DNA from: Phycisphaerales bacterium | GTDB taxonomy: Bacteria > Planctomycetota > Phycisphaerae > WQYP01 | Length of the DNA: 64,000 nucleotides | Direction of reading: 5' to 3' | Assembly: GCA_027451365.1 (NCBI GenBank) | Contig: DAIDJN010000026.1 | Span: forward strand, 64,494-128,493 | Part shown: positions 1-64,000 of the stretch, one piece after another | Layout of the letters: every line of letters begins with the position of its first letter | Numbering within the stretch: the stretch's first letter is position 1 | Made by a program: the position numbers and the translations under genes | Notes under the pieces: generated by a model | What the model was told of the DNA's origin: nothing | The model's input: only the letters and a program-made list of their open reading frames with translations | Databases searched by the model: none

Positions 1-257
1 ATTTCAGTGGGTTGCACACCCGCCAGCCGCACGGCCACTTTGCGCCAATGCTGATCGATCCAGAGGGAATGCAGGTGATTGTTAAGATCATAGGAACCGG
101 CAATGGCGGTGAACATACGATTTACGCGGGCGGCCTTATCCACAACCAGATGCGGATTGGCCAAATCGCCCTGCGACCAGGCAGGCCCGGCGGCTGGCGC
201 AGCGGGCGAGCCGATGGGGGTGGAAGATTCAGCAATCGGATGCAGAGTTTCAGTCAT
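1..257 (-). CDS. ubiE: UbiE/MenG-family quinone biosynthesis methyltransferase, N-terminal part (runs off window start; not in ORF track)
   Basis: Manual translation from ATG 257: MTETLH...DKAARVNRMFTAIAGSYDLNNHLHSLWIDQHWRKVAVRLAGVQP matches the V..MF..IA..YD..N...S...D..WR N-terminal signature. Confidence 0.8.
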   Translation of the reverse strand, partial: MTETLHPIAESSTPIGSPAAPAAGPAWSQGDLANPHLVVDKAARVNRMFTAIAGSYDLNNHLHSLWIDQHWRKVAVRLAGVQPTE

Positions 258-613
258 GTTGGCGGCCGACACCTTTCATTTTGGCGGTCTATACCCGCAA
301 TTCAATTATATACCGTTAACGCGGTTCTGGCACATAAACCGGGCGGTAATGGGCAAGGCGGAGTGCAAAAGTATTTTCGGGTGGCTGGGCCACTGAGTCC
401 TGTGCCGGACCGGCAACTGGCAGCGCCCCGTTTAGGTTGGTTAAGACCAGGAACACCGATGATATAGCGGAAACACAATACCCTGTCGTGCCGGGCGGCG
501 CAGGCGCAAATAACGCCAGGAAAGCCTTTGCCACGCCACAACCCAAGGTGGCTCAGGCTCCGGGCCGGACTTCTGACGGGACAAGCGATGGTTGCGGCCG
601 CCGCATTGAAGCG

Positions 614-648
614 AAAAAGGGGAACGCGGCTGATCCACGTTCCCCTTT
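614..648 (-). terminator. Rho-independent terminator of the phosphoesterase gene
   Basis: Minus strand reads AAAGGGGAACG-TGGATCAGCCG-CGTTCCCC-TTTTT: GC stem plus T tract, about 75 nt after the stop at 724. Confidence 0.7.
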
Positions 649-723
649 GTATTGGTTATCCGCCTGGTCGAAGCCACAAGAGTAAATTCACCAGTAGACC
701 GAACCGCGGCGGCTGGCGCATTT

Positions 724-1848
724 TCAGGCCACGCGACGGCGGCGGAACAGCAGGCACGTCAGGCCGATACCAAACAGACACAATGCCGCGGGTTCCGGCG
801 TAACAGTGGTGAACTGGCCGTTATTGTAAGCAAGGTCTGAAGCGGTGGCGCTGGCACCGGCGTAACCAGACCCATACATATCTTCAATTGTTCGCAAAAA
901 ATTGTAATGATTTACATTCTGATTGGATGTGCCGGCCTGAATCAGCGACGGGTCACCTGCCATGACAGTCAGAATCTGGTTGCTGGCTTCCACATAATCG
1001 TTTTCATCCCACGTCACGATCAGCAGACTGTTGTGAGTTTTGGCCCACGTCACGTAGTTGGCCATCTGGGTTTTAAGAAAATTATCGGTATTGGCGATGC
1101 GGACCGCTGTTGAACTTCCGTCGTGGCCGTCGTCGATGGTGTTGGGAATGACCAGCGAAACCTTCGGCAAACTGGAAAAGTCCGTGCCCTGCCAGTTGAC
1201 GTTGGTAAAAGGTTGATCCGCCGACAGCGGCAATTGATTCCCGGTTGGATTGGTGGCCACCCAATTCACCACGGGGTCATGCCGCCGGGCATAACCGGTG
1301 GTCATGGCCGCTCCGGTTGTGGCGTTATCAATGGTGCTGATATTGACATTGCCGTTGGAATCCACCGGCAGGTTCTCCGCATATTGGGTGAAAGACACAT
1401 TCGCGGCGGCAAGCTCGGAGCCAAGGTTGGCACCGGTAAACGGAAGACTGGTGAAATTATTGAAATTGGTTGAACTGGGAAACGCATCGCCGCTGTAATT
1501 GGCACCGGGGCCAAAATTCAGCGGATTGGCGGCTGTACCGTTGGCATCGTTTATGCCCTGATTCCCACCGGCAAAAAAATCGAGGTAATTCGGCTGACTG
1601 GGATGTTCGACACCATGGGAATTGGTGAAAACCAGAGCGCCGTTCAACAGTGTATTGTTGATGTAAGGCGCATCCGTGGTATCGCCAACGACCTGATCAT
1701 AATTTGCGTTTTCCTCCATCACGACGACCACATGCGCAGGCTGGGGTATTCCGGCGGGAACCGATGCCCGCGTCTGTGCCGCCAGGCCGCCGACAACGGC
1801 AATAGCCGCCAGCGAAATAAATTGCGGAATGGATTTGCGTAAGCTCAT
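724..1848 (-). CDS. Secreted acid phosphatase/phosphoesterase-family protein with PEP-CTERM sorting signal
   Basis: Signal peptide; motifs HVVVVMEEN, HPSQPNY, RHDP, DDGHDG, TWDE, NHY; C-terminus TPEPAALCLFGIGLTCLLFRRRR; start moved to ATG 1848 (AGGAGAG SD). Confidence 0.85.
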   Translation of the reverse strand: MSLRKSIPQFISLAAIAVVGGLAAQTRASVPAGIPQPAHVVVVMEENANYDQVVGDTTDAPYINNTLLNGALVFTNSHGVEHPSQPNYLDFFAGGNQGINDANGTAANPLNFGPGANYSGDAFPSSTNFNNFTSLPFTGANLGSELAAANVSFTQYAENLPVDSNGNVNISTIDNATTGAAMTTGYARRHDPVVNWVATNPTGNQLPLSADQPFTNVNWQGTDFSSLPKVSLVIPNTIDDGHDGSSTAVRIANTDNFLKTQMANYVTWAKTHNSLLIVTWDENDYVEASNQILTVMAGDPSLIQAGTSNQNVNHYNFLRTIEDMYGSGYAGASATASDLAYNNGQFTTVTPEPAALCLFGIGLTCLLFRRRRVA

Positions 1849-2065
1849 AAAAACTCTCCTTGAAAACAACATACCCTTCCGCGGAGGGCAACTGGCTGCC
1901 AGTTGCGCCAAAATCCGGACCGGAAGTTGCATGATGCTCGCATGGGTTTGCTAATCCCTGATGAGCAAATGGTTGGTTAAAATTTAATTTTTAGAGCGCG
2001 CCAATTCGACATTGGCAATTGCGGCGAGCCTGTTGCATCGCCTTGAGAAGAAAGGATGCGCCGGT

Positions 2066-2380
2066 TCAGGGCGGCGGCGAATTTAACTTTGGCGACGTCG
2101 GAGCCGGAGGAAGCGGAAACGCCGGTGGCGGCGCGCCATTAATTTCATAATGCCCTTCCGGACCGTAATAAACCGGGCCATAACCCGATTGGCCCAGATA
2201 CCAACCGCTGCCCTGCACATATTGCGGTTGCGGGTGTGCGGTCCAGTCCGCAGGTTGCGAACTGCTTGCAGCCTGTTGAGACTGGCAGCCCGCCAGCAGC
2301 AGTGTGACTGAAAACAACACGACAGCCACCATTGAATGGCTGGAACATTGATTTGGCAGGAAAGACGCGTTCGAATTCAT
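2066..2380 (-). CDS. Small Pro/Tyr/Gly-rich putative lipoprotein
   Basis: GGAG SD before ATG 2380; hydrophobic stretch ending in lipobox LLLAGC; Pro-rich tail. Confidence 0.6.
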   Translation of the reverse strand: MNSNASFLPNQCSSHSMVAVVLFSVTLLLAGCQSQQAASSSQPADWTAHPQPQYVQGSGWYLGQSGYGPVYYGPEGHYEINGAPPPAFPLPPAPTSPKLNSPPP

Positions 2381-2451
2381 GATCGTCTCCATTTTATTCA
2401 GGCATATGACACCCGCCACCGCCGAAGGGATCAGGTCGCCACAAAAACCTG

Positions 2452-2486
2452 AAAGTCCGGGGTGGCGCTATACCACCCCGGACTTT
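2452..2486 (-). terminator. Terminator-like hairpin
   Basis: Perfect 14-bp inverted repeat AAAGTCCGGGGTGG-cgctata-CCACCCCGGACTTT, downstream of 2544..3008. Confidence 0.7.
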
Positions 2487-2543
2487 ATTGTAGACAACGG
2501 AACCCCGGAAGTCGCCTGGCCAGATGAGATGACCGGTGCGGAA

Positions 2544-3008
2544 TCAGCGGCGATCGCCACCGCGATGCCAGCCGCCAAATCGCTGGAAGCGACCACCGTC
2601 GCGGTCGCCACCGCGCCATTGCGGCCGACCGCGCCAGCCGTCACGATCTCCCCAATTCCAGCCTGTATGGAAAACCACCAGCGGTCTGGGTTGATAGTAG
2701 ACCGGTGCCGGTGGCGGACAGTAGGCCGGTGGCGAATAGACGGGCTGGGAATAGACCGGTTGAGGCGCCGGCACGTATTGCGGAGCGTAAACCGGTTGAG
2801 GCGCCGGCGAATAATAGACGGGTGCCGGCGCATAATAAACCGGCGCGGGCCGGAAAATGGGCACGCCGACGTTAATACCGAACCGGAAGCCGTCCGCTTT
2901 GGCGGGTGAACTGATTGCAACAGCACCGGCGGCCGCCAGACCGATAGCAGCCAATTTCATGCCTGCAAGTTTGCCGCCCATGATTGACGATGTTTTCTGC
3001 CAGAACAT
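2544..3008 (-). CDS. Secreted low-complexity protein with PAPVYY (PXPV-like) repeats and a Gly/Arg/Trp-rich tail
   Basis: AAGGAG SD; signal peptide ending SPAKA; repeats PAPVYY/PQPVY; tail GWRGRPQWRGGDRDGG. Confidence 0.75.
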   Translation of the reverse strand: MFWQKTSSIMGGKLAGMKLAAIGLAAAGAVAISSPAKADGFRFGINVGVPIFRPAPVYYAPAPVYYSPAPQPVYAPQYVPAPQPVYSQPVYSPPAYCPPPAPVYYQPRPLVVFHTGWNWGDRDGWRGRPQWRGGDRDGGRFQRFGGWHRGGDRR

Positions 3009-3351
3009 AAATAGCTCCTTTATAAAAAAGCTGTTCCAAACCTCTGGCGAAGGCTGCCGGCCGGTGGCCGGAATTCACTTCAACCTTCCAAGGTATCATA
3101 CGCACCAATTTGTTAATAGTTTCAAAATGTTATTATTTTTATTTTGAATTCTTTATACTGTATAAAATTACATAACTTATCGAAAATAATACCCTAAAAC
3201 GTTAAATATTATCGTTTTTATAAATAATAAGAGTGTCGGACATTCAATTTTGTACTGGCGGTTTCGCAACCACGGCGGTTATACTGCCTTTTCAAAAATG
3301 TACTGGTCAACTGGCGTTAAAGCGAATTAACAGGCTTCGGCAGGAGTTTTT

Positions 3352-5307
3352 ATGAGCACCACCGGCGGCATCGAATCCACACTTCAGGAACAGCGTTCCT
3401 TCCCGCCCGCACCGGAATTTACTGCACAGGCAACAATTAAAACACAGGCCGAATTTGACCTGCTGTATCGCAAATCAATTGATGATCCGGAGACATTCTG
3501 GAAAACGCAGGCAAACGCGTTGCTTTGGGCAAAACCGTTTGATCGTGTGCTTGATTGGAGCAACCCCCCTTTCGCCCGCTGGTTCATCGGCGGAAAAATG
3601 AATATCTCGGCCAATTGCCTGGATCGGCATATTGCGGCGGGAAAAGGCTCCAAGACCGCTCTGCTATGGGAAGGGGAGCCGGGCGACCGCAAGGCACTGA
3701 CATACAGCGAACTCCACCGCGACGTCTGTCGCCTGGCCAACGCCATGACCACCGCCGGAATTCAAGAAGGCGACCGCGTAGCCATCTACATGCCCATGAT
3801 TCCCGAAGCGGTCGTGGCGATGCTGGCATGCGCACGGCTGGGACTGGTGCATACCGTGGTGTTCGGCGGCTTTTCCGCTGAATCGCTGGCGGATCGCGTG
3901 AACGACGCCAAAGCCGTGGCCGTGATTACCGCGGACGGCGGATTCCGCCGGGGCAAAATCGTGGAACTGAAAAAGAATGTGGATGCGGCGCTGCTGAAAA
4001 CACCTTCGGTGAAGCATTGCATTGTGGTGAAGCGCACCGGCCAAAGCGTGGAAATGAAAGCGGGACGCGATATCTGGTACGCCGATTTCGTCGCCCGGGC
4101 GGACGAAAACGCCGCCCCCGCAGCGCTGGACAGTGAACATCCGCTTTTTATTCTGTACACCAGCGGCACCACCGGCAAGCCCAAGGGAGTCGTGCATTCC
4201 ACGGCCGGTTATCTGCTGGGCGCGGCAATGACATGTAAATATATATTCGATTTAAAAGATAATGATGTGTACTGGTGCACCGCGGATATCGGCTGGGTGA
4301 CCGGACACAGCTACATGGTGTATGGACCACTGGCGTGCGGGGCCACCGTGGTGATGTATGAAGGCGCGCCAAACCATCCTGATTGCGGCCGATTCTGGGA
4401 CTTGATTCAACGGTATAAAGTCAGCGTGTTTTATACCGCCCCCACGGCCATACGCGCTTTTGTAAAATGGGGCGACGAATACCCCAATCAATACAATCTT
4501 AAATCGCTGCGGCTGCTGGGAACCGTCGGCGAACCGATCAACCCCGAAGCCTGGATGTGGTACCACCGCGTGATTGGCGGCGGGCGATGTCCCATCGTGG
4601 ACACCTGGTGGCAGACGGAAACCGGCGCAATCATGTGTTCCCCCATGCCGGGCATTACCGCGACAACCCCCGGCAGCTGCGCGATCCCGTTTTTCGGTGT
4701 GGACCTGGCCGTCGTAGACCGTCAGGGCAATGAGCTTCCCGCCAACACCGGTGGCTATCTGGTGATTCGCAAGCCGTGGCCCAGCATGTTGCGCGGTGTA
4801 TATGGCGACGACCAGCGGTTCCGCCAGCAATATTGGCGGGACATTCCGCCGTTTTATTTCACCGGTGACGGCGCCCGCCGCGATGAAAAAGGTTTTTTCT
4901 GGGTCATGGGCCGCGTGGATGATGTGGTCAATGTTGCCGGCCACCGGCTGGGCACGATGGAAGTGGAAAGTGCCCTGGTCGCGCATGCCAGCGTAGCCGA
5001 AGCCGCGGTGGTGGGCCGGCCCGATGAACTCAAGGGTCAATCGCTTTGCGCGTTTGTGACGCTCAAGGCCGGCCGCGCGCCGGATGACAAGCTTAAGGAT
5101 GAATTAAAAGCCTGGGTCACGAAAGAAATAGGCGCGATTGCCCGCCCGGATGAATTGCGTTTCACGGAAGGCCTCCCCAAGACGCGATCGGGCAAAATTA
5201 TGCGTCGGCTGTTGCGCGACATTGCCGCCGGTAAAGAGTCCGTTGGAGATACCAGCACGCTTGAAGACTACAGTGTGCTGGCCAGCCTGCGGGCGGACCA
5301 GGAATAA
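3352..5307 (+). CDS. acs: Acetyl-CoA synthetase
   Basis: [14 protein letters not shown]-binding loop, [42 protein letters not shown]. Confidence 0.97.
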
Positions 5308-5423
5308 GGCCCTGTTCGCGCCGCGCAGCGCAAGCCGCGGATAAACCGAAATTCAAGCCATATATCACCAGTCAGGCACACGGCAGTGACCACAAAAATA
5401 TTCGCGCCATGCCGCGCGGAATT

Positions 5424-6581
5424 TCAACTTTCCAAAGTCGCCGTCGGCGTTCGGGTACCTGATTGCACAGCCGCCGTGGCTGTGTAGAAATGCCGCAACT
5501 TGGTGGACATGTAGCCCACCTGGTGAAACGTAAGTTTGGACGTTCGAAAAAGGCGCACGGGCTTTCTCCGCCGCAACGTCATCACCAGCACACGCATTTC
5601 CGTTCGCTGTGTATGCCCTGCGTTGACCGTTTGGACTGTAAAATGGAGAATCTCTTCGGCCGGCCAGCGTTGCGTGCGGCCAAGCGGCCAAGGCCTGATT
5701 TTCAGGCTGAATTCTTCCGGTGTGGCCACCAGCAGCAGGGTGCGAAACTCTCCAAGAATCAGCAGTCCAAGGCCCGCCGCCGCCACCAGCATCGGTAGAA
5801 CCATCCAGATGAGGAACTTGCCGTGCGGCGAATAATTCAGAAAATAGATGACAGGAACAAGCGAAAACCCGATGAGAATCGATGCCCATCCGCTGGTCGG
5901 CATGATCTTTTTAAGTTCCATTACCAGCAGCCGGTCCGTGGCGACCACAGTTAGGCGCTTATCCGGTGGCGGGGCCGGATAATCCCACAAATCCGCCGCT
6001 TCAGCCACGGGAAGGCCCGCCATGGGAGCCGCCGCACCGGACGCCATGGTGGAATTGATACAATCAACTTGCAGTTCTAAAATTCGCTCGACCGCGGCCC
6101 CCATGCTGCGAAGCGCCGGCTCTGGCCCACGGACAAGAATAAGCGGCTTGCCCGTCGTACGCCTGACCGCGAAAAGCCAATTACCCTTATCATCTGCGGC
6201 CGGCGAAAGCCGCGCGTCAATTAGTTCGTTTCGATCCAGACTGATCGGCTTTCCCCACGCGCGGCTGCCTTGTTTTATGGTCAGAGCCGCAGATCGAATG
6301 GTCACAGACACCGGTGAGAAGCGCCGCCCCTGGGCTCTGATAATGCTGGCCAAGGCCACTACCAGCACGATGCCGGCCTTTACAATAAAAGCCGTATCTA
6401 CAATGTGCCTTTGACTGATAAAAAAGATTCCTGCCGCCAGCGCGAAGTACAGGATTGCATGTTTCATAGGCCCCAATGATTTCCATGGAGATAGAGCCAC
6501 TTTTTGTGGCGGAAAAATATATTGCACACCGCCCGGAAATTCCCTTACGCGCACGTCGCTAATAGTCGTATCAGTGGGCAT
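5424..6581 (-). CDS. Hypothetical membrane protein (two TM-hairpin plus soluble-domain units)
   Basis: 385-aa ORF, GAGG SD, two pairs of hydrophobic helices each followed by a beta-rich segment; no family recognised. Confidence 0.6.
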   Translation of the reverse strand: MPTDTTISDVRVREFPGGVQYIFPPQKVALSPWKSLGPMKHAILYFALAAGIFFISQRHIVDTAFIVKAGIVLVVALASIIRAQGRRFSPVSVTIRSAALTIKQGSRAWGKPISLDRNELIDARLSPAADDKGNWLFAVRRTTGKPLILVRGPEPALRSMGAAVERILELQVDCINSTMASGAAAPMAGLPVAEAADLWDYPAPPPDKRLTVVATDRLLVMELKKIMPTSGWASILIGFSLVPVIYFLNYSPHGKFLIWMVLPMLVAAAGLGLLILGEFRTLLLVATPEEFSLKIRPWPLGRTQRWPAEEILHFTVQTVNAGHTQRTEMRVLVMTLRRRKPVRLFRTSKLTFHQVGYMSTKLRHFYTATAAVQSGTRTPTATLES

Positions 6582-7240
6582 GCGAATTCCTCGGTCGACC
6601 CAAAATATTTGTGTTACCGGAAGCGGCCACTTTATCCCGCTTCACCGCGCCGCACAACCACACAAACGCGCACCTGACCGAGGCACCAAGCTGCGATGCA
6701 AATAGCGCGGAAACAATCTTGACGGTATCACTGATTTTGCGGATCCGCCTGGACTGGGCAATTTTTCATGGCCGCCTTGTTGCTGAGCTGCGTGAGCCGC
6801 AATGGCCAGGGAGTTCGCAGTTCATGTACAACGGCTGGAACCCCCAATAAAAGGCCGAATTTATGGCAAAATCTACCGAAGTAAATGTATCACGGTGAGG
6901 CGAGAGGAGTATACTTTAATGCCAGTTCGGGCACTATGCAGGCATATCTTTCGATGGTTGCACAGTCGCACAAAACCCGAACAGAATTATTCCGCTTTTA
7001 CGAATAAAATCATAAACAAACGCCCCATAAACGAAAAATTGTCGATTTGCCGCTGAACCTCTAAAGTTTTTGCATCAATTGCAATATCGAAGCGTTAGAA
7101 TCGGGGGAAGGGAGTTAATTCCCGGTAACCGAAACACTGAATCGGGTGTAGTACCAGACAGTGATAAAAATTTAGCTCGTAGCTGGCTGTGTGGGCCGGC
7201 TCGAGTGAAGCGAAAAATGATTGGATTCATGGAGAGCCTT

Positions 7241-8287
7241 ATGAACACGAGCAACCGTCGAACCGTGGCGCAAGAGTTTTTTTCTACCATCTCGGCCACC
7301 CGCGGCACCCAACGTGCTGGCGGTTTTACGCTAATTGAATTGCTGGTTGTGATTTCAATTATTGCGCTTCTTATTTCGCTGCTTCTGCCCGCATTGGCCA
7401 CGGCTAAACGACAGGCTGAAACCGTGGCATGTTCCAGCAATGAACGCCAGCTTGTGATTACGCTTCAGGAATATGTGCAAACAAACGACGGGTTCTTCCC
7501 GCTTAACGGCATTCTGTTCCCGCATCCGGCAAGATATGCGCCATACAAGGGTGCGGGGGCATCTGATCCGCAAGATGCCGCCACTGCTCAAATCTGGAAC
7601 AATACCCAAGACTGGAAACTGACCTTCGGCGCGCTGTACCCGTTCCTCAGCAAAACACCCATGGGTCAATATGCCGCCGCGGCGGGAGGGACCAGTGGCG
7701 GAAGCGGATCGGGAACTGGCGGGACCGCAGCCGGTTCCACACCGCCAAGTCTAAATCCGGCGGTAAATTCCTTCGCCAGAATTTTCATGTGCCCGGCCGA
7801 CTTGGGAAACCGCACCAATCCTCAGGCCCTTACCATGTCCAGCAATTGGCAGACCGTGCAAGTGGGGCCGCAAGGCAGCGGCGGGTATTGGAGCTATTCG
7901 ATCAATTCCCTTCTGAACTCGCAATCGGGAACGCTGACGGCTATTTTCGGCTCCAATCCAGATGGCACACCCGCCACACCGTGGGGTTACCCCATGCGGG
8001 CGGCCACGATCACCAATCCAAAATTCGCGGTATTTCTTGAAGAATCCGCCACTAAATCGTCATTCAATGATGAAGTGCTTGACCCGCCGGCGTTTAATCC
8101 GACGGACAAACTCACCACCCGACATGAAGGCGGCGGCAACATTGGCTTCTGGGATGGCCATGTGGAACTGGTCCCCGGCGCGGAATACAATAACGTTCCG
8201 CAGGTGGGCCAGGGCGCGGGTACGGTTACCGCAGATATCGCCATGGAACAGCCGGTCGTTCGCTGGTTCTTCCCCAACGGCCAATAA
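7241..8287 (+). CDS. Prepilin-type N-terminal cleavage/methylation protein with H-X9-DG C-terminal motif
   Basis: [52 protein letters not shown] before ATG 7241. Confidence 0.9.
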   Translation: MNTSNRRTVAQEFFSTISATRGTQRAGGFTLIELLVVISIIALLISLLLPALATAKRQAETVACSSNERQLVITLQEYVQTNDGFFPLNGILFPHPARYAPYKGAGASDPQDAATAQIWNNTQDWKLTFGALYPFLSKTPMGQYAAAAGGTSGGSGSGTGGTAAGSTPPSLNPAVNSFARIFMCPADLGNRTNPQALTMSSNWQTVQVGPQGSGGYWSYSINSLLNSQSGTLTAIFGSNPDGTPATPWGYPMRAATITNPKFAVFLEESATKSSFNDEVLDPPAFNPTDKLTTRHEGGGNIGFWDGHVELVPGAEYNNVPQVGQGAGTVTADIAMEQPVVRWFFPNGQ

Positions 8288-8712
8288 CCGCTCGGGCAAC
8301 TGCGGTATATCCGCATGAATAAAAACTGCGCGACCAACGGGCGCGGATTATTCATCGGTGCCCCGCGCATACAAAGGGCGCACCGTCCTTTCGCAGAGCC
8401 AACAGTCAGCTTGACAGCCAATATTTTTTAAGCCGCCGAGCGCTGTCACAACAGTATGTCAGGGTTGACCAGTAATCCCGGCGTTTCCAAGTGTGTCATT
8501 TGTGAAACAGTTTTCATAAAATTTTGCCGCGACAAACCACTGGTCCCATAATAAGTCGCTTTTACACCATCTACTAAGCAGAAGCCCGCGCCCACCAGAC
8601 GCTGTCAGATAATATTGCCCGCCCCGGTATCCGAAGGCCAGATTGATTTGCTATAATATACTTACCTTCACTTAAGTTGTCGAAAGTTTCTGGCGATGCG
8701 GAGTACATAACG

Positions 8713-10137
8713 ATGGCGGATAAAATTTCCCACTTATTTTTGGGTTGCGGTAAATTGTTGCCCCCTGCGGCCGTGCTGCTACTTGCCGCTCTCCCGGCAG
8801 CCGCCTTCGCCGATACGCTCAACATTAACGGTGTTCTGCCCGCGGCGGCGGATCAACCGCAAATCAACGCGGTCCTGAGATCCACCGCCAACGGCCCGGA
8901 TCTTACGACATCAGGCGGATATTATACCATTCAAGCCTTTCTGGATTCCGGTACCAGCGGCATTCTGCTGTCCAACAGCACCTGGAACGCATTGGGCCTG
9001 GGAACCAGCACAGCGAGTGGCTCCAGCGCATCGCCGGTGGTTTTTCATGATGTCGCCATCGGCGGAACCAATCCCTACTACGTTTCGACGCCTTATTATC
9101 TGGCGACAGCACCTTTCAGTATAAATACCGATCAGAATCTGGGTGGAACGCCGCCACCACAAAACGCCTTCGGCAACACCATTGGCCCGGTGCAACTGGA
9201 ACTTAGCGAATCGCCTAATCCACTAAGCTACCTGACGGGTCCAATTGACATCATGGGGGCACCGGTGATGCAGGGCAATGTAACGGTTATGGATATCGGC
9301 CCAGCCAATAATTTTGCCAGCCTCACCAATCCGGGCGAAACTCAAACCTATATTTACAGCCCCAACACGCTGTACGCGCCTGCCACAATTAACACCAATC
9401 CGGGGATTGTACCCACGAAATATCATGTGCAGATGAGTTACGCCTCATTCGCACAATTCACTTCCACCACCCCCACCGGTGCCACCGGTCCAACACTGGC
9501 TGATAACCCGTTTATTGGAGCCAACCCTGTTGCGGCCTTTAACGGTACACCACAGGCCAACAGTCCCCCCGGAGTTACGATTGCCTTTAACGGAAAAAGC
9601 GCCACTGGCAGCTTCCTTTTTGACACCGGCGCGGCGGCCTCTTTTATCTCTCAGGCCATGGCTGCCAAGCTCGGTGTCGCCTATACCGCCGGCACTTATG
9701 AAAGCAACAACCCCTCCCTTATTTCCACTGTCACCGGCCAACCATTGGCCAATCAATTCACTATTTCTGTTTCCGGCGCTGGCGGAGCGCTGGTCACCGC
9801 AGCTGGCTTTTACCTGGATTCTCTTTCGCTGCAAACCACAGAAGGCACCACTATTTCCTTCAACAGCGCACCAGTTCTGGTGCAGGATGTCACCGTCACG
9901 GATCCAACCACCCTTAAATCCCTCACCTTGGATGGCGATCTGGGCATGAACTTTTTTGAACCCAGTTCCACCACCGACTTAAGCCAGATCAACGCCGCGC
10001 CCTTTAACTGGGTCACCATCGACCAGCCCAACGGCCTACTCGGACTGACGCCCGTTCCGGAACCGGCATCCGCACTTTTACTCATCGGCCTTGTGCCGCT
10101 GCTGCGCCGGAGAGCATTCCAGAAAATGCCCCGCTGA
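8713..10137 (+). CDS. Secreted two-lobed aspartyl protease-like protein with PEP-CTERM
   Basis: Signal peptide; two catalytic-type motifs FLDSGTS and LFDTGAA, each followed later by a hydrophobic-Gly motif (DIMG, GDLG); VPEPASALLLIGLVPLLRRR. Confidence 0.8.
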   Translation: MADKISHLFLGCGKLLPPAAVLLLAALPAAAFADTLNINGVLPAAADQPQINAVLRSTANGPDLTTSGGYYTIQAFLDSGTSGILLSNSTWNALGLGTSTASGSSASPVVFHDVAIGGTNPYYVSTPYYLATAPFSINTDQNLGGTPPPQNAFGNTIGPVQLELSESPNPLSYLTGPIDIMGAPVMQGNVTVMDIGPANNFASLTNPGETQTYIYSPNTLYAPATINTNPGIVPTKYHVQMSYASFAQFTSTTPTGATGPTLADNPFIGANPVAAFNGTPQANSPPGVTIAFNGKSATGSFLFDTGAAASFISQAMAAKLGVAYTAGTYESNNPSLISTVTGQPLANQFTISVSGAGGALVTAAGFYLDSLSLQTTEGTTISFNSAPVLVQDVTVTDPTTLKSLTLDGDLGMNFFEPSSTTDLSQINAAPFNWVTIDQPNGLLGLTPVPEPASALLLIGLVPLLRRRAFQKMPR

Positions 10138-10235
10138 TTCCGCACATGATGTCGCAGGGCCGATTGGTCGCGTCCTTGAACTTAGCCCGTAAATCCTTTC
10201 AGGACCGGCGGAACCGGCCCAAGGCTCAAATCCTC

Positions 10236-10265
10236 CGCCGTGCCCCTGTCCATCGGGGCACGGCG
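10236..10265. terminator. GC-rich hairpin after the aspartyl protease gene
   Basis: CGCCGTGCCCC-tgtccatc-GGGGCACGGCG, 11-bp stem; no clear U tract. Confidence 0.4.
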
Positions 10266-10341
10266 CGTTCGATTCCCAAAGCAGTCAGCGGTATACTTAT
10301 TTAAACCTGATTCAGGTTAAATTCCGGAAAGGACCCGCTTC

Positions 10342-10902
10342 ATGGCTGACATGACACCGCAACCCGTTAACCCCAACGATGAATATGACCTGACGCCGCC
10401 GTCGGCGGCAAGCTCAACTGTCCAGCCCGCAACTGCGTCCGGGCCGGCCACATCGCCAGCGGCGGACCGCAATGTGCGGCAAACCGCATCGGCCCCCGCC
10501 GGAGACCCCAATGCTGCCGAAACCGCCGCCAAAGCGGAAGCCGCCGCGGCCGCGGCGCTGGCAGATGCGGAAGACATTCGTGAAAACAGGGCACTTGCAT
10601 CCGTGGCCTACATGGGGCCGCTGGTTCTGGTGCCGCTGATTTTTGGCCGTACATCGCCATTTGTACGGCATCATACCAATCAGGGATTTCTTCTGTTTGT
10701 GGCGGAAATATTTGTCTGGGCGGCGTTGCAGGCGCTGGCCATTCCCGCTCTGGTTATTCCGCCGTTGCCGCCATTACTGGGCCTGACGGCGTTTGTGGCA
10801 TGGATCGCATTTTTTGTATTTTCACTTCGCGGTCTGGCGAGTGCACTTAATGGGCATCGCAGCGAAGTGCCCATCATTGGAATTCATAAAGTGGTCGAAT
10901 GA
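10342..10902 (+). CDS. DUF4870-like small membrane protein with disordered Ala/Pro-rich N-terminus
   Basis: ENRALASVAY...LVPL...SPFVRHHTNQG...PIIG pattern with three hydrophobic helices. Confidence 0.75.
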   Translation: MADMTPQPVNPNDEYDLTPPSAASSTVQPATASGPATSPAADRNVRQTASAPAGDPNAAETAAKAEAAAAAALADAEDIRENRALASVAYMGPLVLVPLIFGRTSPFVRHHTNQGFLLFVAEIFVWAALQALAIPALVIPPLPPLLGLTAFVAWIAFFVFSLRGLASALNGHRSEVPIIGIHKVVE

Positions 10903-10950
10903 TCCCATCGCGGCAATTCGGTTTCACCGCCCGCCAGGAGGCTAAACACC

Positions 10951-11958
10951 GTGCCCCCCCATCACTGGTTTGATTGCCACCTGGACTTGGCCTATCTGGC
11001 CCAGAATGGCCGCGATATGCTGCGCGAACCACCCGGTCCCGATGCTCCCGGCGGGCCGGGCGCCGTCACGCTCAGGTCCCTTCGGCTTGGAGGCGTGACC
11101 CGCGCGGCGGCCACCATTTTTGTGCAGCGGCGCGGGCCGGATGCTGACGGCCAGAATGTGGATGGACCATGGTGCTGGTCAGATCCTGATGAAGCCCATC
11201 GCGTGAGTCTGGCCCAATTCGATATTTACGACAACTGGCGAACACATAATTATATTTATATACCAAAACTTGATCGCCACGCCGCGCCCCTGGAAATACT
11301 GATTTTAATTGAAGGCGCAGCGGGAATCCGCTCTGTTGACGACCTGCAGCTGTTTTACCGCCGCGGCGCCCGGCTGCTGGCACTGACCTGGGTGGATGGC
11401 ACCCGCTGGGCGGGCGGTGATCAATCCGGTGGCGACATCACCGCGGAGGGCCGCGGCCTGATTGCCGCGGCCGACGACCTGGCCATGGTACATGATGCTT
11501 CACATTTGTCCGAGGCGGCCTTCTGGACGCTATTGGCCACCGCACGGCGACCCGTTATTGCGTCGCACAGCAATTGCCGATCATTGCTGCCCGGGAAAAA
11601 ACATCCCGAGCGGCATCTATCAGACCCGCAAATTCAGGCACTGGCCAGCGCGGGCGGAATGATCGGACTGAATTTGTTCAGCAATTTCCTGGCATCCGGC
11701 CGCCCTGCCACCTTGGCCGACGCGATCGCCCATTTGCAGCATATTGTCGAACTTACGGGCCGAACAGATATCATCGGTCTGGGGTCGGATATGGACGGCG
11801 GATTCACCGCGGATAAGTTGCCCGCGCCGCTGCGCCGGCCAGCGGACCTTGAACTCCTGACTGACGCATTGCATGCAGTTGGCTTTTCCGATGAGCATAT
11901 CCGGGGCTTCCGGCACGAAAACTGGGAACGCTTTTTTACTGGTGCCGGTCTTATTTAA
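10951..11958 (+). CDS. Membrane dipeptidase (peptidase M19, amidohydrolase fold)
   Basis: FDCHLD, IEGA, DASHLS, ASHSNCR, LGSDMDG, ENW. Confidence 0.9.
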   Translation: MPPHHWFDCHLDLAYLAQNGRDMLREPPGPDAPGGPGAVTLRSLRLGGVTRAAATIFVQRRGPDADGQNVDGPWCWSDPDEAHRVSLAQFDIYDNWRTHNYIYIPKLDRHAAPLEILILIEGAAGIRSVDDLQLFYRRGARLLALTWVDGTRWAGGDQSGGDITAEGRGLIAAADDLAMVHDASHLSEAAFWTLLATARRPVIASHSNCRSLLPGKKHPERHLSDPQIQALASAGGMIGLNLFSNFLASGRPATLADAIAHLQHIVELTGRTDIIGLGSDMDGGFTADKLPAPLRRPADLELLTDALHAVGFSDEHIRGFRHENWERFFTGAGLI

Positions 11959-12163
11959 TGCCGCGCCAGTTTACCAGCGGCCACGGCCCGGTTTATTTAA
12001 CGCGCGGTCCTGAATTCGGCGATCTTGAGCAATCTTGAGCAATCGTGCGCAAACCATGTTGCCGCGGTACCGGGCGTCCATTTCTCCCAGGGCCAAATGG
12101 CCAAGCCGCGGAAACTACTGCGTCAATCAAGTCCCCTTGCTTCAGGCCGATGAACGCAATGGC

Positions 12164-12988
12164 TTATGGCGTTGGAATCGGCAAAGGCGGCAATTGCTCG
12201 GCCTGGCGTACTTTGTTGGTCCGTGCAAAAACACCCGGCACTTTGGCTGCGGCGACAATCGCGACATGCCCGTCACCAAAAATGATGCTCATATCTGTAC
12301 CCATTAAACGCAAATGGGGTCTTGAATACATCACAATATCCCAAGCCCCGGCGTTACTTGTCATCCCCTTGCCGACATACACAAAATCGGAATGGCCGCT
12401 CAAATGGCGGCGTATCCAATTGACATCGGTCGCATCTCCAGACGGTATCACCAGTGGCGGACGCCCGTCTAAGGGAGAAACCAGATTGATCGGCCGAATT
12501 TTATCGGTGGCCAAAAGTGTGGCCATATCCGGCGGGAATTGCGCATTATGATTCTGCGCATACAGAATACACTGTTGCCAAATGCCCCTCTCATCGGCCA
12601 TGAGGAACGCCTTGGTGGCGAGGGTCTTGGCTCGCGCCAGCGACGGTATCAAAATAGCCAGCAGCAGCCCCCACAGCACCACCCCCGCCACGCCGACCAC
12701 GGCTCCCGCGATGGCTGTGCCGCGCGGCTCTTTGCGCAAGCCAAACAGACTCAGAATGAGGCCTGGCAATAGGAAAATAATTGTAAATAATCCCAGCACC
12801 GAACAGATCAACCCGATGATGCCCAGTGTGTTACCCCTGGCCGGTTGCGGAGCGGCCGAGCCAAATCGGGGAGCCGACGCCTGCACGGTGGCGCTGGCGG
12901 CACAACGTGGACAAATGACCGCAGCGCCAACTGGCGGCGGCGGACCAGCGGGTGTAAATTCTTTACCGCAACCGGCACAGGTAACCAT
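12164..12988 (-). CDS. Zn-ribbon + DUF4190-like TM + pilin-like domain protein
   Basis: CAGC...CPRC; TM segments with RGTAIAG; LLLAILIPSLARAK pilin-like helix; IIFGDGHV. Confidence 0.8.
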   Translation of the reverse strand: MVTCAGCGKEFTPAGPPPPVGAAVICPRCAASATVQASAPRFGSAAPQPARGNTLGIIGLICSVLGLFTIIFLLPGLILSLFGLRKEPRGTAIAGAVVGVAGVVLWGLLLAILIPSLARAKTLATKAFLMADERGIWQQCILYAQNHNAQFPPDMATLLATDKIRPINLVSPLDGRPPLVIPSGDATDVNWIRRHLSGHSDFVYVGKGMTSNAGAWDIVMYSRPHLRLMGTDMSIIFGDGHVAIVAAAKVPGVFARTNKVRQAEQLPPLPIPTP

Positions 12989-13057
12989 GTGTTGTCTCCA
13001 GAAAAAGGCGTTACCGAGTCCACCATCCAGCCGGACACACGTTCGGCATGAAGAAAG

Positions 13058-13852
13058 CTACTTCAATGGCGCGTCCGATTCGGGTTCCCGGACCGGGCGA
13101 ATATCGTGTGGCTGAATGCCCAGCATCTGCAACAGGTTCTGTTCGTTGTAATGCGTCGAAATTTTTCCATAATAAATCAGGGCCGCCACCGACGCGGCAC
13201 CGGCAAACAGGCCTGAAACGTGAGCCAGATGGTCAATTGAACCACCACCACTCAAAAGGCCGAGCAGGTCCATCGCCAGAAAGAATAGAATGACCCAGTA
13301 GCAGGCCAGATTTTTTTCGCCGAACTTGATAATGAACACATAAAAGCACCTGGCTTCGTTCAGCGGATAGAGTATCAGGAACGCTCCCATGATGCCCATA
13401 ATTGCGCCCGAAGCCCCCAGTGTCGCCATAGGCGGCCCAAGCAGCAACGATACAATATTGGCAAAAATACCGGTGCCAAAATAAATCGCCAGAAAACCCA
13501 GATGTCCAAGTCGTGCATTGACAGCATTGCCGAAGAGCCACAAAAAGAACATGTTGCCCAGCAAATGCAGCCAGCCCTCATGCACAAATATCGCCCCCAC
13601 CAATTGTGTCGGGCGGAAATGGCCCGGTTCAAGAATCAGATCATCAATGACATGGCCGGGCTGATCGCCGGCATATTGGCCCACAATTTCGCCATGGGAA
13701 ATAGTGAAGTTAAATGATGCCCTTTGTTCCCAGCGCCGCAATGATGGGAACAAAGACACACTGATCAGACAGGTCAGCAGAATCAGCGCCCAGTTGGCCA
13801 GCGGCCAGCGGTGCATGGGAACGTCCACCAGAAATGGCAGGAACAGAAAAAT
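13058..13852 (-). CDS. Rhomboid-family intramembrane serine protease (start possibly ATT 13852; ORF track uses GTG 13828)
   Basis: FVHEGWLHLLGNM, GASG catalytic Ser, DHLAHVSG catalytic His. Confidence 0.9.
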   Translation of the reverse strand: MFLFLPFLVDVPMHRWPLANWALILLTCLISVSLFPSLRRWEQRASFNFTISHGEIVGQYAGDQPGHVIDDLILEPGHFRPTQLVGAIFVHEGWLHLLGNMFFLWLFGNAVNARLGHLGFLAIYFGTGIFANIVSLLLGPPMATLGASGAIMGIMGAFLILYPLNEARCFYVFIIKFGEKNLACYWVILFFLAMDLLGLLSGGGSIDHLAHVSGLFAGAASVAALIYYGKISTHYNEQNLLQMLGIQPHDIRPVREPESDAPLK

Positions 13853-14001
13853 TGTGAGGCTCCAACTTCCGCGTCTTAGGTTTCAACAGTCAAAAGGAAC
13901 CGAGACTGTACTCTTACGGATGCAATGTCACAAGCCATGGATCTGAAATTGCGATAAAGCCGCCCCGCCCGATGTGGCGAGTGCCGTCAATCCAGTTTTC
14001 G

Positions 14002-14036
14002 ATCCATGTAAATCATCCATGTGAATGATCCATGTG
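14002..14036. repeat. Three ATCCATGT direct repeats with 13-bp period
   Basis: ATCCATGT at 14002, 14015 and 14028 in intergenic DNA upstream of the rhomboid gene. Confidence 0.6.
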
Positions 14037-14153
14037 CCCCCGTGTTATACCCCGCATCATTGCCTAAGCGCAGGCCAACCCCTGGCAGCGAAACTGGTAC
14101 TGAACTTTTCGGCTCTCCCCGCTCCCTCCATCTGGTAAGGAACGGGCGACGTG

Positions 14154-14756
14154 TCAGGCCCCGACCACATCAGGCCCGGCGTGTTTTGCCGCCATACCCA
14201 CATGCGCCTGGGGCGCATGTTGTTCAGCCACGGCCGGGACCGGTGAATGCACTTCATAAAGCAGAAAATCGTGAGTGCCGACACGGGCTATAAGCACCAG
14301 GACCTCAGGCGACGTATCCATATGCCGGGCCGCATGAATTTTAACCGCACGGCTGGCCCCGTTTTTGTGCAGCATGTCCACGGAAATCAGCGATTCATGG
14401 CCGGTGGCCTCATGACGCAGGGGCTGGCGAAACGCCCGGGAAACCATCCGGTAGAGTTCGTCTAAACTGTGAATGTGATGGGCATCCCGCGATGCACTGG
14501 ATATACCCAGAACCCGCATCGCTTCAGGAGCGTCGAGACGCGGCGCGGTATCCACCGCATGATGTAATTTCTGGTGGAATCGGGCCACACATGCCCCAAA
14601 GGTTTCCCCCATCACCTGGGCGTCGGGAATGTGCACTTTCTTGCCGCAGGCCGAACAGGTAACTGGCCGGCGCAACAGGCTTTTAAGGGCTTCCGTAACG
14701 CCCGAAGACTGCATGGGGGCCAGACAATGCACACAGCGTGGGAAATGGGTTTCCAT
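14154..14756 (-). CDS. Hypothetical protein with N-terminal CxxC...CxxC zinc ribbon
   Basis: AGGAG SD before ATG 14756; CVHC...CSAC; His-rich. Confidence 0.6.
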   Translation of the reverse strand: METHFPRCVHCLAPMQSSGVTEALKSLLRRPVTCSACGKKVHIPDAQVMGETFGACVARFHQKLHHAVDTAPRLDAPEAMRVLGISSASRDAHHIHSLDELYRMVSRAFRQPLRHEATGHESLISVDMLHKNGASRAVKIHAARHMDTSPEVLVLIARVGTHDFLLYEVHSPVPAVAEQHAPQAHVGMAAKHAGPDVVGA

Positions 14757-15130
14757 GATGCCAACTCCTGCAATTCCTGTTTGACCATCTCTCCCGTAGG
14801 CAATTTGAATCGGTTGCCACGTCGGATGATGTCTTGAATCCACAAGACACCCAATATTTACTTTTTTTACAGGCGCGCCAGTTTTTCAGATACGGCAGAG
14901 TTGCAAAAACGCGCCCGAGCGAGCTTCCGTCTAAACATATCCTACATCATGGTTCATGGCATTTCAAGCTACACAACTATAAAAAAGGGAATGCCGACCG
15001 CCACCCGACGCTGTTGGGAAATAGAATCTTCTATTATCGGCAGCAGACGATAAGCCGCCGAAGGGCAGCGCCAGCCATAACGCCATTCAACAGTCAATTC
15101 CCAGGTTAATTGGGTTCGAAAATGCCCCTT

Positions 15131-15454
15131 TCAGCCCGGTCCGCTCCATTTCCAATCCACATGTGGGGCCTTGGTCATGGCCTTGGCCGCCTGATACAAG
15201 CATTCCTGGCACACCAGAACATCCAGCCGGTCCGGATGGGACCAGCGGTCCATGGAAGCCGGCAAGTTGATCCGCAGGCAAAGCGTACAGGCATATTTTC
15301 CATCCAGCGACCGCTTTTCCCGCAATGCCCGCTCCAGGCATGGCAGGCAGATTGCCGAACCATGGTGTCCTTCCACCATGGCGGATTGCCCATCCCATTC
15401 GCCGTGGCAAAAATCGCAACAAATGACAATTTCCGTGCCCACGGGCTTTTGCAT
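15131..15454 (-). CDS. Small double zinc-finger protein (ClpX C4-finger-like)
   Basis: CDFC...MVEG...AICLPC and CTLC...VCQEC; GGAG SD before ATG 15454. Confidence 0.7.
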   Translation of the reverse strand: MQKPVGTEIVICCDFCHGEWDGQSAMVEGHHGSAICLPCLERALREKRSLDGKYACTLCLRINLPASMDRWSHPDRLDVLVCQECLYQAAKAMTKAPHVDWKWSGPG

Positions 15455-15663
15455 GGCAAAGCTCTCCAAAAAATGATCGTCTGCCTTCCCGGCTGTATTC
15501 AGACCGGAAGGCCTCACGAATGAAAACGGTTACCCGCCGGTGGCGTTACTCCGGTACCGCAGATGGCAGCCGCTTGGCAGCCACTGATTGGTAAGTGTAT
15601 GGCATCACACTCAAATTACCTGTATTATACCTTGATTGTTCAATGCGAGAGGAACTTATATCC

Positions 15664-16071
15664 ATGGCCGAATCAACCTTTCAGGCATCTATTGTAACCC
15701 CCGAATCCGTATTGCTGGAAACCCAGGCAAATTTTGCCGTGGTCCCGGCTGACGACGGCCTGCTTGGGGTACTGACACACCATGCCCCGTTTATTACACG
15801 AATGAAACCGGGCGTTCTAAAGCTCACAAGTCCCGATGGCGTTTACCGGTTTGCCGTCACCGGTGGTTACGCCCAGATGCAGGACAATATCCTAACCGTG
15901 CTGACTGATGACGCAATTGCTGAATCCGCCGTCAACCCTGAACTAATTTCCGCCGAAGATGCCAAGGCTCAGGCCATGCCATCGGAAACCGATCTACAAA
16001 CGCGCAAGCGAAAAGCGGCCCTTGCACGGGTGGAGGCCCTGCGAGCATTGGCCGCCATCGGTGATGAATAG
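15664..16071 (+). CDS. atpC: F0F1 ATP synthase epsilon subunit
   Basis: FQASIVTPE, DGLLGVLTHHAP, FAVTGGYAQ, LTVLTD; GAGG SD. Confidence 0.9.
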   Translation: MAESTFQASIVTPESVLLETQANFAVVPADDGLLGVLTHHAPFITRMKPGVLKLTSPDGVYRFAVTGGYAQMQDNILTVLTDDAIAESAVNPELISAEDAKAQAMPSETDLQTRKRKAALARVEALRALAAIGDE

Positions 16072-16349
16072 CCATCGGTTTGTGCCGTCTGGCCATTAAC
16101 AGATGCCACGCAGGGGAAAGGCAACCGAAGAAACGCCATAAGCCGTGAATTTTGCGGCGGATCCGCACTGAGAACTGGCGGCATGGTCGTACTGCTTTGG
16201 ATGGTTGGCAGGCATTGCCAGCGGCGCGCGGAAAGGCATTTGGGCGGGCATGTGGGCACATTCACAAACAGTTCTATCGAACCAGACGGTCGGCCGCTCA
16301 GGCGTCGCAACAAGCACAAAATCTTGCCAGGCACCTGAGTTGACCGCCT

Positions 16350-17744
16350 TCAGGGTTCCTCACTGATATCATGGTTTTGCCCCGGATAGCGCCCGGGATA
16401 GCGCCCCGGGCGGCCGCTCCGGTACGGGTGGTGCAAAAAATCCTGATTTTCGGAATCCGCAGACTGACCGCCCTCATCAAAAGTCTCCGGCGACTCATCT
16501 GATGGGCGGGCAACGGGTTGGGGAGCAGCCGCGTGCGTATCCGGATCGTCAGCCACATCACCGGACAACGCCGGGCTGTGGCCGGTACCGGACGGCTTAG
16601 GCGGCGGCGTACCGTCGGGCGGCGTATCGGACGGGCCTGAAGAATCGTTACCGTCCTGATCATCAGCGTCGGCCTTTGCGGCACGGGCACGATTGCGGTC
16701 CGCTAAAGTGGTCAGAATCACACCAAGCACATACAGCAGAAGCAGTGGAATAAAAATGCACAGGAACGTAAAGAAGTCCGGCGTGGGTGCCAGGAAGACC
16801 GCCAGCAGAGCCAATGCCATAACGGCGTAGCGCCACATCTGGCGGAATTGAGCGGCCTTTACTATGCCGATTTTCGTCAGAATCAGCATCACCATCGGCA
16901 ATTCAAACGACACTCCGAAGATCAGCGCCATAATTGTCGCAAAACTTAAATATTCGCTAAGTGTCGGCAACGGAGAAAACAGCGCGTCGGCCGGCTGCGC
17001 CCGCAAGGTCAGTGTGCGGCCGGCCACATGAATGCGCACCTGGCTGGTGCGCGCGTTGAACCACATGGCCACCGTGTGTTTCGGGAAATGCGTCGGATCG
17101 CTTTTGGCCATGGGAATCAGGAGCGGCTTAATCTGGTCGCCGGTCGGCAGCGCATTGACATGAATTCCGGCCATGTGTGTTCCGAAGACGGATTTTTCCA
17201 GACCATACGGTTTGACCTGGGGGACCTGAATGGTCAGATTAAAGCTGATAATAAACTTCAGAAGGACGGGCAGAACCAGAAAGAAAAAGAACGCCACACC
17301 CAGCAGAAACAGGCCGATACTAGGCCCAATATATTTATATATAACGCGCCGTTCGCGTACGAAAAGCCCGGCGGCCACAAATCTCCAGACCTGATAAATA
17401 ATCCACGGGCTTGCCACCACCAGGCCGGCCTTAAAACCGGTCATCAGGTAGGAAATAATTGAACCGGTCGTTTTATGGTAATACAACTGAACCGGAAAAC
17501 CACCCCAGCGGAGAGCCAGCAGATAGGGCTGATAAATGGCGTTGATAATTGTGTCGGAAAAAATCAGACAGATGGACACGCCCACCATGGCACCCATCAG
17601 CGCCAAAATAACCCGTTTGCGCAGCTCCCCAAGGTGGTCGCCGAACGACATCACCGGAAGGTCCGCCTCCCGCCGATCGGCCGGCGTTTCGCCGATTTTT
17701 CGTCCGCGATTAAAATTGGAAACAATATCATTCCACAAAGCCAT
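16350..17744 (-). CDS. tatC: Twin-arginine translocase subunit TatC with loop insertion and long acidic/Pro-rich tail
   Basis: MSFGDHLGELRKR, YQVWRFVAAGLFVRER, FGVSFELP, WRYA, LAPTPD. Confidence 0.92.
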   Translation of the reverse strand: MALWNDIVSNFNRGRKIGETPADRREADLPVMSFGDHLGELRKRVILALMGAMVGVSICLIFSDTIINAIYQPYLLALRWGGFPVQLYYHKTTGSIISYLMTGFKAGLVVASPWIIYQVWRFVAAGLFVRERRVIYKYIGPSIGLFLLGVAFFFFLVLPVLLKFIISFNLTIQVPQVKPYGLEKSVFGTHMAGIHVNALPTGDQIKPLLIPMAKSDPTHFPKHTVAMWFNARTSQVRIHVAGRTLTLRAQPADALFSPLPTLSEYLSFATIMALIFGVSFELPMVMLILTKIGIVKAAQFRQMWRYAVMALALLAVFLAPTPDFFTFLCIFIPLLLLYVLGVILTTLADRNRARAAKADADDQDGNDSSGPSDTPPDGTPPPKPSGTGHSPALSGDVADDPDTHAAAPQPVARPSDESPETFDEGGQSADSENQDFLHHPYRSGRPGRYPGRYPGQNHDISEEP

Positions 17745-17810
17745 AGTACTCTCGCCGTTGTAAGGTTGCGAATCCGCCCCGCCGGGAGCGGATGGGCGGG
17801 TCCGCCACGG

Positions 17811-18524
17811 TCAGGTTGCCTGCACCGGTTCAACTTTTCCATCCGCCAGACGGACAATACGGTCCGCCCGATTGGCGACGGCCGCGTCATGGGTGACGAG
17901 CAGAATACTCTGATTGCGCTGCTCGTGCAGCCTTCCCAGCAAATCCATAATGGCCTGGCCGGTACGGGGGTCCAGGTTGCCCGTCGGCTCATCGGCCAGG
18001 AGAACCGCCGGATCGTTTATAAGGGCACGGGCAATTGCCACCCGCTGGCGCTCACCGCCCGAAAGCTCCGCAGGCCGGTGCGAAAGCCGTTTTGAAAGGC
18101 CCAATTCGCCCAGCAGTTCCAGCGCTTCGGTTTTCCGCGGGCGCGCCCGCAAAATGGCGCTGTACCAGGGCGCGCCGACCATGGCGGGCAGCAACACGTT
18201 TTCCAACACATTTAATTCAGGCAACAGATGGTACAACTGGAACACAAACCCAAACGATCGGTTGCGCAGCAGATGCCGCCGCGACCGGCTCAGGCCGGAA
18301 ACCAGTTCACCGCCGAAAACCACCGCGCCGGAATCGCAGGTTTCCAGCATGCCGGCTATGTGCAGCAGCGTGCTTTTCCCGGAACCGGACGATCCGGTCA
18401 GGGCCACAAATTCACCTTTTCCCACGCGCAGTGAAGCGCCGCAAAGCACCTGAATTTCCGCCGGTCCTGTGCGAAATGTTTTATGTATATCTGTCAATTC
18501 AAGCAGCGTTTCGCCGGTATTCAT
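17811..18524 (-). CDS. lolD: ABC transporter ATP-binding protein, LolD-like
   Basis: GSSGSGKS, FGFVFQLYHLLPE, LSGGERQR, LLADEPTGNLD, VTHD; GGAGG SD before ATG 18524. Confidence 0.88.
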   Translation of the reverse strand: MNTGETLLELTDIHKTFRTGPAEIQVLCGASLRVGKGEFVALTGSSGSGKSTLLHIAGMLETCDSGAVVFGGELVSGLSRSRRHLLRNRSFGFVFQLYHLLPELNVLENVLLPAMVGAPWYSAILRARPRKTEALELLGELGLSKRLSHRPAELSGGERQRVAIARALINDPAVLLADEPTGNLDPRTGQAIMDLLGRLHEQRNQSILLVTHDAAVANRADRIVRLADGKVEPVQAT

Positions 18525-18617
18525 GCCTGCCTCCATTCGGACAGGCCGCCAGGGAGCCGGGCGCGTTGGCGCGACGGGGAACCGCGGGCAAGCCGGGCCG
18601 GTGAAAGACACAACGCA

Positions 18618-20324
18618 TTATTCATAACGCAGCGCCTCCACTGGATCCTGCCGGGCGGCAATCATCGCCGGGATAAGGGCGCCAATCAGGCCGGCGGCAA
18701 TGGCCAGCACCACGATAATCAGCACGGCGTGCGGATCTACCTGGTCGGGTATGCGCGAAAACACATAAATTTTCCGGTTCCAGATTGAAATACCGAAATA
18801 CCGCCACAGGAAATCGTCATGAATCTGATTGTCATAGCAAACGAATAAAACGCCGCCCACCAGGCCGGGAAGGGCGCCCGCCGCGCTGATCAGCAATCCG
18901 TAAAGCACAAATATGCTGCCCACACCCGTCTCACTGCCGCCAATCGCCTTGATAATGCCTATGTCGCGGGTTTTATCCCGCACAATCATGAAAAATATAA
19001 GAAAAATCACCACCACCACCACCAGGCTCATCAGGCCCAGCAGAAATGTGATCAGGTCGCGTTCCTTGTCCACCGCGTGAATGAATTCCGCCTGCATCTG
19101 ATCCCATGTTTTAACCTTTACCGAGGCCATCAGAAGTTGCGGATGATCGCGCTCAAAACGATCCACCACTTTTTCAATCGCCTGCCGCGCCGCGAGCACC
19201 GCCGCCGGATTGCCATCGTTCCGCACACGCACTTGAATCTGGCTGCAGCGGGCCGACCGCACACCGCCATTCAAAAGGTCCTGCTGCTGCATGAAGGCCA
19301 TTTTCTGGACCACTTTGAACGGCGCATAGACCGTGCGACGATCCACCGTGAACACTTTGGTATGCGAGTCGTCCACAATCATGAAGCGACGGCTTTGCGG
19401 CGTGGTCAGGGTACCCTTCAGCGTCACCGGTACCACCGTCAGAATCACCGGCGCAAAACGCACCACCTGCGGACGATGATAGTGCCCGAAGCGGTCGCGG
19501 CTGTAAAAGCCCATATCCACGCCGACAATCAATCCATTTTTCGGCTCCGCTTTTACCGTGCCATACCGATAAATTGCCTGCTGCGGCGGTTTGAAGGTCG
19601 GGGCCGGCGGCTGGAGCGCTGCCATCAGCGAAGCACCGGTTGCATAGGCTGCTTTTGGCGGCAAACCGAGCGCAAACTGCAGATCGCGATCCGCTCGGTC
19701 CAGTCGGTAAACCGCCTGCTGAAAATCTTCGTGGGCAATAACCCGCCAATGTTCGCGCATACCGGCGAACCAGGCGTTTGCCGGCAGCGGCGGCATCGCC
19801 AGAAGCTTCTTCTGCCGGCGTTTCTCCACCTTCAGCGCCTGCTGATAAAGTCTGTTGGCACGGGTCACAAGCTGCCGCCCGGTTACCGGGAAGCCGCCCG
19901 CGCTCAGGTCGGCAACCGCCTGGCGCGGTGCCTTAAATTGCCAGAACAGGCTTTGGCGGAAATCCGTAACCCTGCACTTGCTGGCAGGGTCAATTCCCAC
20001 AATTTGCACAGGGCGGTTATCGCCCCATTCCGGCAGATTCAACAGACCATACGCCGTAATCACCGGTGTGCTTGCCGCCACCTGCGGCAGGGCGTTTATA
20101 GCAGCCTGCAATTTCCGATAATGGCCGAATCCGGCCATATCCGAGGATTCAATCACCACATCGCCCATCAGTCCACGCCCGGCATCGCGCACGCGGTTCA
20201 CAAAACCGGTCATGATGCTGTTGACAATAATCAGCATCATCACGCACAGCCAGACGGCCAGAATCGGAAATGTGACAATGCCCTTCCGGGTCAGATAGCG
20301 AAAGCAGAGAAAAAGTTTGTACAT
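18618..20324 (-). CDS. lolE: Lipoprotein-releasing ABC transporter permease, LolC/E family, with large periplasmic insertion
   Basis: YL...V.SIMTGF, KTW, VRDKTRDIGIIKAIG, PA..AARQDPVEALRYE; lies between lysS and lolD. Confidence 0.85.
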   Translation of the reverse strand: MYKLFLCFRYLTRKGIVTFPILAVWLCVMMLIIVNSIMTGFVNRVRDAGRGLMGDVVIESSDMAGFGHYRKLQAAINALPQVAASTPVITAYGLLNLPEWGDNRPVQIVGIDPASKCRVTDFRQSLFWQFKAPRQAVADLSAGGFPVTGRQLVTRANRLYQQALKVEKRRQKKLLAMPPLPANAWFAGMREHWRVIAHEDFQQAVYRLDRADRDLQFALGLPPKAAYATGASLMAALQPPAPTFKPPQQAIYRYGTVKAEPKNGLIVGVDMGFYSRDRFGHYHRPQVVRFAPVILTVVPVTLKGTLTTPQSRRFMIVDDSHTKVFTVDRRTVYAPFKVVQKMAFMQQQDLLNGGVRSARCSQIQVRVRNDGNPAAVLAARQAIEKVVDRFERDHPQLLMASVKVKTWDQMQAEFIHAVDKERDLITFLLGLMSLVVVVVIFLIFFMIVRDKTRDIGIIKAIGGSETGVGSIFVLYGLLISAAGALPGLVGGVLFVCYDNQIHDDFLWRYFGISIWNRKIYVFSRIPDQVDPHAVLIIVVLAIAAGLIGALIPAMIAARQDPVEALRYE

Positions 20325-20407
20325 TCAGATTCCAGATATTAACGCCGACGGCCGCCGCAGCCCGGCCCGCAGGCCGAACGGCTTCTGCATTCAAGGCCGC
20401 CCCCGAC

Positions 20408-21979
20408 CTAAGGCAACGGTGCCGAACCTTGCGCCGTGGTTCCGGTGGCCGGGGTACCGGCCGATTGCGGCTTAAGCAGCGGAAACAACACGACATCCCG
20501 AATACTGGTGCGGTTCACCAGCAGCATGATCAGCCGATCAATGCCGATTCCCAGGCCGCCCGCGGGCGGCATTCCATGGCCGAGCGCGGTTATAAAGTCG
20601 GTATCCATGCGTGCCATGGAATCTTCCTCTTTTAATCCGGCCAACTGGGCGGAGAACGTTTCATGCTGCACGAACGGATCGTTCAGTTCGGTATAGGCAT
20701 TGGCCAGTTCCATGCCGGCGACATAAAGTTCAAACCGCTGGGCGATCGCCGGGTTGTCCGGCTTGCGGCGCGTCAGCGGGCAAAGGCCCGCGGGGTAATC
20801 AAAAATAAACACCGGCTGATCCAGCCCATACAGGCTCGGTTCAGCCAGACGTGCAAACAACTCGCCCACCAGGACGGCGGAATCCTTTTTGTCGATTTCC
20901 GCCACATGGTGTTTCGCGGCTGCAGCGCGCACGCCGGGTTCATCCAGCATGTCCACTCCAACCTGGCGCTGAAACAGCTCGCCGTAACTGATACGCTGGA
21001 ACGGCGGCGAAAAGTCGATCATGCGGTCGCCGTAGGGAAGTTTAACACTCTGTGACGCTACGGGCGCGTCATTACCGGTGGTGGCGTTCCGGTTAAAGAG
21101 CTGTCGCCGCCGGTCCGCCGCCAGGTCGACAATCAGACTTTCGGTTAATTCCATCATTCCCGCCAGATCGCTGTATGCCTGATAGAGTTCCATCATGGTG
21201 AATTCAGGATTATGCCGGGTATCAATTCCCTCGTTGCGGAAATTGCGGTTGATTTCAAATACCCGTTCCATGCCGCCCACCAGCAGCCGCTTGAGATAAA
21301 GCTCCGGGCTGATACGGAGGAAAAGGTCGGTATCCAAAGCATTGTGATGCGTTATAAAAGGCCGCGCCGCCGCCCCGCCGGCGATGGATTGCATCATGGG
21401 CGTTTCGACCTCAATAAAATCCCTCTGATGCAGAAACGCGCGGATCGACTGGACAATTCTGGATCGCGCCGCAAACACTTCCATCGATTCCGGGTTTGCG
21501 GCCAGATCCAGATAACGCTGCCGGTAGCGGAGTTCCGTATCCGCCAGGCCGTGAAATTTATCAGGCAATGGCAGCATTGCCTTGGCCGCCAGACCGAATT
21601 GATCCGCCCAGATTGTAATTTCGCCGGTTTTGGTATGCCCCACCTTCCCCGAAAACCAGGCAATATCACCGAGTTCCAGCAGTTTGGCCTTTTCCCAGTC
21701 GGACGCCAGAAGCTGTTTGGCAACGCCTACCTGCATTCGGCCGGCGGAATCAGAGATTGTGATGAAAATCAGCTTCCCAATATCGCGCAGCAGGACAATT
21801 CGACCGGCAATTTTCGCCTGCGGGCCGCCATCGTGTGGCGTTTCAGGCGTATGCAAAGCCCGCGCCCCGGCTGTGCTTATAAGACCATCCACCCGCTGAC
21901 CGAACGGATCCACACCCGCAGCGCGCCACTTTTCCAGCCGCAACTGACGATCCTTGAACTGGGGGTTTTCCGTGAACAT
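20408..21979 (-). CDS. lysS: Lysine--tRNA ligase (class II)
   Basis: RYRQRYLDL, GGAAARPFITHHN, FRNEGID..HNPEFTM, GMPPAGGLGIGIDRL. Confidence 0.97.
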   Translation of the reverse strand: MFTENPQFKDRQLRLEKWRAAGVDPFGQRVDGLISTAGARALHTPETPHDGGPQAKIAGRIVLLRDIGKLIFITISDSAGRMQVGVAKQLLASDWEKAKLLELGDIAWFSGKVGHTKTGEITIWADQFGLAAKAMLPLPDKFHGLADTELRYRQRYLDLAANPESMEVFAARSRIVQSIRAFLHQRDFIEVETPMMQSIAGGAAARPFITHHNALDTDLFLRISPELYLKRLLVGGMERVFEINRNFRNEGIDTRHNPEFTMMELYQAYSDLAGMMELTESLIVDLAADRRRQLFNRNATTGNDAPVASQSVKLPYGDRMIDFSPPFQRISYGELFQRQVGVDMLDEPGVRAAAAKHHVAEIDKKDSAVLVGELFARLAEPSLYGLDQPVFIFDYPAGLCPLTRRKPDNPAIAQRFELYVAGMELANAYTELNDPFVQHETFSAQLAGLKEEDSMARMDTDFITALGHGMPPAGGLGIGIDRLIMLLVNRTSIRDVVLFPLLKPQSAGTPATGTTAQGSAPLP

Positions 21980-22122
21980 GCGTACCTTTTTTCCAAATGG
22001 CCGCCAATATCAACCGGGACAAGCCAAGCCGTGTATTGTAGCCGGACGGCGGACGGCTGAAAATGATTCGGAAAAACCGGCAACGCACAACCGGAAGCAT
22101 AATGAAGGTGGCAAGCCTGCCG

Positions 22123-23205
22123 TTATTTTGCGGATGGCTCCGGCCGGGCGGCCGGTTCACCTCGGGGCACGCCATTTGTGGACTCAAGGCGGCCGAAAAT
22201 CATGCGACCCGCCGAAGTTTGTACGGCATTGGTCACCAGAAGATCAATCTCATGACCGACTCGGTCGCGGGCCCCTTCCACGACGACCATTGTCCCGTCT
22301 TCCAGATAGCCCACACCCTGCGCCGGCCCCTCACCTGGTTTCACGATTTTCAGTCGCATCATTTCGCCGGGCAGTGCGGCGGGTTTAAGTGCATTGGCCA
22401 GATCATTAATGTTGATCACCGGCAGCCCCTGCAGCGTGGCGATTTTATTCAGGTTAAAGTCGTTGGTGACCAGCCGCCCGTTTTCCTGCTGCGTCAATGC
22501 CAGAAGCTTCTGGTCCACACCCTGAAGTCCCGACGCACGCAGTGTGCCATCCCAAATATGAAGCTCAAGTTTCCCCAAGGACTGCAACCGTTGCAACACA
22601 TCCAGCCCGCGTCGGCCCCGGCCGCGTTTGAGTTTGTCGCCTGAATCCGCAACCGTCTGAAGTTCATTGAGCACAAACCGCGGCACGATCAGGCGGCTTT
22701 CAAACACACCAGTGGCCGCAATATCCGCAATCCGGCCGTCGATGATGACACTGGTGTCCAGAATAAAGGGCCGCGAGCCACGCATCGCCCGGCTGAATTC
22801 CACATAAGGAATAATGAACCGGAAGTCATCGCGGGTCTGCAGAATAAACGAAACCGACACATAACAGCAGATCAGACCAATCAACAGTTTCAACCCGGTA
22901 ATGACCGATTGATTCAGATAGGCGGTATCCGACTTTATAAAAATATTCGCCACCTGCTGAATCAGGTATCCCAGCGCCAGCGAGACCAATATGCCCACCA
23001 GAACGCCAAAAAACAGGCCGGACATCGCCGTCAGGTTTTTCTTTTTGAAAAGAAAGTCCGCCAGAATAACGCCTATGGCCACCACCACCGCACTGAACAT
23101 CGCCACCCATGGCCAGACGCCATTTCCCACATTAAGCGACAGATACGCCATCGCCACCGCGGTGACCAGCGCCAGAAATAAAAACCGCAGAATATTAAGA
23201 ACCAT
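22123..23205 (-). CDS. Membrane-anchored PIN/TRAM domain protein (YacL-like)
   Basis: Three or more N-terminal TM helices, LDTSVIIDGRI, RGRRGLD, TNDFNLNK, QGVGYLEDGTMVVVE, QTSAGRMIFG. Confidence 0.92.
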   Translation of the reverse strand: MVLNILRFLFLALVTAVAMAYLSLNVGNGVWPWVAMFSAVVVAIGVILADFLFKKKNLTAMSGLFFGVLVGILVSLALGYLIQQVANIFIKSDTAYLNQSVITGLKLLIGLICCYVSVSFILQTRDDFRFIIPYVEFSRAMRGSRPFILDTSVIIDGRIADIAATGVFESRLIVPRFVLNELQTVADSGDKLKRGRGRRGLDVLQRLQSLGKLELHIWDGTLRASGLQGVDQKLLALTQQENGRLVTNDFNLNKIATLQGLPVININDLANALKPAALPGEMMRLKIVKPGEGPAQGVGYLEDGTMVVVEGARDRVGHEIDLLVTNAVQTSAGRMIFGRLESTNGVPRGEPAARPEPSAK

Positions 23206-23494
23206 GGCAACTCCATCTGGACCAATTCCCCAAGTGCTTGAATTCCCAATATCCGTCAGCTTCTAAGGCGCGCCAGCACCCGGGAGAATTTGATACGGCT
23301 ATTCTATCGTCAAGTGGTCAAAATGGACAAACAACGCACCCGCACGCGGGAATAATTTTAACCCGTTTGCGCGGATTGCAGGCTGTCATTTCGTCCAAAC
23401 CGAATCATCTGGCCGCAGACCGACTTGAGATTCCGCTTCCCATCCGGTTCCCCGCTGCGCCGGGAAAAAGGCCGCTCCCCGACACCACACATGC

Positions 23495-24523
23495 TTAAGA
23501 TGGCCGGTTCCCGCCAGTAGGCAAAATGCCGGGAACCACCTGCCCGGCCGGAGGTGATGTCAAAATAATTGTCACCGGTGTATGCGGCCGGTAACGCAGA
23601 TCCGCCACCAGGATAATCAGCACCAGCGGCAGATAAATCACACTGGCCAGAAAAACCCGCCGGGCATTCTGCCGCGTTTTTTCGCGCCTCAACCGCAGGG
23701 AAAGGTAGACCATCACCATACCCAGCGCCAGTGCGGCTGCGCCAAACCATGGCCCGGCAAAACCAAAGAAGCAGGCGGCCGTGGCAACAGGAATTAACAG
23801 CGCACTGTAAAGAATCATCATGCGGCAGGTCACCTGACCGCTGGCATCCACCACCGGCAACATGCGAAAGCCGCCGTGGGAATAGTCGTCCCGGTACATC
23901 CATGCCAGCGCTAGAAAATGGGGTATCTGCCATACAAACAGCAGCAGGCCGAGAATAAGTGCTGGCAGCCCAATTCGTCCTGTCGCCGCGGTATATCCCA
24001 TCATGGGTGGAATCGCCCCGCAAATCGCGCCGACCAGTGTATTAAGTGTTGAAATGCGCTTCAACGGCGTGTACACAAAAGCGTATAATGCCAGATTGGT
24101 CAAGCCCAGCAGCGCAGTAAGCGAGTTTACGCCGAAATACAAAAGTGCCAATCCGGATACGGCGGTGAAAATTGCGAAAAATATCGCCGTGGAAGGCAGC
24201 ATTCGCCCCGCCGGAAGGGGTCTTTCGCGAGTGCGGTTCATCAGGCCGTCCGGCCTGATTTCCAGCACCTGATTCAGGGCCGACGCACTCCCGGCAACCA
24301 GCCAGGTTCCCGCCGCCACCAGCGCCAGAATCCACAGGCGCACATGGCCATCGGCACCAGTCACATATCCGACTACCGTGGTAATGACTACCATGGCGGT
24401 CAGACGCACCTTGGCCAGCGTGAAAATGTCCTTGCAGAGCATTGAGACTCGCGCCGGCGTGCTGGGCTGATCCGCGGGATTCGTCGGGACCGGCAAAACG
24501 GGCATTTCTGTCATGCTGCGCAT
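23495..24523 (-). CDS. cyoE: Protoheme IX farnesyltransferase (heme o synthase)
   Basis: ALNQ..E..D..MNRTRERPLP.GR, YTPLKR, GAIPP, WQIPHF.ALAW. Confidence 0.93.
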   Translation of the reverse strand: MRSMTEMPVLPVPTNPADQPSTPARVSMLCKDIFTLAKVRLTAMVVITTVVGYVTGADGHVRLWILALVAAGTWLVAGSASALNQVLEIRPDGLMNRTRERPLPAGRMLPSTAIFFAIFTAVSGLALLYFGVNSLTALLGLTNLALYAFVYTPLKRISTLNTLVGAICGAIPPMMGYTAATGRIGLPALILGLLLFVWQIPHFLALAWMYRDDYSHGGFRMLPVVDASGQVTCRMMILYSALLIPVATAACFFGFAGPWFGAAALALGMVMVYLSLRLRREKTRQNARRVFLASVIYLPLVLIILVADLRYRPHTPVTIILTSPPAGQVVPGILPTGGNRPS

Positions 24524-25313
24524 CAGTTTTTATTGATTCCGCTACCTGTCCAGGGCCGCACCATATGCAAAGCCACGCGCCCTGCGCCCGCGCACCCGAA
24601 TACTGCATTGTAGAAGTTTTTCCCTGCCACGTCCAATCGGGAAAGTGGCGCAGAGGCCTTGGGGCCTTGGAGATTTGGGGATTTAGGCCTCCGCGCTCTG
24701 GCGGAACCGGATGTAAGCCTCTCGACTTATCATAAACCACCGGTTGATCTGGTTGACCGATGCGACGGTGTCCGCGTTTAAGAATCGCGGCTTGTCGGCA
24801 TTGATATTTGTCGGCAGCACGCCCAAGAATCCCAAGACCGATTTTTTCCCTTTCGTAAAGTTACATCATTCCGTTTCAGGCGTTCGGCCGCAGGTAAGGA
24901 TCACGACAACTCGGCGGTCTTTACATCTTTCACAAGAGAAAAATCAGACTCCGGGCGGCAGGGTAACATGGCTATAAGCTAGATATTGCATGTCGCGCCC
25001 GCTTGTGCGCAGCGTACCAAGAGGCCGTTGGTAGAATGTTTCTGGAGCATTTTATGTGGCGAATTACTGATAGATTCGTGTTGAAATCGGCCGTTGCATT
25101 GCTTTATTTTGATCGTACAATTCTGAACGTTCGTGAGAAAGACAACGCAACAATAGCAATTAAGTGCTTTGTCACAACCGGATGTTCGGGCTGGCCGGGA
25201 ATCCGGCGTTTCCAGAGGTGTCGTTGGCGAGGCAGTGTTCCTGAAATTTTGCTCTGACAAGGCGCTAATTATTTCGGCCCGCTGAAAACGTTTCAATTCT
25301 GAATGCGTGAAGT

Positions 25314-26330
25314 TCAAATTTCATCGCGAACACTGGAAAAGGACGGAAACCGAGGCACGCCGCCATCGGAAAGTTCCTGGTAGCGGAACAGGACCGTGGC
25401 ACCGACGGGCGGAGGGTTCTCACGTTCCAAGTCGGAAAAGCCGGTGCCGATAGAAAATTCCGTGCCATCAGCCAGTCGCACCAGCAAGGCTCCCAGGCGG
25501 CCTTTGTGCCGCCCCGTGCCGGCCTGGTGGGCCACGACAACAGCCTCATCATCGCGGAAGGATTTCACTTTCAGGAGCGTGGCCGAGCGGCCGACGACGT
25601 ACATGGACTGCGGCTGGCGAAGCATCAGGCCCTCACCACCAAGGGATTCAATGCGGGTGAGTTCTTCCTTCAAGGCCGACAGTCCGGTGCACCGGGTGTG
25701 GAGATGAACCGCGGCATGCGAAAGAGAGGGCAAGGACTGCAACGCTTTCAGACGGTCTTCAAATGTCCCGGGTTGGGAGGGAGCATCAAAGATCAGGAAC
25801 CGAAGCTGTTTCCAGTGATCTGATTTATCCTGGCGGCGGACAATGGAAACGGTTTTCTGAAACGACTTGCGAGCCAGAAATAATTCGCCATCCAGGGGGT
25901 GCGAGGGCAAGCCGCTGATGAACCAATCCGGGGCATGGTAAAGATTACCTAAGCGGGAGAGAAACTGTTTGCCGTCCCAGTATGCCCGAACGCCATCCAG
26001 TTTTTCAGACATCCACCAGTCTGTGGGATCCAGTTGGCCGTCCCAAGGCTCCGCAAGCAGCACCGGTGCGCCGGGGTGCGCCGCGCCCGAGGGAACGGAC
26101 CGCCCGTCGGTGGTGGACGGCGGCGTGAAGGCCCCGCCGATGCGGGCTTCCTCCGCTGCGTCGGAGCGCAGTTTTCGCAGGTGCTTGCAGGTGCGCTTTT
26201 CGATCGGCTTGGATTGATTCCGCCACGCCGGGCACGAACAGGAGTAAACGCCGCCCGTGTTCTTAAGCTCGTAGGGCTTCGCCCCGGAACCTTGCATAAA
26301 GTACGATTCGCCGTCTGCTAAATCCACCAT
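25314..26330 (-). CDS. Minimal ATP-dependent DNA ligase with N-terminal SWIM zinc finger
   Basis: YSCSCPAWRNQ...TCKHL (SWIM); SEKLDGVRAYWDG (motif I), LDGELF, GEGLMLR, LLKVK, OB domain GTGFSD...PRFP. Confidence 0.9.
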   Translation of the reverse strand: MVDLADGESYFMQGSGAKPYELKNTGGVYSCSCPAWRNQSKPIEKRTCKHLRKLRSDAAEEARIGGAFTPPSTTDGRSVPSGAAHPGAPVLLAEPWDGQLDPTDWWMSEKLDGVRAYWDGKQFLSRLGNLYHAPDWFISGLPSHPLDGELFLARKSFQKTVSIVRRQDKSDHWKQLRFLIFDAPSQPGTFEDRLKALQSLPSLSHAAVHLHTRCTGLSALKEELTRIESLGGEGLMLRQPQSMYVVGRSATLLKVKSFRDDEAVVVAHQAGTGRHKGRLGALLVRLADGTEFSIGTGFSDLERENPPPVGATVLFRYQELSDGGVPRFPSFSSVRDEI

Positions 26331-26717
26331 GAATAAAGATAGTATCAAGTGTAATTAATGGCGTAAAGCGGCGGCGTAACTGACGTAAAGTGGAGGTTCG
26401 CTAAATTTTCCGGACGCGTCTGAACCCTGTTTTCACCTGGCATGTTTGCCGCACCACTGCGCCGCCATAAAAGAATTCAACGCCGCCGACACTTCCGGCT
26501 GCGAACGGGCCGCGTCCCGCATATGAAAAAGCAAATCGAATTCGCCCGGAAAAAAGACCCTGCTTTTTGAATGGGAACCGGCCCATGATGCGCAAAACTA
26601 TAAATATTGGTACAATCGCCGAAGCGGCTCAGGCACAGGCGGCGCTGGCCCAGCCGTTCGGAAGTTTGAATTTTTCGGGTATAAAACCTGGCATTCGCAA
26701 CGCGATGCAAATGAGAG

Positions 26718-27107
26718 TTGGCCGATATGCTAAAATGCGGAGAATGCGGGGTTACAATATCTGATGCAGAGGCTAAAAATCCGCTGGACGGCCGTAAGTT
26801 ATGTATCGCTTGCTTTGCGCGGTGGAGTATGACGCACCAAGTCCCGGTGCCGGCGGGCACAGCCATTCCGGATTATTCCGTGATCCGGTTGGTTGGCGGT
26901 GCCATGCGCGCTATTGGTGTTCTTGCAGCGGGCATGGGTGGAGCGGCGTTGTTGGCCGACATTGCAATGCATTTTCTTGGCGTAAACAACATTCCCACGC
27001 TGGTGTTGGCCTGCATATACGGGGTTTTGTTTGGCACGGCTCTGGCTGTTGCCGGCGAACTGTTGCTGATACTTCGCGATGTAACGCGAAAATATTTGCG
27101 CCGGTGA
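26718..27107 (+). CDS. Small Zn-ribbon membrane protein
   Basis: CGEC...CIAC followed by two TM helices and GELLLILRD. Confidence 0.6.
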   Translation: MADMLKCGECGVTISDAEAKNPLDGRKLCIACFARWSMTHQVPVPAGTAIPDYSVIRLVGGAMRAIGVLAAGMGGAALLADIAMHFLGVNNIPTLVLACIYGVLFGTALAVAGELLLILRDVTRKYLRR

Positions 27108-27229
27108 ATTTATCCGCAGCCGACATTTTACCCTGTAGGGAAACCCGCGTTGCATACGACTAAAATCATGCATTGGCGGCAATCGGCTGGCCGCGGCACT
27201 GCTTTCAGGACCAGACTTAGGAGCACAGA

Positions 27230-27751
27230 ATGACCAACAGCGTAAAACAGGAACTGGCGGATTTCGGTTCAGGCTGCTTCTGGGGCACCGAAGCTGTGTT
27301 CCGCAAAGTTGCCGGTGTGCTGGATGTAAAAGTCGGCTATGAAGGCGGCGAGTTGGCCAACCCGACCTATCGGGAGGTCTGCACCGATACCACCGGCCAC
27401 GCCGAGGTGGTGCAAATTACATTTAATCCGGCGGTGGTCAGTTATGCCCAACTGCTGAACATCTTTTTTGAAAATCATGATCCAACCACCCCCAACCAGC
27501 AAGGCCCGGACTACGGTTCGCAGTACCGCAGCGTGGTGTTTTACCATTCGCCCGAACAGCAGAAACTTGCCGAGGCGGAAAAGGCCTTGCGCGATAAAAG
27601 CGGAGATTACGTGGGACCCATTGTGACACACATTGAACCTGCCCGAGCATTTTATCCCGCGGAAGAATACCACCAGCGATACTTTGAAAAACAGGGGGTG
27701 AACTATTCCTGTCACCTGGGCAACGGCAAAAAAACCAGCCGCAGGAGTTAA
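27230..27751 (+). CDS. msrA: Peptide-methionine (S)-S-oxide reductase
   Basis: GCFWGTE, NPTYREVC, GHAEVV, HDPT, QYRS, AEEYHQRY; AGGAG SD. Confidence 0.97.
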   Translation: MTNSVKQELADFGSGCFWGTEAVFRKVAGVLDVKVGYEGGELANPTYREVCTDTTGHAEVVQITFNPAVVSYAQLLNIFFENHDPTTPNQQGPDYGSQYRSVVFYHSPEQQKLAEAEKALRDKSGDYVGPIVTHIEPARAFYPAEEYHQRYFEKQGVNYSCHLGNGKKTSRRS

Positions 27752-28208
27752 TGTGAAAAGCCGGCATGCAAAGGCGTTACCACAATATATTTATGGGAAT
27801 TGCCCAGCAGCAGATCCACCACTGATTCCTGTTCCTGCATTGTCTCTATTTCCCGCCGGGCCAGCGGCCAAAGCGCGTGCAGAGCCATGCGTCCCACAAA
27901 ATGGGATGCAATAGCCGGAAGAACCATGATTCCCGCGGAACCAGTAAGCAGAAATCGCGACGGTTGGCGAAGGCTATTTATGGCGGCCCTGTGCGCACGG
28001 CTCGGTTCCGGCACAAACTGTATTTCGTCAATAGCGATCGGTCCATCCAACCGGGTTAGAAATCCCTCCGGGTCTGCCTGGGCGAATGCCCGCACAGCAC
28101 CTGCAATAGCGTGCTTTTCCCAGCCTGGCGCGACCCTTGGATATAGACTGTGGGCCTGTCGGCCAGAGCGGCCTCTATGAAACTGCTGACTGCGCGACGA
28201 ATCAACAT
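27748..28208 (-). pseudogene. Truncated, frameshifted AAA_14-type ATPase
   Basis: Frame 1: MLIRR...VYIQGSRQAGKSTLL (Walker A); frame 2: ADPEGFL...IAIDEIQ...FLLTGSA...GRM..LWPLARRE; C-terminal half absent. Confidence 0.8.
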
Positions 28209-28230
28209 AAAGGCGTTGCAACCCTTAATA

Positions 28231-28289
28231 TGGTGTAATTTCAACCACATAGTGGCTGAAATTCGTTTTTTATGGTTGAATTTCAGCCG
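28231..28289. promoter_or_regulatory. Three imperfect copies of the palindrome TGGTTGAA(A/T)TTCAACCA
   Basis: TGGTGTAATTTCAACCA (28231), TGGCTGAAATTC (28253), TGGTTGAATTTCAGCC (28273) immediately upstream of the ATPase pseudogene. Confidence 0.55.
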
Positions 28290-28521
28290 AAACTAAACCG
28301 GGTTTCCAGCAGGCGCGTTCAATGTTGTGGAAGTGGTATCTTGCGGCTTTAACTGCCATTACCGCATCGCAGAGTTATAACGCCCGCTCTATTGCCGCTG
28401 TGCAGCAATTGGCACGCGGCCTGTTTTGCGGATATTCTGGTCCGCCCGGGCGAATGATTCTGGGCCAGCGTACCGGCAACGCGAATGGTCTGGTTTCACC
28501 GCCATGGTTCGGAGAATGTGT

Positions 28522-29487
28522 ATGGCCGATGTGCCGCTGGTATCCGTTGTTATTCCAACCTACAACAGCCCGGACTATCTTATTCAGACTCTGGAAACTG
28601 TGCTGGCCCAAACCTTTACAAATTATGAAATAGTCATCATTAATGATGGCAGCACCGACAACACCGCCGCGCGGCTGGAACCTTATAAGGACCGGATTCG
28701 CCTGATTACGCAGCCCAATGGCGGCATTGGCGTGGCGCGCAACCGCGGCATCGATGAAGCCCGTGGAAAATATGTCGCGCTGCTGGACCATGACGACCTG
28801 TGGATGCCCGAAAAGCTGCGATTTCAGGTGGATTTTTATCAGCGGCATCCGGAATGTTCCATGGTGGTGGTGCCGCACAGCAATACCGATTCACCCAATG
28901 AAAAATGTTATAACCTCAAACTGGCCAGACGGAACGGCGGCCTGATAAACCGCCCGCTGAAGGAAGCAAGGCGTTCGCACAATCGGCTGATTATGCAGAC
29001 TTCCGGAATTATGTTTGAGAAAGCCCGCGCCGACGGCCTGCGTTTTGAAACCCGCCGCGGCTGCATGGAAGATGTCCCGTTTTTTCTGGGCATGTTCGGT
29101 CGCGGACCGGTGGGCGTGGCGGGTGACAAGCCGCTGATGCTTTATCGGCGGCACACCGGCAGTTATTCCCAGCGCGCGGACTTCTGGTTTGAAGGCATGA
29201 AAAGGCTGCGGGAACTTGACGCCCAGGGGCGCTTCCATGAAATAACCGGTGTCAACCGCACGGACCTGGATAAACGACTGGCGGTGATGGCGCAAAAATT
29301 CGCGGTTATCGTCAAAAACATCGGCTGCTTTTCAGAAGCGATGGAGATGTACCGCGCCGAAAAGCCATTTCAGTTGCGGCAGAGGCAATTCGGCTTTCTG
29401 ATCGCCTTTCCCGTGCGGGTCTGGCTGGCGAAATGGAAAACCGGTGGAAAACGCCATCGGCCTGCGAGTGCCTTAAAATCAGATTGA
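28522..29487 (+). CDS. Glycosyltransferase family 2
   Basis: VSVVIPTYN, INDGSTD, ARNRG, LLDHDDLW, ED motif. Confidence 0.93.
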   Translation: MADVPLVSVVIPTYNSPDYLIQTLETVLAQTFTNYEIVIINDGSTDNTAARLEPYKDRIRLITQPNGGIGVARNRGIDEARGKYVALLDHDDLWMPEKLRFQVDFYQRHPECSMVVVPHSNTDSPNEKCYNLKLARRNGGLINRPLKEARRSHNRLIMQTSGIMFEKARADGLRFETRRGCMEDVPFFLGMFGRGPVGVAGDKPLMLYRRHTGSYSQRADFWFEGMKRLRELDAQGRFHEITGVNRTDLDKRLAVMAQKFAVIVKNIGCFSEAMEMYRAEKPFQLRQRQFGFLIAFPVRVWLAKWKTGGKRHRPASALKSD

Positions 29488-29537
29488 AGACTATGAACAG
29501 GCCGCTCTATATTGGCGGCGGAAAAGGATTGAACTTG

Positions 29538-30410
29538 ATGCGTAAACTATGGAAATCGTTCTCTTTGCAACTTCCACCCCGGCGCAAGGATATAAACAGG
29601 AGCGCCGAGAAGCTCGGCGGAACGGCTGCCAATATCCTGCGCACAAATCAGGAACTCTTTCTGATCAAGCTGCTAAAATCAGAGCGGTATCAGGACCCGC
29701 GACGGCTGGCCCACTTTGAACATCAGGTTTATTCCCAGAATGGCGAAGACGGTATTCTGGCGGAAATATTTAAACGCGTCGGCGCGACCAGCCGCACGTT
29801 TGTGGAAATCGGCGTTGGCGACGGACGGGAAAACAACACCGCAATGCTTCTTGCGGGCGGCTGGAGCGGATTATGGCTGGAAGGGGACCGAAAATGTGCC
29901 AGCGCTATCCGCAATCATTTTGCGGCGCTGTTGACCTCCGGTAAACTCAAATTGACGGAAGGATTTATTACCGCGGAAAATGTCTCCGGCATGCTGGCCC
30001 AGGCGGGCACGCCTGTGGAAATGGATCTGCTGTCCGTGGATATAGACCGTAATACCTATTACATCTGGGAAGCCCTGGCAGAATATAAGCCGCGTGTGCT
30101 GGTGGTTGAATACAATGCCACCATGCCTGCGAGCCTGGACTGGAAGGTGGAATATCGCGCCAACGAGTGGTTTGACGGAAGTTTTTATTATGGTGCCAGC
30201 CTGAAGGCCTATGAACTGCTGGGGCGGAAACGCGGATATACTCTGGTGGGCTGCGACCTGTGCGGTGTAAACGCTTTCTTTGTACGCGATGACCTGATGG
30301 GAGACAGATTTTCCGGGCCATTTACCGCGGAAAATCATTATGAACCGCCGCGTTACTGGCTCATCCGAACCCTGGGACATCCGCGCGGTTTCGGCGAATT
30401 CCACAAATAG
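29538..30410 (+). CDS. FkbM-like putative SAM-dependent methyltransferase
   Basis: VYSQNGEDG, FVEIGVGDG.ENNT, LSVDID, VVEYN, GASL, NAFFVR. Confidence 0.75.
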   Translation: MRKLWKSFSLQLPPRRKDINRSAEKLGGTAANILRTNQELFLIKLLKSERYQDPRRLAHFEHQVYSQNGEDGILAEIFKRVGATSRTFVEIGVGDGRENNTAMLLAGGWSGLWLEGDRKCASAIRNHFAALLTSGKLKLTEGFITAENVSGMLAQAGTPVEMDLLSVDIDRNTYYIWEALAEYKPRVLVVEYNATMPASLDWKVEYRANEWFDGSFYYGASLKAYELLGRKRGYTLVGCDLCGVNAFFVRDDLMGDRFSGPFTAENHYEPPRYWLIRTLGHPRGFGEFHK

Positions 30411-30448
30411 GCCCGGCGATCAGCCATTTCACGTTGCGCACGCTTAAA

Positions 30449-31336
30449 TCAGCGCGGTTTCGCCGCCTCAAGAACCATCATTTCGGCCAATTGTTCAAAC
30501 GACACGCGAGGCCGCCACCCCAACTCCCGCAGACGCTGCGGATCGGATACGAGCCGGGGATATTCCGCGCGGAAACCCGGAATGGCTCGCACATAACTCC
30601 GCCAGTCTCGCCCAATGCAGGCAAAACATGCTGCGACCCATTCTTCAATTGTTAGCCCGATTCCCGAGCCGATGACCGCTTCATGAACCGTGTCCTGATT
30701 CACCAGAGCATAAATGGCCGCCGCCGTGTCGCCGGCAAATGTCCATTCCTTGGCTACAGCCAGATCGCCGATTTCAATAACCTTTTGGGTTCCGGCCGCG
30801 ATCGCGGCCACTCCGGAAGCGACCATCTGGCTGACATGCCTTGGCGACCGAAGCGGACTTTCATGATGGAACAGATATCCCACATATGTCCGGATTTTCA
30901 GGGATCGATAATAACGGGCCGCATAAACAGACGCTATTCGCGACACGGCGTAGGGGCTGACCGGATCAAAGGGTGTCGCCTCATGAATTGGCAGACCACG
31001 GTTCATGAACTGAACGCCGCTGCCGGTGATAAACACACGGGCCTCGGGCACATACATGCGGGCCGCTTCAAGCACATGAAGTGTTCCGCCGGCTATTGTC
31101 GCATGATTTTCGAAAAGGGCATCGTGGCGGGTAGTGGAATTCGCCGCCAGATGAAACAGGAAATCCGGGCGATGGTCCTCAACCAGTGCACGAACGGCGG
31201 AAAAATCCGCCACGTCCAGGCGAACTTCGCCAGTCTTTCGACCCGCACCGATCACGGTCAGGCCGCCATCGCGCAACAGTTGGGCCAGATAATGACCGGT
31301 CTGCCCGCCGACGCCGAATATGATTGCTTTGGCCAT
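30449..31336 (-). CDS. Extended SDR, GDP-mannose 4,6-dehydratase/reductase-like
   Basis: GVGGQTG, FHLAA, SPYAVSR, LFHHESPLR, KEWTFAGD. Confidence 0.85.
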   Translation of the reverse strand: MAKAIIFGVGGQTGHYLAQLLRDGGLTVIGAGRKTGEVRLDVADFSAVRALVEDHRPDFLFHLAANSTTRHDALFENHATIAGGTLHVLEAARMYVPEARVFITGSGVQFMNRGLPIHEATPFDPVSPYAVSRIASVYAARYYRSLKIRTYVGYLFHHESPLRSPRHVSQMVASGVAAIAAGTQKVIEIGDLAVAKEWTFAGDTAAAIYALVNQDTVHEAVIGSGIGLTIEEWVAACFACIGRDWRSYVRAIPGFRAEYPRLVSDPQRLRELGWRPRVSFEQLAEMMVLEAAKPR

Positions 31337-31353
31337 GGTGTTGCCGCAGACTT

Positions 31354-32640
31354 TCAGAAGCTGTAGGTCCCCGCCGGGGAATCCTTGTCAACAATGGTGA
31401 TATGTGGCAGCGGGAAAATAAATTTCGTGCCCGCAGCGAGCGTCTCTTTTTCACGGCGGAGAAATTCGGCGGCAAAATGCCAGGGAAGCACCAGGTAGTA
31501 ATCCGGGCGCATGGCGCGCGATTCCGCCTCGCTGACAATAGGAATTTCGGTGCCAAGGGTCTGCGCTCCAAATTTTTCCGGGCTGCGCTCCGCGGCAACA
31601 TCGATAATCCGGTTATCAATACCGCACCACTGCAAAATTGTGTTTCCTTTGGTGGATGCCCCGTAAATATGAATCCGCTTTCCCTCCCGCTTCAATTTCC
31701 TGAGAAGATTATTGAGTTCCTGCCGATGCACGTTAATTCGGTCCTGAAAATTCCGGTACGGCTTTTCAGTATCCAGTTCCATATCAAACTCCTTAAGCCG
31801 CAGTTTATGGAGTTCATCGGTAAACACCGGATTCTTAAAGCGGAAGTTATGTTCATGAGCGGCATAAACGCGAATGGATCCACCATTGATTGCATTGAAT
31901 CCGGCACGAAATGCCTTGAGACCGGCTCGCTTGAGAATGTTTTCAATCACCGCCAGGCTGTAATATTCAAGATGTTCATGACATATTGTATCGTAAGAAT
32001 TGGTTTCAAGCATGGCGGGCATGTAAGACATTTCAAATATCCACAGGCCGTCAGGGGAAAGCATTTCCCCAATTCCACGGGCGAACGCGACGGGATCTTC
32101 CAGATCATAAAACATGGCGATGGATGTAATCACATCAAATTTTTTATCTCCCATCAGATCGGACAGTTCCTGTGATGGAAACACATCCTGCACCAGCTTG
32201 AACTTGACCTTGCTGGAAAGGGCCACATTGGAAGGATCAATGCCGAATTTCTCGAAATCCTCGGGATAATAGCTTAATAGCGTGCCGTCATTCACGCCGA
32301 TATCCAGCACGCGGGCGAGCAGCTTTCCGGACAGGGCTGCACCTTCCTGGGCAATTCCGCGAAGGTGGTCGCGCATGGTCTGATTCGTACCGCTGCGATA
32401 CCAATAGCTTGAATACAGAATCTGGGGCGGAACACTGTATGCCATTTGCAGCAGTCCGCAAGCGCCTTCCTGCTGGGCCGGGTCACAACGTACCACAGCG
32501 GTGGGAATACGCCGCAACGGAGGGACGTCGGAACCGGCTTTCAAAAAAGATCCCTGAAGATGTTGCTCACCAAGATCAATAACCTTTTGCAGATGGCGCG
32601 AACCGCACACCCGGCAGGTCTGTCTTTTAATCAAGTGCAT
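31354..32640 (-). CDS. NDP-sugar C-methyltransferase (Zn-binding, class I SAM-dependent)
   Basis: CRVCG...C..ACGLLQ, LDIGVNDG, YDTICHEHLEYY, YGASTKGNT, LVLPWHF; AGGAG SD before ATG 32640. Confidence 0.88.
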   Translation of the reverse strand: MHLIKRQTCRVCGSRHLQKVIDLGEQHLQGSFLKAGSDVPPLRRIPTAVVRCDPAQQEGACGLLQMAYSVPPQILYSSYWYRSGTNQTMRDHLRGIAQEGAALSGKLLARVLDIGVNDGTLLSYYPEDFEKFGIDPSNVALSSKVKFKLVQDVFPSQELSDLMGDKKFDVITSIAMFYDLEDPVAFARGIGEMLSPDGLWIFEMSYMPAMLETNSYDTICHEHLEYYSLAVIENILKRAGLKAFRAGFNAINGGSIRVYAAHEHNFRFKNPVFTDELHKLRLKEFDMELDTEKPYRNFQDRINVHRQELNNLLRKLKREGKRIHIYGASTKGNTILQWCGIDNRIIDVAAERSPEKFGAQTLGTEIPIVSEAESRAMRPDYYLVLPWHFAAEFLRREKETLAAGTKFIFPLPHITIVDKDSPAGTYSF

Positions 32641-32648
32641 GGAGGCTC

Positions 32649-33101
32649 CTAACGTATGCGGGAACTGACCTTTTTTACGGCGCTGACAAGTATGCGATCC
32701 AATTGTTCCATACATTTGTTCCGCTGAAGATTCAGAATGGCCAGCTTTTTTACCACCGCCGCCTTTTCCCCATCGGGTACTTTTTCAAATTCGTATACCT
32801 TTTCCTGTTCATGCCACAAAGCGCAATTTGTTGTGGCCAACTGCGAAAACACTTCGCCCAGGCCGCCAATCACCGGCGGAACCTTATTCCCCCGGCGCTT
32901 GTACACCTTATTGGCGGCGAAAGCGAGTCGGCTGACTGGAATATTGCCGACAAACGCGCCGGCTACCAAATCATTGATTTCCTGTTGAAGAGCCGATTTC
33001 TGAGATCGGAGACTTTTAAGCCGATCCGCATCGGCACTATGCCAGATTTTGAGGTCCACGATGGTCAGCTTGTCACACAATGAGCCAAGAGTCTCGGCCA
33101 T
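32649..33101 (-). CDS. Helical hypothetical protein (DUF4254-like)
   Basis: ETLGSLCDKLTIVDLKIWH; N..LWHEQE; LNLQRN. Confidence 0.7.
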   Translation of the reverse strand: MAETLGSLCDKLTIVDLKIWHSADADRLKSLRSQKSALQQEINDLVAGAFVGNIPVSRLAFAANKVYKRRGNKVPPVIGGLGEVFSQLATTNCALWHEQEKVYEFEKVPDGEKAAVVKKLAILNLQRNKCMEQLDRILVSAVKKVSSRIR

Positions 33102-33238
33102 GAGGAATCATCCTTGTTTGCGCCGTGGCAGCCTGACAGTTCGAATCGCTTCGAGCTGTTGTATACAGGTATTCTCCGCCGCTGGGGGAAAAATGCAAGG
33201 CCCGCTCCGGCGGCGGCCCGATTGGGGAGTTCAACCGG

Positions 33239-34327
33239 CTAGGCCGGAGTCGCCGAACTATGCGCGGTTTCAACGGTGGCGTCCGTACATGGGCCATCCG
33301 CTGTGGCAAGTTCCACAACGCGGCTCATACGACGCAACATAAAAGCAGGGCGGAAATCGTTGGTTGCAATAAACGAACACCGGCTTTTAAACACCGGCTC
33401 ATCAAAGCCAAGGCTCGCTTCCAGCGGGCAGTGGCAGAAGGAAAGAAATATCTTCCGCGACTGAAGATTACGCCGGTGTATGGAAAAGCTGTAGGAGCCG
33501 GAACTTCTGCCGATGATAGCAGAGCAAAAAGTGCTCAGGTATCCGTTCTCATTCAGGTCCGGTCCATGTTTCTGAATAATATCCGCGGAGTGAACGATAT
33601 TGGACCGCTTAAGGTCGGTGGCATTGGAGGGAATAAACAGAATCCGCGGAAATTTTTCAGCCAGCGCCAGAATAAACGGTGCGAAATCGAAGTCCGTACT
33701 CTGCTGGGAAAGAACCTTTCCATTTGAAATTAGAATTTTAACCCGTGAATCTTTCTCCATAAACGCATCAATGGATTGGATGTGAAATCTGGAAAAATCT
33801 GGATCCGGCATACATTCGGTCACCGGCGGAAGCGCCAGACCGACGGCTCGCCGCACGCTGGCAGCCAAAATGTCACGAATCAACAGAATGTTGCAGCCCC
33901 CCGTTGCTTCAACCGTCTGGGTCCCAAGACAGCCGATCCACGTATTAATAAAAGCAGTCCCTGAAGAACGGTCCACCAGATAGGGCCGGTTATTCCGCAA
34001 ATTTTTGAACAACACCGGATCGTGGCCAATCGATGGCATATCCGCCAGCAGATCAACCGGGCAACCGTGACTGTAAAGAAAAGTCACGCCGATAAGTGGA
34101 CGGATAATTTCCCGCACAATGCCGCGGGCCAGATGGATATCTCCATTGTGAAAATGGTTAAAAAAGACGATGCGTTTGAGGTCCGCCAGCGCTATTTCCG
34201 GCTCCGGCGGATGGCGGCCGGAAAGAAAATCCTGGGAAAAGCCGCGTCGTCGCGCACGACGGCCCGGCCCCAACGGATCGCGAAGCAGATCAAGAACTCG
34301 CACTTTCTTTTTTTTCGACCCGGACAT
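33239..34327 (-). CDS. Hypothetical protein, possibly glycosyltransferase-like
   Basis: 362-aa ORF inside the glycan cluster; HFHNGDIH and LSTFCSAIIGRSSG are reminiscent of GT-B enzymes. Confidence 0.6.
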   Translation of the reverse strand: MSGSKKKKVRVLDLLRDPLGPGRRARRRGFSQDFLSGRHPPEPEIALADLKRIVFFNHFHNGDIHLARGIVREIIRPLIGVTFLYSHGCPVDLLADMPSIGHDPVLFKNLRNNRPYLVDRSSGTAFINTWIGCLGTQTVEATGGCNILLIRDILAASVRRAVGLALPPVTECMPDPDFSRFHIQSIDAFMEKDSRVKILISNGKVLSQQSTDFDFAPFILALAEKFPRILFIPSNATDLKRSNIVHSADIIQKHGPDLNENGYLSTFCSAIIGRSSGSYSFSIHRRNLQSRKIFLSFCHCPLEASLGFDEPVFKSRCSFIATNDFRPAFMLRRMSRVVELATADGPCTDATVETAHSSATPA

Positions 34328-34437
34328 TACAACTCCAAAAGTTACGTTCCATTCGTCTCACTGCTGGCCTGAGGTGCCGCGGCGGCGAAATATTATAACC
34401 AGCCGAATAGACGACCGCGAACGGCAATCACGTCATG

Positions 34438-34540
34438 TGTTGTGCCGAAATAGAAGTGTCACCTCCGAGTCTGGGGTATACCGGACGGAATGACAAGCTT
34501 ATTCATGTCGGCTAACGAATGGGCCTACTTGGCGCACCGG
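34438..34540 (+). mobile_element. IS1202/ISNCY-like left-end remnant with possible transposase N-terminal stub
   Basis: TGTTGTGCCGAAATAGAAGTGTCACC end; 38/40 nt identical to 53248..53287; followed by MTSLFMSANEWAYL. Confidence 0.55.
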
Positions 34541-34566
34541 CCTGGTTCGGTTTACACTTGGCCGCC

Positions 34567-35187
34567 ATGTCCAAATACCATGATGACAGAACAGCCGCAT
34601 CCGATCCGGTTAATATCCGGCTGTCCAATTCCAAATTACAGTTACTTCAGCCCGACCTTTTTGGCTGGCAGTCGCTCTTCACAAAAATGGTTTTTATGAA
34701 TCGGAGGCTCCGCGCCCGCGGTATCAGGGCGATGCTCAATGAGCACCTCAGCTTCGGGGACTCGCGTGCCGCGGTTGTGATGCGGATCCGATCGCCCCTG
34801 ATCGTGGCCGCCTATTCCGACGAGCTTGACGCGGTGATCCTGCTGGAATTCCCCGATTTTCTGGCGACAGATTATTCGCTTCGCCTCGGCTCGCGGCTGC
34901 TAACGGTAAACACCTACCGCTTTGGCAACAGCCCGCTTAGAGATATTCACGCCGGCCCGGAATTTAAAGGGCGCTATAGCAGTTTTTACCCGCTGATCGC
35001 AGAGTTTCTTTCCGATGACATAGATACAATAAACCGCAGAAAAAGCCGAATCGCTGAAGCCGAATGGCGGCAAACCGTCGAGTTTTCCCGGAAACTGCTG
35101 GCCGGCGATCAAGTCTGGCTACGCGACGGTCGGCCCATGGAGAGTTTCAAAGTGGGCAGGCGGGTGGAATTGCCGCCAACGGGATGA
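34567..35187 (+). CDS. Hypothetical protein
   Basis: Protein-like ORF (MSKYHDDRTAASDP...LIVAAYSDELDAV...LLTVNTY); family not identified. Confidence 0.65.
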   Translation: MSKYHDDRTAASDPVNIRLSNSKLQLLQPDLFGWQSLFTKMVFMNRRLRARGIRAMLNEHLSFGDSRAAVVMRIRSPLIVAAYSDELDAVILLEFPDFLATDYSLRLGSRLLTVNTYRFGNSPLRDIHAGPEFKGRYSSFYPLIAEFLSDDIDTINRRKSRIAEAEWRQTVEFSRKLLAGDQVWLRDGRPMESFKVGRRVELPPTG

Positions 35188-35334
35188 TGGGTCCGAAAAA
35201 ATCATCGCTAAAATCTGAAAAACGCTTTCATTCGCACCGCTTTCCAAAGCAGAAATCGACGCACAAAGTTTGTCATTGGCGCGTTGGCACTTGCGTCCGA
35301 AGCTTTTGCAGTTAGAAAATCGCAAGGTGCACAG

Positions 35335-36260
35335 ATGGCGTAACTTATCATTGCGGCATCGTGAGCGGCGACTTGTAATGCTCGCGAATTTCGCCTTGGC
35401 ATACAACAGGAAAATACTCGCAGCGGCTGCCATAGCCGCGGCCAACAGCGGTCATGCCCGTCTTTATCATTGCGATCATTTTCAGAGCGACGCGATTCTC
35501 AAAGGACGCCATCCGCGGTTTGATGGCCTCCTGCTTGGGGCCTGCGAACCGGCGATCGAACTGCCCTGATTGCTCGCATCCAGCTCTATTCCGACCATTG
35601 ATACTTCCGGCGAGATCAGCCCTCCCTCGCTGCTGCGAGTCATTTCAGACGATATGATCGCTAGCGGCCAGCGTTCTGGAGGCCTGCCTGCACGCCAATA
35701 TTCTGGTTCCTGAACGGGCCGCCATTCTGGGAGATGACGACGACGATATGCATACACAGTTGCAGGAGCCGCACATTTCCACCATTCCGCTTGCCTGCCA
35801 TCGCATCGGATATATGGCAACGACAATGCGGTTAAAGAGTGGTACCGGTCATCAGCGGCGGGGAAAAATCAGTCCGTGCGAAGAGTTACACATTCCGCCG
35901 CTGCCCGTTATTTCGCGCCGCTCCTCGGATATTGTTGCCGCAGACGACCCGTTTATACGCGATGCGGCGGCATATATACGGGACCATCTGCATGAAGGAC
36001 TGAACGTTAAACAACTGTCCTGCGCCATGAAGGTTTCACGAACCACCCTTGAAACCCGGTTCAAGGCAGTGCTGCGGCGGCAACCCGCCGAGGAAGTCCG
36101 CCGCCAGCGGATGGAGCGGGCCAAAACGCTTTTATCTTCCAGTAAAATAACGGTCGGAGAAATTGCGAGCAAGGTCGGATTCGGTTCCGCGCAGCTTTTC
36201 AGCGAGCCGTTCCGACGGTTTGAAAGGCGCCCCCACTGACCTATCGCAACGCCGCCGGAA
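35335..36260 (+). pseudogene. Decayed XylR-type (periplasmic-binding-like sensor + AraC HTH) regulator, paralog of 38506..39711
   Basis: Shares ARLYHCDHFQ, LLGACEP, DTSGE, EACLHA, EPHIS, YIRDHLHEG, VSRTTLETRFK, PAEEVRRQR; has TGA at 35567, a large internal deletion with frameshift near 35670 and a frameshift near 36230; start approximate. Confidence 0.88.
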
Positions 36261-36326
36261 AAAGAAAAATTGTGGCCGACTGATGCCAATACCGTTCCGA
36301 AAATCCGGTAAATGGCGATCAGCTAT

Positions 36327-36392
36327 TGTGGAAAATTCGATTTAATTTGTGGAAAAACAATATTGCCGAAAATTCATTAATAACGCTAAGAT
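36327..36392 (+). promoter_or_regulatory. Putative activator-dependent promoter A: TGTGGAAAA direct repeats (21-bp period), -35 TTGCCG, -10 TAAGAT
   Basis: TGTGGAAAA at 36327 and 36348; near-identical element at 39772. Confidence 0.75.
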
Positions 36393-36593
36393 GTTTTGCA
36401 TTAATGGTGAACATGTGGATCAACATGATGGTCTGCACACCGTTTCAAGCAAGCATCTTTTCGGATGCTGAAATGAACAGAGTTTAAGAATCGTGCAGTC
36501 GATAAGGCGCGTGAAACGCACGGTGGATAACGGGCGTTTAAGAATTCAGTTCTACTTTTTTTAACCGGGCATCGCTCGGAAGGAGATGATTTC

Positions 36594-37949
36594 ATGCGTT
36601 TTGGCACAAGAATTCTGACCGGCATTTTAACCGCGGCCGCCGGTGGCGGGCTGGCGGCTGTTGCCCAAGCACAAACCAACATCGCCATTGTGAACCCGAA
36701 TTTCAGTGAGGTTTATCAAAGCCAGGCCAACTACCAGACCAGCCTTTCCAACCCGTCCGCGGCGATCACCGGAGACCTGAACAATGGTTATTCCCTGGGA
36801 TGGGGATCCACAACGTTTAGCAATTCATTGACATTCAGCGACGGCTCAACCAGTTCATCCGGCTATGTGCCGGGCTGGGCCGGCTCCGGCGGCGAACAAT
36901 ATCTTGGTGCCACCACCACAGCACCCAATCCGCGGAGCGGTGGCACCTATGCCTGGTCAAATAACGGCAATTTCAGTCAGACGCTGGCCACCAATATCAC
37001 TCCGGGCGCAACCTATCTTCTAACCGCCGGCATCGACAACCGCTATAGCGGTGACGGTCCGGTGATGCAGTTGACCGCGGGTGGAACAGCATTGACCGGT
37101 GGAACGTTGTTTGGTTTGCCAGCAGGATACCGCCAGGCACCGAACACGGTGGCGGAACTGGTCACGGCACCAGCCGGTGCGAGCGGTGCTCTGGGCATTA
37201 CTTTGGGAAACAGCGCGGGCGGCCAGACGGACTTTAATAATGTCCAACTGGTTGAAAATCCAAGCGGAGTGCCCACGGTTTACGCCAATGGACTGACGGT
37301 AAATAACCTTGGGGGAGTGGCGCCCACGCCCGGCCCGACGGATCAGGCGAATCTAAGCCCGACGGGCACTGTCAGTGCCGCCTATCCGGGTAATCCGACG
37401 GGCAACACAGTGAACTACTACACCAATAACGGTGCACCTCCGGGCCAGACCTTTACCACTGGCACCGCGCAAGGCTATACATTAAACAGCATTACCGTGC
37501 TGGATTCCGATGAACATGGCGGCTTTAGCGACAACGCCGCCCTGACCTTAAGCATCAGCAGCATCAGCAGCGGAAAGTACACACTGGTGGGCGTGGTTAC
37601 TGGCGCGGTGCCGGTCGGCACCTCCACTGCCACCGGTGATTACGTTCAACTGGTCCTGAATACGCCGATAACGCTAAACGGCAGCAGCGTCTACGGTTAT
37701 TCCATTTCCAGCAACACCGGCTACAGCGGACTGGCCGCCGATACCAACAATGATTACACCGGCGGAACGCTGGCTGATTTCCAGCCGGGAAGTTCGCCTT
37801 TCGGTGGAACACTTGCCACCAGCACTGTTCTGCCAAGCAGTGTGTTTGATGTCAGCCTGACGGCGACGCCAGAACCTGCCAGTCTTTCACTGCTGCTCGT
37901 GGCCGCCGGATTGATGCTGCTTGCACGGCGAAGGCCGGTCAATAACTGA
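36594..37949 (+). CDS. Secreted beta-rich PEP-CTERM protein (copy A), possibly carbohydrate-binding
   Basis: AAGGAG SD; signal peptide ending AQA; Gly/Thr/Asn-rich; TPEPASLSLLLVAAGLMLLARRR; paralog of 40062..41453. Confidence 0.9.
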   Translation: MRFGTRILTGILTAAAGGGLAAVAQAQTNIAIVNPNFSEVYQSQANYQTSLSNPSAAITGDLNNGYSLGWGSTTFSNSLTFSDGSTSSSGYVPGWAGSGGEQYLGATTTAPNPRSGGTYAWSNNGNFSQTLATNITPGATYLLTAGIDNRYSGDGPVMQLTAGGTALTGGTLFGLPAGYRQAPNTVAELVTAPAGASGALGITLGNSAGGQTDFNNVQLVENPSGVPTVYANGLTVNNLGGVAPTPGPTDQANLSPTGTVSAAYPGNPTGNTVNYYTNNGAPPGQTFTTGTAQGYTLNSITVLDSDEHGGFSDNAALTLSISSISSGKYTLVGVVTGAVPVGTSTATGDYVQLVLNTPITLNGSSVYGYSISSNTGYSGLAADTNNDYTGGTLADFQPGSSPFGGTLATSTVLPSSVFDVSLTATPEPASLSLLLVAAGLMLLARRRPVNN

Positions 37950-38173
37950 TGCGCGGGCGGCGTAAGTGCAGCGGCTGCACGCACAGTTTGAACCTGCGCT
38001 GTAATTTTTGGCAAAAATTCGCCGCAAATTGCACTGACATTCCGGATTCTGATGGTCATTGTGCCTCTTGGCCGCCGGAAGGCCAGAACCTGCGGAACTT
38101 TTGGCCGTGGATGGCATGATAGTCCGGTGTAACCGTATGACGGACGGCACATATAACATTCTGAATCGGGATC

Positions 38174-38247
38174 GGAGAGTAGTTTATAATCCGAATATCA
38201 CCCATTCGCCCAAGCGAACCGCTTTTACGTTGGTAGAATTGCTGGGG
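38174..38247 (+). pseudogene. 5' stub of a prepilin-type gene (copy A)
   Basis: GGAGAG SD then NPNITHSPKRTAFTLVELL, versus MNKITHDRRSTGFTLVELL of 41637; similarity ends after VELL and no ATG follows the SD. Confidence 0.7.
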
Positions 38248-38505
38248 CCTATTCCACAATTGCTCTGCGGATCGGCCACGACCAGGTGGTTGGGGCCGGG
38301 TTCTGGGCGGCAAACCCCTTGCATTGACTGAACCCGGCCCGCCAGACGGAATTACCGATTGTTCCTTCATGCCCGGATGGAAACATTTGGTCCATCGAGT
38401 GTAACTTCGCCAGTGGATTTTCACCGTTGCCTGAATCGCATTCGCAGCGTAGTCTAAACTTTCGGCGCTGAAAATATAATGCTCGACACGGGATATTGAA
38501 TAGTT

Positions 38506-39711
38506 ATGGCAAAAAGAATCCGATCGGTCGGCAGCGAACTGTGCGTGGCTATCGTTGCGAATTTCGCTCACGCGTACAATCGCGGAATTCTTCGCGGTGC
38601 CATCGCGGCCGTCGAAGAATTTCGCAATGCCAGGCTCTATCATTGTGACCACTTTCAGGCACGATCAGTGCTGGAATCCCAGCATCCGAAATTTGACCGT
38701 GTACTGCTGGGTGCATGCGAACCGTCCCTGCGGTTGCCAGCCCTGTTTGCCGCCGGCTCAATCCGGACGGTAGACACGTCCGGAGAGGTGCATCCGCCGC
38801 TGCTGCCGCGCGTTGTTTCCGATGATGTGGCGGTCGGGCGGCTTGCCGCGGAATATTTCGTAGAACGTGGATTCCGCCACTATCTATTCTTTGGGTATAA
38901 GGAATTTTACTGGTCCAATCTGCGTCTGGAGGGTTATCGAAACGCCTTGGCCCGTCGCGGCAAGCATACAGCGGTCCACTTGATAGCCGACGGCGCCGCC
39001 TGGAATCTTGCGGCCGTCGCCGAAAAGATCGTCGGCGGCACGGTCGGCCGCAGCGATGCGCCGGTCGCAATCTTTTGTGCCAATGATTGCTGCGCCGTCA
39101 TGGTGGTTGAGGCATGCCTTCATGCGAAGGTTCAAATTCCGGAACAGGCCGCAGTGCTGGGCGTGGATGACGATGAGATGCTCACCTGCCTTCGTGAGCC
39201 GCATATTTCCAGTATCCAACTGAACTGCCACCGGATTGGCCACCAGGCGATGCAGCAGCTTCTTGCCGATAAACCGTCCGGAAAAGTCGCCGGTCGCGCG
39301 GCACCGCGAACGGTCCTGATCCCGCCGTTGTCTGTGGCATCACGACAATCGACGGATATGGTCGCCGTTGACGACGCGCTTGTCCGCCGAGCCATTACTT
39401 ATATCCGCGATCATCTTCATGAGGGAATGAATATTAAAATATTGATATCCGCAATCGGCGTTTCCCGCACCACGCTGGAAACACGTTTTAAGCGCATGCT
39501 GGGGCGGCGGCCGGCGGAGGAGGTCCGGCGGCAACGGCTGTTGCGGGCGTGCGAAATGCTCGCGTCCGGTGAATTGACCGTTGGTGAGATTGGGCGACGG
39601 GTGGGCTTCAACTCCGCACAGCTTTTCAGCGAATCGTTTCGCCGCTACAAAAAAATGACGCCCCTGACCTATCGAAAGTCTATGCAGGCTCACGCGCGAC
39701 ATTCCGTATGA
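38506..39711 (+). CDS. XylR-type transcriptional regulator (LacI-like ligand-binding domain + AraC HTH)
   Basis: VVSDDVAVGRLAAEYF..RGFRH, AIFCAND, IPEQAAVLGVDDD, RQSTD, C-terminal VGFNSAQLFSESFRRYKKMTPLTYRK. Confidence 0.92.
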   Translation: MAKRIRSVGSELCVAIVANFAHAYNRGILRGAIAAVEEFRNARLYHCDHFQARSVLESQHPKFDRVLLGACEPSLRLPALFAAGSIRTVDTSGEVHPPLLPRVVSDDVAVGRLAAEYFVERGFRHYLFFGYKEFYWSNLRLEGYRNALARRGKHTAVHLIADGAAWNLAAVAEKIVGGTVGRSDAPVAIFCANDCCAVMVVEACLHAKVQIPEQAAVLGVDDDEMLTCLREPHISSIQLNCHRIGHQAMQQLLADKPSGKVAGRAAPRTVLIPPLSVASRQSTDMVAVDDALVRRAITYIRDHLHEGMNIKILISAIGVSRTTLETRFKRMLGRRPAEEVRRQRLLRACEMLASGELTVGEIGRRVGFNSAQLFSESFRRYKKMTPLTYRKSMQAHARHSV

Positions 39712-39771
39712 CCGATCAATTCCTGGGCAAAACCACTGCTTTTTCCGTATTTTAACAGGCTTTCCGCACGC

Positions 39772-39836
39772 TGTGGAAAATTCGACTGATTTTGTGGAAA
39801 AACAATATTGCAGACTGGTCGCCATGGCGTTAAAGT
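39772..39836 (+). promoter_or_regulatory. Putative activator-dependent promoter B: TGTGGAAAA direct repeats (21-bp period), -35 TTGCAG, N17, -10 TAAAGT
   Basis: TGTGGAAAA at 39772 and 39793; TTGCAG 39808, TAAAGT 39831. Confidence 0.75.
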
Positions 39837-40061
39837 GAATCCATTGGACGCAGGGTTCTTGGAAAAGATCTTTTTTTCAATGCTGACCTGCATTTAAGAA
39901 CCAATTTGACGACCCATGGCGAACCATATATTCAGATGGCGCTCTGGTAAGTGATCTTTATAAACTGTGTTGCAATGATCGGCCTAAATTCAGCAGCCGA
40001 GAGTGTCGGCTGCGGGCTTCATGTTCTGTTCTCCGGGCATCGCTCGGGAGGAGATTTATCT

Positions 40062-41453
40062 ATGCGTATACGTACAAATAAAGCATTTGCCGGTATCCTT
40101 TGTGCCGCGGCCGTCAGCGCCACTGGCGCGGCGGTGACTTCAGCGTCGCAAACCGTGATTCCGGTGGTAAACTCCGGATTTAATATGGTTTACCAGAGTC
40201 AGGCAAATTACCAAGCAAGCCTCTCTAATCCCTCAGTTGCCGTTACGGGTGACCTTGCCGGCGGGATCTGGACAAATGGCTGGGGCACCACCACGTTCAG
40301 CGGAGCCCTGACTTTCAGCGATGGTTCATCAAGCACCTCCGGCTACGTTCCGGGCTGGACCGGCACAGGTGGCGAACAGAATTTTGGTGCCACAACAACC
40401 GCGCCCAATCCGCGCAGTGGTGGTGATTACGCCTGGGCCAACGGTGCCGATATCTTCAGCCAGACATTAGGCGCAAGCATTACGCCCGGCGCAACCTATC
40501 TCCTGACAGCCGGCATTGACAACCGCTATTCCGGCGACACGCCGGTCTTGCAGCTGACCGCGGGGGGAACCGCGATTTCCGGGGCCTCTTATTTCGGAAT
40601 TGCCGGCAATTATCGGCAGGCACCTAATACGGTGGCGGAACTGGTTACCGCGCCCGCCGGTGCTTCCGGGGCCTTGGGCATTACCCTCGGTAATGCCGTT
40701 GGCAGCGGCGGACAAGCCATTTTTAACAACGTTCAGCTTGTCGAAAATCCAACAAGTATCCCCACAATTGTCCCTCCCGTTTATAACAATGGCCTTACCA
40801 TCAACAACCTTGGCGGCAGCGCGGCGGCGGTTGTGGTTGGCCCCGCCGACCAATCAAATCTAAACCCCACCGGAACCGTTAGCAATGCTTATAACAATAA
40901 TCCCGCCGGAAATACCATCAACTATTATACCAACAACGGCGCGCCTCCTGGCCAGACGTTCACCACCGGTACGGCCCAGGCCTATACTCTTAACAGCGTC
41001 ACGGTGCTGGATCAGGACGAACATGGCGGTTTTGCGGATAATGCCCTTGTCACACTGGATATAAGCAGCGTCAGTGGAAGCAATTACTCGCTGATCGCGG
41101 TCGTTTCCGGCACGGTGGCTGTCGGCACATCCACCGCCAGCGGCGATTACATGCAGCTTGTTCTTAATACGCCCATTACCCTCCAGGGAGGCAAACAGTA
41201 TGGCTTCTCCGTTGCCAGCAACACCGGCTACTCCGGCCTTGCCGCCGACAGCAACAATGATTACGCAGGCGGTACGCTCGCAGATTTTCAGCCTGGTATG
41301 TCGCCTACTGGCACACTCCAGACCAATACCGCGCTGCCTTCCAGCGTGTTTGATGTCAGCCTGACGGCGACGCCGGAACCTGCCAGTCTTTCACTGCTGC
41401 TCGTGGCCGCCGGATTGATGCTGCTGGCCAGGCGGAGGGTTGTTAAAGCCTGA
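40062..41453 (+). CDS. Secreted beta-rich PEP-CTERM protein (copy B)
   Basis: GGAGGAG SD before ATG 40062; signal peptide; long blocks identical to copy A (e.g. NYYTNNGAPPGQTFTTGTAQ); TPEPASLSLLLVAAGLMLLARRR. Confidence 0.9.
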   Translation: MRIRTNKAFAGILCAAAVSATGAAVTSASQTVIPVVNSGFNMVYQSQANYQASLSNPSVAVTGDLAGGIWTNGWGTTTFSGALTFSDGSSSTSGYVPGWTGTGGEQNFGATTTAPNPRSGGDYAWANGADIFSQTLGASITPGATYLLTAGIDNRYSGDTPVLQLTAGGTAISGASYFGIAGNYRQAPNTVAELVTAPAGASGALGITLGNAVGSGGQAIFNNVQLVENPTSIPTIVPPVYNNGLTINNLGGSAAAVVVGPADQSNLNPTGTVSNAYNNNPAGNTINYYTNNGAPPGQTFTTGTAQAYTLNSVTVLDQDEHGGFADNALVTLDISSVSGSNYSLIAVVSGTVAVGTSTASGDYMQLVLNTPITLQGGKQYGFSVASNTGYSGLAADSNNDYAGGTLADFQPGMSPTGTLQTNTALPSSVFDVSLTATPEPASLSLLLVAAGLMLLARRRVVKA

Positions 41454-41636
41454 GGCGGTTCGTTTTAGATGTTTTGCGGTTCATTCAGCGCCGCAGGCCG
41501 CCCGGCTGTGCATTTTATCGTCGGCCATGCGTGATGGAATCGCGGTCGGCTGAGCAGAATTTTGCCCCTTGGCTGACGAATGCATCCGGTGGGCCGGTAT
41601 TATGCCCGCCCAGCGCCAAATACAGGAGATCATAAT

Positions 41637-42449
41637 ATGAATAAGATCACTCATGATCGTCGTTCGACGGGATTTACACTCGTTGAACTGCTCGTGGTTA
41701 TCTCCATAATTGCGCTGTTGATCGCTCTTTTGCTCCCAGCCTTGGCCGCCGCCAAACAGGAGGCTCTTTCCGTTGCCTGCCTTTCCAACGAACGCCAGAT
41801 GGGCGCTGCCGAGCAGCTTTATCTTTCAGCGAACAATGGTCGCAGCTTTGATTGGACTTGGGGTGTCTGGGTAGCCCCCCTGGCCCCTTATGTGGACCGC
41901 CGACAGGCTGTGTTTATCTGCCCGTCGACCACTGTGAACACTGCGTTTCTATCCGCAAATGGTGGTCAGGGTTCTGCCAATTATGCCTGGCAGTGGAATG
42001 CCCCCGCCAATTACGTCATGTACAAATCCGCTCAAACCACGTTTAACTGCAGCTATTGCTTCAACGGCTGGCTTTACGGGGGAATTCATGGTTCGCTGGG
42101 ATCGTACCTTAATTCCTGGGATGAAGGCCAATCACCGGCGCTGTTTTATCCCGATGATATGACCTCCACAAATTTCAGCCCGGCCCGCATCCCTCTTATA
42201 TCCGATGGAATCTGGCCGGACTGCTGGCCCGATGCGAATAACCCACCGCCGATTAATCTTGATTACACGCCCAATGTATGGCAGTATCCAAGCCTGTACC
42301 GCGTCTGCATTAACCGGCACCAGGGAGCCGTGAATGTCGCCTACCTGGATGGCCATGCCGGACCGGTCAAGTTAATCGACTTATGGACGCTGCCATGGAA
42401 TCAGACTTGGGTAACGCGACATCCGCTTCCGACGTTGCCTTCCCGATAA
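41637..42449 (+). CDS. Prepilin-type N-terminal cleavage/methylation protein with H-X9-DG motif
   Basis: [52 protein letters not shown]; Trp/Tyr-rich body. Confidence 0.92.
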   Translation: MNKITHDRRSTGFTLVELLVVISIIALLIALLLPALAAAKQEALSVACLSNERQMGAAEQLYLSANNGRSFDWTWGVWVAPLAPYVDRRQAVFICPSTTVNTAFLSANGGQGSANYAWQWNAPANYVMYKSAQTTFNCSYCFNGWLYGGIHGSLGSYLNSWDEGQSPALFYPDDMTSTNFSPARIPLISDGIWPDCWPDANNPPPINLDYTPNVWQYPSLYRVCINRHQGAVNVAYLDGHAGPVKLIDLWTLPWNQTWVTRHPLPTLPSR

Positions 42450-42504
42450 TGGGCGACCACCGAAATCGGCCTTCATGCCGATTAAATGCGACCAGTGGCA
42501 CCCG

Positions 42505-43761
42505 TTATTGGTGGTGAATATCCGATATGTATATTGGGCCTGTTGACAACATAACCGACAGGCCCGTACTGGCCGCCGTGGCAGACCAAGTTTTTTTTCC
42601 AAGGTAATTGACGCACTGATATCGTCCTGCCCGCAGCGGCAGCGTGACGGCCTGCGATGATTGAATGGTTCCTGAACTGGTGGTCCACGCTACCCAGACG
42701 CGGCCACGCTTTCCGCCGAAAAGCAGAAGATAATCCGTAGGACCACCGACCGCGATTCGCTTCACAAACCGCAGGCCGCGAAGCTGCGCGACCAGGGTTC
42801 GACATGCGGTAAACGCCGGTTTAGGCGTGTAAACCTGGCGACGATCCGCATGATATTTGAACTTCACCATGCCGAAATGACGCTCCTGCGGATTTTTGTT
42901 TTTTCCATCGTCATGCCAGTCGTACCAGATGGACAATGGAATGCCATCCGCCAGATTGGTTAAAAATTCACGGGCCAGATAGGTGCCCTGTTTTGACTCA
43001 TTGCCATGCATCCATGTTGTGGAATATCCCCATTCGCCGGAAATAATTGGAACCACCCTGCTCCGGGGTTGATAGGGAGCAAGCATCCGCGACAGCTTCT
43101 GATAATCCGCTGTAACCGTTTCCGGCGGTCCCTGGCGATAGGGATGCATGCTCACACCCGCCCATTGCTTCAGTAGACCCGCCTTCAAAGAAGGCATCAG
43201 CCAGCGGTCATCCATACCCGAAAGCGCCGGGCCGATATAGGTAGCCGCCGGATTCACCCTGTGAATGGCCTGTCCGACCTGCAGAGCCAGAGTGGCGTAT
43301 TGCTGCGGCGTTGCGTGACCCATTCCATTGGGTTCGTTATACATTTCGAAGATGACCGGCGCATGGGCAAAATGAACGGCTGCAGCCACAGCCCAGCGCG
43401 TAAAAGCCGCTCGCTGGAGATTGGAAGCCGAAAAATTTCCCGACGAACCGGTATACAGTGGATTGCCGTAGTCCAAAATAAACAGGGCGTGCAAGTGATA
43501 ATGGCCAACAGCGGCGATCAATCGATCCCATGGCGTAAAGTCATAATGCCCCTTTGACCTTTCGGTGGCGGCCCACAGCAGATCCATTCGCACCCATTTC
43601 AGCCCGCTTGAAGCGAGCATACGCATTTCTCCCGGACGCGGATTAGTAAAATGAATATTGACTCCCAGACCATCGGGCACAACCGGACCGGGAAGGCTGG
43701 CGCGACTGACCGCAGTAAACAGCAGAACGGCAAGTATCTGTAAAAAAAGAATTCTGAACAT
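42505..43761 (-). CDS. Secreted clan GH-A glycoside hydrolase (GH5/GH39-like)
   Basis: GGAGG SD before ATG 43761; signal peptide ending SRA; LGVNIHF, WVRMD, YNEPN (acid/base), SMHPY, SGEWGY (nucleophile), WYDW. Confidence 0.88.
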   Translation of the reverse strand: MFRILFLQILAVLLFTAVSRASLPGPVVPDGLGVNIHFTNPRPGEMRMLASSGLKWVRMDLLWAATERSKGHYDFTPWDRLIAAVGHYHLHALFILDYGNPLYTGSSGNFSASNLQRAAFTRWAVAAAVHFAHAPVIFEMYNEPNGMGHATPQQYATLALQVGQAIHRVNPAATYIGPALSGMDDRWLMPSLKAGLLKQWAGVSMHPYRQGPPETVTADYQKLSRMLAPYQPRSRVVPIISGEWGYSTTWMHGNESKQGTYLAREFLTNLADGIPLSIWYDWHDDGKNKNPQERHFGMVKFKYHADRRQVYTPKPAFTACRTLVAQLRGLRFVKRIAVGGPTDYLLLFGGKRGRVWVAWTTSSGTIQSSQAVTLPLRAGRYQCVNYLGKKTWSATAASTGLSVMLSTGPIYISDIHHQ

Positions 43762-44547
43762 GAAATCCTCCGGAACGGAATTCTCGGATAGACGGAGAAT
43801 ATCCCCAGCGAGGCGAAGCCGCAATCGGCCGCCTAAGCACTGCAGCGCAAGCGAACAATTGCAAGCTGGTCAATCGAGCTTACAGGCGGGCCGGTAGGTG
43901 CCAATTCGCAGATGTCGCGCAGCGTTTAATCGACCTCCTGACCGTTTGAAAGCCGATTGCTATCCGCCCGCGATGGCGGCAACGTGTATTCCGGCAGATT
44001 TTATGCGCTGTAAAGCAATTCGATTCCCCGACAATAGAATAAAAATTCGCGATTTCAACCATTAGCTGGCGATACAGGATATGTCGATTATAGAAACGCT
44101 TCTTATGCGGAACCGTTTGGTTCGTGGCTTGGGAAGCCTGATTGTCGCGGCGGACGGCATTTCTGATGCCGACTCCAAAAGTACCGTTGCCCCTGCGCAG
44201 CGAGGCAGTTGTCGATCCTGGTGCGGCGGTTTATCGTCGATTGGGTGCCGGTGGGGACTCAAGGCAGGTCGTCTCCGCTGCGGTCATCATGAGCGGCAGG
44301 CGGGAAGCCTTGGCGCCGCCAAATGCGGCCGCCAAGTGCATTTTAATCAGACGCATGCGATTCTTGGGGCGGGTCCATAGCTCCATTTCGTCGGACAGGA
44401 CGCCAGCCCGCCGGCCATCGCCGTACCGTCAAAATCCGCGCAATAATCGACGTGGCTATCCGTAAATTCTCCCGGTTGCGGGTTGTCCGCTTAGCAGGTG
44501 TGTTATGGCCGAATTGCGGTTAGAATACAGGAAAACTTGAGGATACC

Positions 44548-45354
44548 ATGAGCGAAAGAAAAATCAGGATAGCGGTCTCCGGCGCAGCCGGCCGGATGGG
44601 AAACAGAATCATTACCATGGCCGGGGAACAGCCCAACCATTTTCAGGTTGTTGCGGCCATAGAACAGGCGCAATCGCCCTATATCGGCCACGACGCCGGC
44701 ACACTGGGACTGGGGCGCCCGAATGGCGTGATCATCGGCACATATCCGGGCGATGCGGTGGAAGTGATGATCGATTTTTCCGCCCCCGCCGGCACGCGAA
44801 CCTTGGTGAAATACTGCGTTGAACGCGGAATCGGCATGGTGATCGGCACGACCGGCCTAGGAACGGAAGACCAGAAAATACTGGACAATGCAGCGCGTTC
44901 GATTGCCGTTTTACAAGCGACCAACACCAGCCTGGGCGTGAATCTACTGTTGGGCATGGCCGCGCAGATGGCGCGGCAACTGGGACCGGCCTACGATATT
45001 GAAGTCATTGAAGCCCATCATAACCAGAAAAAGGATGCTCCCTCCGGCACAGCCATATCCCTGATTGAATCCATTTGCGCCGCCACTGGCCGCCATTATG
45101 ACGCCGCCGTGGTTAACGGGCGCGCCGGGCTGGATGCCCAGCGTCAGCCCGGCAGCATTGGCGTGCATTCAGTCCGCATGGGTGATGTGATTGGGGAACA
45201 TACGATATACTTCGCCACCGGCGGCGAACGAATGGAAATTAAACACGTGGCCACCACGCGGGATACGTTTGTCCGCGGCGCGTTGCGTGCGGCGGAATTT
45301 ATCGCGGCGCAAAAGGCTGGCCGCTACACGATGGCCAACGTTCTGGGATTATAA
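44548..45354 (+). CDS. dapB: 4-hydroxy-tetrahydrodipicolinate reductase
   Basis: GAAGRMG, IDFS, GTTG, EAHHNQKKDAPSGTA, GEHT. Confidence 0.96.
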   Translation: MSERKIRIAVSGAAGRMGNRIITMAGEQPNHFQVVAAIEQAQSPYIGHDAGTLGLGRPNGVIIGTYPGDAVEVMIDFSAPAGTRTLVKYCVERGIGMVIGTTGLGTEDQKILDNAARSIAVLQATNTSLGVNLLLGMAAQMARQLGPAYDIEVIEAHHNQKKDAPSGTAISLIESICAATGRHYDAAVVNGRAGLDAQRQPGSIGVHSVRMGDVIGEHTIYFATGGERMEIKHVATTRDTFVRGALRAAEFIAAQKAGRYTMANVLGL

Positions 45355-45478
45355 TGGCCGCCGCCAGAGGCCCGGCAACAAGTGACAGGTGGTCCGCGCC
45401 CGTGCGGCCAAAAGCACAACGACCGGAATTTTGGAAAGCCGGCGCATAAAGTTTCGATTATCACGGAGGATATTCGCC

Positions 45479-46756
45479 ATGCAGTCTCTGGTTATTGAAG
45501 GTGGAACACGTCTGCGCGGATCATTGCGCGTGAATGGGTCTAAAAATGCCGCCCTGCCGATTATGGCGGCTACATTGCTTGCCGATGGCGCATCGATCAT
45601 TCATGACATACCAGATCTTCAGGACATCCGTTCGCAGGTTGAACTGCTGCAAAAACTGGGAATGGATGTCTGCCGACGGCCCGATGGGGCCATGAGCTTT
45701 GAAGTCAAAAGCGAAACCGATTCGCACGCACCATATGATATTGTCCGCAAAATGCGGGCCAGCATTTGCGTCCTTGGGCCTTTGCTGGCCAAACGCGGTA
45801 AGGTGCGCGTATCCATGCCGGGCGGCTGTGCGATAGGCGACCGGCCGGTGGACATTCACTTAAAAGGTCTGCGGGCATTGGGCGCAAAAATTCACCTGGA
45901 CGCGGGCGATATTATTGCCGAAGCCAAAAAGCTGCATGGTACGGAAATATTTCTGGGAGGCAATTTTGGTTCCACCGTATTGGGAACCGCCAATGTCATG
46001 AGCGCCGCCACGCTGGCCCATGGAACGACCATTATTGAATCCGCCGCCTGCGAGCCGGAAGTGGTCGATCTGGCTGAATATTTAATTGCCATGGGGGCTA
46101 AAATTCATGGCCATGGGACGCCGCGAATTGTCATTGAGGGCGTTAACGCACTACACGGGGCGGAACACCGGATTATTCCTGACCGCATTGAAGCCGGAAC
46201 GTTTATGGTGGCTGCCGCCATTTCCAATGGCGAACTTCACGTCGAAAATGTCCGACTGGATCATCTTCTGGCCGCGGTGGAAAAATTGCGCGAAATAGGC
46301 GTTATTGTGGAAAAGGAAAACGGATCCGTTGTGGTTTCATCCGCTCGCGTGCTGGAGGCCACCACCATCACTACCCAACCGCACCCCGGTTTCCCCACCG
46401 ACTTACAGGCCCAGTTCATGACTTTGCTGTCCATAGCCGGCGGCAACAGCATTGTGACGGAAAAAATTTTCCCCGACCGGTTTTTACATGTGGCTGAACT
46501 TTCCCGTCTGGGTGCCCGCCTCCACCGGGAAGGAGCGACTGTCATTATTGAGGGACAAAAGCGGCTGGTGGGCGCGCCGGTCATGGCCAGTGATTTACGG
46601 GCCTCCGCGGCCCTGGTGCTGGCCGGGCTGGCGGCTCGCGGTCGAACCACGGTAAACCGGGTATATCACATTGACCGCGGATATGAAAACATTGAACAGA
46701 GGCTTAATGCCGTAGGTGCCCACATTCGCCGCGTGGAACAGGAAGAATTGGAGTAA
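45479..46756 (+). CDS. murA: UDP-N-acetylglucosamine 1-carboxyvinyltransferase
   Basis: [24 protein letters not shown] (Cys type), [32 protein letters not shown]. Confidence 0.97.
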
Positions 46757-47063
46757 ACAAATCGGAACCCGACCGGTTCGGATTCATCTTTATGCCGCCC
46801 GTAACGGTTTCCAGCATTAAAATCCGTATCGCTGGATGGAACAGTCTTGTGCGCGTATCCTGTTGACCGGTTTTTTAATGGTCCGACGTTTATGGCGGAT
46901 TGAATATTGTCCAAGGATCGCCCGGCCGCGATCGACCCGATATAGCGGGATTCGCCGCCCTTGGTCCATCCAGGCGTTTTTTAGTGGTGAATTCGGGCCG
47001 CGATGCGAGTTGCGGGCCGCCGCTGGAAAAAATGGGCTGACCCGGTTTTTAATGGAGTGGAAC

Positions 47064-48356
47064 ATGCGGACAGGCGTAGCAATTCTGGGCTGCGGCACGG
47101 TAGGTTCGGCCGTGGCCGAGATGCTGCTTAAAGAAAAATCGCTGCTGAAAAGGCGATCCGGGCGGACATTTGAATTGCGCCACATTCTGGTTCGCGATGC
47201 GGATCGCTTTCGCCCTGGCATTCCCCGGCAGCTTTTCACCGCCGATGCCGGCCGCATTCTGCGCGACCCTGAAGTGGACATTGTGGTGGAATTAATCGGT
47301 GGCCTGGATCCCGCTCAAAGCCTTATCACAAAAGCCCTGCGTGCCGGAAAACGGGTGGTAACCGCAAACAAGCATCTGCTGGCTCTGCATGGGGTTGAAG
47401 TATTCCGGGCGGCGCGGCAGGCCAAATCAAGTGTCTGTTTTGAAGCTTCCTGCGGCGGCGCAATTCCCATTGTCATGGCGCTGGCCCGCGGACTCGTGGC
47501 CAACGATATTGACCGCATTATCGGAATCGTCAACGGAACCTGCAATTATATTCTTACCCAAATGAGCAGTGGTGGCCAGACTTATGCCCAGGCACTCGCT
47601 GGGGCACAAGCCGCAGGCTTTGCCGAGCCGGATCCATCCATGGATGTGCGCGGCACAGATTCCGCTCACAAACTGGCTATTCTGGCAGCGTTGGCATTTG
47701 GCGTGCAGGTGCCGTTTGAGAAAATTCAAATTCAGGGTATTGATTCCCTCGACGCCGAGGATCTCTGTTATGGCCGCGAATTGGGATATGTCTGCAAACT
47801 GCTGGCCATCGCGGAAAAGATACAGGATGGCGTTTCGTTGCGGGTGCATCCGGCATTTGTACCCAAACAGCATTTACTGGCCAGTGTCAGCGGGCCGTTT
47901 AACGCCATCAGCGTGTTCGGTCACGCCAGCGGACAGACTCTGTATTACGGACGCGGTGCCGGTGGCCGGCCCACCGCCAGTGCGGTTCTGGCGGACATTG
48001 TGGATTCTGCGATGGGAACGGCGGATGTTCTTTTCCGCGAATTGCCGGCACTCGGAAAGCGCAAACCGGCTCTGGTGGTTCCGCCGCGCGCGGTAGTGAG
48101 CCGACACTATCTGCGCATGCAGGCCTTGGACCGACCCGGAGTCATGCACAAAATTACCGGCGTGCTGGGCAAAAACGGCATTTCGCTGGCGGCGGTCGCT
48201 CAACATGAATCCCGCGCCGAAAGTTATGTGCCGCTGGTGGTCATGACCCATGAAGCCAGCGATGGCAGCATTGGCAATGCGCTGGACGAACTCAATCAGC
48301 TTTCCTGCATACGCGGACAGGTGGCGCACCTGCGGGTGATAGACCCGGCGGTTTAA
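47064..48356 (+). CDS. hom: Homoserine dehydrogenase with C-terminal ACT domain
   Basis: GCGTVG, VELIGG, VVTANK, EASCGGAIP, GIVNGTCNYIL, GFAEPDP, GAGGRPTASAV, DRPGV. Confidence 0.95.
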   Translation: MRTGVAILGCGTVGSAVAEMLLKEKSLLKRRSGRTFELRHILVRDADRFRPGIPRQLFTADAGRILRDPEVDIVVELIGGLDPAQSLITKALRAGKRVVTANKHLLALHGVEVFRAARQAKSSVCFEASCGGAIPIVMALARGLVANDIDRIIGIVNGTCNYILTQMSSGGQTYAQALAGAQAAGFAEPDPSMDVRGTDSAHKLAILAALAFGVQVPFEKIQIQGIDSLDAEDLCYGRELGYVCKLLAIAEKIQDGVSLRVHPAFVPKQHLLASVSGPFNAISVFGHASGQTLYYGRGAGGRPTASAVLADIVDSAMGTADVLFRELPALGKRKPALVVPPRAVVSRHYLRMQALDRPGVMHKITGVLGKNGISLAAVAQHESRAESYVPLVVMTHEASDGSIGNALDELNQLSCIRGQVAHLRVIDPAV

Positions 48357-48386
48357 ACCGGTTTGGTTTTTTGGGATTATTCCATT

Positions 48387-49589
48387 ATGAAATATGCAAT
48401 TGTTATTCCGGATGGAGCTGCGGATTCCCCGATTGACGAACTGGGCGGCAAAACGCCGCTCGAGGTGGCCCGCAATCCCAACATGGACAATGTCGCCATG
48501 ATTGGGCGCATTGGAACCGTTCGCACCACTCCACCCAACTTCAGCGCAGGCTCGGATGTCTGCACACTTTGCCTGCTGGGCTACGACCCGGCTAAATATC
48601 ATCCCGGCCGGGCACCGCTGGAGGCCGCGGCCATGGGGCTTAAACTGGCTCCCGAAGATTGGGTATTCCGCTGCAATTTTGTCACCATAGTGGATGATGT
48701 GATGGTGGATCATTCCGCGGGTCATATTACCGATGGCGAAGCCCGTACCCTGCTGGAAGCAGTGGTTCAACAGATTGCCCCGGCGGGAACCGGTTCGCCT
48801 GTGATATTTCATCCGGGAGTCAGTTATCGCAACCTGATGACGATTCATGGCGGAGACTTTTCGCGGCTGGCCACCACGCCACCGCACGATATTCCCGACC
48901 AGCCTATCAAAACCCACTTGCCCAAAGGGGCAGGCAGCCAAATGCTGCTGGACATGATGCAGAAAGCCCATGCGGTTCTAAAAGATCATGAGGTGAATCT
49001 GGTACGGCGGCAATTTGGGGAAAACCAGGCCACAGACATCTGGCTGTGGGGCCAGGGCCGGGCGGCCAATGTGCCGGCATTTGCCCAGCGTTTCGGCAAG
49101 CAGGGCGCCATGATTACCGCCGTTGACCTGCTGCGCGGCATTGCCAACCTGCTGGGCTGGCAAAACATTGTTGTACCCGGTATTACCAGTTATCACGATA
49201 CAGATTATGCCGCGCAAGGCCGTTATGCCTGCGACGCACTGGACCATTACGACATTGTCTGTTGTCATGTGGAAGCACCGGATGAAGCCAGCCACCAGGG
49301 CGATTACGCCACTAAAATTGCCAGCATTGAAAGTATAGACCAATATGTGGTTGGGCCGATTCTGCAAAAACTCCAGACTTTTCCCGAATGGCGGCTCCTG
49401 ATTATGCCGGACCACGCCACACAATGCTCCACGCGCAAACATCATGATGCGCCAGTTCCCTTCGCCATGGCCGGCACCCAGCGAAAATCCGCTGTGCCCC
49501 GACCTTATACGGAAGCCGCCGCCCGCAGCAGCGATTTGCACGTGGAAACCGGACATGAATTGATGGATTATTTCCTGGCTGGCGGCTAA
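48387..49589 (+). CDS. apgM: Cofactor-independent phosphoglycerate mutase-like protein (ApgM; proposed homoserine kinase subfamily)
   Basis: PDGAAD, TPLE.A..PNMD, GSDV, GRAPLEA, TPPHD, WLWGQG, HVEAPDEASHQG, PDHAT. Confidence 0.92.
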   Translation: MKYAIVIPDGAADSPIDELGGKTPLEVARNPNMDNVAMIGRIGTVRTTPPNFSAGSDVCTLCLLGYDPAKYHPGRAPLEAAAMGLKLAPEDWVFRCNFVTIVDDVMVDHSAGHITDGEARTLLEAVVQQIAPAGTGSPVIFHPGVSYRNLMTIHGGDFSRLATTPPHDIPDQPIKTHLPKGAGSQMLLDMMQKAHAVLKDHEVNLVRRQFGENQATDIWLWGQGRAANVPAFAQRFGKQGAMITAVDLLRGIANLLGWQNIVVPGITSYHDTDYAAQGRYACDALDHYDIVCCHVEAPDEASHQGDYATKIASIESIDQYVVGPILQKLQTFPEWRLLIMPDHATQCSTRKHHDAPVPFAMAGTQRKSAVPRPYTEAAARSSDLHVETGHELMDYFLAGG

Positions 49590-50631
49590 TTCCTGATGCC
49601 GCGTGCCACAAATGACCCGCTCCCCGCGAACATGGGCAGCACGGCCGCAATTTTCAAACTCAATCAGGCCCCAGATTTCCAAAGCGGGCGGAAATTTTGA
49701 ATATCTCTTTCGGCAGGTAAAAGGTGCGGTAAACGCCCATTCCTGATACTGTAAATGCCGCAGATTCGCTGTGGTCATCCCAGTTGCTTTTCCGCCCGGC
49801 ATTCTGACCAAGGTCCTGCAATAGGCGGTTCTGGCCGCCGTGAACCCATTGCACCCAATGACGGAGGGATTCTTGCGGGCCGGCCTCTGCCAGACCTTTC
49901 CAGTATGGCCCGGTATTTGTGCCCGTCACCGTCACTCCACAGGAAACCCTGTCCGCCCAATAACCCGCAATATTCGGCCTAAATTCCAACGCGGCACGCG
50001 CTCGCGTTGCGCGCTGTCGCATGTCCGGCATGCGGAAAGCGGCTTAAACGCCGCCGCGTTGGGTCGGCGGGAATGCCTTAATTCCACAATGTTCAAGGCA
50101 GACGGGGGACCCGCAGCACGCGACGAAACGGGCAAGATGCCCGCACCCCATCAAGGGCTGACGCCCGCGGCAGTTAGGCCAACCCATAAACTTCCCCAAC
50201 GTAAAAACACAAACGCTCTCCGGCGAAAGTTCCAAGCCACACAATCCATGATCCTGCCTGTCCGCAAGCCGCATACAACCCCGCAGCCCACCGGACAAGC
50301 TGAAATACAGATTAGCCACCACGCAAATGTTTAGATAAATCAATCTCTTTACATTATTATGTGCAATAGGTTTCGGATGGTTAATTGTGGAATGCGGGCC
50401 GCAGATGCGGAAGTGCCAAGCGAATGTGTCTGACTGCTGCCGAAGCATCGGACCAGCACCCGCTGACGCGGCAGACACAACGGCCAGTTCCTCATGCAAG
50501 CCTGTTATCCAAATTCAGGAAGCAACAGGGCAGACACAACGGTCCTGCGGACAGTTAAATCTTAAAGTATCGCGTGATTTGCTGGTTGCGCCGGCGCGGG
50601 CATCTGACCGCCAGAAAGATGGAGGACTATT

Positions 50632-51585
50632 TTACCAGGCTCCGGTCGCAACGTCGCGCACCGGTGCCATGACCACATCAAACGGTGCGGTCTGGGGCAG
50701 GTTGGCCGGACCAGTTGCCGCCGCTCCGATGCCCAGGGTACTGCCGCCACCGGCAGTCCCCGGCGAGGCGTATGTAAAAATATTATCCTGCGACTCACCT
50801 ACATATGGATTATTGGACCATTTGACGTGGGCATCGCCATAGCAGACATTCTGTCCGCGTCCGGCATGATTGCCAGAGTTATAAATCCACGGTGTGGACG
50901 TATTCACCAGCGGCTGAGTTACATCGCGGCGCAACATTCCCGGCGCGGCACTGTCCTGGGCAGGTGCCATATCGCACACCACAGGCAGATCGCTGGAGGC
51001 GTATGTATCGTTCCACCATGCGCCCACGACCGTGGCATTGCTAAGGTAATTCCACGGGTAAGCAATCGAATAGCTTTCCCCAGCGCCGATTAGCGAGGGC
51101 GTAGACGAACCGGCCACCATTCCAAAATTGCTGTAATAGGTCTGACTGGCGCTGAATTCATTGGAAGGATTCAGGCCAAATGGATCAGACGGGCAGATGA
51201 AGCTTTTAGGCGTTATATAACCCTGCAAAACCAGCAACCACATGCAGGCCATGGGTGAACCCTGCTGAACGGGTGTATTGTAAAACCCGTACACCACGGT
51301 GCCCGCGCTGGCGGAACTTCCCGCCAGCGGATTGCCCACATTATTCTGATAGGTGGTGGCAGCCGGCCCGACCACGGTAGGGAAATAATTATTATCGCTT
51401 TGCGCGTAGATAATCATACTTTGCAGAATGCTGCGTTCATTGGCGGAACAAACGGACCGATTGGCCAGTTCGCGCGCTCGCCCCAGCGAAGGCAGCAGTA
51501 TGGCGATTAACAACGCAATAATGGAAATGACCACCAGCAACTCAATTAGTGTGAAACCAGATTTTAAGAATCTGACATTCTGCAT
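50632..51585 (-). CDS. Prepilin-type protein, H-X9-DG-like family (H-X10-DA variant)
   Basis: [51 protein letters not shown]. Confidence 0.9.
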
Positions 51586-51912
51586 TGCGTTGGTTCCTGA
51601 AACGTCCGATGCGTCATTTCTGGGTGCAGCATCGGCAGTTGAATGTTCTGCCCGTTGCCGCTGGCAGCGCGATTAAGTGAATCGCCTATATCGAATCCAA
51701 TGGTTGCTATCGGTCCGGCGCACGGATGGAATTTAGAAAAAGGCTGTACAATGCGGCGCAATCAACATTTCTGGCGCGATCATCAGAAAGCACAATGTCG
51801 CCGGAACAAAACATGTGGTTAGATCTGGCGGATTGACCCGACATTATCGGCGGCCCGGCTTGCCCGCTTAGAAGCCCCATTTCCCAGCAGAAATCAGGAG
51901 GCCGGGCAACGG

Positions 51913-53112
51913 TTAGGCCGGTGTCAGGGTTCGTTTTTTCTGGGCGTCATTCATTTGTTCGGCGGTGGGACTGGTGCCGGTTTCCATCATCTGAATAAAG
52001 CAGTCAAAAAGATAGGTGGCATCATGCGGGCCAGGGCTGGCCTCCGGATGATACTGCACCGCAAACACCGGTTCGGATTTCATGCGAAACCCTTCCAGAG
52101 TCTGATCATTCAAATTGATATGCGTGGCCTGGCCGCCCCGTTTTTCAAGAGAAGCCACATCGACCGCGAAGCCATGGTTCTGCGATGTAATTTCCACTTT
52201 TCCGGTTCCGGTGTTGCGCACCGGCTGGTTGCCGCCACGATGGCCGAATTTCAATTTATAGGTTGTGGCTCCCAAAGCCAGGCCAAGAAGCTGATGGCCA
52301 AGGCAGATACCGAAAATCGGTTTTTGACCGATCAATTCACGCAGAGTCCGCTGGGCGTAAGTAATCGGTTCCGGATCGCCGGGGCCGTTGCTTACAAACA
52401 CTCCGTCAGGTTTGTGCGCCAGAATTTCGGCGCTTGTGGCGGACGCGGGCACCACGGTCACGCGGCAACCGCTCTGGACCAGATTACGTAAAATATTCCG
52501 CTTGGCACCGCAATCTAGGGCGACGACGTGAAATTTGGCGGGACCGTGGGCGTCGGTAAACTGTGCCCAAGCGCCTTTGTCCTCTGTCCAAGGATATGGC
52601 TTTGCGGGCGTCACAAGTTTTACCAGGTCCGCCCCGACCAGGCCGGTCCAGGCGTTGGCCTGTTGAATAAGCGCCAGATCATCGTCCACACGGTCTGGAT
52701 CGGTGCAGATGACCCCCTTAAGCGCCCCTTGGGTGCGAAGTTTGCGGACCAAGGCTCTGGTATCAATTCCCGCCAGACCAGCAACCCCCTGTCGCAGAAG
52801 GTATTCATGCAGAGATTCCACCGATCTGAAATTGCTGGCGACGGGCGAAAGTTCCTTGACAATAAAACCATCCACTTGCACTCTTGCCGATTCATCGTCA
52901 TCGGTATTGGCAATACCATAATTTCCGATTTGCGGATAGGTCATGGTGACAATCTGGCCGCGGTAAGACGGATCGGTAAGAATTTCCTGATATCCGCAAA
53001 GTGATGTATTAAACACCACTTCGCCCGCGCGGCATTGCACCGCGCCAAATGCGGTGCCAGTAAATACAGTTCCATCTTCAAGAGCTAGTTTGGCCACAGA
53101 CAGATTGGGCAT
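51913..53112 (-). CDS. carA: Carbamoyl-phosphate synthase small subunit
   Basis: [54 protein letters not shown]. Confidence 0.97.
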
Positions 53113-53213
53113 GAAATTCCCCGGAAAAACATAGAGCCGCTGCTGGCTCGATTAGTTCAGCGTTGAAAGTATAGCGTTGACCGGCGGTTGGAACAATATC
53201 CGCACTGTTGGCC

Positions 53214-53287
53214 TGTAGAGCCGAAGTAGAAATGTCACCCCTTAACGGAAATAGAAGTGTCACCTCCGAATCTGGGGTATACCAGAC
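53214..53287 (+). mobile_element. IS1202/ISNCY-like left-end remnant with two tandem subterminal repeats
   Basis: TGT start; GAAGTAGAAATGTCACC (53223) and GAAATAGAAGTGTCACC (53248), 25-bp period; second part matches 34447..34486. Confidence 0.55.
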
Positions 53288-53299
53288 AGGATCGAAAAC

Positions 53300-53630
53300 T
53301 GTAATACTCCCAAACAATGGGCTCGCTGCCAAGGTGGTTTTTACCTGGTTTTCGGAGTCTATTTTGTGTTGGTAAAACGTCGTCAGTTTACGTCGCGGTT
53401 CAAAGACAAGTTGGCCATGGAGGCGATGAAGGGCCAGCGCACTATTGGTGAGTTGGCGGGTTTGTATCAGGTCCATCCGTCGCGTATTGCCGCGTGGAAA
53501 AAGCGCCTTGCGGAATGTTCAGCAATGACATTTGAGGAATCGTCTGTTCAGGGTTCCGGCCATTCCCCGCCGGCGTTGATGGCGCAGTTGTACGAGCCGA
53601 CAGGTCGGTTACAGGCAGAGTTGATCTGTG
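53300..53630 (+). mobile_element. IS3-family remnant (OrfA HTH fragment; no OrfB)
   Basis: KRRQFTSRFKDKLAMEAMKGQRTIGELAGLYQVHPSRIAAWKK...LYE..GRLQAEL from 53366; possible TG end at 53300; downstream sequence not transposase-like. Confidence 0.8.
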
Positions 53631-53979
53631 CCCGCAGTCCGCAGTCAAAGGGGGCGAATAGAGCGCCGGCACGCGGCGACTGGGAATCGTTTTGGTCAAG
53701 GATATGCGGCCGCCCAAATATCACAATCTTTCGACTCCATACATGTTTTTATATATATTTGTTATTTTTACCAGACGTTTCTGGCTGGCTGGCGGGCTTT
53801 GGGCAGACGTGGACCGGCGGTGGAGCGAGGGGGCCGTCCGGCCATCGCTTCCGACGGGGCGTTTTTGTATATCCTGATATCGTTCGGCATCAACCGCCAG
53901 CCTTAGCGCACCGCCCACACTCGCGTCGCCGAACATGGGGCAGGGTACCTTCGCAGGAATGGTGGCACTATTGACGTGG

Positions 53980-54024
53980 CTGAATTGTGGACAGATCGTG
54001 ATGGGTTCGAATCCCGTCGCCTAC
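53980..54024 (+). pseudogene. Probable degenerate 3' half of tRNA-His(GTG)
   Basis: TTGTGGA anticodon-loop-like, intact T arm ATGGG-TTCGAAT-CCCGT, acceptor-like CGCCTAC; no D arm, no CCA. Confidence 0.5.
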
Positions 54025-54106
54025 TTTTCATGCACCTTTTCAATGGCAAGCGCAATCCTTTATATTGAGCGCTCCGGGCTCATGTTTAAAAAAATATCAT
54101 TCCTTA

Positions 54107-54583
54107 TCAAACTGGCACTTTACCTTTATTGATGTCTGCATTCGCGAGATTTGTCAATATAATAATTCCACAAACTAATGCGCCAAGGTTAACTAATCCT
54201 GCCACAATCTCGTAAATTGCAATGGTCCTTACGCGTGATGATGGAACGACTATTTTCGGATCATGTAAATCTGCATATAATTTAAATTCAAAAATAAGAA
54301 GTACAATAAGTGGAACGGCGAAGATGATGCCAAATATCGTTATAAACCAGAACAATGCCATAACGCAATTGCAAATAGCAGAAATAAGTAAGGGGACCTT
54401 AATTATCCCGGGCGGTCGAGGACCATTTTCCAAGGGCTGTGATATGATTTTACTGGCCAGACGGGCCATGGGAATCGGAACCACTGTTCGCTGTGCGCAT
54501 TGCGGACATTTTTGATCTTGCCCGCACAGGGATTCTGGGGCCTCTAGCCTCGTTCCACAATGAGGGCACAGATAATCTATCAT
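54107..54583 (-). CDS. AT-rich Zn-ribbon membrane protein
   Basis: GGAG SD; CPHC...CPQC; three hydrophobic segments; visibly lower GC than neighbours. Confidence 0.75.
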   Translation of the reverse strand: MIDYLCPHCGTRLEAPESLCGQDQKCPQCAQRTVVPIPMARLASKIISQPLENGPRPPGIIKVPLLISAICNCVMALFWFITIFGIIFAVPLIVLLIFEFKLYADLHDPKIVVPSSRVRTIAIYEIVAGLVNLGALVCGIIILTNLANADINKGKVPV

Positions 54584-55238
54584 TATTATTCTCCGCCTGA
54601 ATTGATAGTATCTTCAACTTTTGTGTTTGTTCTGTCAAATTTGGCCTATTTTAATTCTAAAACGACCTTTTTGCTCAGGAAAATGAATAGGGTTTCCGAG
54701 AAATCAACTGGAACGGAATGTAACCAGGAGTTCGGGCATGGGAGCGTCGGATATTATGGAAACGGGCGGCCAGCCGCGCCGCTTCATGGGCGAATTCAAC
54801 GACTTTTCCGGCCGTCAGGGATCGCCGGTTCATGCGCCGCGTTATGCACGCAGTCAGTGGTTGAATCTGCCGCGCAGGAGTCTCGAGACGATCGGCAACG
54901 AAACGGGAATTGATCTGCGGGCATTGCAGACGTTTTGGAAAATCGCCGCCGGGGTAATCACCTGATGGGCATCCGTGTGCACTAAAGGCGGCCGCCCGAT
55001 CAGGTCTAGGAGCTTTCCATTGGAGTTGGAGATAAAACCAGCTTCGTCAAGAAGGGAGAAAAGGCTCCTGATACAGCGTCAATGCAGGGGCACAAACGGC
55101 AGGATCAAAGGTGAGCGGCACCGGAGGCTGGCACCCCCGTGCTGTCGGAGAACCGGTACAGCACACGCCACGCCATATATGTGCAGTGGTCGCATAAAAC
55201 CAGGAATGTGCGAACTTGCGACCGAACGATTGGGGCCT

Positions 55239-57914
55239 TTAGCCGCCGGACTGCGTATAACCGCGGCTGACATAATCAATCAATTGCACCACCAGTGCGG
55301 TCCAGCCGGTCTGATGAGATGCGCCAATTCCCGCGCCGTTGTCGCCATGGAAATATTCATTGAACACAATCAGGTCTTTCCAGAGCGGATTTTGCTGAAA
55401 AAGCATTTCCCCGCCAAGAAATGGCCTGTGCCCATTTTTATCTGGAATGAAAATGGCGATCATGCGTTTAGAAAGCTCTTCCGACAGCGCCCGCAGATTC
55501 ATCTGCTTGCCGGGTTCCACAGGGGAGGCAACAGTCACTTTATCGCCATAGAAGCGATGGAATGTGCGTAAGGCGGTAATCAGCAGATAGGCGGTGGGAA
55601 ACCAGATGGGGCCGCGCCAGTTGGAGTTTCCCCCAAACAGTGCCGTGCGCGATTCCGCAGGTTCATATTTCACGGTCCATTCTTTATTATCAAACCCAAT
55701 GCTGTATGGATGGTCCAGATAATAACGGGAAAGGGAACGCAGGCCGAAGTCAGAAAGAAATTCCGCCGGATCGGCCACACGAGCCAAGGCCCGGCCAAGC
55801 CGCTTGTGGCTGGCAATGCTAAGCAAACAGTGGTTTCCATCTTCCGACCAGGTTATGCCGACGCATTCCCGGGCAATGTGGTCCTGCATTATTTTGGAAT
55901 CCCATCGCTGTTTAAATGCTGGCAAATTGGCAAACCAGCTCTTCTCAAGCACCTGCACCGCATAAAGCGGAATCAGGCCCACACCGGACCGGACGCGCAG
56001 AGGAATGCTCTGGCCGGAATGCCGGCTGGTGATTTTGTCATAATAAAAACCATCCTGAGAATCCCACAAGCCGACACTGCCGTCAGCGGGCGCGTTAATG
56101 GCCTGCGAAATAGCCAGAAAATGGTCAAAAAATTTCAATGCCAGATGGCTGTACACGGGATCATGCTGCGCCAGTTCCAGTCCAATGGTCATCATGTTCA
56201 GACAGAAAAGCCCCATCCAGCCGGTGGCATCCGCCTGTTCCAGAATCTGGCCATCCGGCAGCGGCTGACTGCGATCAAACACGGAAATGTTATCCAGCCC
56301 CAGAAATCCGCCCTGAAATACATTATTTCCGCGGCTGTCTTTGCGGTTCACCCACCAGACAAAACTAAGCAGCAGTTTATGGTACATGCGTTCCAGAAAA
56401 GCCCGGTCGCTCTTTCCATTGCGCAGACGCTTTTCCATATTATAAACGCGCCAGGTCGCCAGCGCCTGAATAGGCGGATTCACATCATCAAATGACCATT
56501 CGTAGGCGGGGATTTGTCCGGACAGATTCTGATACCGCTCGCTGACCATCAGTTCCATTTGTGATTTGGCCAGATCAATGTCCACATAGCCAAGCGTCAG
56601 ACAATGGAACGCCCAGTCCCATGCGGCAAACCAAGGGTATTCCCATGTGTCCGGCATCACAATCACATCAGACGCCTTAAAGCGGGTCCAACCTGAATTA
56701 CGACCCGTCTTTCGTTGTGGCGGCGGCGGATAATCACCATCGCCCTTCAGCCAGACGGCGACATCGTAATTGTAAAACTGTTTGCTCCACAACATACCGG
56801 CAAGGGCTTTGCGATGAATGTCATGAAGTTGGCGATCGGCCGCGGCCGGAACCATAGCCTTGTAGAAACCATCTGCCTCGGCGATGCGGTTATTGAAAAC
56901 AGCGGAAAAATCGGCCATCGGATTTTGCACACCCGCACCGACCAGGGCCGCCTCAACAACCTGCGTTTCACCGGGAGCCATCAGCCAATGGTGATGCACG
57001 CAGGCTTTGGTTCCCCGCGACTGGGGATTGACCGCGGTATGCATGGACCGGACCAGATAGTCGTGAAACGCATCTTTTACAGCCGGGTGGGTATTGGGGG
57101 CGCCATACAGCCGCTGGCGGTTGGTTTCGTTGAAAGTAAAAAGCGGCTCACCGCCGCCATGGGACCAGAACTTGAAGGAACCAAGCTGCGGATGATCTGC
57201 CTGAAAAACCGTGTAATCGCCGGAATCTCCGCCGACCATCCGAATGACCGGTTCCTTGCCTGGTGCAGCGCCCCAGGACCAGGTATTGCGGAACCAGAGC
57301 GTGGGCAACATGTGGAACGTGGCGGAGCTTTTTCCACAGTTTTTAACTGTACAGCGGAATAAAATTTCCTCTGGCGAACGCTTGGCGTATTCGATCACGA
57401 TGTCAAAAAATGCGTCGTCCGCGAATACGCCGGTATCCACAAGTTCATATTCGGGTTGATCAGGTCCGCGATGACGGTTTATTTCCACCAGTTGCCGATA
57501 GGGAAATTCCGCGTGCGGATAGCGGTAGGTCATTTTCATGTACGAGTGCGAAGGCGTGTTTTCCTGAAAGTAGTAGTATTCCTTCACATCTTCGCCATGG
57601 TTACCCTCCTGGTTGGTCAGGCCGAACATGCGCTCCTTTAAAATCGGATCGCGCCCATTCCAGAATACCGGAGCAAAGCAGAGAATCTGCTGGTCATCGC
57701 ACAGTCCACCAATGCCATCCTCATTCCAGCGATAGGCGCGGCTGCGAGCGATATCGTGCGTAAAATAGCCCCACGCATTGCCATCAGGGGAGTAATCCTC
57801 GCGCACCGTGCCCCATGCCCGCTCAGATAAATAAGGCCCCCATTTGCGCCAAACCGCGGCTGTGGCCGGATCGGCCATGCGTTTTTGTTCTTCGTTGGAA
57901 GCGGGTTGACCCAT
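55239..57914 (-). CDS. MGH1-like/GH63-related glucosidase
   Basis: WGPYLSERAWGTVREDYS, GNHGEDVKEYY, MPDTWEYPWFAAWD, GGFLGLDNI, NSNWRGPIW, EYFHGDNGAGIGASHQTGWT. Confidence 0.92.
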   Translation of the reverse strand: MGQPASNEEQKRMADPATAAVWRKWGPYLSERAWGTVREDYSPDGNAWGYFTHDIARSRAYRWNEDGIGGLCDDQQILCFAPVFWNGRDPILKERMFGLTNQEGNHGEDVKEYYYFQENTPSHSYMKMTYRYPHAEFPYRQLVEINRHRGPDQPEYELVDTGVFADDAFFDIVIEYAKRSPEEILFRCTVKNCGKSSATFHMLPTLWFRNTWSWGAAPGKEPVIRMVGGDSGDYTVFQADHPQLGSFKFWSHGGGEPLFTFNETNRQRLYGAPNTHPAVKDAFHDYLVRSMHTAVNPQSRGTKACVHHHWLMAPGETQVVEAALVGAGVQNPMADFSAVFNNRIAEADGFYKAMVPAAADRQLHDIHRKALAGMLWSKQFYNYDVAVWLKGDGDYPPPPQRKTGRNSGWTRFKASDVIVMPDTWEYPWFAAWDWAFHCLTLGYVDIDLAKSQMELMVSERYQNLSGQIPAYEWSFDDVNPPIQALATWRVYNMEKRLRNGKSDRAFLERMYHKLLLSFVWWVNRKDSRGNNVFQGGFLGLDNISVFDRSQPLPDGQILEQADATGWMGLFCLNMMTIGLELAQHDPVYSHLALKFFDHFLAISQAINAPADGSVGLWDSQDGFYYDKITSRHSGQSIPLRVRSGVGLIPLYAVQVLEKSWFANLPAFKQRWDSKIMQDHIARECVGITWSEDGNHCLLSIASHKRLGRALARVADPAEFLSDFGLRSLSRYYLDHPYSIGFDNKEWTVKYEPAESRTALFGGNSNWRGPIWFPTAYLLITALRTFHRFYGDKVTVASPVEPGKQMNLRALSEELSKRMIAIFIPDKNGHRPFLGGEMLFQQNPLWKDLIVFNEYFHGDNGAGIGASHQTGWTALVVQLIDYVSRGYTQSGG

Positions 57915-58057
57915 ACATACCTCACAGCTTCATCAGATAGTTCCTATCAAAGGTCTACCATAAATCGCGCCACGATACCAGTGCGGCAATGGCTTCGGGA
58001 ATTTTGTCCGGCCAGACGCCAGAGTCGCCTTCGGCCGGCGGCACGCATCCGACCAAG

Positions 58058-59488
58058 TCATCCGGCGGTGGGAAGAATGCGGTCCGACGGCTCAACCATG
58101 GTCGCCGGATCCAGCAATTCATCCAGTTGGCTGGCGGAGAGGTCAGTTTTTTCCGCGGCCACCTGACGGATGGTTTTGCCAGATTTGGCCGCCTCTTTGG
58201 CGATAGCCGCGGCGGTTTCATAACCGATAACCGGTGCCAGAGCGGTGGCCAGCATCAGGCCGGCTTCCACCAGTTCCGGGCCGCGCCGCGTGGCGGACAA
58301 ACCATCCACACACTGATCGGCAAAATTAGCCGCGGCCCGGCCCAGCAGCACCACCGATTCATTTAACGCCGCCGCCACCACCGGAATGGTTACAATTAAT
58401 TCAAAATTTCCCGCCGACGCCGCCGCCGCGACCGTGGCATCATTTCCGATAACGCGCTGGCAGACCATCAGCAGACTTTCGGCAATTACCGGATTCACTT
58501 TTCCCGGCATAATGGAACTGCCCGGCTGCACGGCGGGAATCTCGATTTCGCCGAAGCCGGCCCGCGGGCCGCAGCTCATCCAGCGGATGTCATTGGCGAT
58601 TTTAGTCAGACTGATGGCAATGGTTTTCAGCACGCCGGAGGCAAACGCGGCGGAATCCAGCGTGGACTGAGCCTGAAAATGGTTGGCGCTTTCCACTATT
58701 TTAATTCCCTTCCAGTGGGCCAGCAGTTGGCAGACCCGCGGGGAAAATTTGGGATGCGCGTTAATACCCGTGCCCACCGCCGTGCCGCCCAGCGCCACTT
58801 CCGCCAGATCGGCCTCCGCCGCCGCCAGCCGCTGGATGGAACGTTCAATCTGGCCGGCGAAACCGAGAAATTCCTGCCCCATCCGAATGGGAGTTGCATC
58901 CTGAAGGTGGGTACGGCCCGTTTTTATAACTGGCCAGAGTTCGTCACTTTTGCGGCGTAAAGCAGCTTCCAGTTTTTTCAGGCCAGGCGTTAGAACATGT
59001 TTCATTTCCGCCAGCACCGCCACATGCAGGGAAGTGGGTATGGTGTCGTTGCTGGACTGGCCCATGTTCACATGGTCGTTGGGATGCACTGGGGCTTTGT
59101 CGCCACGGCGGCCGCCCAGAATTTCGTTGGCTCGGCTGGCGATGACCTCGTTAAGATTCATGTTTGTGCTGGTGCCCGAACCGGTCTGATAGATATCAAC
59201 GGGGAACTGATCCGAAAGGCCGCCGGCAGAAATTTGATCCGCGGCTTGGCAGATGGCGTCCTTGCGCTTGTCATCCAGCAGGCCAAGCTCATGATTCACC
59301 ACCGCAGCGGCCTTTTTCAGAAGGGCATGCGCGCTGATAAACGCCTGCGGCATCGGCTGGCCCGAAATCGGAAAATTCCGCATAGCCCGGAGCGTTTGAA
59401 CACCGTAATAGGCATCCAAGGGAACTTCCAGGGCACCGATGGAATCTTTTTCAATACGACATCCTTTGGATTGTCCGACCGCGGTCAT
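58058..59488 (-). CDS. fumC: Class II fumarate hydratase (fumarase/aspartase family)
   Basis: QTGSGTSTNMN, HPNDHVN.GQSSND, GRTHLQDATP, GGTAVGTG, GSSIMPGKVNP. Confidence 0.9.
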   Translation of the reverse strand: MTAVGQSKGCRIEKDSIGALEVPLDAYYGVQTLRAMRNFPISGQPMPQAFISAHALLKKAAAVVNHELGLLDDKRKDAICQAADQISAGGLSDQFPVDIYQTGSGTSTNMNLNEVIASRANEILGGRRGDKAPVHPNDHVNMGQSSNDTIPTSLHVAVLAEMKHVLTPGLKKLEAALRRKSDELWPVIKTGRTHLQDATPIRMGQEFLGFAGQIERSIQRLAAAEADLAEVALGGTAVGTGINAHPKFSPRVCQLLAHWKGIKIVESANHFQAQSTLDSAAFASGVLKTIAISLTKIANDIRWMSCGPRAGFGEIEIPAVQPGSSIMPGKVNPVIAESLLMVCQRVIGNDATVAAAASAGNFELIVTIPVVAAALNESVVLLGRAAANFADQCVDGLSATRRGPELVEAGLMLATALAPVIGYETAAAIAKEAAKSGKTIRQVAAEKTDLSASQLDELLDPATMVEPSDRILPTAG

Positions 59489-60371
59489 TTTTCAATTCTC
59501 CAAAAAAACCGGCCTTTATACAGAATTGGCCTTTTACGAAGTTTAAGTCCGCGGGCCGGTCAACTCAAATGTTATTCTGGAAATAAGGTTGGCATCCGGA
59601 CACATTCCACAGGCTGACCGTTCCGCATAATAATGCAACTGCCCTGTGTAGGCAGTGATGCAATTCACCCTCCGGCCGGCAGGATGCATGATGAACCGCG
59701 AATATCGCCAATGGCGCGGAAAATGAGGACTACTTGAGTTAACGCAGGCCAGGTTATGCAATGTTCACAGATCGGAGACCTGACTCGAAATAAGTCTGTA
59801 ATCGGCGACATCGGTGCGATATTTTGCGCGGCGAAACTTTCATAAACCCGTTGGAATTAGCCATTTGCGGTTCCAAATCGCGGTTGGAGCTGGACATGAC
59901 CGATGGTGGACGACTGGCGGCGGCGGCCTGAAGCAAAGGGAAGGTTTCCTCAACTGATTGATTTTCATCGCCGATAAGAGTACAAGAATAAGGCCTCTGC
60001 CATGTTCGTGTTAGCCCGGCATATTGCTTCGGACCGATGAACATTGCAAAAGGACCCCGAACGGGGGATTGATGGACAAGCCTGGTCCCGATTTATCGGG
60101 ACAGTGTGGAAGTCCGGAGCCTTGGTTTGCGCTGGTCCGCCCTTGTCAAAAGGGTTCGAACTCTACCGGCTCACGGCATTGCGGTGGAGGCTTTATTTTG
60201 AATACACGCGCCACATCCGTTCGGGCGGATGGCGTTTGAGAATAAGAACACACAGAACGGGAACATGGCCCGTATCTGGCCGAGGGGGCAGAGACGCTGG
60301 TGCGGGGATCGCGAGAGCGGCTGATGGCCAGAAGGCCTTGCTGGGGCGACAAACATTCGTATGAACAGGCT

Positions 60372-61634
60372 ATGACACCCATTTACATTTTAGAAGACGG
60401 CCACATTGAAGAGCTATATCCGCTTACGTATGCGCGGCCGGCATTTCTGCTGCGATGTGGCGCTTCCACGCTGCTGGATCGAATTTGTCGGAATCTGCCC
60501 AGACCGCCTGAAGGTGTTCTGGTGCGTGACACGCTGGCCGCCAAAGTACGGCAGGAAATTCGCCTTCCGGTTAACCCCAAAATTGATTCCAGTCGCGGAG
60601 CTATTTTTATTAATGCCCGCTGGATTATGACCGACCCCCTGCCCGAAACACCGCCGGATGCGGCGGAACTGGCTCGCGGAGACTTTACCTGGGTACGGGT
60701 AAGCGGCGCGCGACTAGGAGAAATGGACCTTCGGCGTCTGGTGCGGTCCAAGGCAATTGATGAGATCATGCCTTCTTTGCGCTGCAGTCTGTCCAATGCC
60801 CTGGTGGTGCGACATCCGTGGGAACTGGTTCTTAACCAACGACGCTTGCTGATGGATGACTTTGCCCAGCGGGGCCGGGCACGGCTAAGCGAACCGATGA
60901 CCGGGTCGCACCTGTTGGCACCGGATAATATTTACATCGGGCCTGAAGTAAAGATTTACCCCGGCGTGGTGCTGGATGCAACCAATGGACCGATCATAAT
61001 TGAACGTGGTGCGGAAATTCGCCCCAACGCCGTTATTACCGGACCCGCTTGTGTGGGTGCCAGTTGCATTGTTCGAACGGGCGCGGACATCCGGGAGGAT
61101 ACCACCTTAGGCCCCAATTGCCGCGTGGGTGGAGAAGTTATTTCATCTATTTTTTTTGGAAATTCCAACAAACAACATGATGGCTTTGTGGGCCAAAGCG
61201 TAATCGGCGAATGGGTGAATCTGGGTGCCGGAACCATTACCAGCAATTTGAAGAACACCTATGGCAATGTGCGCATGCCGGTAAACGGAGTGGAACAGGA
61301 TACCGGCTTGCAGTTTCAGGGGTCCATTATTGGCGATCATGCCAAAATCGGCATCGGAACCTGCTTGACCACGGGAACGGTCATTGGCTTTTCCAGTCAT
61401 GTAATCGCTACCCGACCGCCAAAATTTGTTCCCAGCTTCGGCTGGGTTACGGACAAAGGGACAAGTCCGCTGGATTTTGACAAAGCCGTTAAAATCGCCA
61501 AAACCGCTATGCAACGCAGATCCGTCGAATGGACCGCCGCGGATGATGAAGTTTTCAATCGTATCCACAAGACGTGGCGACAGGTGGAGAAGGGCGCATT
61601 TTCTGAAGTCGGACTGGCCATCAAACAAGGCTGA
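60372..61634 (+). CDS. GlmU-related putative sugar nucleotidyltransferase / hexapeptide-repeat protein
   Basis: LYPLTYARP...LRCG, INAR, PWEL, LDATNGPI, GGEV, NKQHDGFVG, WVNLGAGT..SNLKNTYG, PKFVPSF. Confidence 0.85.
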   Translation: MTPIYILEDGHIEELYPLTYARPAFLLRCGASTLLDRICRNLPRPPEGVLVRDTLAAKVRQEIRLPVNPKIDSSRGAIFINARWIMTDPLPETPPDAAELARGDFTWVRVSGARLGEMDLRRLVRSKAIDEIMPSLRCSLSNALVVRHPWELVLNQRRLLMDDFAQRGRARLSEPMTGSHLLAPDNIYIGPEVKIYPGVVLDATNGPIIIERGAEIRPNAVITGPACVGASCIVRTGADIREDTTLGPNCRVGGEVISSIFFGNSNKQHDGFVGQSVIGEWVNLGAGTITSNLKNTYGNVRMPVNGVEQDTGLQFQGSIIGDHAKIGIGTCLTTGTVIGFSSHVIATRPPKFVPSFGWVTDKGTSPLDFDKAVKIAKTAMQRRSVEWTAADDEVFNRIHKTWRQVEKGAFSEVGLAIKQG

Positions 61635-61769
61635 CTCGCCTGCGCCGGAATACGTTGATAGACCGGCCCCCATACGCGAACCAAACCGTTCTGGCTTACC
61701 ACAGCTAAGGTCAAACGGGAAGTTCAGAATATGAGCTGCATGATATCCGCTGAAGTGATGCCAAACCGG

Positions 61770-61889
61770 TCAGATACCGTAATGCTTGGCGCTCCAACCT
61801 TTAATGCGACCGCGGCTGGGCTTGCGCCCATGATTGGCGGCCTTACCGTTCCAGCGAAGTTTATGATTCCGTTTTCTGCGTGCCATCAT
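61770..61889 (-). CDS. 39-aa basic protein, ribosomal protein bL37-like
   Basis: MMARRKRNHKLRWNGKAANHGRKPSRGRIKGWSAKHYGI with ANHG[RK]xP motif; AAAGGT SD; own promoter. Confidence 0.7.
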   Translation of the reverse strand: MMARRKRNHKLRWNGKAANHGRKPSRGRIKGWSAKHYGI

Positions 61890-61918
61890 GCACCTTTCTA
61901 AAAAGTCCAAGACTGCGG

Positions 61919-61965
61919 AGTTTAGCGGAAATCGGGGATTTTTGCAAAACAATCCCTTTTTTTTT
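61919..61965 (-). promoter_or_regulatory. Sigma70-type promoter of the bL37-like gene
   Basis: Minus strand: A9 tract, TTGCAA (61947-61942), 17-nt spacer, TAAACT (61924-61919), GC-rich discriminator CCGC. Confidence 0.65.
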
Positions 61966-62062
61966 GGCGGATTTCCGGATTTTCGGCTGACTTTTTAAGT
62001 GCAAGCTGATTGCAACCGGGAACCGGCAGGCAACGGCGGCATCATTCATTGCCGGGCAGACA

Positions 62063-63571
62063 CTATTTATTGGACGCGGCGGGCTGATTATCCTTTGCAA
62101 CTTTCGCCAGCGCTTGCCGCGCCTGTCTGCTTCCGGCGGCGGCGGCTTTGCGAATCAACTCCAATCCTTTGGCTTGATTCTGTGGCACCCCCTGTCCGTC
62201 ATAATATATAGCGCCAAGGGCATACATGGCCCGCGGGCTGCCGGCGGCCGCTGCCTTGCCAAACCAGAAAATAGCGCGGCGTTGATCCGGCTTGCCACCC
62301 ATTCCATTCAGATTAATGGCGGCCATATTCACCATGGCGTTCCGATTGCCGTCTTTAGCGGCTTCGCGAAACCAGTAACGCATTTTCTTGGGGTCTTGGG
62401 GCACACCGCGTCCATGCAGGTACAGGCCACCGATATTCAGCATCGCGGCGGAACTGCCCGCCGCCGCCGCCCGATGAAACCACGCAGCCGCGCGGCGATA
62501 ACTTCGTTGTACGCCCTGACCATACAGATACTGTCCGCCGATATTATTCATGGCACCGGCATCCCCGGCGTCGGCCGCCTTTTTGTACCACTGCATCGCC
62601 TTGTGATAATTCTGTTCAACGCCGGCGCCATGGAAATACAGATTGCCCATGCAGGCCATCGCTCGGGCCGAATGGACCGCGACACCTTTACGAAACCAAT
62701 GAATGGCCTTTTTGTAATCTCTTGAAACGCCCGTTCCAAGGGCATAGAAAGAACCGATTTTGACCATGGCGGCGGGCATTCCGGCAATCGCGGCTTTGCG
62801 GTACCACGCCAGCGCTTTGGCCATATCTTGCCGTTCACCGATCCCTTTTTGCCTGCACATGCCGAGTCCATACATGCCCAGCGGACTGCCGGCCACCATA
62901 GCCTTGCGGTACCATTGCACGGCGATAGCGCTATCTTTAATGCCACCCTGGCCTTTAAGAATTTCAGTCGCCAGCATGCACATGGCGGCGGCATCACCAC
63001 GGCGGGCTGATTTCGTGTACCACGCGCGAGCTTTTGTATAATCCTGCGGCAAGACGCGGCCCTGGGCATAAATCAATCCGATGCTGGCCATGGCTCGGGC
63101 ACTGCCCCCGGCGGCGGCCTGCCGAAACAGTCGCATGGCCTTTCGGTAATCCCTTTTTACACCGACGCCTTCATAGTACCGCAGCCCGAGCTTCCACCGC
63201 ATGATCGCCTGCGCAGAAGCCGGTGGCCGAGGCGTATCAACCCTGACAGATAAACCGCCGCCTGCGACCGGCCTAATTTGGGCAATCGCGTTACTGGCTG
63301 CGCCTATGCCGAAAGTTACGGCGATGATGCTGGTTAAAATCGAATTCCGGCGCGGCAGTTCACGTTTGAGCTGCGGAAATACGTGCGGCCATAGCTTTGT
63401 CGCACAACAATGCCGCCCGCGAAGGAAAAATCGAACGCCGCTTTTATAAAAAGTACTTGTGGGGAGTTTTTCCGCCACGGGTCGATTGCGCCAACAGGTC
63501 TCGGTCATTTGACATCTCCAGATTGCGCGGGAGTTAAAACCTTTTTTCCCTGTCCTATCATAGAGTCGCAA
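62063..63571 (-). CDS. Sel1-like repeat protein (10 repeats of about 36 aa); true start uncertain, likely downstream of 63571
   Basis: Repeats of A...LG..Y..G.GV.QD..KA..WY.KAA.AG; signal-like segment RRNSILTSIIAVTFGIGAASNAIAQ. Confidence 0.88.
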   Translation of the reverse strand: MRLYDRTGKKGFNSRAIWRCQMTETCWRNRPVAEKLPTSTFYKSGVRFFLRGRHCCATKLWPHVFPQLKRELPRRNSILTSIIAVTFGIGAASNAIAQIRPVAGGGLSVRVDTPRPPASAQAIMRWKLGLRYYEGVGVKRDYRKAMRLFRQAAAGGSARAMASIGLIYAQGRVLPQDYTKARAWYTKSARRGDAAAMCMLATEILKGQGGIKDSAIAVQWYRKAMVAGSPLGMYGLGMCRQKGIGERQDMAKALAWYRKAAIAGMPAAMVKIGSFYALGTGVSRDYKKAIHWFRKGVAVHSARAMACMGNLYFHGAGVEQNYHKAMQWYKKAADAGDAGAMNNIGGQYLYGQGVQRSYRRAAAWFHRAAAAGSSAAMLNIGGLYLHGRGVPQDPKKMRYWFREAAKDGNRNAMVNMAAINLNGMGGKPDQRRAIFWFGKAAAAGSPRAMYALGAIYYDGQGVPQNQAKGLELIRKAAAAGSRQARQALAKVAKDNQPAASNK

Positions 63572-63860
63572 GGCTGGAATATGAAATCGATCAACCTAAT
63601 GGCTCGCCAAGCGTAGCTTGATTCTTACTGGCTATTGCTTATCGGGCATGACTGGCGACTATATGCACGCGAGTTGACAGCCCGCAAACAGGGGCGTATT
63701 TTGCGGCATATCGGCGGGGAACTGGACGAAATCCACAGCGGGATTAAGGGGTAATGTCCGCATGCGATTCCTATCACAATCGCCGGCACTTTGACAGAAT
63801 GCGCATACGGCAGCCGCCCGAAATTGAAGTCAAGGAGTCTGATGATGCAAAAAAGTGTTG

Positions 63861-64000
63861 GGGTGCGTGACACATTATGCCGCAGGTCTAAGTTTCCGAT
63901 GGAGCAGGAAGTTATCCCAGCGGCCATCTTGGCTCAGCCGCAGCGCACGGAGAGCCAAAATGGCCTCACCACCGCCTCGGCTCCAGAACTGCTCGGTGCC
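63861..64000 (-). mobile_element. ISKra4-like transposase C-terminus and right end (continues beyond window)
   Basis: Manual translation 64000->63875: GTEQFWSRGGGEAILALRALRLSQDGRWDNFL...AA*; followed by GTCACGCACCC terminal sequence. Confidence 0.7.

Follow-up and report, generated by a model that had tools for sequence, protein, structure and literature searches.

A candidate sugar-inducible prepilin/PEP-CTERM cassette for glycan capture and its decaying tandem duplicate in a Phycisphaerales bacterium

Our comparison of sequences within a 64-kb stretch of a Phycisphaerales genome (G000; the whole stretch analysed is called the window here) identifies two consecutive homologous units, A and B, of which unit B is complete, its regulator (401 aa), PEP-CTERM protein (463 aa) and prepilin (270 aa) all being intact. 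We give about even chances to the reading that unit B is a sugar-inducible glycan-capture cassette, one of some 21 prepilin/PEP-CTERM pairs in this genome, with unit A as its decayed older duplicate.

Tandem units, regulator and operator

Comparing A with B bears out the duplication proposed by an earlier, sequence-only reading of this DNA: the PEP-CTERM genes are 68.7% identical over 1439 nt (72% as proteins), the regulator segments about 62% and a 43-nt operator block 91%. That reading had also seen two units of the same order and had taken the duplication to show that the cassette is a unit. The tandem homology stands but a maintained two-unit system is not supported, since unit A is an older duplicate in decay, which has kept its operator, predicted promoter and PEP-CTERM gene and has lost regulator and pilin. 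Its XylR-type regulator is a pseudogene (35335..36290, + strand) with an in-frame TGA (35567-35569), a deletion of ~257 nt at ~35654 (equivalent to residues ~108-197 of regulator B), an extra 1-nt frameshift near 36220-36230 and, at 35335, no start codon in frame; a 163-aa internal ORF (35748-36239) contains only a clipped AraC HTH. The prepilin is a relic of ~27 codons (38173..38270, +; identity at 11 of 16 residues, E 0.006 for a search of 3.5 kb), in which the Shine-Dalgarno (SD) sequence remains without an ATG behind it and the reading frame breaks after RTAFTLVELL, 'STIAL' following in the next one. Because there are four separate lesions, an assembly error is unlikely to have caused them, and with regulator and pilin broken a second working unit is ruled out. 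So is a recent duplication, both by a tree that places PEP-CTERM A as sister to the clade of PEP-CTERM B and its closest relatives (support 92/91) and by dS, which is 1.69 between A and B as opposed to 0.77 between B and the same-genus genome G001, where the syntenic locus has a single unit. As a decaying copy, the tandem duplication is in itself of little weight.

Regulator B (38506..39711, +) combines a LacI-type ligand domain of PBP fold with an AraC HTH and matches E. coli XylR across both domains (4FE4, E 3e-31), the architecture that the sequence-only reading had assigned to it. As described for E. coli XylR, whose sites are two direct repeats beside the -35 box (PMC3561964), this fused protein is found with an operator of tandem direct repeats beside a weak -35. 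Unlike XylR, to which it is a distant homologue (112 bits), its targets here are surface proteins rather than xylAB/xylFGH. Operator A (36327..36392 with its promoter, +) is a TGTGGAAAA direct repeat of 21-bp period and touches the -35 box of predicted promoter A (-35 TTGCCG 36363-36368, -10 TAAGAT 36387-36392, +), a promoter recognised by aligning unit A with unit B and G001. Operator B (39772..39836, +) is of the same type, again touching a predicted -35 (TTGCAG 39808-39813; -10 TAAAGT 39831-39836). A scan for consensus promoters did not pick up either predicted promoter; A, B and G001 all conserve the operator itself, at a divergence where synonymous sites are nearly saturated. In a matrix scan of the genome the two operators score 53 and 50 and the next site 15, and, the matrix having been built from the A and B copies themselves, the scan is informative only in that it turns up no further sites. 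Since that scan found no operator in G000 beyond A and B, regulator B likely drives both. A candidate site for a wider regulon (C40:118531) falls within a coding frame and did not rank among the 15 best of the matrix scan, and was rejected. So was a common 21-bp operator rule for six other XylR-linked cassettes, which gave a mixed outcome: repeats of 20-22 bp at C17, C39 and C70 (three spacings tried, uncorrected) and none at C21, C51 and C86.

The short hairpin with SD sequence noted earlier before each PEP-CTERM gene (36565..36593 and 40033..40061, both +) is indeed found in both units and in G001, as CCGGGC-N3-GCTCGG upstream of the SD, with unremarkable folding energy (z -0.6, -1.9, -0.4). 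It is no genome-wide PEP leader: two of nine pattern matches precede PEP genes, and these are A and B.

Surface protein, prepilin and convergent hydrolase

PEP-CTERM protein A (36594..37949, +, 451 aa) is an intact ORF with profile matches and is under purifying selection (dN 0.21, dS 1.69 against B), and PEP-CTERM protein B (40062..41453, +) has a signal-like N-terminus, two predicted beta-sandwiches and a PEP-CTERM tail. Both carry the PEP motif, hydrophobic helix and basic tail (signal peptides were judged by eye), score 19 and 21.2 bits for TIGR02595 (cut-off 16), exceed the cut-off of PF07589 and share, in the sorting tail, an 80-nt stretch with 77 of 80 positions identical. In PEP-CTERM B, residues ~30-230 are predicted to form a CBM-like/HpiC1-like jelly roll, the HpiC1-like match being over cut-off. 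As to the carbohydrate-binding fold expected of a glycan-capturing surface protein, the structural matches of this first domain are mostly CBMs (Z 8-9.6), but on a poor model (pLDDT 47). The jelly roll is a common fold; a cyclase is the second structural match (6A8X, Z 9.5), and GOLD and toxin domains follow close behind. The model also aligns with the B. thetaiotaomicron surface glycan-binding protein SGBP-B (7KWB/7KWC, Z 7.3-7.5), and its atlas neighbours are of DUF642/CBM4_9 type (0.93-0.94, DUF642 at 0.94). From these models, the first domain is predicted to resemble carbohydrate-binding modules. Residues ~240-435 are predicted to form a second beta-sandwich, distantly like choice-of-anchor R, which occurs mostly in Ig-repeat proteins and together with a glycosidase in only 2 of 37 proteins scanned; an atlas search with it returned unnamed clusters only. 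Foldseek matches to the PEP model superposed poorly, and searching PDB sequences with the PEP alignment turned up just one short, probably spurious match to UgpB.

The prepilin-like protein of unit B (41637..42449, +) has a G|FTLVE cleavage site, an H-X9-DG C-terminus and a W/Y-rich insertion. Its class III signal is over cut-off for PF07963 and TIGR02532, with Glu at +5 invariant in 19 of 19 homologues, and its C-terminal motif is exact (H-QGAVNVAYL-DG), H and D being invariant in the 19 homologues; the protein scores 18.3 bits for TIGR04294 (cut-off 19) and has no DUF1559 match among the Pfam matches listed. In the model, a helix spans residues 11-61 (pLDDT ~90) and type IV pilins head the structural comparison (PilA4, Z 4.4, rmsd 3.8, 120 aligned), weak with all Z <5 yet consistent with a pilin alpha/beta core; Foldseek returned no pilin match at E<=0.001. 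That the pilin is rich in aromatic residues, as the sequence-only reading had it, is borne out by 12% W+Y in its body, the 99th percentile for long ORFs being 8.3%. Modelling thus predicts a type IV pilin fold with a W/Y-rich insertion.

The convergent clan GH-A hydrolase (42505..43761, - strand, 418 aa) is confirmed, with a hydrophobic N-terminus and NEP (142) and SGEWG (241) motifs. Its closest solved relatives are 5JVK and PslG; NEP, the acid/base of the TIM barrel, and E-x-G (241-245), its nucleophile, align with PslG, and 5JVK aligns at NEP only. Pfam gives GH5 alone (7.6e-7); we call the enzyme GH39-like. Between it and the pilin gene lies a strong hairpin (42445..42510, folding z -3.67), likely the shared terminator of the two convergent genes. 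As a fixed, co-regulated part of the cassette the hydrolase did not hold up: the genome matrix scan found no operator at its gene and the syntenic locus of G001 lacks it, which is why we regard it as loosely attached. Its best match in G001 is only 60% identical, against 69% for the regulator; the PEP, pilin, dapB and murA neighbours reach 86-92%.

Pairing across genomes and the role of the pilin

A same-strand PEP-CTERM gene lies within 500 nt of 21 of the 39 H-X9-DG-like pilin genes of this genome, 19-fold over chance (random placement: mean 1.1 pairs, maximum 7). Relatives show the pair as well: of 29 loci with a pilin homologue, 13 have it by pattern, or 15 if two tails judged by eye are counted, and four other families are among them, so that recurrence is seen both within and beyond this genome. 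Partners are often swapped, as comparing pairs with pairs gave 4 similar in both partners and 13 in one only; orthologues of PEP-CTERM B adjoin pilins that match pilin B only over the first ~60 residues, in reversed gene order. Such loci are also associated with glycosidases, as had been suspected: GH/PL genes occur at 14 of 20 pilin loci and 6 of 18 control stretches (p 0.05) and make up 22 of 124 ORFs there against 9 of 168 in controls (p 0.0009), p-values that are rough because controls were hand-picked and ORF cut-offs differed. At five of 17 true pair loci Pfam detects no GH, and two of these five lack a sugar regulator too; LacI, GntR, XylR, AraC or ECF regulators are found at most pair loci. 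In the openly accessible papers searched, we did not find the PEP-CTERM/prepilin pair, or its systematic occurrence inside glycosidase clusters, described.

The absence of SusC/D that the sequence-only reading had noted at the locus extends to the genome (93% complete), in which neither TonB receptor/plug domains (PF00593, PF07715; controls matched in 3 of 14 genomes) nor SusD (PF07980; control matched in B. thetaiotaomicron) were found. What the genome does encode are two exosortases (PF09721 over cut-off) and a type IV pilus machine with PilB/GspE-like ATPases, two PilT-family ATPases, one secretin, one PilC gene and an A24 peptidase.

In the capture reading, regulator B would bind a sugar or oligosaccharide and, by analogy with E. 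coli XylR, activate promoters whose -35 touches the operator, at both operators. Export of both PEP-CTERM proteins would be followed by processing, by one of the two exosortases, and by display, their CBM-like beta-sandwiches, if the models are right, binding the glycan. Once cleaved, the prepilin would be added to the single shared pilus machine as a glycan-specific subunit of low abundance, and bound glycan may be held for glycosidases nearby or distant, the convergent hydrolase being an optional one. Our best guess at a substrate would be beta-1,3-glucan, because GH16, PF11790 and GH3 genes lie beside orthologues.

The machinery just described also allows for a secretion adaptor, in which the pilin-like protein would be a cargo-specific pseudopilin helping the single T2SS/T4P machine to move its neighbouring PEP-CTERM protein or secreted enzymes through the outer membrane. 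GspE and PilB score equally well for the assembly ATPases, some 39 pilins are served by one secretin and one PilC gene, similarities of pilins and PEP proteins co-vary, if weakly, over 23 pairs (Spearman 0.15, Mantel p 0.009), and in G052 a pilin homologue stands behind two secreted LamG proteins with a different, by eye dockerin-like tail. We nonetheless consider such an adaptor unlikely, given that 52 of 73 PEP-CTERM genes lack a pilin gene within 500 nt, that partners are so often swapped and that the presence of two PilT-family retraction ATPases favours a pilus over a pure T2SS.

Less likely again, to our minds, is a pilin-like protein outside any fibre, sitting in the inner membrane to bind or sense periplasmic oligosaccharides together with importers and the regulator. 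The invariant Glu at +5 is what one would expect for assembly and the whole pilin core is kept in the model, even though a 270-aa size and a large aromatic insertion are unlike major pilins, SSF/MFS transporters adjoin some pairs (L077, L028) and DUF1559 proteins have been termed 'solute-binding proteins' (PMC4807772). We think least of a generic adhesin or biofilm cassette, with PEP-CTERM, pilin and glycosidase genes merely accumulating in variable islands and no glycan-specific role, for while PEP-CTERM proteins have been tied to exopolysaccharide producers (PMC1569441), homologues of the second PEP domain match the flocculation protein PepA weakly and below cut-off, and polysaccharide biosynthesis-type genes (by eye) lie just upstream in the window, it is opposed by the dedicated XylR-type regulator with its operator, by the regulators at most pair loci and by immediate pilin/PEP-CTERM adjacency so far above chance.

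Relation to known glycan systems

Polysaccharide utilisation loci (PULs) of Bacteroidota are built around SusC/SusD and surface glycan-binding proteins. Loci of the present kind resemble them in a repeated two-gene core, a local sugar regulator and variable glycosidases, and the locus described here has both a CAZyme and a sugar-type regulator. They differ in that the genome has no TonB-dependent receptor or SusD that we could find and in that the core is a PEP-CTERM protein with a type IV prepilin, without a transporter. The sorting motif of the PEP-CTERM/exosortase system (PMC1569441) and the H-X9-DG motif of H-X9-DG-CTERM prepilins (TIGR04294, with the model score just under cut-off) are both present, alongside the two exosortases.

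Among planctomycetes, dextran has been reported to bind pili-like fibres and to enter the periplasm in Planctopirus and Gemmata, and pilin-like proteins have been proposed as glycan binders in a 'fishing-rod' hypothesis (PMC5394234, PMC12078418, PMC12673574); pili IV genes were reported up on xanthan (PMC5673643). The accounts of that hypothesis, as far as they bear on it, name no genes and draw on the class Planctomycetia (PMC5394234, PMC12078418, PMC12673574), whereas the locus described here puts forward candidate genes from Phycisphaerae, with a PEP-CTERM partner and a regulator in addition. A type IV-like pilus has likewise been tied to glycan attachment in another PVC bacterium, through MUL2 of Akkermansiaceae, described as one conserved four-gene locus with PilM and an archaeal-like pilin (PMC13174399); here, by contrast, the pilin/PEP-CTERM pairs run to dozens, dispersed and divergent, and come with regulators of their own. 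How polysaccharides cross the outer membrane in Planctomycetota has been called an open question and the players in glycan uptake unknown (PMC12673574), and planctomycete CAZyme clusters have been described as functionally uncharacterised (PMC11131199).

A bolder extension, which we entertain only tentatively and put well below even chances, is that in Phycisphaerae and related PVC bacteria the prepilin/PEP-CTERM pair may do the work of SusC/SusD, with a locus-specific surface lectin and a glycan-specific pilin on one shared retractile type IV pilus that would pull polysaccharide through the secretin into the periplasm. Were it true, the planctomycete 'fishing rod' would gain its genes and the large expansion of H-X9-DG prepilins a function. 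The repeated, regulator-linked pair in a genome without detectable TonB receptor in any case comes with named genes and a defined operator, and, if the capture reading is true, the pair could be used to call glycan loci in PVC genomes, much as susC/susD are in Bacteroidota.

Pairing of prepilin and PEP-CTERM genes in the host genome

A pattern search of the host genome G000 (4.06 Mb in 88 contigs, rated 93% complete) yielded 46 ORFs for prepilins and 75 for PEP-CTERM proteins, from which seven prepilins (one false match, two short, four beside pilC) and two false PEP matches were left out; two more pilin homologues escaped the pattern and stand outside the counts. A same-strand PEP-CTERM gene lies within 500 nt of 21 of the 39 pilins, as compared to a mean of 1.1 and a maximum of 7 over 1000 rounds of random placement, and a XylR-type gene within 5 kb of eight of the 39 (random mean 1.6). 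The 23 pairs within 700 nt are PEP-first in 12 cases and pilin-first in 11. Twenty pilin loci were fetched: 17 holding the 20 pairs other than that of unit B, two with pairs at 600-680 nt and one unpaired. GH/PL domains (E<=1e-12) occur at 14 of these 20 loci versus 6/18 hand-picked control stretches (Fisher p 0.05), and in 22 of the 124 ORFs scanned there (out of 173 others, those omitted being mostly short or edge ORFs) versus 9/168 control ORFs no shorter than 300 aa (Fisher p 0.0009). Five of the 17 pair loci lack a detected GH. G000 also encodes two exosortases, one secretin, one pilC gene, an A24 peptidase, three PilB/GspE-like and two PilT-family ATPases.

The window (G000:C26:64494-128493) holds a second pair, pilin then PEP-CTERM (7031-10134, +), with no adjacent glycosidase by Pfam, as well as an unpaired prepilin-like ORF (50635-51672, -) and an unpaired PEP-CTERM ORF (727-1950, -). 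A further tandem PEP-pilin-PEP-pilin duplication (L071, G000:C36:1887-6526) has both copies open and PEP genes sharing 74% DNA identity; three genes with rhamnosidase domains and one for an AraC regulator adjoin it. One control stretch (L137, G000:C41:80000-99999) carries the type VI secretion genes TssF, TssG and a ClpV-like ATPase.

Anatomy, age and control of the tandem units

Units A and B, which the sequence-only reading took for two consecutive cassettes of the same order, are homologous and in tandem at a spacing of about 3.2-3.5 kb, yet only unit B is whole. On the forward strand it comprises an intact regulator (38506-39711), an operator/promoter (39772-39836) followed by a hairpin and SD, the PEP-CTERM gene (40062-41453) and the prepilin gene (41637-42449); a strong hairpin (z -3.67) separates the last from the convergent GH gene (42505-43761, -). 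In unit A, the regulator is broken by an in-frame TGA (35567-35569), a deletion of ~257 nt that takes out the mid ligand domain and a frameshift ahead of the last HTH helix, and all that is left of the pilin gene is some 27 codons without a start. Operator, promoter and PEP-CTERM gene A are all intact, the latter under purifying selection (dN 0.21, dS 1.69 versus B). Two ORFs of 222 and 362 aa (34519-35187, +; 33239-34327, -), with neither Pfam match nor paralogue in G000, lie between polysaccharide-biosynthesis-type genes and unit A.

PEP A branches as sister to a clade made up of PEP B and its nearest kin, and in G001, a genome of the same genus, only one unit is present, immediately 5' of dapB; judging from tree and synteny, the duplication is therefore old. 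Synonymous sites between A and B are near saturation outside an 80-nt sorting-tail stretch (37846-37925 in A, 41350-41429 in B), which is identical at 77/80 positions between A and B and at 60/80 between either and G001, suggesting recent gene conversion of the PEP-CTERM tail. The duplication itself is ordinary and half-decayed.

Regulator B matches E. coli XylR (4FE4) across both domains (E 3e-31). XylR sites are described as ~37 bp long, with two direct repeats adjoining a weak -35 (PMC3561964). A similar arrangement is predicted from sequence here: TGTGGAAAA is a direct repeat of 21-bp period leading into a -35 and a -10 box, best recognised in G001 (TTGCGT-17-TATAAT), and this block is kept in A, B and G001 while its flanks are not. 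With a matrix trained on these copies themselves, A and B score 53 and 50 and the next site in G000 only 15; no further site was found, and the GH gene has no such operator. By inference, both promoters are driven by regulator B; this would account for the survival of operator A after the loss of its own regulator. At L025, L026, L040, L041 and L032, hairpins of at least 7 bp and differing sequence lie between pilin and PEP genes, about 45-65 nt 5' of the PEP B homologues' start codons.

The encoded proteins and their kin

Pilin B has a G|FTLVE site, an exact H-X9-DG motif and a large W/Y-rich insertion (12% W+Y). It scores 18.3 against the TIGR04294 cut-off of 19, and the best structural matches of its model (pLDDT 74) are type IV pilins (PilA4, Z 4.4). 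PEP A and PEP B both exceed PEP-CTERM cut-offs and share an HpiC1-like first domain which, in a poor AlphaFold model (pLDDT 47, alignment of 15 sequences), can be superposed on many CBMs (8XMZ, Z 9.6; CBM4/16/22/29, Z 8.2-8.6) but equally on a cyclase (Z 9.5) and on GOLD domains; a protein atlas places it near DUF642 and CBM4_9 clusters (0.93-0.94). The second domain belongs to a wide family (390 representatives, E<=0.001), with choice-of-anchor R scores in 6/26 homologues scanned (three over cut-off) and GH domains in 2/37 selected, mostly longer ones. The GH, presumably a GH39 enzyme, keeps its NEP and EWG motifs, its nearest solved relatives being 5JVK and PslG.

Counts among relatives overstate support, as kin are not independent. 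The PEP B family occurs in 12/36 same-family genomes and 0/24 others searched; genomes coding for it are titled Planctomycetota, Phycisphaerales or Phycisphaerae, and sequencing runs from the same study as G000 are labelled mine drainage. At all ten loci with strong PEP B homologues a pilin gene is adjacent or one PEP gene off, though likeness to pilin B past the first ~60 residues is confined to the G001 pilin. Neighbours there include GH16-PEP fusions, PF11790 (which we take to be GH128), GH2, GH3, GH5 and GH125, from which beta-1,3-glucan may be guessed as the substrate. In a search that started from pilin B, a PEP-CTERM gene is adjacent by pattern at 13/29 homologue loci (one per genome, five of them cut off by the end of a contig), or 15/29 if two variant tails read by eye are included; four further families are represented. 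At L163 (5409-11206, G052), two secreted LamG-domain proteins precede a pilin homologue and carry, by eye, a dockerin-like tail in place of PEP-CTERM, suggesting that the partner's anchor can vary.

The GH had been proposed as part of the module. It is a frequent but optional companion: its family occurs in 19/60 relatives, and a pilin lies within about 6 kb at just six of the 20 loci examined, ten of which come from an expansion in one genus, away from pilins. On one metagenome contig, a member of the family and an orthologue of PEP B are 5 kb apart. G013 and G024 have 6 and 12 matches (L086, L087, L091, L092, L094, L095, L097-L100), sometimes tandem, amid housekeeping genes and away from pilins.

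Readings of the pair

To our minds, there is an even chance that pairs of the unit B type are inducible glycan-capture pairs, in which a lectin-like PEP-CTERM protein would be displayed on the surface and a glycan-specific minor pilin would be carried on a shared pilus. Glycan import through pilus retraction, the boldest extension, is rather doubtful. In Planctopirus and Gemmata, pili-like fibres are reported to bind dextran, which also reaches the periplasm (PMC5394234); Akkermansiaceae attach to glycans by a type IV-like pilus locus (PMC13174399), and reviews (PMC12078418; PMC12673574) present the pilus as a hypothetical fishing rod whose players have yet to be identified.

Among the rivals, that the pilin acts as a cargo-specific secretion adaptor is unlikely; a periplasmic binder held by the membrane is more improbable again, and a generic adhesin island has about the same slim chance.

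Neither pili nor PEP-CTERM came up when a genomics paper on Phycisphaerae (PMC11266412) and a fucoidan paper (PMC11685898) were searched by term, and the pairing was not found in the literature searched. The pair in glycan loci is real and apparently undescribed in print. The absence of TonB/SusC/D noted for the locus extends further, as a profile search of the 93% complete G000 found no TonB receptor, plug or SusD. As a glycan-capture system, the pair would be a variant of the polysaccharide-utilisation locus in a genome without a detected TonB receptor, and its place in glycan loci is testable.
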